Source: Chara braunii (lineage: Eukaryota; Plantae; Charophyceae). Taken from it: a DNA stretch of 57,269 nucleotides. Below the pieces are notes generated by a model. The model was not told the origin of the DNA, did no database searches, and was given only the letters and a program-made list of their open reading frames with translations. The DNA lies in the NCBI GenBank assembly GCA_003427395.1, contig BFEA01000023.1, forward strand, positions 5,269,785 to 5,327,053, given 5' to 3'. Shown piece by piece: positions 1 to 57,269 of the stretch. A program made the position numbers and the translations under genes. How positions within the stretch are numbered: the first letter of the stretch is position 1; the number at the start of each line of letters is the position of its first letter.

Positions 1-11030: not shown

Positions 11031-12077
11031 ATTAATGACAATCGTAATATAACTCTTCTCGGGATATGACCTGTTTTGTGACGGGTCACTCGAACCCCGT
11101 TCTCTCAGGAAGAAATAAACTCCAAAATTACAAATAAATTCGTAATAATGATAAATAATCACAATAAATAACTCTGAATTACCAGGGGCAGGTGAACTCA
11201 ACGATAATACCTTAAGCACCCATTTCCCTTCTCGATACGAAATAAGAGTTTAATACTAATTTCTTAAAGCCTAAAAAAGTGTTGACGACCACGATGTACT
11301 CTTATCGAGTAGCACTGAGTACACAAATTAAAAAACAAAACCAAAAAAAAAAAAACAGGGACCACTGAAAGTCTAAAAAAGTGTTGACGACAACGATGAA
11401 GGGAAGGCAAGAAAGAACGAGAACGTGAACGTGGTTCGCGAGCAAGATGATGATGACATGCTGTTTTACTACATGAAGACATATATTCAGGCGCATAGGC
11501 CATTTGAAATGCACTTTACTCTGAAAACCAGTCAGATGCAGGCAATGCAGCTATTCTAACGGCATCTACTATACCCTAATTAATACACGGTCCGATGCGG
11601 GCCCTGCAGCTACTCTTAACTGCAAGTTTCCGTTCTTTCAATTTTTCTATTCTTTTTTTTTTTAATTCTTTTTTTTTCATTTTTTTTTTCGTTTCTTTTT
11701 TTTTTTTCATTCTCTCCTTCTTTTATTTTTTCCATTCTTTTTTTTTTTCAAAGCACCTTTGCAACAGGGACGTGTTCGGTCAAAGCTCGGAGTTGAAAGA
11801 CCGCGTTCCGACTTCTGAAGACACAAAAGCTCTTCCAATTAATGCTTTCTTCAATTTGTCGTGTTCCTAAGCAAGTCTGTTGGCCATTGCTTCTTCTTTC
11901 ACCTGTGGCTATGTAGAGTCCTGGCCCAACTTCAACAACAACAATAACAACGGGTACTAGCAATTTAGTTAATAATACTTAATATTTGGGTATTTTTCAA
12001 AGCCTGTGTCATACGAGGTCAATTGATTGATTGGAGCAGCTGCCCTCCTTCGGAAACGTAGACAAACCAATTGATTT

Positions 12078-12620
12078 TGTACAAAGCGCGTGTACCCAGC
12101 GCGTGTGCCAAGCGCGTTTGTACCAAGCACGTGCACCAAGCTGCTAAGTGTCAAGCCCTTGTACCAAGTACCAAGCGCGTATAGGAAGGTACCACGTGTA
12201 CCAAGCACGCGTACCAAGCATGGGCACCAGCACGTGTACCAAGCGCGTGTGTACCAAGCGCGTGTATACCAATCGCGTGTACCAAGCACCTGTGTACTAA
12301 GCGAGTGTGTACCAAGCGAGCGTGTACCAAGCACGTGTGTACCNGAGTGTACCATGCACGTGTACCAAGCGCGTGTATACCAATCGCGTGTACCAAGCAC
12401 CTGTGTGTGTACCAAGCGAGCGTGTACCAAGCACGTGTGCACCAAGCACCAAGCACCTGTGTGTGTACCAAGCGAGCGTGTACCAAGCACGTGTGTACCA
12501 AGCACGTGTGTACCGAGCACGTGTCTACCAAGCACGAGTGTACCATGCACGCGTACGATGGATGGGAAATCACTTGACTGATTGCAGACACGTGGACCAA
12601 GCACGTGTGTCCAAGCACAC
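12078..12620. repeat. GTGTACCAAGC(A/G)C minisatellite (units of about 14-18 bp)
   Basis: Many tandem variants of GTGTACCAAGCAC. Confidence 0.9.
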
Positions 12621-12735
12621 ACAACTGATTTGAACAGCTCCCTTTCCTTTTTTTTTTTTTTACTTTTCATTGCGGAATAGCTGCGACTAAAAGGGGGGTG
12701 CCCATCTTTTTCACATCCAACTCGTTTTTACACAG

Positions 12736-12882
12736 GGTCTCGCTCCATTGCACAACATTCTAAATGCCTCTGGAGCTGTTATTGGGTTCCAATACATTCT
12801 ACGACATGCGATCAGCCCGAATGAATCTGATACGAATCGCCGGCCAGATACACAGTCGTGTGTTGACTAGTGGAGCCAGGCC
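12736..12882. mobile_element. MITE with CAG TSD
   Basis: GGTCTCGCTCCATTG...TAGTGGAGCCAGGCC flanked by CAG/CAG. Confidence 0.6.
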
Positions 12883-13073
12883 CAGCAGTCAATGAAATGA
12901 CGTAAAATGAAACTCCGTAGTTCATTTTTCCCCTTCTCTAAGCCTTTCTTTCTCTTTTTCTCTTTTTCTCTTTTTTTTTTTTTTTTTTTTTCCCCTTTCT
13001 CTTACACATTCAGCGGAGCTCCTTTGACAATTTTTTTCCTTTCGATTCTTATTTTTCTTCTTTATAAGCAACA

Positions 13074-13215
13074 AGAGGGCAAGGCCGACTGCCCCCTCTA
13101 TTCTCAGATGGTTTGGAAAGTAGATGGATCCGCAAGGCGATCTTGGTAGAAGCCCCTTGAGGAGTAGTGCCGGGAGCGCAGCCAGGCCGAAACGCCTCCG
13201 AGAATTTGCGCGTTT
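13074..13215 (+). mobile_element. Diverged solo copy of the PLE terminal repeat with a decayed hammerhead
   Basis: Shares AGAGGGCAAGGCC, GAAGCCCCTTGA, GCGCAGCCAGG, CGAAACGC and GAAT.TGCGCGT, in order, with the reverse complement of 29000-29130. The cleavage GTC and stem I GGGG are mutated. Confidence 0.75.
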
Positions 13216-13899
13216 CTACTATAAAAAAAAAAAAAATTAAAAGAAAAGAAAAGAAAAGAAAAGAAACAACAGTGCCGGTGAGAAAGATAGCAAATTCGAT
13301 TCTTGCGTGTAAGAGAAGCAGTCTATGGCCACTGTTCTCTTTTTGGTCACTATTTAGGATTTACCGAAGCTACCAGCCGGGCCGCCCGGGTCCCGGGTGA
13401 TCCCAAAAAAAAAACTATGTTATGCAGAAAAATAAAGTGAACAGCCTCAAGGTCACATCTACATTCTTCACCAAATTTAGAATAAAAAATAAAATGTAAA
13501 AATAATGTTCTTATTTTTATTATTTTTAATTTTTTTGGCCCGGCCGGGAAAGTGACCCCGGGCCACTCTGGTAGCCTAGGTATTTACTGATTCGCATGGA
13601 ATTACCACCACCAGGAAATCAAAGTTTTGGGGGAAATCATCCAACTTTGTAATGGGGGTGTTCCAGCGCTTCTTCTTTCTCCATCGCTTGTTCTTTTTTT
13701 TTCTTTTTTTTTTAGCTTGTTCTTTCGCCATAGCTTGTTCTTTCTCTTTGTTCTCTACAGCTAGTTTTTTTTTTTTTTTTTTTTTTACTGTGCGAAACCC
13801 CGAACGCAAAAAAAAAAAAAAGAGTGTAAAGCACGAGGTTCACAAAACTCTGTGGTCTACGTAATCTTCTGAAATACAGTATATAATAGCACAGCGTCA

Positions 13900-15230
13900 A
13901 TGAAGGGCAATGTCGTGCAGTGCAGTGAAGCGCGATGCATCCTAGTGTAGTGTATAGCGTCGGGCAGTGCATTCTAGTGGTGCAGTGAAGTGCAGTATAG
14001 TCTAGACTAGCCTAATCTAGTGTAGTGTAGTACATCGTAGTGGTGTCGTCTGCTGCACTGCAGCGTAGTATAGTGTAGTGCATTCTAGTGTAGTGTAGTG
14101 CGATGTCGTCTAGTGTGGTGGTGTTAAGCAGTGTAGCGTAGTCGGGCGTGGTAGTGTAGTCTAGTCTGCTGTAGTGTGTTGTAGTCTGCACGATCTAATC
14201 CAGTCTAGTGTATTTTAGTGTTGTCTAATGTAGTCTAGTGTAGTCTCTTGGTCTTGCGTAGTCTAGTGTGGTGGTGTTGTGTAGGGTAGCATAGTTTAGT
14301 GTGGTAATGTAGGGTAGCATAGTTTAGTGTGGTAATGTAGGGTAGCGTAGTTTAGTGTGGTAATGTAGCGTACCGCACTCTGGTGTGCTAGTGTAGTCTA
14401 GTGTATTCTGCCCAGTCTAGTGTAGTCTAGTGTATTCTGCACAGTCTAGTGTAATCTAGTGTAGTCTGCACAGTCTAGTGTAGTCTAATGTAGTCTGCAC
14501 AGTCTCGTATAGTCTAGTGCAGTCTAATGTAGTCTGCACAGTCTCGTATAGTCTAGTGCAGTCTATTGTAGTCTGCACAGTCTAGTATAGTCTAGAATAG
14601 TCTAGTGTGTTCTAGTGTAGTCTGCACACTCTAGTGTAGACTAGTGTAGTTTAGTGTTGTCTAGTTTAGTCTAGTGTAGTATAGTATAGGCTCGTCTAAG
14701 GGGCTCGCTGCATTACTCTCGACATGCACAAAAGTCAAAAATCATGGCCGTGCATCTTTCCATATTCTAGCGGAAGATTCACTCTCGTTTTGCACATTTC
14801 GACAGTAGTGCAGCGAGGCCCTAAGTGTAGTGGGAACCGCTGTCCGGTCAGCTCACCCTGCCAAAATGGTAGAAGGTTGATGGTACTCAGTGAAAGAAAC
14901 TTAGGACTGGGGGAGTAGGGATAGGACTGGGGGAGTGGGGATGGGCTGGGGGAGAATGGTGCCGAGGGAGAATTGAAAAGAGGAGGGTGGGTGGGTGGGG
15001 TCTCGTAAGGGGTAAGACAAAAAAAAAAAAAAAAAGAAGAAGAAGAGGATCACACTGTGGATTGCACGACACTAGTGTAGTTGTAGTCTAGTGCAATGCA
15101 GTCTAGTACGGTGCAGTGCAGCGAGGTCAAGTGTAGTCTAGTGTAGTCTAGTGTAATCTGATGTACTCTAGTGTAGTCTAGTGTAATCTAGTGTAGTCTA
15201 GTGTAATATAGTGTTGTACAGTCCAGTGCA
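13900..15230. repeat. (TAGTG/TAGTC)n degenerate satellite interrupted by a ~380-bp insert
   Basis: Long run of TAGTCTAGTG-type pentamers at about 13900-14690 and 15072-15230. Confidence 0.9.
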
Positions 15231-15451
15231 GTGGCTCCTTTAAGTTATATCACGCCCGGTCGGTGTCAGATTAGACCCAATATTGAATTTACCTAGGCTG
15301 GTTAGTCCGATGATAATACCTCAAGGCCATCGCCCTTTAAAAATAATAATAATAATAATTATTATAATAATAATAATAATAATAATAAATCATGCCGCCG
15401 TAGTGACAGCTCCGTGGGTGTAACTGAGGCCAGGCTAGTCCCGACAAGTGC

Positions 15452-15695
15452 AATGGGAGACCCCGTGCACGGATGCCGCCCGGACAGGTAAGAGCATACT
15501 CACACAAGCAGAATCAATCGTAAATGGATCTGACCATAATTACGGGCCCGTCTTGGATGTATCTGACCACACAAGCACAATCGTAAATGGATCTGACCAT
15601 AATGGGAGACCGTGAACGGATGCCCGCCCGGACAGGTAAGAGAATACTCACACAAGCGGAATCAATCGTAAATGGATCTGACCACAATTACGTCC
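15452..15695. repeat. Tandem ~150-bp duplication (MITE-like remnant)
   Basis: AATGGGAGACC...CGGACAGGTAAGAG.ATACTCACACAAGC...ATGGATCTGACCA.AATTACG occurs twice. Confidence 0.75.
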
Positions 15696-16228
15696 AGAAA
15701 CGTAGTAAAAAAGTCCTTGTGTGAGTGTGCCCTAAGTCTTAGATACATGTCTCTCTTGGTACATACAGCGACCTTCGGTAGGTACTAAACTTCTACTCCA
15801 GTGAAAAGTAGTGAGATCTCTAGAAATGTAGCATAACTTAGGACGTGCTCACACTAGCACTTTTTCTACTGTGCAATAGTCGAAATTGCAGTCAGGTTCA
15901 TACACCCCTGGCCGTAATCACGGTCAGGTACGTTTAGGAGAGTCCTAGCATGAGTATGACCTTACGAGTAGCGCAGCATAATGTAAGTACGCTAGCTACA
16001 TTCTCTTTTCCGTCCGATCAGCAGATACATTTTACCGCCTGCACTCGAATAGAACTCCCAGTCACTACAGCTGTATTCGGGCCAGTTTTCAATCTAGATA
16101 CAGCGATAATGACAGGGCATTCTATTCGGCCGTCAGGCGGTAGTTTTCAAACTCCTTTTGAGACTCCCCCGTACTTTCCCCTTCAGAAATCTTTTTTTTT
16201 TTTTTTTTTCCCTTCAGAAATCTGAAAG

Positions 16229-16346
16229 TGAGTTCGAGCACAGATCTGTATTTTACTCATCTTTTGTTTCTAGTGGAGTTCGAGCTCAGATCTGTATTTT
16301 ACTCATCTTTTGTTTCTAGTGGAGTTCGAGCTCAGATCTGTATTTC
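16229..16346. repeat. 46-bp tandem repeat (about 2.5 copies)
   Basis: GAGTTCGAGC(A/T)CAGATCTGTATTTTACTCATCTTTTGTTTCTAGTG repeated. Confidence 0.85.
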
Positions 16347-16930
16347 ACCAGTTCAAGGGTGTACCCACTGAGAGTTATACCAGTTGGTAGGGTGTACCCC
16401 CACTGAGCTATGCCAGTTAGTATTTTTCGCCCCTTTCAGCGAAGCTGCGGGGGTGATGCTCCCAGTAATAGTAAATTGACTAGGTACATTGTAAGGACCC
16501 TGGCCTCTAGATTTACTAGTACCTTTATAAGTTTTATTGGAATTAAAGCTGATTTCATATTCTTGAAAAAGAAAAACAGAGACAATAATCTCGTGCACTC
16601 TACCCCCTTCTGCAAACTGAAGTGCATTTCACAGTCGTGCTGGTTTGTAGGCTGCCGTCTTTTTCTCTCACTCTGATATACCCTGATCATTCACAAAAAT
16701 GACTAACAGACATCACGATGAAGTGTGGGGGTGAATTGGGAGGAAGAAGCTACCGTCTTCACCGGAATGCAACGCACCGTTACTTTATAGCTGTATTTGG
16801 GACATCTTTGAGTCTAGATACAGCAAGAATGACCGTACGTTGTGTTCGGGTGAAGAAGCTAGAGAAGTGCTACGCTTACGTACGGGAGTTTTCGTGGAGT
16901 GGTCGAGAGTGCAATCGTACGTTGTCGGCA

Positions 16931-17090
16931 GGGACATCCATCAACATTGGAACGATACAGAGAAGGGTAGATTAGCAAATGGCCCCTGCGCAAGGATGAC
17001 ACGCATAAATCGAGAAATGTTCCAAAATTTTTCACCCAAAAAAAAGAAAAAGTAAAAAAAAGTATAAAAAAAAAAAGTTGCGAAGAGTGA
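16931..17090 (+). pseudogene. U6: U6 snRNA retrocopy with A-rich tail
   Basis: GGGACATCC..ATTGGAACGATACAGAGAAG(GGTAG)ATTAGCAAATGGCCCCTGCGCAAGGATGACACGCATAAATCGAGAAATG followed by A-tracts. Confidence 0.88.
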
Positions 17091-17230
17091 TCAAGAGTGA
17101 AAAAAAAAAAAAAAGGTTTCCAAAAAAAAAAAAAAAACGTATGTTCCCGGAAAGTTTCCAATTGTTTTTAAGGAGAATTCATTAAAACAGGCACGCTGGA
17201 GAGAATGGCCCCTGCGAAGTTAAGGGCATA

Positions 17231-17358
17231 GGGTCTGGCTCCACTACTCACCAAATGTGCAAATTGAGAATGAACCTTCCGCTAGACCATGGAAAGATAC
17301 ATCGTCTTTATTTTCATATTTATATTTTCTGCATGTAGTGAGTAGTGGGGCCAGGTCC
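17231..17358. mobile_element. MITE related to the 12736 family
   Basis: GGGTCTGGCTCCACTACTCAC...GTGAGTAGTGGGGCCAGGTCC inverted termini. Confidence 0.6.
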
Positions 17359-17396
17359 ATACTCACTTCAGCACTTAAATCAAGTTAAATGTTATT

Positions 17397-17471
17397 ATAC
17401 CTTTCTCGGCCTTTTGGCTAAGATCAAGTGCAGTATCTGTTCTGATCAGTTTAAAAAAAAAAAAAAAAAAA
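17397..17471 (+). pseudogene. U2: 3'-truncated U2 snRNA retrocopy with poly(A) and TSD
   Basis: ATACCTTTCTCGGCCTTTTGGCTAAGATCAAGTGCAGTATCTGTTCTGATCAGTTT plus A19; GTTATT at 17391-17396 and 17472-17477. Confidence 0.92.
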
Positions 17472-19095
17472 GTTATTCTTTTACTCTACTCACAACCAGA
17501 CAGGGATGCATCTGACCGCAATGACGTTCAGAGCTCAGTCCAAAAAGTCTTAGTGTGAGTATGCCCCAAAGATGACCCGCACAAATCGACAAAGGGTTCG
17601 AAAAATTGAAAAAAAAAAAAGAAAAAGATACCTGATTCACCGGTGGGTTGTGGAGCAACACACGGATGGCAAAAAGAAAAAAATAAAAATAAAAATATCG
17701 GCATCATCGGAGAGTGTGACTCGAGCTCGGAAAGTCTCCGTTAAGCAACTTCAGGCCACATACAGACTTCACCTCGTCTAGTAGACAGTCACGGCTCTTC
17801 AAAAAAAAAAAAAAAAAAAAGGCCACATACAGACTTCAAGCTCACAAAACCTCTGTTATCCAACTTTCAGACCACATACAGACATAATGACCGGCATTGT
17901 CTTTCCAGGGGAAAGGACCGTAATCAAGACCAAAAAGAAGAAAAAAAACAAAACAAAACTTTTCACTCTGTTTTCCCCTTGAATCGTTCTTTTACACACG
18001 CAAATAAAAACCTCTCCCTCTCCCTCTCCCCCTCCCTCACTCTGCCTTTCATTCCATCGCGACCCTCTGTTATCTACCTAGGCATTGAAATGTTTCAAAA
18101 TTTTGAAAATTTGAGATGTTTATAGATCGGAGCATCCGGCAGAAGCATACCATCGGAGGGCGGAGGTGCTCTTACCACCCCCTCTGGTACTCTCCGAAGC
18201 CTGTTTTCAACAAAAAAAAAAACAAAAAAAAAANNNNNNNNNNNNNNNNNNNNNNNNNNNNNNNNNNNNNNNNNNNNNNNNNNNNNNNNNNNNNNNNNNN
18301 NNNNNNNNNNNNNNNNNNNNNNNNNNNNNNNNNNNNNNNNNNNNNNNNNNNNNNNNNNNNNNNNNNNNNNNNNNNNNNNNNNNNNNNNNNNNNNNNNNNN
18401 NNNNNNNNNNNNNNNNNNNNNNNNNNNNNNNNNNNNNNNNNNNNNNNNNNNNNNNNNNNNNNNNNNNNNNNNNNNNNNNNNNNNNNNNNNNNNNNNNNNN
18501 NNNNNNNNNNNNNNNNNNNNNNNNNNNNNNNNNNNNNNNNNNNNNNNNNNNNNNNNNNNNNNNNNNNNNNNNNNNNNNNNNNNNNNNNNNNNNNNNNNNN
18601 NNNNNNNNNNNNNNNNNNNNNNNNNNNNNNNNNNNNNNNNNNNNNNNNNNNNNNNNNNNNNNNNNNNNNNNNNNNNNNNNNNNNNNNNNNNNNNNNNNNN
18701 NNNNNNNNNNNNNNNNNNNNNNNNNNNNNNNNNNNNNNNNNNNNNNNNNNNNNNNNNNNNNNNNNNNNNNNNNNNNNNNNNNNNNNNNNNNNNNNNNNNN
18801 NNNNNNNNNNNNNNNNNNNNNNNNNNNNNNNNNNNNNNNNNNNNNNNNNNNNNNNNNNNNNNNNNNNNNNNNNNNNNNNNNNNNNNNNNNNNNNNNNNNN
18901 NNNNNNNNNNNNNNNNNNNNNNNNNNNNNNNNNNNNNNNNNNNNNNNNNNNNNNNNNNNNNNNNNNNNNNNNNNNNNNNNNNNNNNNNNNNNNNNNNNNN
19001 NNNNNNNNNNNNNNNNNNNNNNNNNNNNNNNNNNNNNNNNNNNNNNNNNNNNNNNNNNNNNNNNNNNNNNNNNNNNNNNNNNNNNNNNNNNNNNN

Positions 19096-19128
<33 letters not shown>

Positions 19129-19139
19129 GCACTTTCAAT

Positions 19140-19348
19140 CTGTCTTGATCGTGATCTTGATCGCGATCGTGATCGTGATCTTGATCGGGATCTTGATCGT
19201 GACCTTGATCGAGATCTTGAGCGGGATCTTGAGAGGGATCTTGAGAGGGATCTTGAGCGGGATCTTGAGCGGGATCTTGAGGGGGATCTTGAGGGGGATC
19301 TTGCTCTCCTTGAGTCAATCGATCGAGACGTTGATCGGGATCTCGCTA
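19140..19348 (-). repeat. 6/12-bp GATC-based repeat that reads as an RS-dipeptide tract on the minus strand
   Basis: Minus frame: LARSRSTSRSIDSRRARSPSRSPSRSRSRSRSRSLSRSLSRSRS...; bounded by an upstream stop and a gap. Confidence 0.6.
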
Positions 19349-20020
19349 GTTAAATGTTTTGTGTACCGCATAGAGTGTGTGAACTCAGTTAGACTTAGCT
19401 CGTCGGTCCCCACCACTTAGCCCTTCAAGGCTGATTCTTTTGGAGAAAGGGAAGAGATTTGTGAATGCACTGCATTCGGACAGGTATCATCGCTCACCGA
19501 TGGAGGGAGAAACACACTAATCAACATATGAGCTGCACCGCTCTCACGCGCACCCTTCTTCTTTCTTTCTCTACTTCTTTCATCCTCCCCTTCGTATGAC
19601 AGAATCAAGATCACTATTTTGAATTAAATTACCTATTATGCTTAGAACATAATCGCTCTGCTTCGTAATGCTTCAATTTCCCTCCGTTAAAAAGACAACT
19701 TACGTCCCACAACCACGTCATCTGACTCCTCCCCCTCCTTCTCCTTATTTGGCCCCTAGCACCCAATGACGTCTACATCTCGTCAGCAGCGACCATCCAA
19801 CCCAATTCAATCCCATCACAAGACATCTGATTGCCTGATTGATCGCTTGATTGATATCTTGATTGATTGATTGCTTGACTGATTCATTGGATCATTCATG
19901 CCAATCCACTCATCATCAATCGTCTGATCTCGATCTCCTTTCGCTTCCTTCAGATCGACATTCTGATCAACAATTATATATACATTTCTAACCAATATAT
20001 ATATATACTCTATATATAAA

Positions 20021-20063
<43 letters not shown>

Positions 20064-20354
20064 ATATTGTTTATGGACGCCAGCGCTAAATCGCGCAGCT
20101 CCAGTCCGCCCTCGTAAGGCATATAAAAGCAACCGGAGGTTAGTGGGAGTTACTAATTTGGGGGCCAAGAACCAAAAAAAAAAAGTGAAGTTCAGACAGA
20201 AGAGAGAGATAGAGAGACATGCAGTATTACTTACTTACTTAGAAAAAAGTACCCGCCACATTACTTAGAAAAAAAAAAGTACCCGTCGCAGCAAGGAGGA
20301 GAGAAGAGGAATTGAGAATCGAGAAGAGAAGAATTGCAATTTTGTCGTCCATGA

Positions 20355-20471
20355 TCCGATCTCAAGATTCGAACTCGCGCCCTCCCTCATGGGAGTTGCA
20401 CGCTCAACCAGACGGCTGACCTCCCTCCCTCCCTCATGGGAAGTTTTGCACGCTCAACCAAACGGCTAAGC
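20355..20471 (-). mobile_element. tRNA-derived SINE-like head (partly duplicated)
   Basis: On the minus strand, A-box-like TCAGCCGTCTGG/TAGCCGTTTGG and B-box GTTCGAATC (20366-20374) with tRNA-like spacing; no full cloverleaf. Confidence 0.55.
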
Positions 20472-20472
20472 T

Positions 20473-20575
20473 GAAGAAGAATTGAATTGAATTGAATTGA
20501 AGTAGCGAGGCCGATCGCTACGCGTCCATGTTCATAAGGTAGGCATACCAGCCCCTACACGGACTTCCAGCTCAC
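20473..20575 (-). mobile_element. Short 3'-terminal fragment of the PLE family with (AATTG)n end
   Basis: AATTGAA.TAGCGAGGCC.ATCGCTA.GCGTCCATGT...CACGGACT.C.AGCTC matches 28924-29002. Confidence 0.7.
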
Positions 20576-21063
20576 GAAGAAGAAGACGACGAAGAAGAAG
20601 AAGAGGAAAAGCAATTGCCAAATTGCTCTTCATACGCAATTGAAACTACTTGTCGAAGTCTCATACAAACGTTTCAATTGCACCGAACATGTCTCATGTC
20701 TTTTCTGCGCTGCGCTCTTACGAAAGCGAGATCATCATCGAAGAGAGGACGGATCGCTTTCTATATCAGAGAGCAAGTTGCTGTAGAACAGGCAGGAGGT
20801 GGGGATAGTGATGGAGAGTGAATGCGGAGGGAATCTCCTAACGAGAGCTTCTGTTGAGGACTACGTCGGATCTTCGATTTGAACCGTCGACGAGCTGTCT
20901 AGGAAGAATGTACGAAACACCTTTGGCGCCAAAAAGATGATGCGACTATGGCGGTCGATCGAGAAGCCATGGCGCTTTCTCCTCTCTCTCTCCTCCCTTC
21001 TCTTCTCTCCTCTCCTCCAACCGGAGAAGGAGAATTCTCCTCCTCCCTACTCTCCGTCACGGG

Positions 21064-21100
<37 letters not shown>

Positions 21101-21368
21101 TGCACGAGCCAACCCGTTCGTCTATCCCGACAAGATCAAGATAGGCAAGCTATAGCACGGTCTCATGCCAATTAGCCTGCTTGGTTGGGAGAAGACCAAT
21201 CAATCCCTTTCTGGACCGCTAAGGCGCAGTCCCGCCTTGCGCCTATCGGTAGCGACAGCGAGTCTCAGATCTCCATTCCCGCCTTCTCACATCCTCCCTC
21301 CACCCCCCAACCCTCCTCTCTACCTCCATGACCTCTTCATACTGCTCCTCCTTCCCGTACCCGACCCG

Positions 21369-21465
21369 GGGCTAGGTCCCACTTACACGAATTAAGCGTT
21401 AATGACCGTAGATAGCAAAGATCAACGGCCAGATTCTCGTAATCCGTGCGAGTGGGACCTTGCCC
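21369..21465. mobile_element. ~97-bp MITE, CCG TSD
   Basis: GGGCTAGGTCCCACTTAC...GTGGGACCTTGCCC flanked by CCG/CCG. Confidence 0.85.
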
Positions 21466-22004
21466 CCGGCCGCTTCAACGCCCACCTTCGGTCCCGTTCT
21501 TTCCGTCTCTGCTTCCCTCCTTCCCCCTGGCCCAACCCTTGGCACTCTCACAACTGAACTACTGCCAGCACATTGAGCCTCCGGTAATCTATAACCGTAA
21601 CCTGGCTCGCCTCTAGGACCAGATGCATTCTGATCCGCACGCGGCGGGATGCCGTGTGGACACCCAGCCGCCTGCTGCCAGGGAGGCAATCGTGATTGTT
21701 CCAGTACACTAGAAAACAACCAGCGGTACCTGTCACAGCCGTATATTTTCCGTGTTTTTTTCACAGCCGTAGATGCCCCACATCTACCGCCGAAAAGATT
21801 CACCAAAAACAAAGAAAGATGCGGTAGGCTGCAACTCTTTTGCTTTTTTCCAAAGGCTAATTTCTTGCCCATCTTTTTTTTGACTTTTATTTACAGGTAA
21901 GGTATATTCTTCTCTCATCTATTTCATCTTTCTTGGTCGTACTCATCTATCTCATCCTCTCACTACCTTCTATGTATAGCACGGGGGAACACCAACCAAC
22001 CCGG

Positions 22005-22093
22005 GGGCCAAGTCCCACGTAGGCTGATCCTTGATTTCTGGTTGTTGATCTTCCGGTCAAAACTCGATCATTCGGGTAATTGGGACTTGGCCC
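22005..22093. mobile_element. MITE of the ~97-bp family (89-bp copy), CGG TSD
   Basis: GGGCCAAGTCCCAC...TGGGACTTGGCCC flanked by CGG/CGG. Confidence 0.8.
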
Positions 22094-22132
22094 CGGATCT
22101 CTCCCCAGCCCACGGGTAGGTTGGCACCACAG

Positions 22133-22242
22133 TTTTTTTTTTTATTTATTTGGACCATTTCTCGATTTATGCCTGTCATCATTGCGCAGGGGCCATTTGC
22201 TAATCTTCATTCTCTGTATCGTTCCAAGATGTCCCGAAGGAC
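22133..22242 (-). pseudogene. U6: U6 snRNA processed retrocopy with poly(A) and 10-12 bp TSD
   Basis: Reverse complement GTCCTTCGGGACATC-TTGGAACGATACAGAGAATGAAGATTAGCAAATGGCCCCTGCGC...AAATGGTCCA plus A-tail; GGCACCACAG(TT) at 22123 and 22243. Confidence 0.92.
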
Positions 22243-22365
22243 GGCACCACAGTTGTGGTGTGAGAGCAAAAGAAGAATTGAATTGAAATTGAATTGAATA
22301 TGTGTCCATGTCACAATGATAAGCAAGGAGGCACCTTCACGGACTACTAGCTCGATGCGCACATT

Positions 22366-22410
22366 CCCCGACGCGTTTCGCCTGGCTGCGCACCAGGACT
22401 TATCAAGGGG
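22366..22410 (-). ncRNA. Minimal type-I hammerhead ribozyme (U3-A8 core variant)
   Basis: Minus strand CCCC-UUGAUAA-GUCCUGGUGCGCAGCCAGGC-GAAAC-GC-GUC-GGGG: stem I CCCC/GGGG, stem II CCUGG/CCAGG, palindromic stem III ACGCGU, GUC cleavage triplet. Confidence 0.8.
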
Positions 22411-23160
22411 CTTCCCACACTCCCGCATCCACCGAAGCTTACCGCCCAGAGCAAAGAGGGCCGTTCTGGCCTTGCCCTCTGCACANNNNNNNNNNNNNNN
22501 NNNNNNNNNNNNNNNNNNNNNNNNNNNNNNNNNNNNNNNNNNNNNNNNNNNNNNNNNNNNNNNNNNNNNNNNNNNNNNNNNNNNNNNNNNNNNNNNNNNN
22601 NNNNNNNNNNNNNNNNNNNNNNNNNNNNNNNNNNNNNNNNNNNNNNNNNNNNNNNNNNNNNNNNNNNNNNNNNNNNNNNNNNNNNNNNNNNNNNNNNNNN
22701 NNNNNNNNNNNNNNNNNNNNNNNNNNNNNNNNNNNNNNNNNNNNNNNNNNNNNNNNNNNNNNNNNNNNNNNNNNNNNNNNNNNNNNNNNNNNNNNNNNNN
22801 NNNNNNNNNNNNNNNNNNNNNNNNNNNNNNNNNNNNNNNNNNNNNNNNNNNNNNNNNNNNNNNNNNNNNNNNNNNNNNNNNNNNNNNNNNNNNNNNNNNN
22901 NNNNNNNNNNNNNNNNNNNNNNNNNNNNNNNNNNNNNNNNNNNNNNNNNNNNNNNNNNNNNNNNNNNNNNNNNNNNNNNNNNNNNNNNNNNNNNNNNNNN
23001 NNNNNNNNNNNNNNNNNNNNNNNNNNNNNNNNNNNNNNNNNNNNNNNNNNNNNNNNNNNNNNNNNNNNNNNNNNNNNNNNNNNNNNNNNNNNNNNNNNNN
23101 NNNNNNNNNNNNNNNNNNNNNNNNNNNNNNNNNNNNNNNNNNNNNNNNNNNNNNNNNNNN

Positions 23161-25030
23161 AAAACCTGCATCCCGCCCCTCTCTGCTCCTCCTCCTGGGG
23201 TTCTTCCGTCTACTAGCTTGACCGGCTGTTCGGCCAGCGCCTTCAGCGCTGCCCCGAACTGGCCGGTGGCTCTGGCAAAGCCCGCCAGAGCATTGGAGAA
23301 AAGCGTCGGGGGGTACCCCCGACGCCCGAGTTCTACGCTGACAGATAGTGTCGTCGGGACCCCTGTCGACGGGTCGCTTGCATGCTGCTTGATCCTGTGG
23401 AGCGCAACTGTTACCGTGCCTGCCTTTGCGCGCTTCTCCAAGTATGATGCGAAGTCTTGGAAACACCTGAAGGCGAGGGGATCATCCACCGCTACTCCCT
23501 CATTCTTTTGCTTAGGTCGAATTATAAACTTGACCGGACCCGATAGCGCTGCAACCCTCGTCCCCATGAAGTCCCAAGAATTGGTACCTTCGTCTGTTCT
23601 CACCAGTTCAAGTTGTTCCCCATAAGTTCTTCCAAAATCACGGCATATGCTTCTCGTTGCGGCTATGCTCCGACAGTCATCCATATCGCACGCTATTGCC
23701 ACCGTGACATCGTCTACTAGCATGACTCCGTGTATCAATCTCTGGTCCACCCCCAAGGAGCTTAAAAAATCCACCTCATGGTTCGCGCACAACACGCACG
23801 CCAGCGAGGGATTGGAATTCTTCCCCATGGGAATACCCACTATCTATTTGAGAATCATTTGTCTGCACAAAATGTACGTATTCCCCAGCTCGTAGCTGAC
23901 CATCTGCCGGATCTGGAAGAACTTCACTGTTACATAGCCTGGGCCCGGACTCTTCCGGCTGAGGGTCACCACCCGACCCTCCTGCTCATGCTCAACTTGC
24001 CCACACCTCTCACCTCCCACTGCTGCAGCAGCCAATCAACATTCTGGGTAATCTCTCGATGAGGTAGCGACGTGAACATCTCCTTTATGTCGAAGCTCAC
24101 CACCAGCGCCATTGACTTATCTTCGTATACGCTAAGCCTCCTCCCACCTTCCTCTAAGTTCTACTTCAGTAGCGTCGTGGCCTTCAGGTTAAAGTGTCTG
24201 ACTTTAGGGACCCTCTCAAGCAGGAAGTTAAGCGCCCGTGCTAGCCTTCTTCCTGCAGTCTTGGAGCCCTCCGCATTTGCCGGTGCAATAGGCCTCCACC
24301 TCGTTAGGTCCTTATGCTTTGGCAAGACATATGCTCGGCCAAGCTCGGCCGCTGGGTTCCACTCCCCTAACTTATCGAGACCAAACTTCTTGAACTCCGT
24401 CCTCAGTCGTGCAAGCACCTCCTTCTCTGACTGCCCTGAAACCTGGTGGTAAGCAGCATTGAGGTTGAACATCATCTGGAGGCCATGGTGGTACGTCGCC
24501 GGACACATGATCACCATGCCTCCTGGGTTCCTATCCACCGGGACCACCACAAGGTGGTTCAACCTACATGCCAGCTCCCGTGCTCTTTCCTCCGAGCAGG
24601 CTGGCCTAGCCTCTATCTGATCTAAGACTATATCCTGGAAACATTCTTCCCCCGCCACCTGGTACATGTCTCTTCTCATTACCATTCCCAAAGACCGTTT
24701 CACCGCTCGCTGCACTTCCATCGGTTTCACTCCTACGCCGCTTTGCAGGATATTCTTTCCATTGTGCATAAACATTGGAACCAAAGAGCATTGCGCAATC
24801 CTTGTCAACACATGCCCTTCCACTCTTGGTAGTTGGTCCTTGCTGCATGTGCACTTCCCCGTCTCCTCCCTCGCTGTCTCCCGATGATTAGTCAAGGTCT
24901 GCTCCACCATTTTGTTCTTCTTCCATACCACCCTCACCCTGCGTTGCAGCACCGATTTCAAAATCGGGTGAACTTTGCTCTTCTCCACACACACGACCAC
25001 AGTGTCATGGATTTTTCTTTTTCTCAACTT
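23161..25030 (-). pseudogene. PLE reverse transcriptase (stops and one frameshift)
   Basis: LVVVPVDRNPG; AYVLPKHKDLTRWRPIAP; VSFDIKEMFTSLPH; LK*IVGIPMG; MLVDDV; WDFMG. Confidence 0.88.
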
Positions 25031-25603
25031 GTGGCTTTACTTCAGCCCCACTGTGACCTTCAACCTTATGTTAACTCCCGTCTTCTTCTTGATCACCGCT
25101 GCTATCTTATCCTTCAGGGACCTCCTCGTAGCCTTGGTCTTAAACTCCTTACCACATCGGTACAAGAACACCAGCTTCGTGATATCAAAAAACTTAAGCT
25201 CGTCCTGCTTCTTCGGCATCTTTAGCAGCAACCTCAGATAGCCTTTCCCTCTGCTCCTCGCACTCTCAGTCTTCACCACTGATGCCACTATGAACTTACC
25301 ACCTCCCTCTAGAACCCACTTGGCTGCTTTTAATGGGATCTTCTCCTCTTCAACCACTACCGTTGACGTCCCAAACTTCCTTTTCACCACCGACCATCTC
25401 TCTCCCCACACTTCCCCGTCGGACGACACGAGCCCCACTGCCTTCACCCCCGCTGCCCACAGGTCCTCCAGGAGTTGTGCTAAGCTAACATACTGCCTTC
25501 CCTATCCCGCCTGCCAGAAGGTCAGGAGCCCTTCCCTGTGAGTAGCTGACAGGGCTCCCATTTTCTGCCTCTCCCTTCTGCCAGGCCTAGCTCTCCTTTT
25601 TGC

Positions 25604-25900
25604 CTATGCACTCCGTCCTACCACATCGAGCGCCGGGGAAAACCTGCAGATAAGCATCCTCTCCAGCACCTGCATACCATCTCTTCCCCCTGCTAATGGC
25701 AGGACAAGATACTTTTGCCACCCAAATACCTTCAGAAATGAATAGAGCTTGGGGGCACGACCATTGTTACCAGACTCCGTACACCTAATGTGCTCCCACC
25801 ATCTCTCCCCCGCGCCACGAACAGACTGCCCGATGTACATTCTTTTGCACCATGGTGAAACCTGGCAGTACACCGCTGGTCCCCTGAGCTCAAAAAGGTC
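25604..25900 (-). pseudogene. GIY-YIG endonuclease domain N-terminal to the RT
   Basis: PAVYCQVSPWCKRMYIGQSVRGAGERWWEH...LYSFLKVFGWQKY...LERMLICRFSPAL; same frame as the downstream RT N-terminal segments. Confidence 0.85.
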
Positions 25901-26101
25901 ATGACCCGACGGCATAACCGTGAGTATCTTCCTGGCCCATGGTGCCACTCCGCTCAACACCAACAAGAGGAAAACGGTTATGATCACTTATTCGACATTA
26001 ATCCTCAGGTTCGTCAACCCGTACGTGCCCCAGACGCTCTCTCGGAACCCCATGTACAACAGGAGCTTCTCCCAGAGGAACCGTGCTGGGGGGGCACACC
26101 G

Positions 26102-27156
26102 TCAATTCTCATGCGGCGTTGTACACAGTCCCGACCTCCCATCGTCCTTCTTACTCTCATCACTTTCAGCCCCGGTGAGCCAACCATCATATGCCACCCT
26201 TGCTTCTGTTGCCACCAAGTCCTTGATCGCTTGTGCCTTCGACACCCATCTAATATTCTTTACTTTACACATCCGTTTGAGCTCTGGCGCTTGCTTCAAC
26301 TGCATACTCTCCCTCAGCTCGAGGACAAAATAGATCACCCCTTGCTTGGAGCTCGATGCCACCGCTCCTTTCTTCGGCTCTGCACTAGCTGGCTCTTTTC
26401 CTTTCCTCGTAATCGCAGTTCGCTTCTTGGTAATGGGTGTAGCTGCACTCCTCTCTCCAGCATCTGCCTCCTGCTGAAGATCATCTAGATCTATAGCCTT
26501 CTCTTCGGGTTTGGGTATAGTTCGGCCGTGGTCCGGCCACGTCCCTCCCCCTCTACTCGCTCCAGAAACCGCATCAAGCTATCTTGCAGCTTTGTACTCT
26601 TTTCCTCCGACACTGTAATCTTCACGTTCACGTGATCCTTGATCTTCTCTTCCAAGGCCGCCATCTCCTTCGCGAACGCTTGCGCCGCTGTTGCTTCCAT
26701 AATTGTCTGCGTCCATCGTTTCTCTGCTTCCTCTCTCAGCTTAGCTTCCTCTAATCTCTGCTTCTCTTCTTCCTGCCTCTTCTTCTCCTGGTCAACCCTC
26801 TTCTTCTCCGCTGCCTCTAGCTGCTGGTTCTCGACAAACGAGAGCAGCCTGTTCATTCGATCCTCATCCTCGTTCCTTCTAGGCTGGTTGTAAGCGGCCT
26901 GTCCATAACTCCCCGATCCGTAACTCCCCCGACCCTGGCCTTGCCAACCTCTCCCATTCTGCCTATGTGGGCAATCCCTCGCGTAATGTCCATACTCCCC
27001 ACAGTTATAACAAGCCCCTCCTGGTGCTGCCGGCTGGGATAGGGGAGGTGGAGGTGGAGGTGGAGGCAGAGGGGGTGTTGGAGCAGGGCTGGGTGTATGC
27101 GCTGATCCGTCGTAGTTCCCCGGATATGCCCCTGGCGTTGCCTGCGGAGGATACAT
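26102..27156 (-). pseudogene. PLE ORF1-like region: Pro-rich, CCHC zinc knuckle, coiled coil (one frameshift near 26520)
   Basis: CYNCGEYGHYARDC; EK-rich helix; continues in another frame as PEEKAIDLDDLQQEA...KQGVIYFVLELRES. Confidence 0.75.
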
Positions 27157-29014
27157 GGACGCTGCTCGGTGCTGCTGTCGCCCTCCCCGCCCTTCGAACA
27201 CTGATTACTACGTGTGCTCCCTCGCTGCTTGATACAGTTTCCACCTGCCTTCACGACTGCCCCTCTTTGCTCTCACTCCTCATGCTCATCGGTTACACGC
27301 ACAACTGCTCGAGCTGGCTGCACACCTCACCGATCCATAAACCGGTGTCCCCTCCCACTCCCTAGCCTCGTGCCACTACCCGCGAGCTCTCCCCGTCTAC
27401 TCTCCCTCAGTTCAGGCTGGCTATTCTGACCAGCTACCTTCCACTCTCTCATCCCCAGCTTCACCCCACTCTTCCCGATCAGCTGCCTCGCCATTACCGA
27501 TCTTCCCAAAACAGTTGTCGAACTCCACCTTTGCTTCCGACCTCCGACCCTCGCAACAGTCATATGCCCACCTACGCTTCTACTAACACTTTCGTTTGCT
27601 CCCATAGTCCCTTTTCACCACCATCTTTTTGCCACACTCTCACTCCTATCTGTATCGCTACACTCCTCCTCTTATCCAACCGCCAACCCATCGCTCCGCC
27701 CCCGTGATCCGTCCCACCTGCCCTTCCTCCTGTTTGGCGTGCTGGGTTCCGACCGATCTTCCCCCTTCAACTTCCGCCCGCTGGTTTCGCTTATCTGACG
27801 CCTCGTCCACGCCAGCCTCCCGTCCTACCCTTTTCTTTCCTCTACTCTCTACTCGCCTCCTCCGTTCCCTCCTTCCCGCCTTTCCCGTACTGGTCCTTCT
27901 CTTTGTCTCGCATCTTACTCGTACTGCTCGCCTCCGCAGTCTTCACCTACTTGGCTCAAGCCGCCCATCATACACCCTCACCTTCCTTCCCTCCTTCGTT
28001 CTTTCCTCCCCGCCTTTTTCAATTGCCCCTTCTCATTACTTAGTGCGTCACGTCTCCCCGGGAGCTCCGTACAGGACAGCTCAACCGAGCTACTCACCAC
28101 TCAATATTCCCTGACTCAGCATCAGTCCTCGCATTGCTTATCAGTCCTCCTTTGATCCCCCACGTCATCAATCACGCTCTGCCAAGTGGAGGGAACCAGA
28201 TCCTCCGCTAGGTCGCTTCCCTCAAAACTCGATCGCCCGTTGGGTTACTTACCTCTGCACCCGACCGCTTCTCAGCACCCACGCCAAACGCTACCCCGCC
28301 CGTCGCTCATTCCCGGTAGCCCACCCCGCTCGGTCTTCTCGACTCCTCTGCCGCTCGCTCGTATCCCACGAGATTGCAAACTTCGTGCTCCACCCCTCGC
28401 CGGTTCCCCGCTGCTACATGGAAAACGGGTCATGCGCTTCCAACCCCTTCGTTCCTGAGCTTGCAACCACCCACCCCTGCCCATTGTGAGCGTCCGGTAG
28501 TCTAACCTCCTCACATCCCGATCACATTCCCTTCCTCACTCCCGAACCTGGTTCTTTCGACGACGTGTCTCCTCTCCCGCCTCTGGCTCCCGGCTTGGAA
28601 ACTCCACTCAGCCCCTCCCTCGCTTCCGCCCCGTCCTTGACACTAACTTCGCTCTGCGCTCCCTGATAGCGGGTCTACTCTCCCGCTTCCTCTCCCCTTT
28701 CTCTCCCCCTTTACACCCTATCCTCCACTGCGTCCACTCGCATTCCTCCACTGACTCTTTGCTTGCACCTACGCTCCCTTCCCTTCACTCTACTCTCACT
28801 CTCTCGTCTATGCCACGTACTCTCACCGCTCTTCAACCATACTGCTTCGCTTACCTGCGCAACCGATGCAGGCACAACCACCAAGACGAGTACGAACGCT
28901 CGCATGGTTACTACGCATTCAAGAATTGAAATAGCGAGGCCAATCGCTATGCGTCCATGTCACAATGATAAGCAAGGAGGCACCTTCACGGACTACTAGC
29001 TCGACGCGCACATT

Positions 29015-29059
29015 CCCCGACGCGTTTCGCCTGGCTGCACACCAGGACTTATCAAGGGG
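29015..29059 (-). ncRNA. Second copy of the minimal hammerhead ribozyme
   Basis: Identical to 22366-22410 except one loop II base. Confidence 0.8.
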
Positions 29060-30076
29060 CTTCCCACACTCCCGCATCCACCGAAGCTTACCGCCCAGAG
29101 CAAAGAGGGCCGTTCTGGCCTTGCCCTCTGCACANCACCAGGACTTATCAAGGGGCTTCCCACACTCCCGCATCCACCGAAGCTTACCGCCCAGAGCAAA
29201 GAGGGCCGTTCTGGCCTTGCCCTCTGCACATATACCCGACACACTCACTCCACGTCCGCTCTGCGGACTTACACTCTGTAACTGACTGGGCGGGTGCCGA
29301 CTCGGCTCACTCGTAACTGACTAGGCATGCCCAACGCTCGCCCCTTTCTTCCCGCCAACCTCACGTGTGCGCCTCCCTCTGCGCCAGGTAGTTCGATCAC
29401 CACGTGCACCGGTCGACTGTAGGAGCCTACGTTGTGAACACGCTACCGGCCTTACTTTTTCGCGCACCTGGTCAGCTTTTCCCTCCGGGTACCTGCGAAT
29501 CTGGTTCACCCCCCAGTCCCTCAGCTTCGGCCCTGCTGGCCCCCGACTATTTCGGCCTCTCTCTCAACTATCCCACGTCACGTTACCCAGCGCTATCCTC
29601 CCCCTGCTATCTCTCCCCGTGCCTCTCCGCGCCTCCCCGTTTCCACCTTCGCTTCTACTGCCCCACTCCCCAGCCCTCCCTCCCTAACCACCCCCGAGCC
29701 TCCCCATTCGCAATTAGCGTACAGCCCANNNNNNNNNNNNNNNNNNNNNNNNNNNNNNNNNNNNNNNNNNNNNNNNNNNNNNNNNNNNNNNNNNNNNNNN
29801 NNNNNNNNNNNNNNNNNNNNNNNNNNNNNNNNNNNNNNNNNNNNNNNNNNNNNNNNNNNNNNNNNNNNNNNNNNNNNNNNNNNNNNNNNNNNNNNNNNNN
29901 NNNNNNNNNNNNNNNNNNNNNNNNNNNNNNNNNNNNNNNNNNNNNNNNNNNNNNNNNNNNNNNNNNNNNNNNNNNNNNNNNNNNNNNNNNNNNNNNNNNN
30001 NNNNNNNNNNNNNNNNNNNNNNNCCCCCCCCCCCCCAGAAAAAAACAAAAGAAAAGGGCTCAGGAGCCATGTCCCG

Positions 30077-30173
30077 GGGCTAAGTCCCACTTGCACGAAT
30101 TAAGAGATAATGACCGTAGATAGCAAAGATCAACGGCCGAGATCTCCTAATTTGCGCAAGTGGGACCTTGCCC
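30077..30173. mobile_element. ~97-bp MITE, CCG TSD
   Basis: GGGCTAAGTCCCACTT...GTGGGACCTTGCCC flanked by CCG/CCG; close sibling of 21369-21465. Confidence 0.85.
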
Positions 30174-30352
30174 CCGCTTGTCGAGCTCTACCGGTAGTTC
30201 CGGCTTCCGGTATACGTGGCTCCCTGCCATCTGATCTGGGGCCACAGTGTGACCACGTTGATAAATACACAAAACATAAACTAAACCCCCGCTAGTGGGA
30301 CATGGAGCCGTCCCTCTCGTTGCATTGGAGGACCACACCGGACTCGTGCAGT

Positions 30353-30385
<33 letters not shown>

Positions 30386-30822
30386 TGCAGTGTTTTTTAT
30401 CAGAAGGCACGTCTGTAACCGTAATGACGACCGGGTTCATGCTTTCTAAGCTCCTGAAAAAGGAGAATTTTGCCGACCAAGGTCAGCAGGTAATGCCTCC
30501 CGCTCATTTCGGTCCTTTTTCATACGAAAAAAAGAGCGGCAGGTCCTCGTGAAAACGGAAAAAAAAAGAGCGCCATGTCCTTTTGAAAACAAAAATAAAG
30601 AGCGGCAGGTACGTGTTCTGGCGCTTTGGCGCTCGAATGACATTCCCCTTGCTACCCGGGGCCAAGTCCCAATATGGAGGGGAAAAAAAAAAAAAAAAAA
30701 AAGGTCCCAATTACGTCCTTCGGGGGTCAAGTCCCACTTCCTCTAATGACATTCCCCTTGCTACCCGGGGCCAAGTCCCACTTATGGAGGAAAAAAAAAA
30801 AAAAAAAAAAGGTCCCAATTAC

Positions 30823-30943
30823 GTCCTTCGGGGGTCAAGTCCCACTTACCCTCATTCTTCATTTCTGGCCGCTGATCATCGTAATCTACGGTCAGAAGTT
30901 GACAATTCGGGTAAGTGGGACTTGGCCCCGGGACATTCGTTAA

Positions 30944-30977
<34 letters not shown>

Positions 30978-31041
30978 GGCCCCTGCGCACGCATAAATCG
31001 AGAAATGGTCCAATTCTTGTACCAAAAAAAAAAAAAAAAAA
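30823..31041 (+). pseudogene. U6: U6 retrocopy interrupted by a MITE
   Basis: GTCCTT-CGG-[MITE]-CGG-GACATTCG...TTGGAACGATACAGAGAAGATTAGCATGGCCCCTGCGCA-CGCATAAATCGAGAAATGGTCCAA plus poly(A). Confidence 0.88.
30832..30928. mobile_element. 97-bp MITE inserted in the U6 5' stem-loop, CGG TSD
   Basis: GGGTCAAGTCCCACTTACC...GGTAAGTGGGACTTGGCCC; the empty site GTCCTTCGGGACAT is seen in other U6 copies. Confidence 0.9.
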
Positions 31042-31539
31042 CAGTCCCACTTACCCGAATTCTCAACTTCTGACCGTAGATTACGAAGATCAACGGCCAG
31101 AAATGGAAAAGAATCAGCGTAAGTGGGACTTGGGCCCGGCAGTCCGAGCTCGCGGAAGGCCCCAGCCGCTGTCCTATTCGGTCGTTCCCTGCTTCGTCGG
31201 AGCTCTAGAGCGCCTGATCACTCAAGGCATAATCACACAAGAACGGGCGTAATTGCGGTCAGATACATGCAGGTGGGGCTGTAAAGGCGATCCGATACAT
31301 TGAAGATAGAGCTACATAGTGTGGCGGAGTAGGACTTTTTTTTTCCTTTTTTTTATAATTAGGACTTCTTTAGCTGCGCTCTGGATGTGAATACAGTAAG
31401 ATGCATTAGAAAAGCCAAGGTGGTGTTTTGGCACTCTTTCTTTTCTTTTTTTTTTCTCTCTCTTTTTTTTTTTTTCCTGGCGCTCTTTCTTTCGATCCCG
31501 TGCACAGACTAACGCTCAAGATTGGGAATTGGCGCGCTG

Positions 31540-31710
31540 GGGCGTGGTCCCACTACTGTAGCAAAGAGGATCGGATCGAATGCCCGAATCTGGACGTGTT
31601 TGTTGAGAGATGCAGGAAATCGAGATTGAACTGCTTTTCTGCATCTCTGCACAAAACAAATCCAGATTCAGGAACTTCATCCTATTCTCTTTGCTAGTGG
31701 GACCTTGGCC
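31540..31710. mobile_element. MITE (inverted sibling of 9534-9699), CTG TSD
   Basis: GGGCGTGGTCCCACTA...TAGTGGGACCTTGGCC flanked by CTG/CTG. Confidence 0.85.
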
Positions 31711-32199
31711 CTGGTGTAGTTGCCTTCCATCCAGGACCGCGAATCGTTCGCTTTTTTGTGCTTTCTTCGCTTCTTTCTGCTTTCCCGCCATCCTGCCATC
31801 ACCTCTTGACAGCCGGCTCACCAGTGATACGAGCATGACCGTGGTCCACCAGGAGGTCCAGATTCGTGCGTTCTTATCACGAGATTTTTGAGGTTCTTAG
31901 CACGCGATGCTTACGCTCTGAGCACGAACGAACTCCCGCTCGGCCTTGAGCCAGCTATAGGACAAGACGGGCGACCGCGGTTCTCCCCCAAACTTTCGCT
32001 TACCTGTCCTCATATCACTCATATGACTATAGTTTTCGGCCACGTAAGCAAAAGACGACGGCGCTTTCCCGCGAAAGAAAAAATATATCCCTGGTGGTCA
32101 TCACTTCGATCACGGCACATGTAGGGTCGGATACGATACGGTTCTCGCTCCTGTACTCACCACATGCACAAAAGACAAAAAACTACCCAGCCGGGCTTC

Positions 32200-32924
32200 C
32201 GTTCTCAGTGGTCAAGACATCTGGTAGCTTAGCTCTGAAGTGGATGCAGCGGTGTGGCTGGCCGATTCATCACATCTGGAACGCCAAGAACAGAACATGG
32301 AACACTCGGAGGGAGCTCAGGCCGCAGCTGTCCTGTCTGCAGCAAGTCCATTCCCACCAAGTGGACCTCCATTTTCTCCCAAACAGGCAGTGCATACAAT
32401 GAGCTCGTTTTCTCCTCGGGACTAGGGTATGTGGCTTTGGTGTGCAGAGGTCTACTCATGCAGGAAATTTGGAGAGCTAGAAATGCAATGGTATTTAGGA
32501 AGGAAAAGTATAACACTTTTCAACAACAGCAGCAGCTGCGGAAAAACTTGCGGTTATGCATCCTTGCTGATTGGAAGAAATGCGTGGGGACACAAGGTAA
32601 ATCCAGAATGTGGTTCCAAAAAACTTGGACTTTGGGTAACAAATTAGCGGGTTTTACAGCCGAAGGAGACATGTATGTCTCAAAATGGTTGGAGCCGGAT
32701 TAGGCTCTACAGGCGGTATTTAGGCCGAAGTCGGTTAGGCTAAGATTGGGAACAGTTTTACGGGTGGGTAGAGGGGACCTAGAGGAGTGGCATTGGTTTT
32801 CAGAGTGATGATACTTTCGACTGGCTCCCCAAGGTTTGCCTTAATATACACCAGATGTGTTGAGTTTTTACGAGCTAAAGTTTCTTCAATTGCTCCAAAA
32901 AAAAAAAAAAAAAAAAAAAAAAAA
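32200..32924 (+). mobile_element. 5'-truncated L1/Tx1-like LINE 3' end with poly(A)
   Basis: ORF2 C-terminal motif LLMQEIWRARNAMVF...WFQKTW, a short 3' UTR and a ~28-nt A tail. Confidence 0.7.
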
Positions 32925-33109
32925 GCAATGCGCAACACAGCGGTCCAACCCACCTTAACCACCTAATCCGTTCTTTAGAGCGGACGAGGCCAATGAAGAT
33001 GGCTCGGTGGAGGCCTCGGAGTGGTCCCTGAGTGACATCTGAGTAGTCCCTGAGTGACATCTGAGTACTCCCTGAGTGACTCGAAGCTTCAACAAACCAA
33101 AGATGCTAA

Positions 33110-33611
33110 GAGGCTCGCCACACAGGCTGTAGAATGTCGAAAATTTTCGACAGTCGGGCGGTCGACAATTTCCCCCCCCTTCGCCACATAGCCTGTGGAG
33201 GGGCGAGGTTGTCAAAAGTTGGCAAGTCGACTCAGCCTTTCGACAGGTGCTGTGTGGCAAAGGCGGTCGCATGTCGGGAGTTGTTACAACGATGAATTTG
33301 TGCGCGCAAGCAGACCAGATGTCCACGCCGTTTTCGACCGCCACTTTTGACTACATATGGATAAACAGGCCACGGCTGTCAGGGAGCAGTCCCTGACACT
33401 GGAAAATCGGAGGCGTTTTTCGAAATGTGGGCGGGCCACTGTCGAATTTCCGTCACCTGCAGGCTGGTGGAAACGGTTGCTGGAGGGCGGCTGTCGAAAG
33501 GACCATTCTGACACCTGTCGAAAGTGTTTTGAGCCGCAATTCTTCGAAAGTCTGTGTGGCGATGCAAAATTGTCGAAAACCGGGTTTTCGACAGCCTGTG
33601 TAGTGAGCCTC
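33110..33611. mobile_element. Tourist/Harbinger-like MITE, TAA TSD
   Basis: GAGGCTCGCCACACAGGCTGT...ACAGCCTGTGTAGTGAGCCTC flanked by TAA/TAA; internal TGTCGAAA/TTTCGACA motifs. Confidence 0.85.
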
Positions 33612-33681
33612 TAAGATCACGGGCCTGACTGCCATGCAAGAAATACGAGTTCAACATTCAAGGTATACACAAGCCTCCACC

Positions 33682-33713
33682 CTTATACACATCTAGATGT
33701 GTATAAGAGACAG
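33682..33713. other. Nextera mate-pair junction adapter (artefact)
   Basis: CTTATACACATCT-AGATGTGTATAAGAGACAG palindromic junction beside a gap. Confidence 0.95.
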
Positions 33714-36683
33714 GCCCAGTTCCCCGCGTTCGGGGCCGGGGACCCCTCCCCTTACCTCCNNNNNNNNNNNNNNNNNNNNNNNNNNNNNNNNNNNNNNTTT
33801 TTTTTTTTACTCCTGGTGGATCAGAGACCAAGGTCCCTAGCAGCAAATACACCTTGAAGACAGGATTGGGCCCTTTCTAGTCCTGGTGGATCAGAGACCA
33901 AGGTCCCTATCAGCAAATACACCTTGAAGACAGGATACGGCTTCCGTTCAGCAGCCCAATCCCTACAGGCAGGAGTCACCCTCAACTGGCAGCGTGGATC
34001 TGCAGCTTTAAACCACCAGTACTTGGCCCATACATCGGCCGCGAAAAAAATATAGAGTAGAAGTGCTTCTACTCCGACGAACCAACGCGCCAATCTATAT
34101 CGCGGTTCGTTCATCATCGCAGCGGCTTGTTTACGGTCGCAACTTTGGGAAGTCCTGGTGGTGTGACGAACTACTTTCTGTTACCGCGCTATTTTCTGCG
34201 CCAGGCTGCTGGGAAGGGGAAACGACAAGTCGAAGGGGTGAGCTGTGGGAAGCGGGGTTCGGTTGGGCAAGTTGCATGGATACCCTCGCTTCTTTTTCGT
34301 TTTTGTTGGAATTCGTTGGGCCAGCTCCGGGAAAAGCCCCGCGCCGACGACGAGGTGACGGCGACATGACGGGCGCAAGAAATAACTGTACCATAGCTTC
34401 TTTCTTGTTCTGCTGTGAGCATTAGGAATTTTGGCGCGATTAGCGCGTGGGAATTTTTTTCGTTTTTGAATTTTTAACTGATGTCGAGCCCCCGCGGGCT
34501 CTCGGAATTGTTTTTCTTCTCGGAATTTCCCTTTTGCAATTAGGACTTAGACTAGGAATTTAGGTGCTCTGAATTTTGTCACGCAGCGTTCGCACGCATC
34601 TTGTGCCGCGAGGAACTGGGTTCTGACTGAATCGCGCCTTTAATCTTGTGCAACTGTCGTTTTTGGCGGGCGCGATCGTAACTGTAATCCTTCTTCTTTC
34701 TTGATTCTCCTATGTTGCCCGCCTTCTTCCTTTTTCTTTCTTGATTCTCCTATGTTGCCCGCCTTCTTCCTTCTTCTTTCTCGTCTCGCATACTCTGTTT
34801 TAATTGGCCTAGGTGTCTGCATGACCAGATCGATGCGTGGAGAGTGGCTACGAACCCCACGCCGCGGCTTGGCCATGCAGACGTAGGTACTTCCTCTCTT
34901 TTTGTCAATTTGGGCTTAATCCCGCACCTTTCGCGCAGACATGCATGCTATAAATTTCACAAGCACGATTAGATTGCTCTCTAAGAATTTCGAGGTTAGC
35001 GCGATCAGTGAGGGTCGGCTAACGAACACGTTGGAAGGTGAGTGAGTGTGAGAGTTGGGCGATCCGACGAGCTGGTGCCAAGTATGCGGGGTTGACGTGT
35101 AGGCAACGACGACTATGGCGCACGGGCGAACCTGACGGGCGTATGCGGGCCAAGCGGGGTGACAACTCTGTATGGATATGCCGCGATGGACTGCCGGTAT
35201 CGTGGGTATTGATGCGTGGCGACGGACTGCCCGCAGCAGAAGAGAGAGAAGGAGAGAGAGCAGTGGTGTGGGTGTGGGATATGACTTCCTTTTGTTGTTC
35301 CTTTCATTCCCTTTTCTGTCCATCTGTATAATTTTGAGTTCTGATATGGCCGATCTCTTTATCGCGGCCCTTCTCTTTCGAACTTCTTTTGTATATTGTC
35401 TCGGATTTTCCCTGTTATTTTGCTCGGTATGTATGCATGAAATGAATGTAGGACCTCTTTTTTTTTTTTGCGATCTTTTCGATCTGTTGTCACAATGCGT
35501 GTTGTCTCTGACCATTGTTCGCCTGCATGAGTTATGCAATCAGGCCTGATGAGGAATGCTCACTTTGGATGTCTGAAGTCTAACTGTCAATCCGTGCATC
35601 ACCTATATGGCATGTAATGATTGGAAGGATAACTGCATTCACAGTTGAACGCGACCGGCATGCGGAACCAATCGGTTGTTCCTTACGTACACGCATGCAT
35701 ACGATCGCGATCTTTACGTTGCCATGTACGCACTCGTCTGTGTTAAGTCAGCCTTAACCTCGTGTAAGGATGTGGGAAATGCGGCTTGCTAAACAGACAT
35801 GGCTGCAAGATCTCCTTCCTGGATATCTAACTACGAGAATTTGAGGGACTCGGAATACCGAGAATACTGGGAAGACGAACAACTCAGACGGCGAGGAAAT
35901 TTAAGAAATCCGGAATTCCCCTGCCTAACGGAAAATGGTCGATTATGCCTAAGGGATTTTCATTGTGCCATAACTAGCGACCCCAGGTGGCCCCGACTAC
36001 CCGGACACTTATAACACGCAATACTTCATATCCCCCTGTTTCGTCGTCATTACCACCAATTTCCCCCCCTTTCATCTCCTCCTCCCATATTACCAACTCA
36101 CAGTGGTACCGTGGAATTCCATAGCTCGCTATTGGCCTAGCCAACGGTGCGAGGGTTGTTGGTATCACCGGGGGCCCCGAGCCTTGGGGACGTCCCGGCA
36201 GGCTCGAACTGAAGCTGAGCAGCGACCCGCCTTGCCTGAATCAGAGGCCTGTTACGAGTGGTGTCGGCAACAGGCCGAACCATGCGACCAACCCCGAAGA
36301 TGGAATCAGCGGCGATGGTGATTTCTTTGCCTATTCGACCATAAAAGTTAAAACCCGTTGGCAAGGGCGATTTTGTCGGAATGATATCCGGGAATGCAAG
36401 AGTGTTTACGATCTGTCGGTACGATGATAACAGCAAGTGCCCCGGACTTTACCCTGGGACACACTGCGCATGCCATCTGCCTTATGCTGCACGACATCAG
36501 CTATCTCCCTTCTGAGTATATCCCTTTTCGCACCTGTACCCCTGGAACTTGGCACCGGAGATCTTAGTTCCGACCTGGGACTCCACCCACCCTCCCACTT
36601 TCCTAAAATCCTTGGCACACCCCTTTTTTGCACATTCGGGCCCCCATCGCACTCCGATCAGGAAGTCGCGCTGGGCGTAAGGT

Positions 36684-36696
36684 TGGTATCGGAGCC
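36684..36696 (+). promoter_or_regulatory. Primer binding site (initiator tRNA-Met type)
   Basis: TGGTATCGGAGCC, one mismatch from the usual TGGTATCAGAGC(C), about 150 bp upstream of the gag ATG. Confidence 0.75.
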
Positions 36697-36840
36697 GACA
36701 CGTGGCGGGCTCTAGGCTGGACAGGTGGGTAATTAGTGTAGAGCGACCTGGATAACAGAGGACACCCCCGAGCACGGAACGCGCCGCGACGCGATCCTAT
36801 AGTCACAAGAAATAGGTCGGGTGCTCAGCAGACGACCAAC

Positions 36841-38080
36841 ATGAACGCCAATCAACAAACCCCCAATCAAGCTCGACCGCCGCCTGCGCCACAAGCACGG
36901 GCACCCGTGGCCCCACCCGATCTCTACCTTTTTGACCCGGCACATTATCTCGCCGGAGCATGGTTGGCCACGCTCCAAGCACAGCAGTATTACAATGATG
37001 AAGCACAAATTAACATCCCCGCCCAATTGGGAGGGGATGCACATCACTGGTTTAGTACCTATGTCTGGACTGATCTCCCGACATTTGAGTGAGACTTTTT
37101 GAATTGATTTGATTATATCCATCCCGAACAGGCTCTCTTCATGATTAAAGATCGGGTTCAAAAGCCCCTCGAATCCGTTACGAAATACCGCAACAGATCC
37201 TATCGAATGTTCGTTAAAACTGAGCGAGGAGAGCACGTAGGAAGGGATTTATTTATCGATGGACTCCTCAGCAGAACGATGAGGGCAAAACTGCGAAAAC
37301 AGTTATCCCCCATCACTCATACGCTGCAACAGATTATGGCCGCCGCGGAAGAAATGAAACGAAAGTTCGCCGCGAGTTTCCTAGAAGGGGAAGATTACCC
37401 CAGAGAGGGGGATTCGTCAGAGTTGGCTCGGGCCAAGGCCGAGCTGGCCACGCTGCAAAACCAGTTTGAAAGTATGGGATTTGTGTCCGGACCAGTCACC
37501 TATTTGGAGCAGATCGCGCCTAAACGAACGGCTCTTAGTGTGATCGCAGGAATGCCCATCCCCGTGATGACTCCGCCCCCACCACCAGTGGAAAATCCCA
37601 CACGATCGAACGAATCAACCGCTTTACTGGAGCTAACCAAAACACTGGTCAACCTGATTCAAGAAAGCAAAAAGGAGCAGCGCGAACACAATGCTCGAAT
37701 AGAATCGATGATGAGATCGATGCGTTCCATAACTGTTCGAGCTGCCCCAATACAATAGGGATTGTCCCCTGCCCCTGCAGCCGGAGGTGTTGCAAGCAAT
37801 CTGAGCATCTGCTACCTGTGTCAGCAACCGGGACACATAGCCCGGGATTGCCCCCACCGACCCGCGCAACCGCGAGTTGGGGCTACCCCAGTAGCTGCGG
37901 CACAAATCGCCAATGGGTCGGGAAGGGTAGGAGCGATGCTGGAAGAAATTGGAGGAGGAGGAAGTATGTTAGCCACTACGGAAGAAGCTGCGGAGCCTGT
38001 TCCGCTAGATCAGTACATGACATTAGGATATCCGGGGTTGGGAATGATCGGGACTATTAAACCCGCCCACGAACCGTGAG
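36841..38080 (+). pseudogene. gag: gag with CCHC knuckle (in-frame stops)
   Basis: LGGDAHHWF; Q...ESVTKY; CYLCQQPGHIARDC. Confidence 0.8.
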
Positions 38081-41036
38081 AAGTGGCGGAATGGAGACCC
38101 TCTCCAGGAGAAATGGAATCCGGAGGACCCACCTTCGTTACGGGGGAAATAGATGTTCTAAACATCGTCCGCACTCTGGATCACCGCATTCCCCTCCGAT
38201 CGGATATTTGTTGTCCATTTCGGAACAGGCTAACGAGCGCATGTTGCAACATTGTAAGGCAAATCGAAAACGATTCACTCTCGCAAGAACGGCGAACACG
38301 AAAGGAAAAACCCCTGCCCAAGAAGACAATCTGAACCCTGCCAGTACGTCGGAACCTATCCAATTGGGACTAATACGGAAGGACGATCACTTTCTGCGGA
38401 TCAAAGTGATTCCGTGGAAATCTGTCGAATGCGACATTGAAGTCTGGGGAATTTCTTACAATGCCATCATCGACTCATGAGCCGTCGTTTTGGCTATCTC
38501 GCTAAGAGTAGTAGAAAGAGCGAGAAGAAGAAAGGACCTGATCATGCTTGCGGAGAAAGATCATCTCGTCTCTGCAGACGAAGAAAAGATCAAAACAGTA
38601 GGGCGAATGACGAACGTTGCTTTTCGATTAGGAAAGGTACATGCCCTGGGAGATGCCATAGTATTAGACATAAGTACCTACAACATTCTTTGAGGATTAT
38701 TAGGTCTCACATCGTTGAGGGCCAATCTAGACTTTGAAAGACGACCAATTATCCTTCGAAACACGGAAAGAAAACCGTACGCCATACCCATGAGACTGAC
38801 TCTTCGAACCATGACGGACGCAGCCCCACGGTCTCCTTTAATAGGAGCCCTACGAGTGATTACCTGGGAGGACCTCGCGGAATCCCAGGCAGAAAAATTG
38901 GTACCCTCAAGCGATACTGATGACAGTGAAGGGGAAGATTTAGTGGTCCAAGAGCTGGCCCAACAACGTATTTATTACCTAGCTCGACGAATGATTACAA
39001 AACCATTCAACATAACGGAGCGAAACCTACAAAGGACATGTGTCATGATCTTGGGTGAGCCCCTCGTACAGATTTCCAGGATGGTAGATTCTTTGGAACC
39101 CCCTCGAACCTTGTACGAAGGCGTTTCCCCTCTTCTTGCAAGATACAACGACAAGAGGCATTTTTTTGACATCACGGACTTACCCCGTTCCCTGCTACCC
39201 CCAGGGAAAGAGGTAAGATTGCTTCGCTTAGGGGCTGAGGCCAACTCTTTGAAACCCCCTGAGCGGCCCGAAGTTGAAACCAACGATCTCGGAATCAAGA
39301 TCGCGGAGAAACCCGTACCGTGGCAGGATATCCACGACGGCGTCACTCCGGAAGGACATGTGGCAATCCGCGAAGAAGATGCCCAAATGATGGCCACGAT
39401 GTTCTCTTGGCAGTCAGATTACTCGTTCATCTCTGCACCCCCTTCTGGAAGCACTGCACGAACCAATACCAAATCAATCACTGTCTAACTATTGGGACAG
39501 CTGTATGAACTACACGTACCACAGTACGTACCCGATGAAACCCATCACCTGATCGCGGACATCCTAAAGGAATATCAGAGAGCGATTAGCGTAACCGACA
39601 CCGATATCGGACTGTCATTAGTAATTCAGCACAAGATCCAGACCGGAAGCCACCCCCCGATCCACTGCAAACCATATCGATACTCCCTTGCGGAACGAAA
39701 GACAACTCTACAGAGGATTAGGGAATTCGAAGCTAATGGATGGATTGAACCAGCTACTGGGCCATGGTCGTTCCGGATAGTATTAGTACCTAAGAAGAAT
39801 GGGTCAGTCCGCATCTGCATCGATTATCGAAAGTTGAATGATATCAACGATCAAAGATGTATATCCTCTCCCCCGGATTGACGATTGGTTGGATGCGATT
39901 GGATGTGCTAATTACTTTAGTAAGTTCGATATTCATCATGGATTTCACCATATCCTGGTAAAGGAGGAAGACCGGCCAAAGACCGCTTTCGTTTTGTTCG
40001 AAGGCACGTGGCAGTGGGTTCGATGTCCGATGGGAATCTGCAATACGCTAGCTACCTTTCAAAGAGCGATGAACGTGATGTTCCAGAACTTTGTCAACAA
40101 GACTCGGTTAACGCAGGGGATGATTAGTTTCTGCGTAATCGTGTATATGGACGACATCCTGGTATACTCGGAATCATACCACGGACATGCACAACACATC
40201 GAATGGACGCTGGGAGCGCTAAGAGACGTCGGATTCAAGATTGCACTGGAGAAAAGTGAGTTATTCCTTTCGAAAATCTCCTTATTAGGCTACGTGGTGA
40301 CACGGGGAGGCTTGAGGCCCGATTCGAGAAAAGTCGCGGAGGTCAGAGACGCTCTAATTCCCACGTCGCTGACGCGGGTTTGAGCCTTCCTGGGACTGGC
40401 GTTGTATTACCATCGATTATCAAGGGATTCGCCGCTATCGCACGAGATGCGGAGTGCGAACAGGCCTTTACCACTCTCCAGGAAGCCCTGGCCACGACAC
40501 CTATTTTGATCCGACCGGATCCAGTGAAGCAATTCATTCTTATCACGGATTGGCAGCCCGAGACCATCTCCGCCATTCTAGCGCAGAAGGGGAACGAAGG
40601 TCGCGAACACGTTATCGAGTACACATCCCGGACCGTGTCGGACGAGCGAAGGAATGATTCGGCTCCCCAGGGAGAATGCTACGCGGTGGTTTGGGGGGTC
40701 CAACATTTCCACCCATATCTTTACAGGCAGAAGTTCCTTCTTGTCACCGACCACGAGCCGCTGTTGGCCCTCAAAAGGCTTACTAATTATACGGGTATGA
40801 TTGGACGGTGGGCGGTGCGGCTACAAGAATACGATTTCGATATCATCCATCGAAAGACGGAGAGGCACGGGAACGCGAACGGGTTGACACGACTGCATCG
40901 ACCAGCGAAGGTCGCCAAAGGCGAAGAGATCATCCCGTGGAAAGAACTAGAACCGACAAGCGGGCCCCAGTACGGACAAGTGGCAGTTCTTCCACGAAAC
41001 CAAGAGCAGGTACGTGGCAATGGATGGCGGAGGTAA
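38081..41036 (+). pseudogene. pol: pol: protease, RT, RNase H (stops and frameshifts)
   Basis: AIIDS*A; VLVPKKNGSVRICIDYRKLN; YPLPRID; PMGICN; VYMDDIL; FILITDW; ECYAVVWGVQHF; VTDHEPL; RWAVRLQEYDF. Confidence 0.92.
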
Positions 41037-42170
41037 CTCTGGAGCCTCTCCCTCTCCTTTTTCTTCCTCCTCTCTTCTCTCCTTACCTGACAAATTCTGT
41101 TATTTTTGCGAAGCCATTTCGCGAGTCTACTCGATCCCTATGCATCCCAGTGGGGAAGGGTATGTCGAATGTGTAGATTGTCGGCAGTGCGTGTCAAGAG
41201 CCCATGGCTCTTGCATCCTGTATCGAAGCGGCAATAAGCCTTGGCTATGCCCTCTGTGTCGAACCGATAAAATCCCGACCGAGGCTCGGTTCCTTGATGC
41301 CACGTCAGAAGGTCTGGAAACCAAAGATTTAGAAGGGTTAAAGTATGGACCGATGTCGTTTTGATAGCTACTGTAGTAGGGAACCCCCTCTGAGACTTCA
41401 CTACGGAGGACCAGAGAAGAGCTAACGAGAGGGCTCGGGACTATCGGTGGAACGAGGGATGGTTGGAGAAACGGAAGACGGACGGTAGTGGGATATGGAT
41501 GACTATACCGCACTCGTTCATGAGGTATGACTGGGTTAAGTCGGCGCATGAGGAAACTGCGGCCCATTTCGCCGTCCGAATCATCGAGACGACGATCGAT
41601 AAAAATGAATGGTATTGGTCCAATATTCGCGACGATGTTAAGTTCATCGTCCGAAATTGTCAGATTTGCGCCGCTGACAAGACGCCGATTCATCCACCAA
41701 GATCGATAGTCCCAACTGTAGTCGAACGACCATTTCAAAGGGTTAGCATGAATACTACCGATATAGTAGTGCCTCCTGGACCGAATAACTGCGAATATTT
41801 AATTTTATTGGTATTCGTGGATCACTTTTCGAAATGGATCGAGGCGTACCCATGCAGAACACGACAGGCGCCAGAAATTGCGCGGTACGTCAACCGTTTT
41901 CTCGGGACGCACCAGGACACAGAAGAGATCTTAACCGACAACGGGGCAGAATTTAGAAGGGAAGTTTTAAGGAATCTGGTCATACACGTTGTTGCCATTC
42001 GTAATACTGCACCCCACATGTCACAGTCCAATGGGCTGGTATAAAACGCGAATTGGGTGATTAAGACAGCTATGCGACGAAATATCGCGGCTTGGGACAG
42101 GAGGCCATGGCCTGATATCATAGATCACATCTTGGCGGTTCATCGAGGAACGCCCCACGAGTCCACGGCC
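41020..42170 (+). pseudogene. PHD finger followed by integrase (HHCC + DDE)
   Basis: CYFC-x20-CVDCRQCVSRAHGSC-x9-WLCPLC; then AHEETAAH...CQIC, VFVDHFSKW, LTDNGAEF, SNGLV. Confidence 0.85.
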
Positions 42171-42482
42171 CCAGTACAAATTAGGGGACATACTGCAGGT
42201 GAGGAAATGTGCTCGCCAAGGAAAGTTAGCGCCACGATTCTTCGAGTGATTTTGCGTGGTCGAGCGCGACCCGAACGGGGTGAACACAGTGCGGCTAGCG
42301 CCCGAGGTCTCAGGCAGCCAATCGGCTCGATCGATCGTTCGCCACATGTCCTATCTGCGTCCCCTCCCTATCTCCCCATCTTCCCCTTCGTCTGCTTCCT
42401 CCTTCGACACTGAAAAGGACGACGGCTGTCTAGCATCCCCCTCTCCTTCTTTGTCAGCAACTTCGTCCCCGCCTCCATCGCC

Positions 42483-44814
42483 ATGAGCTTTTCGGTGGAG
42501 CAGCCAATTAGTGCGCAGTTGACGACCCCAAGGGGGTGAGTTATGATAATCCGGCAAGTACAGAGGCCCCGACTTAGCCCCGACCTTCTTCGTTTTGCGG
42601 CCTTCTTCAGCATGACAACGATCCATGCAGCAGCCGAGTTCCAATTTGCGCAGGCGGGAGCGACACGGGTACTGGCCGAGATGTCGGCCTTTCAACGCCT
42701 GTCTCTGGCCGGGGTCAGCCACGTCTCCATCATCATTGTCTTCACCGGGGACGTCACCACGATACCTTCGGTGATCCACGCGGACATCTTCCGGACCTTG
42801 AGGGCTTGGGGAGAGGAAATTGCGGTCGCGTGGACGACGCTCCTGGCCCGTCGGGGAGACACGATCGTGACGTTTCACGACATCGATCTCCAGCTCCGCT
42901 CTTCCAGCAGCTCGTCGGCGATCCTGCTTCCGGAGCTTCGTCCTTTTGCACCGCCCCAATGAGTCATCGTCGTTTTTCTCTCTTCGGTCTTCCTTCCGAT
43001 CTACCCATCTTCTGGCAGTCCGCCCACGCCCCCACCCTCTCTTTCTGCATGAAGCTGCTCACCGTGCCGATCCTGAACGAAGATAAGTGGAGTGATTGGT
43101 GGGACGCTTACCTGGAGCTTCGCTTCTGCCTCGTGGAGGCGATCTTTCATTGGTACGACCCAGCGTCCGGAGGAGAAGGGACTGAGGTCCCAAACGATGA
43201 GGTGGAGCTCCTGATCGTACACGCGTGGCGCACGAGAATGGAGGGAGAACTATTGGGCATAATATTCGGCAAGGTGGAGGAGGGAAATCTCGCCCTCATC
43301 ACGAGCGAGTTACTGGTGTTCCTGGCGCAGCTAGTGGACGATCTGCCCCTTGACATCCTATCAAGATGCGACAGCAAGCCCGACCCTGACGTACTTCCTC
43401 TCACGCTCGCGCCTCATCTGCTGTGGTCCACGTGCACGGAGTTGGACGCGGACAACTGTCTTTACCCGTCCCAGGATCTCTACCTGGAAATCAACGTCAC
43501 TGATCTTGTGTTGTGGGACCTTGTCATCCGCCGCCCACGAAGACGACGACGACGACGACGATGACGACGAAGAAGAAGAAGAAGAAGAAGAAGAAGAAAA
43601 AGAAGAAGAAGAAGAAGAAGAAGAATCACGCACGGATCCGGATGATTCTGACTAACTCGGAGAAGAAGAGACCGAGGAAGAGTTAGAGGAAGAGGAAGCG
43701 GAGGAACAAGGGAGCGAGCCAGGGGAACCGGGCGATCGTCCCAGGCGAAGTGAAGAAGAAGAAGAGGCCGAAGTGCAGAGGCAACGAGAAAAGGTGGAAG
43801 GCAAGCGGCCGATCGAGGAAGGGCCCCTGCCGGAGCTGTTGTTGGGAGACCCATCGCTCAATCCGGAGCCGCCGCGCGAGGAGCCCGAAGATGATGGAGC
43901 TGCGGCCGAGGGATCAGGAAGCCGCCGCCGCAGGAGGAGTGAATCGCCGACTCCATCCCTTTTCCCACCCCGCCCTACCCTTCGCTTTAGTAGAAATCCG
44001 GGCGATCGGGCTTCGTCCCCGATCATTATCTCGCCGTCCCCATGATTTCATGATGGTCCACCAACTCCCAGGACGACCCCCTTTCCCCGATGGATGGTGT
44101 CCTTTCCCCCCCACCCTCTTCCATCAACTTTACGCCACCCGTCTCCTGATCACCATCGTCCCGCACTCCACCACTCGCTCCCTCGTCGATTCCTTCCTAC
44201 TCCGCGTCCTTTTCTTCAGTGCAAACTGGCGGGAATACAATAACATAGAAGTTTATTGTATTATCTCGGGTACGATCCCCTCCTGGGAAAACTACGAGAA
44301 TTTTCACGCTGCCCTCCGTCGCACCATCTCCACCTTTTATCCCGACTACCTCGCCTCGCTTCCCCATCAACATGAGTACCCTCGTTTCCCTCGCATTCAC
44401 CGTTCCATCCACTACACTCCCCTCCCCACCCTCGGAACCCAGGATATCCATCGCTTTATGCCCCCTCTTCCCCAAGATCCCCCCCCACCTCCTTCGTCCG
44501 TGATTAGATTGCCCTTCCCCGAGAATCTGTAGGATAGAGCCCATGATGCCACGTTGGATGACTTCCACACTCTTATCTTACGGTAAGTGGCACGTAGAGA
44601 GCTCCGCGTCGTCGATCGATTAAGAGAAGTCGACACGTGTCGAAGAATCGAGCAAGCAGGAGCTTGCTCAAGATTGGAACCCCCTAGGCGTCACATATGT
44701 GACGAACTACTTCTGTTACCGCGCGATATTCTGCGCCAGGCTGTTGGGAAGGGGAAACGACAAGTCGAAGGGGTGAGTTGTGAGAAGCAGGGTTCGGTTG
44801 GGCAAGTTGCATGA
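42483..44814 (+). pseudogene. Three sense-strand accessory ORFs downstream of integrase, unknown function
   Basis: 42483-42962, 42959-44045 (acidic D/E tract, one frameshift) and 44050-44814; globular-looking sequence with a few in-frame stops; ATGA overlaps at the junctions. Confidence 0.65.
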
Positions 44815-45849
44815 ATACCCTCACTTCTTTTTCGTTTTTGTTGGAATTCGTTGGTCCAGCGCCGGGAAAAGCCCCGCGCCGACGACGGGATGATGACGAC
44901 ATGAGGGGTGCAAGAAATAACTGTACCATAGCTTTTTTCTTGTTCTGCTATGAGCATTGGGAATTTTGGCGCGATTAGGGCGCGGAAATTTTTTTCGTTT
45001 TTGAATTTTTAACTGATGTCGAACCCCCGCGGACTCTCGGAATTGTTTTTCTTCTCAGAATTTCCCTTTTGCAATTAGGACTTAGACTAGGAATTTAGGT
45101 GCTCTGAATTTTGTCACGCAGCGTTCGCACGCATCTTGTGGCATGATATGATCTGCTAAACATAGAGGGACCTCTTCTATATATGTTGATATCACCTTGG
45201 TGTAAAGATATGTATGTGGGGTCAACATCGAGGTCTCTGGAAGTCCGATGGCTTGAGCATGTCATGAGTGAGCGTGAAAGAAACATGTCGAGGGAAATAA
45301 AGAATCATAAATTATATCAATGGATCAGACGTGTTGGAGTGGAATGATACGCACCTTTGCCCTTATGTCGATGTGTATTAGGTGATTTGTTGGAAGTAGA
45401 GAAGTCATTAATCAAATTCAATGGTGTCTCTTTCAATATCAGAAGTAGGAAGGGAAGAGTGTGAAGGAATAAACCGGGGAAGGAAAAAAAATGATCGAGA
45501 AGGAGGAAGAAACAATCAGCAAAAAGGGATGGTCGAAGGATGGGAAAAACACATATGAGTTTTATGAGTGACAAAGGGATGCTTCTGCAAGGCTTAAGTA
45601 TTCTAGACAATTGTAAGAATTTGTGTGTTAAAACGTTACCGGTCCAGTGTACGGGACTGACAAAGGGGATGCTTCTGCAAGGCTTAGGTATTCTAGAAGA
45701 TTGTAAGAATGTGCGTGTCAAAACGTTAACGGTCCGGTATACGGGAGACTGTATATGGATTATCGGTTGGAAGTTAATAAAGAGATGCTATGGTGGGTGG
45801 GTAGTCTCGTCAGTCTTTGAAAAGTGCTTAATTATTTATGGGGTAGTGC

Positions 45850-46830
45850 GTCAGTTCTATGGGCTTAATTTGAGACAAAGACTGGTTGTGGTTGTTAAGT
45901 TCCATTATTCGATACAAAAGGCTGGCATTCGACAGGTGTGTGCGATGCTCTTGGGACGCACAGATATCTCTTTGGCATGGAAAGACGTGTTGGTGAGACG
46001 TATGAAGGTTGTATGGACACGCAATAAGACTGTAGGGGATGTCCTTCGTAATTTTAGAGACGAAGCTAGGAAGGCGGTGTTGAAATGCTGCTGTGATGGG
46101 GCAAATGTTGCATTAAAGAGAGTGAATGGACATGTGCGTGTAAGATTGGCTGCAATGGATGATGGCTTCGAGATTCTAAAAATATCTCATCTCCAGACCG
46201 AGGTAGAACCTTGAAAGACCTACGTAGACTGATCGAGGTGACATTCATGATGAGGCCGCTTCCGGTGGTCAATTGGGATCAAGATACCTGTGAGAAGTTA
46301 TGTGAATGCATGTTGAAAAATGATGAAAGTGTGGGCGGGGTTGAAGAGCATAAGGCTCGAGAATGGAAGGAGAAACCAGGTGTGCTGCCCGATCGTCTAT
46401 GCTTGCTGGTTGATGAGATGGCCACAAAATACAGAGAAGAGGGCTTCCAAACGCTGGGAAGATGGAATGATAAAGGGGTGATTGGAAAGGGATATGCTAT
46501 CTCAAAGCATAAGGGCATTGATAGATGGCGCTCAATCTACCCTTCGTTTTCGGAACATGCAGCGACTGCAAACTCATGGGTATCTGGTATGGTTAACCAT
46601 ATGGTGTTAAGTCTGCCACGAAGGACAAACTAAAATATGAAGAGTATCATTGGCCTGTCTGAGGAGATTCGAAATCTGAATTTGAAGATAAGTAAGCATG
46701 AAGGGATTATGGGTGCACTATGACGTTAAAGAAATGTTATGCAACCTGCCCCATAGTTCGGTATTGGAGGCGGTGCAATGGATCTGTGATTTTTGGATGT
46801 GGGAAGGGGTGGTTGGTATGTTGGTTTGCT
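45850..46830 (+). pseudogene. Second, more decayed PLE RT fragment
   Basis: KVVWTRNKTVGDVLRN..KCCC..RVNGHV, GRWN..GKGYAISKHKGIDRWRSI and YDVKEMLCNLPH align with the RT at 23161-25030. Confidence 0.8.
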
Positions 46831-47636
46831 CTTTCTCTTCAAAACATCAGACGATGTTTGTCGTCACATCTTTTTTACACCGAGCCAAGGCAATGACCAC
46901 CTGGGAGGGAACAAAAGGAGCCTTCCTTTTCACCGAGCCAAGGCAATGACCACCTGGGAGGGAATGGAAAGAGCCTTCCTTTTCATTCTTAAAATTGAGT
47001 TACATAACAGGGGTTTCCGGATTTTCTATTTGAACAAATGTTGAGTATGTTCTCAAAAAAAGATGGGGGAATTTGGTCGGATTGGGTGCAGATATCATCG
47101 CGATGGGAGATGTAAGATGGGGGAATTGTTACCTTAGTGGGGTGGTTTTAATGCTTTTTTATTTCTATTTTTGTTTTCTATTATTTTTTGTCTATGTCCT
47201 CTATAAAGTGACGCGTGTCAAGCGACGAAGTGGGAATTATGTTTTGAGGTAGCACTTGGTACGGGGTCAGTCCCTGGAAGTTACTAGAACCCTCCTTTTT
47301 TTCCACCTATTGACCACACGTAGTTCATTATTCCACTCTGCATCACCTTGGGCACTGAATCTGGTCCTGGAAGAATCTTGATCGAACCACGGATTCTCAT
47401 TGGTATTGAGGTAACATTCGAAGTATTTTTATCTGCTATCTCTGGAGTTGGGGTGTTGTGGTAGACCCCGGTAGTCTAGATCTGGGTGAATTTATAGGTA
47501 AGAGGACTACAGGAGTGTTTTTTTGGACTTCGATTGATAGTGCCTATGCGTGGGGCAGAACAAGGACATTGTGATGAAGTGAGAACAATATTTAGAGCAG
47601 TTCTATCGCATGAGTTTACTAAGCGACACCACTAAC

Positions 47637-47681
47637 ACCCCTGAAGAAGCCGGTACGGCGACCGACCGAAACATGTAGGGT
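47637..47681 (+). ncRNA. Minimal type-I hammerhead-like motif (stem II partly decayed)
   Basis: ACCC-CUGAAGA-AGCCGGUACGGCGACCGACC-GAAAC-AU-GUA-GGGU; palindromic stem III ACAUGU; downstream of, and on the same strand as, the second PLE RT. Confidence 0.7.
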
Positions 47682-48552
47682 CGCACGCCTAAGTAACTCG
47701 TTTGAGTTCATAGCCGTCGCGTTATTACTCTTTTTTTTCATGGCTATTATCGCGTCTAGGTTATTAATGATTTTTTTTCGTAAATTGTGCACGTGTGTGT
47801 CTCCTTCTCTCATCTCCTCATTTCTCTAACTCCTTTTCCTCCTTCTTCCTCCTTATGATGATGGCGATGCTTGTGCGGTGAGAAGGAATGTATCGTCTCA
47901 CTCCTTTTCCCCCTTCTTCCTCCTTATGATGATGACGATGCTTGTGGGGTGAGAAGGAATGTATCGTTCACGGTCACTGACCCCAGGAGAGAGAGGCTGC
48001 GTTACGGGCCGCCTACACCTAGGTTCCCCGCTAGGGACCGGCCGGCACGCCTTGGCCTGCTCCCCGCACAACACGTCAGGGTGGCTTCCCCGCCCTTTGA
48101 TGTGGCCTCCGACCTGATCGGGTGCACGCCACCTGGCGTGTCATCTAAGGACCTTTTGTGAACGGCATGGTTAGTAAGGAGGGGTACGACTAGGGCGTGT
48201 ACGGGTGTGTGGCGTGGGGTAAAACAAGTGTGGGGGTGAACTGAGTGGCCAATGGTGATGGTGACTTTGGGTGATCTACAGACAGAAACGGCCGAGTGGC
48301 TTATAACCGTCCAAGAGAGTTGTGTGCGGTCCAGCCTGGCGGTGGCGATGCTACGATCGGCTGCCGCTGCGGGAGTGGCCCCGTCGATCTCGTGGCTCCG
48401 GAGCGTGATGCAGGTTTATCATGCGGGGTGGAGGAGGGGCCGCCCCCCCACCTGGATGCGTTTGTGGATCGACCACGATTGGACAGTTTGGTGCGGAGCC
48501 ACAACGAGGAGCTTGAGGCAAGCTTTGAACGGCGAGCTGGAGGCCCGATATT

Positions 48553-48711
48553 ACGACAACGAAGACGACATCACGGACGATGCTAACAACGATGCAAGCA
48601 CGACCGGCAGCCATACCAACAACAATATCAGTGCAGCCAGCAACTACATCATCGACAACCACAATAACAACACCAACAGTCACAACAACGACACCCATAC
48701 CGCCTCTGCTC

Positions 48712-48748
<37 letters not shown>

Positions 48749-48930
48749 CGACATCAGTAAGCACAACAAAAGCGCCGACAACTTCGACGACATCAACAAT
48801 AATGAGATGGCGCACGACGGTGGAAAGGAAGGAGGGATTCTGTGCTTGAGCGCTCTAGGGAGTAATAATAACTACAACAACAACAATAACGACAACAACA
48901 ACATCAACAACATTAACGATAACAAACACG
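48553..48930. repeat. (AAC)n-rich low-complexity tract
   Basis: Runs of ACA/AAC trinucleotides. Confidence 0.85.
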
Positions 48931-51048
48931 ACACTGCTCACGAGGTGGTAAGTTCGATTGGGCAATCTCTTCCCCCCTCCTCCTGGATCTCTTCTTGTGT
49001 TCTTTGGCTGTAGATTGGGGGGACGGGCGAGTGGTGAGGATGATTGGTTGATTTGTAAACAGGAAGGCTGGGTGCGGGGGCCAGGAGTGGGATGGTGGCG
49101 TGAGGGGGTGGGATAGTGACAGCTAGATAGCTGGATGCATGGGTTGCAAGTGAGTGGTGGGTTTCACCGCATCCTGTTTTGGCCACGTGGCAACAGGACA
49201 ACTGTGGTTCGCTCAGGTCTTTGATCATTGGCTTGCCAAGCGGAATTGGCGATTTTCATTTTTTGCGGCTCTTTACAACTTAGGATTCGGCCACGTGTCA
49301 GGGCAGGCAGTGCACTGAAGATTGGCATCGGGGCTGCTTGTGTGATTGATTGGCGGGGCAGGCAGAGAAGTGACGATTGGCACTGGGGCCGCCTGTGTGA
49401 TTGATTGATGCCCTGCCACGTTCTTGACTTTTCCTGTTCGCACACGCCTGCGATAAATTAGGTTAGCTCGTGGCTATTAACCTCTGTAAACTGTGCCTCC
49501 CCACTTGAATGGATTCGTGGATTATGAGGATCGTGGGGGGGGATATGGTGCAGGTAACCTTTACATAATAGAGTGCAATGGTGGAATCAGAGTTTGTCCA
49601 AGGTTTTGCTATAATTGACTTTCTAGCCTTCTATTCTGAATGCCCCTCCTCCTTTCTAGCCCCCTATTCTGAATGCCCCTCCTCCTCGGGTGCTGCAAGA
49701 GCGATTTTGTAGATGATGAGGGATTCAGACTAGGGATATGACGTTAGACTGCGACGGCCAGTTAATCCCCTCGGTTGAGGGCAATCAATGCTGCTCGTCA
49801 GATTAATGATGTGTGCCTGGGTGTTGATTCAGGTGATCACTCATGTTTATAGTAGGATGGACACGTGGCACGGTTACATAACTCCTGAATGTTTACAAAC
49901 TACCCCTTCCAAGAATGTTGAGGGATGCTGGACCTGGTTTCCAGCAGGTGTTGCTCCCCACCAATAGATGGAGCCTCCCCTAGCATGCTAGTGGTGTCTG
50001 CCCTTATCAGCACCCCCAGCACTCACTCAGGTTGTTTCTTGAAAGGAAAAAAAAATAATAATAATAAAAATGATGACGATGCTTGGGTGGAGTCATTCAG
50101 TGTGAGGATTGCGAATGCTAATCGCCTCTTCTATTCGCCAGTACTGCACGATTGGCAGGCGATATCTGGCAAAAAAAAGAAATAAACAAAGCAATTGCCA
50201 GATTTTGTTTATCCTCTGGTCACGTGCGAGCAGTAGAGGATTTCTATTTGCCAATACTGTGTGCTTGGCGGCGATTTATGGTCAGTGTGGAGAAAAACAA
50301 AAAAGAACCAAACAGTTCCCAGATTCCGTTTCGATAGGAGGTCGCCTCCAAGTGCACTGGCGGGAGGCTTTTTGTTCACCAGTATCAAGCGGTCGCGTTT
50401 GTTTTTTCCTTTTTCACTTTCAACTGGAGGCTGCCTCCATCCTTGATACGAGCCCACCCTGAAGCTACATGGACCCTGCAGGGCGACCTCCGAGCATGCC
50501 GGAGGTCGGGAAAAAGTAGCTGGGTTGGGTAGTGGCGGATTAAACCACCAGTACATCCGAGTCTGTTTTCAACGAGGCAGATTCCTCCTGCGTGCCATGC
50601 TTTGCGGAACGCCAGCGCAGCATTTTTGTATTCATTTTGGGTGGCACCGCCAGCCTTTGTGGTCCAGTTGCTTTGTCACCAACCGGGCCGCCAGGGTCAC
50701 CTTGGCTGCCCGGGCGCCGGGGAAAAAACTATGTTGTTGTGCAAAAAAAAAAAACTGAATACATTTTTCTAAATGGGCCCGGCATCCCCTGCAAAGCAAG
50801 GCATCACCAGCCAACAGAGAAAAGTACGCGCAGCATATCAGTTTTTCTTATATACTTTTCTTGGATCCTTTTCATGCTTTTAGCTATTCTATTGATTTTG
50901 TTTCAAACAGGAACCACTTTGGTGCTTCTACACAGGTGTACGTAGAAAAAGCTGGTACAGACACACCCTCCATGTAAAGCTTGAAGTGAGGAATTGAGGA
51001 TTCTGTGGATTGTTTCATTTGACAGTGTGAAAGAGGACAAAGTTCGCC

Positions 51049-51243
51049 AAATCCAGTTCAAAAAGGAAATCCAATTAAAGACATGCTGCCTATTAGCATC
51101 ATAGCATATGTAAAAGGTAACAAAGAAGCTAATCCTCCCATATTGCGCATATCTTGTTCATCAGACATTGCATGAATCACAGAACCTGCACTCAAAAAAG
51201 GTAATGCTTGAAAAAGAGCATGGTTCATCGGATGAAATACACT
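51049..51243 (-). pseudogene. nad5: Nuclear mitochondrial insertion: nad5 fragment
   Basis: [64 protein letters not shown] matches the conserved ND5 segment; AT-rich, with a stop. Confidence 0.92.
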
Positions 51244-54214
51244 TTGTCGATTCGAGCGAGACGGGACCACGGCGCATATATTCTGCAAGGGATCTGCTGA
51301 ACGAACAGAACTATCTCTGCACAAATGAACAACTGAAAGGCAAACTGAGTAACTTATTTTGCTTTCCTGCGACGTCACTGAGGTTGGTGAAGCGTGGGGA
51401 CGACGCTTAGTTGAGTGTGGTAAACGGGACCCTCACAGGCGCCTGGCTATGGTTGACCTCGGCTGGTGTGTGCAGGCACTCCTTCATAGCTATAGAGGGT
51501 GCATGTGATTAGTGGGGTGAGCCGGGGGGCAGGGTCCATTTGCCGCAGCATACCAGATATGTAAACTGATCGGGAAGGCGCTGCACCCCGGTCCTCAGAT
51601 ACGGAGCAATGCTGTGTGGGTAGTCATTCCTTTCTGGCCTGGCCCAGTGGCTGGCTCTTTTTTCCTGGTTTCTCCTTCCTGCTGTCTCTTGCTTTGTGCT
51701 ACATCTGCCATTGGCTGCTGGAGTTTCTTGCTTTCACAGCGTGTTTTCACCTCAGGCGACTGAAGGACGGGCCGCATTTGGACCTTGGACGGCTGGATGG
51801 TTGGGCTTGGCCCAGCCCTCAGATTCATGCCGATCGTTTGGTGGGACAGGCTTTTTGCCCACTTCTTCCATGGGCTTGGAGCATCCTTCTCCTTACTTGG
51901 GAGGTAGGCACACGCTGTTGGTGACGCTGGCTTACCTGGTTGTTAAGACATACTTGGATGGACGAATGGAGCACAGCGATTGACAGGGACTGTTCGGCTG
52001 GATGATCAGAGTCATCGGTAGCATTTCATTTGGTTTCCCACCGAGCGTTGGGTTGCCGAGTGCCTGAAGATCACTGGGTAGTGTTGTTTGCTGAAGGCGG
52101 GAACGTTCGGGTTTTCGTCTTTCTTGGCTGATCTCGTCTTGCTTGGTGCTGGTGAATAAGCAGCAACGGCACTCTTGGGGATTCCTGCTCCCCCTTATTC
52201 TAGGTTGACTTTTACCACTGACATCCTCCACTGGCATTTGGGGTGTCGCTGGACCGTTGGACCATTGACATCCTCCACTGGCATGATTGTCATACAAGTT
52301 GGGTGGCTGTGGACACCAGACGTCGATCAATGCGGATTCCCTTCGACTTTCGTTGTTAACGTGGAAGTTGGGGGCGTCTCAATCATCCTATTTGCATGGG
52401 GCCTGAAGCCATCTCCCCTTCTTCGCCCCATTCCACTGGCTCATGTGTCCTTGTCATACCTTATGGACCCCGTTTCAGGATGTTAGCAGCAATTGTGCGC
52501 ATGGCTATCTGCTCTGCTGTGGTTGTAAAAATGACCGTGTGCTTTTTAACCTCGAATGCTTTGGGTTGTCTCACCATTTCAGGAGAGAGGTTTCGTGGGA
52601 TTCCGTGGTTGGCGTTTAGATTGGTGTTTTTTGTGGTTGGTGATTAGTTTGGTGTTTTGCCAGTTTTTTGGGTTTATTCTAAATGCGTCCATTGCCCCAC
52701 CTCGGTGGGCTCCTCTGAATTCTTGCCTTTCAGTTGTTTTGGTGCTTGCTGTCTTGTTTGCTTTTTGTTCGCTTTTTGCAATCTTTCCGACTCTGCGAGA
52801 TCTGTTTGTGCTTTTGCTGCTGTTAGCATCTCAATCTCCTCTGTTGTTCTCCTCGCCTTTTTGACTTGTAGGGATCGTCATTGTTCGTGGTTTTGCCCTC
52901 AGCCTCTCTTTTCGTTTTTACTCGTTGTTCGTGTTCGGCAAAGCGGTGAGACGGACGAGGTAGCGTCTCTCTGAGGAGACTCCATCATGGCGGACGGTGG
53001 GGTCTCCTACGGAGTTGATGCACATTGGTGGCGCAGGTTGCCCGAAATCGCAATGAGGTGGGGGAGTTTGCACGGTCTTCGACCCCCGCATTGCAGGTGG
53101 TAGGGTATTTCTGTTAGCTGGAGAAGATATCATGCAGAGGCAGTACATGTTTTGGACATCCGGCTCTTTATAGTTGGTTTTGGATTTTGCTTTCACCCAG
53201 TTTTCTGAGATGGACTGGTTAGCATAACTCTGGCGGGGCTTCCTTACGGAGGCCGGTGGATCTCCGTTAGAGAGCGGATGCAGATTGGGGCAGTGGTCTA
53301 CCCTACATTGCCTGGAGGAGAGAGGAGTTTTGCAGAGTCTTTGGGCCCTGCCGCACAGGTGGTAGGGTATTTCCGCTGGCTTGCAAACATGCCATCAGTG
53401 GATGCGTACGACTGCACTTACGTGCCAAGGGGAGTCGAAAACGTATATGGCACGAACAGAGTATACCGTGCAAGTACGCCCTGAGCACAGCATATCTAGC
53501 AACTTCCGCACGACTTTTCCTCCGGCTCTGATCACTGAAGACACCAAGACGTCATCCCGCCCAACATTCAATTCCAGGAGGACCCTCTCAATGTCATTGT
53601 CCACTGACCTCTAATCCTTCATCATGTACACGAACATCAAACACTGAAAATCCCAAGCTCAACTGCTACCGTCCCAGCTTTAGAGATTGGCAGCCCAGCT
53701 TTGGAGATTGCCAGCACACCTTTGGAGATGCACCGAGACGTGGACAGAGGGAGAACGAAAACACTCAAGAGCAAGGGAGAAGAAACTTGATAAATAGAAA
53801 AACGGTAGGATGAGGACGACAGGCGTCGACAGCCATAAATAAATAATAAAGCATCCGGAAATAAGAGGAATTAGCAAACAGCATACACAAAGAACAGGAA
53901 GTGCTCCTTGCTTACCCACAACTACTTTTCCTCTTCGAACAGCTAACCTGTCAGAATACGGAAAGAGAAAAGTTCGGAGACCATCAATTGCTGCAACACA
54001 CTGAACCAAACAAGACAAGACCATAAAGCCATCATGCTCTTTGTATTGGGACCTTGTTCAAAATTAGAACAGGAAAAGAGGGGCATATACACAAACGACC
54101 TGCATGGTACATAACAGACTCATTCATTGACAAAAGTCAGCAACTTGCCCATGGGACAACAGCCAATACAACAGTTCCGGGATCTCCAGACAAAAGTCGG
54201 CAAATCCCCACCTC

Positions 54215-54504
54215 TGTGTGTGTGTGTGTGTGTGTGNNNNNNNNNNNNNNNNNNNNNNNNNNNNNNNNNNNNNNNNNNNNNNNNNNNNNNNNNNNNNNNN
54301 NNNNNNNNNNNNNNNNNNNNNNNNNNNNNNNNNNNNNNNNNNNNNNNNNNNNNNNNNNNNNNNNNNNNNNNNNNNNNNNNNNNNNNNNNNNNNNNNNNNN
54401 NNNNNNNNNNNNNNNNNNNNNNNNNNNNNNNNNNNNNNNNNNNNNNNNNNNNNNNNNNNNNNNNNNNNNNNNNNNNNNNNNNNNNNNNNNNNNNNNNNNN
54501 NNNN

Positions 54505-54556
<52 letters not shown>

Positions 54557-54621
54557 CGTGTGTGGGTGCGTGGGTGTGGGTGCGTGGGTGTGTGCGCGTG
54601 GGTGTGTGCGTGGGTGTGTGT
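54215..54621. repeat. (TG)n microsatellite spanning a gap
   Basis: TG runs on both sides of the N block. Confidence 0.95.
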
Positions 54622-55335
54622 TATAAGCTTCCCCCACAACAACCCCTATTCCAACCAGATGAGTAGAACCGGACTGAGTCCGCCCAACACTTAAAAAAAA
54701 TCTTCTTTAACAGGCAGCACAAATCATAATAGAACCATTTTGATCCGTGTTTAGCTAGGGTTTCTTTGGGGCGACAGCTCCTCTTTCACTTTGCCTCGCA
54801 CGTACAAGGCTGCCCACGTTGATGGTGGTTGAGCGGCAGCTGCCCACATCCCCGTGTGCCTTAACGGCCCACTTGCACGTTATAATAAGAGGCAGAGTAA
54901 AGGGGAAGGTATGCTCCTGTGCACTTCAGTTCAGATCTTCATACTCCTGTTCATTTCACTTCAGATCTCCAGCTGTTCATTTCCCTTCAGATCTCCAGCT
55001 GTTCATTTCACTTCAGGTCTTCAGCATATGCTTAGTCTTTGTGTCTGTCGTTCGTCTTCATACTCCTGTTCATTTCTCTTCAAATCTTCAACTTTTACTT
55101 TGTATGTACTCTTACTGATGCTCTTTCGTATGTATTTCCTAGTTGCACATAAGGAGAGGGCGGAGGGAAAGGGACAGGAGGTAAGTCTGTCAGGACGTGA
55201 GGTAGGGGGAAAGCAGAGTGCAAGGGTAGGGCAGGCGAGAGGTATATGATGGGCTTCGCAGAATTCTAAACACTCACCTCTGGAATAGCACATGAGGTTC
55301 ATTGGTGTTTGGGTTGCACAAGGAGCAGTTATTGC

Positions 55336-57269
55336 CTATGGTAAGTGACCATCCCTACAGACCGGACAGGACCGGTTCGGGTGTGGACTGTGGAAGCACC
55401 GCATCCAGTTTTCACAGTCACAGTTGCTGCATCGAATGGCACGGCGCAGACAGATGTCACAGGCAACGTGGCACCTACATGCTAGGAACACGGAGGCACG
55501 TCGACCACAATTATAGAGGAACTGCCGTTCTAGCACCTGTCTACAAATTGGACATGACATGTCAGGGTGCCGTACATGAGTACAGTGCTGACTGTCGTCG
55601 TAGGTATGAAAGCAGAAACTCGCATGGACTATTCCTTCATAATCCTCACGGCACAAAGCATGTGAACCACATGCTAGTTGAATCTCCGGCGGGTCATCAC
55701 ATAGTGGCATAGAGCATGTTTCCTGGGTTTCCTCAGTATTTATTCCTTCTGTATGGGCAGACGACGACAGGGAGGGTCGGTCCAAAGCAAGGGCGTTCAG
55801 CTGCTGCAGGATTTGGTCCACAACAGCTCGCCTAGATGGTGATAAGCGATCAGTACCCCGCTCTGAAGCTGGTTCATATAGAGGCCCATTTTCCTCCTCG
55901 GGCTGCTGTGTGTGTCGCACGTCTGGCAAGGAAGAGGAAGAACCCTCTGCGGTTGCCGTAGGTGTATGACCAACACCGCATGTGGGACATGCTAGGAGAG
56001 GATGTGGTGGGTGATGGCACCGGGGATAGTCCACGCAGCAAAGACACATACTTTCTATGACTGCTTCCTGGAAACACTGACGACACATGGCATGTTGCTG
56101 ACATGTCATCAGTATGGAAGAATGACGTGCACAGTTATTTAAGCATGGCAGATCAAGGCCACAACGGCATGCTGGGCAAGTAATCATGGGGTGGGGGGGA
56201 TGAGCACAAGACAAGGGATCACAATTTTCGTGGGAGAGGCTAGCAGCGACCATCCCTTCATAATGTTCGGAGCAGAGGCTATGCCGTGTACACGCCAACC
56301 GAACTGTACCTGTGCCACTGCACAATGGGAGGGCACAGCCACTATCCTCTGGAGAGGTCCGTTCATTATTTGTGGTAGGACCAGCCAGATTGCTCTGCAG
56401 GGGGTGTAGTGCTTGCGAGTGGTGATCGACATACTGTTCCTGATGGACGAGCCAGACTGCGTGATCCTCCTCCATTTGGTGATAGAAAGAATTTACATTT
56501 CCTGTTGTGTGCACCCTGCCACCGTTGTCCCATAGGGTCCATGAGTTATCCGCAAAGGTAAAAGCACTAAAATGACCTGGACGATATAAGATATATGCCC
56601 GAATATTTGGATACATGCCTGGCACGTGGTTTTGAGGGGCAGGGTGGAATTGTAGTCGCCTACCCATAAATGCCATAGCCAGGACTTCTATGTTCACACC
56701 AGGCGCAGCACTGTCGTCCTCTGGGCATACGGCACGGTGCTCTTCTTCTATCCAGTGGACAACGTCTGCGAAATCAGCAACCGAATAAGGGTTACAATTG
56801 TAGGCAAGGAGACATGCATTGATGGCATAGTACGCACAGCGGCCTCGCTGTAGCGCTATGACATCGTTGGATTCCGCGGGTTGTGCTGGAGATTCGTTCA
56901 CAGCAGGANGAGATTCGTTCGATTCTGCAGATTGCACAGGTGGAGGAGACTCATTGCGGTCTTGACCAATTGGCTCTAGTATGCGCTCCGGAGAGAGACG
57001 ATCTTCAATCCGGGGCCCCATCAGGTAGCCAGAAGACGGGTCAATGTCATTTGGGACAGGGGAAGAAACGGGGCTAGTTGGATGAGAAAGGGGCGGGTCA
57101 GGGGGGTGAGAACTGGGTGGGTCAGATGCGGAAAGCGGAAGCTGATCAGCTGCACTTGTGCTCAGAGCGGCTGCCAGTCGTGCAAATGCTGCACAAGTAG
57201 CTGCACCTCGTGTCTGGTGCACACGGAGGCCTGCAGCACTGAAGAAATCATCCCCACATTGCGGGCATC
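55336..57269 (-). CDS. 5'-partial ORF: zinc finger, Josephin-like cysteine protease and four RING-like fingers
   Basis: The frame is open to the right edge (CPQCGDDFFSAAGLRVHQTRGAATC). LQRGRCAYYAINA...GVNIEVLAMAF...ILYRPGHFSAF...WTLWDN, then four C..C...LxC..H..C...HxxHP...CPxC units. Confidence 0.72.
   Translation of the reverse strand, partial: CPQCGDDFFSAAGLRVHQTRGAATCAAFARLAAALSTSAADQLPLSASDPPSSHPPDPPLSHPTSPVSSPVPNDIDPSSGYLMGPRIEDRLSPERILEPIGQDRNESPPPVQSAESNESXPAVNESPAQPAESNDVIALQRGRCAYYAINACLLAYNCNPYSVADFADVVHWIEEEHRAVCPEDDSAAPGVNIEVLAMAFMGRRLQFHPAPQNHVPGMYPNIRAYILYRPGHFSAFTFADNSWTLWDNGGRVHTTGNVNSFYHQMEEDHAVWLVHQEQYVDHHSQALHPLQSNLAGPTTNNERTSPEDSGCALPLCSGTGTVRLACTRHSLCSEHYEGMVAASLSHENCDPLSCAHPPHPMITCPACRCGLDLPCLNNCARHSSILMTCQQHAMCRQCFQEAVIESMCLCCVDYPRCHHPPHPLLACPTCGVGHTPTATAEGSSSSLPDVRHTQQPEEENGPLYEPASERGTDRLSPSRRAVVDQILQQLNALALDRPSLSSSAHTEGINTEETQETCSMPLCDDPPEIQLACGSHALCREDYEGIVHASFCFHTYDDSQHCTHVRHPDMSCPICRQVLERQFLYNCGRRASVFLACRCHVACDICLRRAIRCSNCDCENWMRCFHSPHPNRSCPVCRDGHLP

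Follow-up and report, generated by a model that had tools for sequence, protein, structure and literature searches.

Three accessory genes packed behind the integrase of a Ty3/gypsy lineage in Chara braunii, with an ATG-poor layout that points to leaky scanning

The window, that is, the whole stretch of 57,269 nucleotides analysed here, contains a decayed and inactive copy of a Ty3/gypsy element from Chara braunii, a charophyte (streptophyte) alga outside the land plants, and all the features described below lie on its forward strand. The copy was compared with 13 other copies of the family, and damage was present in all of those examined. The 5' LTR (34162–36688, about 2.5 kb) was delimited by self-BLAST, by alignment of the LTR ends and from the other copies. 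Only its first 444 nt are repeated within the window, as a truncated 3' LTR (44698–45140, 94.1% identical to 34162–34605); in other copies, the homologue of the 'leader' is found again behind the start of the 3' LTR and extends to the equivalent of window position ~36686, which gives the full LTR length of about 2.5 kb. The primer binding site, TGGTATCGGAGCC (36686–36700), overlaps the last bases of the 5' LTR and resembles that of plants for initiator tRNA-Met. Pfam matches follow in the order zf-CCHC, RVT_1 (1.6e-25), RT_RNaseH (1.1e-27), Integrase_H2C2 and rve. Both hallmarks of Ty3/gypsy elements (Metaviridae), LTRs with a primer binding site and the domain order gag(zf-CCHC)-PR-RT-RNase H-integrase, are found in this element. 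The first open reading frame, ORF1 (36841–41036; Pfam, and tblastn frames of the better-preserved copies L006 and L012), encodes gag with its zf-CCHC, protease, reverse transcriptase and RNase H; it is a single frame in those two copies, and in the window several stops and shifts of frame interrupt it (tblastn).

The integrase is encoded by an ORF of its own, separate from RT-RNase H and starting beside the RNase H stop. This ORF2 (41020–42486; Pfam, tblastn) comprises a PHD finger, the H2C2 and rve integrase domains, a GPY/F-like C-terminal region and a Ser/Pro tail. Its conserved ATG (GCAATGG) forms with the RNase H stop a first junction, J0 (41020–41036; alignment of six copies, and L012), in which the start lies 8–17 nt upstream of the stop or, in L012, 12 nt downstream of it; the two ORFs are related by a +1 step in the window copy, L001, L005 and L006, and by a -1 step in L012. 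Three lesions disrupt ORF2 in the window: it meets a stop at 42042, has lost ~230 nt near 42165 and is cut again by an in-frame TGA at 42244. The last of these severs the segment 42256–42486, which a sequence-only reading had taken for an accessory ORF and which is actually the integrase C-terminus (KLAPRFF..VVE..VNTVRL..RHMSYLRP).

Behind the integrase, on the sense strand and in three frames, the comparison of copies identifies three accessory genes under purifying selection, B, CD and E. Gene B (42483–42962) encodes 159 amino acids when intact, as in copy L007; in the window its ATG at 42483 opens 18 codons only, up to an in-frame TGA (42537–42539), and the 139-aa ORF at 42543 is the rest of the gene. 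Gene CD (42959–44045) encodes ~328–348 amino acids, single-exon models of 348, 348 and 344 amino acids being available from less damaged copies (P0002, P0004 and P0009), and consists of a conserved N-terminal domain of ~190 residues, an acidic tract, a short helix and a basic Ser/Pro tail. It is not intact in the window, where the frame changes near 43530 and a TAA follows at 43653; its stop (TGA, 44043–44045) is conserved in 13/13 copies. The chain of ORFs previously described is not continuous in the window: 42959–43564 and 43773–44045 are pieces of one gene, CD. Gene E (43894–44532, 212 codons in the window) starts at the first conserved ATG past the CD start, present in 12 of 13 copies; its frame is +1 with respect to CD, it overlaps the last 50 codons of that gene, and variation at the third positions of CD decreases there. 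E ends 165 nt ahead of the LTR, contrary to the earlier view that the last ORF ran into the 3' LTR: the ORF at 44587–44814, which reaches the LTR, had no codon periodicity in the comparison of copies. The stretch between E and the 3' LTR (44533–44697) is non-coding, likewise lacking codon periodicity, and its last bases, GGCGTCACATA, are palindromic with TGTGAC, the start of the LTR.

The substitution patterns show that B, CD and E are genuine proteins, kept while the lineage diversified. In fact, dN/dS (NG86, over 8 copies) was 0.22 for B, 0.16 and 0.36 for the C and D parts of CD, and 0.15 for E (measured downstream of the CD stop), each in its own frame, as against 0.9–1.85 overall in the other two frames and 1.1–1.7 for B off frame. 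In addition, B and E were found by tblastn in every locus, and the frame steps (-1 from integrase to B, -1 from B to CD, +1 from CD to E) recurred in every copy with placeable pieces. Word-index protein searches with B and E had no match among proteins of the permitted lengths, an outcome of the length filter and of missing gene models and no sign that the genes are absent. The multi-gene cassette advanced by the sequence-only reading is therefore real, and its estimate of three or four unknown proteins has to be corrected in number and limits to three genes. Neither a single continuous ORF, nor unconserved junctions, nor neutral evolution, any of which would have spoken against the cassette, was found in the copies. 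The best explanation of the sequences compared is an ancestral plan of five consecutive sense ORFs, gag-protease-RT-RNase H, PHD-integrase, B, CD and E.

The heavy damage of the window copy, with pol split over several frames, could also suggest that the region is non-coding, or a single dead ORF, with chance frameshifts, or a series of programmed-frameshift fusions, and the same could be said of the mechanical 4-nt overlaps that also occur within pol, at 38477 and 40380, and of L006, in which B and CD are fused in frame. Nevertheless, this reading is hardly credible. Identical frame steps and junction motifs are shared by 13–14 independently decayed copies, with each gene under purifying selection in its own frame only, which contradicts chance frameshifting; moreover, the start codons are conserved, and the RNase H/integrase frame relation differs between subfamilies. 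Programmed frameshifting was discarded on three grounds: these start codons, stops that close the downstream frame shortly before its ATG (3 codons before it for CD in L002), and the lack of a slippery heptamer. An antizyme-like +1 shift at the CD stop was also considered, and dropped in view of the conserved strong E-frame ATG at 43894.

For every pair of genes, alignment of the copies shows the downstream start on or beside the upstream stop, with E beginning inside the end of CD. At J1 (42483–42486), the ATGA by which the integrase stop overlaps the B start (CGCCATGAG) is conserved in 13/13 copies (12/12 aligned copies plus L012), and at J2 (42959–42962) that of the B stop over the CD start (CAATGA) is conserved in 13/14 (12/13 aligned copies plus L012). 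Both are retained although the flanking sequence differs by 20–50% between copies, and persist even in subfamilies at 35–41% protein identity; judged by this conservation, they do exceed chance. At the junctions, the A completing the TGA is kept, while the second codon of the gene that follows may encode Ser, Asn or Ile. A third ATGA at 44042–44045, opening a mini-ORF M-I-S (ATG-ATT-TCA-TGA, 44042–44053) whose stop overlaps an ATG at 44050, is present in the window as had been described, as are the other two overlaps and the Pro/Ser-rich tails SPPPSP, FAPPQ and ISPSP; it is not, however, a feature of the family, since it occurs at the CD stop in 2/13 copies, is absent from the CD/E junction in 11/13, and the mini-ORF is private to the window copy. 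E-frame ATGs do cluster near the CD stop, 42 nt upstream of it in 8 copies and 8 nt downstream in 5. Conserved GCUUCGUCC blocks lie upstream of the B/CD and CD/E junctions.

Such an arrangement might be explained by a pure chain of termination and re-initiation, in which the full-length RNA would serve as a polycistron and ribosomes would restart at each stop-start overlap. The deep conservation of ATGA at two junctions, the retention of the stop-completing A and the clustering of E-frame ATGs near the CD stop favour it, as does the adjacency of the RNase H stop and the integrase start. Furthermore, restarts at AUGA or UAAUG are established in caliciviruses, influenza B, victoriviruses, the hypovirus CHV1 and the non-LTR retrotransposon SART1 (PMC10275272). 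The calicivirus/SART1-type systems share with Chara the out-of-frame overlapping stop-start codons (PMC10275272); in those, however, one short downstream ORF is coupled, as against up to four serial junctions in Chara, and coupling depends on a defined RNA structure on the 5' or the 3' side. RNAalifold gave no convincing conserved structure upstream of any of the Chara junctions (consensus energies of -1.2 to -6.7 kcal/mol, with little covariation), the sole structural feature being a 5-bp hairpin near the CD stop, almost without covariation. Three or four serial restarts after ORFs of 160–1400 codons would also leave very little product, and the third junction is not ATGA in 11/13 copies. Lastly, a pure restart chain leaves unexplained the ATG depletion and the graded start contexts described below, and is considered unlikely. 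Of the coupling by re-initiation originally put forward, the two conserved overlaps stand, and its role as sole mechanism is not supported.

ATG density is 18.2 per kb from gag to integrase, 4.6 in B, 4.2 in CD and 10.7 in E, with observed/expected ratios of 1.17, 0.39, 0.29 and 1.31, respectively. B and CD are therefore depleted about four-fold, in all frames, constituting an AUG desert of ~1.4 kb (Fisher test for gag-integrase against B plus CD, 9e-14, a pooled P that overstates independence, as the six copies are related). From the B start to 43894, the CD start is the sole ATG found in most copies; of the others, a few are common to 2–5 copies that are close relatives, and almost every remaining one is confined to a single decayed copy. 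The intact CD protein of P0002 has no internal Met. The zone upstream of B is also ATG-poor, with weak significance (9 observed, 16 expected). Start contexts are also graded: moderate for B (G at -3, A at +4), weak for CD (C at -3, A at +4) and strong for E (purine at -3, G at +4, in 12 copies).

AUG-poor upstream ORFs combined with graded contexts point to leaky scanning, of which they are the signature in tungro and badnaviruses. In rice tungro bacilliform virus (RTBV), the AUG-free ORFs I and II with their weak starts are the documented basis of the process, which is predicted for badnaviruses (PMC5902531); both traits, upstream ORFs devoid of AUG and suboptimal starts followed by an optimal one, are found in the Chara element. 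Depletion and graded contexts together favour leaky scanning over re-initiation alone, and the reading we prefer, with a probability of roughly 0.6, is that B, CD and E were read by leaky scanning in this decayed five-ORF lineage. By analogy with the pregenomic RNA of RTBV and badnaviruses, scanning 40S subunits would bypass the moderate B start and then the weak CD start, and would cross the nearly ATG-free sequence of B and CD to reach the strong E start. On the genomic RNA, the B ATG lies ~5.6 kb downstream of the gag ATG, so that leaky scanning needs either a subgenomic RNA or a re-initiation step. The entry of ribosomes could be provided by a subgenomic or spliced RNA beginning at most ~270 nt upstream of B, or by ribosomes that, having terminated at the end of integrase, remain on the RNA, with ATGA as the re-initiation site; leaky scanning may accordingly be combined with re-initiation at the ATGA sites. 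The exact retention of the upstream stop on the ATG is a feature that leaky scanning alone leaves unexplained.

A retrovirus-like solution, in which B, CD and E would each have a separate mRNA, produced by splicing or from an internal promoter, and the overlaps would reflect nothing but compaction, is distinctly unlikely. It has a precedent in plant gypsy elements, since the env-like sense ORF of Bagy-2 is expressed from a spliced RNA (PMC7264820); a pyrimidine-rich tract precedes the B start in all copies, and an ATGA overlap, once formed, would be hard to lose if both genes were needed. Nevertheless, separate mRNAs give no reason for avoiding ATG over 1.4 kb in all three frames, and in the aligned copies no AG acceptor is conserved either in the 60 nt ahead of the B start or where CD begins. 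Nor were any joints seen in three oligo-dT RNA runs of 2026 (80% likeness), in which coverage from B to E was near zero, with no mapped ends, and the conserved pol was weakly covered in one run; with so few reads, the lack of joints is uninformative. A splice that would fuse ORF1 to B in frame, with AG|GTAA at 41032 as donor and the AG of ATGAG at 42487 as acceptor, amounts to a 1-in-3 coincidence which the RNA reads did not support, and was set aside as speculation.

A bolder possibility, rated as very unlikely, is that the whole genomic RNA acted as a five-cistron messenger in the caulimovirid manner. Ribosomes would restart at the RNase H stop to make integrase and at the integrase stop to make B, those remaining on the RNA would reach CD and E by leaky scanning, and one of the orphan proteins would keep ribosomes competent after long ORFs, as an analogue of the transactivator TAV. 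If true, an LTR retrotransposon of a streptophyte alga would turn out to be expressed in caulimovirid style, which would bear on the origin of the expression strategy of plant pararetroviruses. The caulimovirus 35S RNA is likewise a multi-ORF messenger with adjacent stops and starts, where re-initiation after long ORFs takes place; there, however, it requires TAV, and no TAV domain was found in B, CD or E (Pfam). No TAV-like activator is known outside Caulimoviridae (PMC5902531).

As regards leaky scanning, the preferred reading, the closest known counterparts are the tungro and badnaviruses. Like the Chara element, they are reverse-transcribing and related to Ty3/gypsy, and have consecutive ORFs with the short overlaps or fused stop-start codons of caulimovirid genomes, AUG-free upstream ORFs, and weak upstream starts followed by a strong last one (PMC5902531). 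In contrast, their small ORFs precede the polyprotein and adjoin the leader, whereas those of Chara follow the integrase; LTRs and an integrase are present in the Chara element, in which no shunt leader was identified, and B, CD and E are without similarity to caulimovirid proteins.

Extra ORFs are well known in plant LTR retrotransposons, for example the env-like ORFs of Athila and Bagy-2, ORF1 of Ogre and the antisense ORFs of Retand, Grande and RIRE2 (PMC7264820, PMC11963269). Like those of Chara, they are lineage-specific, conserved and located between pol and the 3' LTR (PMC7264820, PMC11963269). However, such ORFs usually occur singly, and are often antisense or else env-like and provided with transmembrane segments, whereas the Chara element has three sense genes in three frames with avoidance of ATG. 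According to one review, LTR retrotransposons translate a dicistronic Gag-Pol RNA via ribosomal frameshifting; it regards multi-ORF translation by leaky scanning or re-initiation as characteristic of Caulimoviridae and of some RNA viruses, and names no LTR retrotransposon that uses it (PMC5902531). For extra ORFs such as env-like genes, splicing has been reported elsewhere. We found no report of a packed start-on-stop, ATG-poor three-gene layout in LTR retrotransposons. The family combines three orphan proteins kept by selection, a separate integrase, two deeply conserved ATGA overlaps and an AUG desert of ~1.4 kb. If confirmed, it would extend non-canonical eukaryotic translation to LTR retrotransposons and add a set of accessory proteins to the biology of the repeat-rich genome of Chara braunii, an alga placed close to the base of the land plants.

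The structure predictions and profile searches proposed for the ORFs gave no usable match. Pfam searches of the window pieces and of 25 family members found no domain in B, CD or E, yielding low-complexity acidic matches (E > 0.008), and profile searches of the three proteins against PDB sequences gave no match to solved structures. For B and E, the best ESM Atlas score was 0.83, which is chance level. AlphaFold2 reached a pLDDT of 43 for CD with 25 sequences and of 53 for E with 9 sequences, and Foldseek searches of the E model, too poor to be trusted, returned nothing from PDB or BFVD at E <= 0.001. No convincing transmembrane segment was detected, the top 19-residue hydropathy being 1.83 for B, 1.19 for CD and 1.04 for E. 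The Pfam, transmembrane and solved-structure results do not support an env-like accessory ORF. Our best guess for B, CD and E is an accessory or regulatory role specific to the element; in CD, the acidic tract and the Arg-rich tail suggest a protein that is nuclear or associates with nucleic acids.

Relatives of B, CD and E beyond Chara were not detected (CD profile, 154 clusters with 10 sampled; ESM Atlas for B and E). In fact, all 44 protein matches of the C domain of CD belong to Chara braunii (44/44), and the CD profile, run against 1.84 billion cluster representatives, matched 154 clusters. Ten of these were sampled from among the weaker and longer matches, including the three weakest listed, and 10/10 proved to be Chara braunii. 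The element lineage is abundant, very large and diversified, and was found only in Chara braunii.

The accessory region lies in the 3' part of a Ty3/gypsy element whose domains follow the canonical order zf-CCHC, RVT_1, RT_RNaseH, Integrase_H2C2 and rve between 37762 and 42041 (Pfam), and the comparison of family copies shows three accessory genes 3' of the integrase, B (159 aa), CD (~348 aa) and E (~212 aa), to be real. The copies came from 12 loci of the Chara braunii assembly GCA_003427395.1 (L001 to L012), one of which carries a second, divergent copy on the opposite strand, which makes 14 with that of the window. On a MAFFT alignment of eight copies, dN/dS (NG86; dS 1.0-1.4) was 0.22 for B, 0.16 and 0.36 for the C and D parts of CD and 0.15 for E in the claimed frames, against 0.9-1.85 in the two others. 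Variation reached 0.44-0.49 at third positions, compared with 0.16-0.32 at positions 1 and 2, and no codon periodicity was seen in the 165 nt after E. Moreover, wherever the pieces could be placed by tblastn, the frame steps were the same: -1 from integrase to B, -1 from B to CD and +1 from CD to E.

The sequence-only reading had proposed a chain of ATGA-joined accessory ORFs between 42256 and 44814. The three ATGA motifs (42483-42486, 42959-42962 and 44042-44045), the Pro/Ser-rich tails and the M-I-S mini-ORF opened by the last motif are indeed present in the window copy, but the genes have to be drawn differently. The supposed accessory ORF at 42256-42486 is the integrase C-terminus with its Ser/Pro tail; gene B, which follows, does start at the ATG at 42483, although reading from it meets a TGA at 42537 in this copy; 42959-43564 and 43773-44045, taken as separate ORFs, are two halves of one gene, CD; and the ORF at 44587-44814, described as running into the LTR, is not coding.

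The first two overlaps are conserved. At the junction of the integrase stop with the B start (J1), all 12 of 12 aligned copies read CGCCATGAG and the divergent L012 reads CGCCATGAT, with a variable pyrimidine-rich tract containing indels just 5' of it. The junction of the B stop with the CD start (J2) is C(A/G)ATGA in 12 of 13 copies, plus L012, the exception being L006, where ACGA and an 8-nt deletion fuse B and CD. At both, the A completing the TGA is kept and the downstream second codon varies (AGC, AGT, AAC, AAT, ATA). The CD stop region (J3) behaves differently: its TGA is kept in 13/13 copies, but the preceding base is T or G in 11 of these, so that the third ATGA and the mini-ORF, rather than being shared features, are quirks of the window copy. 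RNAalifold gave no convincing conserved RNA structure upstream of the junctions. A block G(G/A)GCTTCGTCC occurs twice, at 42925-42945 and 44005-44022, preceding the B/CD overlap and the CD stop by 20-27 nt. Its second occurrence forms a conserved 5-bp hairpin (UCGGG...CCCGG), and dual coding or an RNA signal may lie behind this block.

When every ATG in any frame was listed from the B start to the CD stop, those common to most copies were only the CD start (42959) and two in the E frame, at 43894 and ~43996; a few more were common to 2-5 closely related copies, and nearly all the remainder occurred in a single copy. On the 5' side of B, the nearest ATG common to several copies lies ~280 nt upstream. 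Pooled over six copies, ATG density was 18.2 per kb in gag-integrase (observed/expected 1.17), 4.6 in B (0.39), 4.2 in CD up to 43894 (0.29) and 10.7 in E (1.31). Among the four trinucleotides of the same composition (ATG, AGT, GAT, GTA), the ATG share was 0.29 in gag-integrase, 0.11 in B plus CD and 0.30 in E. Fisher's test of gag-integrase against B plus CD gives 9e-14, which overstates independence since the copies are related; the pattern of ATGs occurring in one copy each carries more weight. The single-exon gene model P0002 encodes an intact CD of 348 residues that lacks any internal methionine.

Start contexts differ along the cassette. The B start has G at -3 and A at +4 (12/12 copies), the CD start C at -3 and A at +4 (all copies), and the E start at 43894 A or G at -3 and G at +4 (12/13 copies); L001 carries ATA there, and in the divergent L006 copy the ATG is found 3 nt further upstream. 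The last ORF had been thought to start at the ATGs of 44050-44053. However, the E frame is open from 43894 for 211-234 codons in five copies, overlapping the last 50 codons of CD, and CD third-position variation drops in the overlap from 0.58 and 0.51 to 0.42, 0.34 and 0.21, so that E most likely begins before CD ends. Over the final 30 nt of the overlap, the E-frame third position is the most variable.

On RTBV pregenomic RNA, leaky scanning is documented to rest on a stretch free of AUG in which the upstream starts are weak and the last one is strong, and the same basis is predicted for badnaviruses (PMC5902531). The AUG-depleted B and CD, with their moderate (B) and weak (CD) starts followed by the strong start of E, resemble this arrangement, and by this analogy CD and E are read as reached by scanning ribosomes that would bypass the B and CD starts. 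Access to B itself might be given by a subgenomic or spliced RNA, or by termination at the integrase stop followed by restart at, or scanning on from, the ATGA. The latter would assign a function to the conserved overlaps and retain part of the original idea of restart at ATGA. In caulimovirids, neighbouring ORFs usually meet in short overlaps or fused stop-start codons, and TAV-like activators are not known from other families (PMC5902531); restart at stop-start sites has been described for the non-LTR element SART1 (PMC10275272). In three oligo-dT RNA runs, depth was near zero over B-E, and no joints were seen at such coverage. Many reads of all three matched only the short stretches 41047-41081 and 43660-43705, which are pyrimidine-rich or GAA-rich, and continued into unrelated sequence; such reads belong to other transcripts, matched through low complexity, and do not show expression of the window copy.

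Outside the span of the proposed chain, the end of the RT-RNase H frame adjoins a conserved GCAATGG that opens a PHD-integrase frame (41020-41036). The latter (41020-42486) carries a PHD-type zinc finger (C..C...C..C...H..C...C..C) at the integrase N-terminus (41020-41364). In six copies the RNase H stop comes 5-14 nt downstream of the A in this ATG, whereas in L012 it precedes the ATG by 12 nt. Gag to RNase H forms a single frame in L006 and L012, which are the best preserved; the ancestral plan is thus one of five ORFs, with the integrase in its own. LTR elements use frameshifting, according to a review (PMC5902531). The variable frame relation between RNase H and integrase (+1 in most copies, -1 in L012), together with the conserved strong-context ATG, argues for separate initiation of the PHD-integrase rather than frameshifting. 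AG|GTAA at the RNase H stop (41032/41033) resembles a 5' splice site, and the pyrimidine tract with the AG of ATGAG at the B start (42487/42488) a 3' splice site; such a splice would join ORF1 and B in frame, skipping the integrase, with a 1-in-3 chance of a frame match. In L002, an insertion of ~520 nt (L002:7290-7810) separates RNase H from the start of the PHD-integrase; it contains internal repeats (GGTCCTGAAGTGGTGAAAGGT-like units) and may be a small non-autonomous element.

Searches for the function of B, CD and E gave no match in Pfam, PDB sequences, the Atlas or by fold, and AlphaFold models of the accessory proteins had low confidence. The ~190-aa N-terminal domain of CD has numerous invariant Trp, Leu and Asp residues; behind it come a long acidic tract, then a short helix and finally a Ser/Pro tail rich in Arg. 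Since no convincing membrane segment was found in any of the three, an env-like role seems unlikely. Extra ORFs of plant LTR retrotransposons are known, the reviewed cases being single, env-like or antisense (PMC7264820, PMC11963269), whereas the Chara cassette holds three sense genes. No description was found of an LTR retrotransposon in which three sense genes form a cassette, the integrase has an ORF of its own and the upstream cistrons are depleted in AUG.

The 201-aa piece from 42959 had 44 protein matches, all from Chara braunii (53-79% identity), among them single-exon models of 348, 348 and 344 aa sharing the Met start, the acidic tract and the ...SSP stop. A profile of the CD N-terminal domain, run against 1.84 billion cluster representatives, retrieved 154 clusters at 50% identity; ten, chosen among weaker and longer matches and including the three weakest listed, were all Chara braunii proteins, many annotated with RT or RNase H domains. 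The family is thus large, old and diversified, and has so far been seen only in Chara braunii. No fully intact copy occurred among those examined: B is whole in L007 only, CD in L001, L002, L003 and the divergent L006 copy, and E in the window, L005, L006 and L008, with lesions at differing places, as expected for independent decay.

The window copy is dead, since its pol is distributed over several frames and its integrase is interrupted by a stop at 42042, the loss of ~230 nt near 42165 and a TGA at 42244. The direct repeat of 444 nt (34162-34605 against 44698-45140, 94.1% identical) resembles an LTR pair, but the family LTR is ~2.5 kb in other copies. By comparison with these, the 5' LTR runs from 34162 to ~36688, directly followed by the PBS TGGTATCGGAGCC at 36686, while only 444 nt of the 3' LTR are present before unrelated sequence begins at 45141, by truncation or by later insertion or deletion. 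In other copies (L001, L004, L006, L009) the 3' LTR ends in ...GGTTGGGCGTCACA (...GAGGTTGGGCGTCACA), and 5' LTRs end in ...GGTTGG (...GAGGTTGG) with the PBS following without gap (window 36680-36700). GGCGTCACATA, immediately 5' of the 3' LTR (44687-44703), forms with the LTR start the palindrome GTCACATATGTGAC. The element thereby shows the 'split integrase end' or "split right end" layout. Finally, CTTATACACATCT followed by AGATGTGTATAAGAGACAG at 33682-33714, beside the N gap 33760-33797, is what we take to be the Nextera mate-pair junction adapter left beside a scaffold gap, and would be an assembly artefact, not biology.
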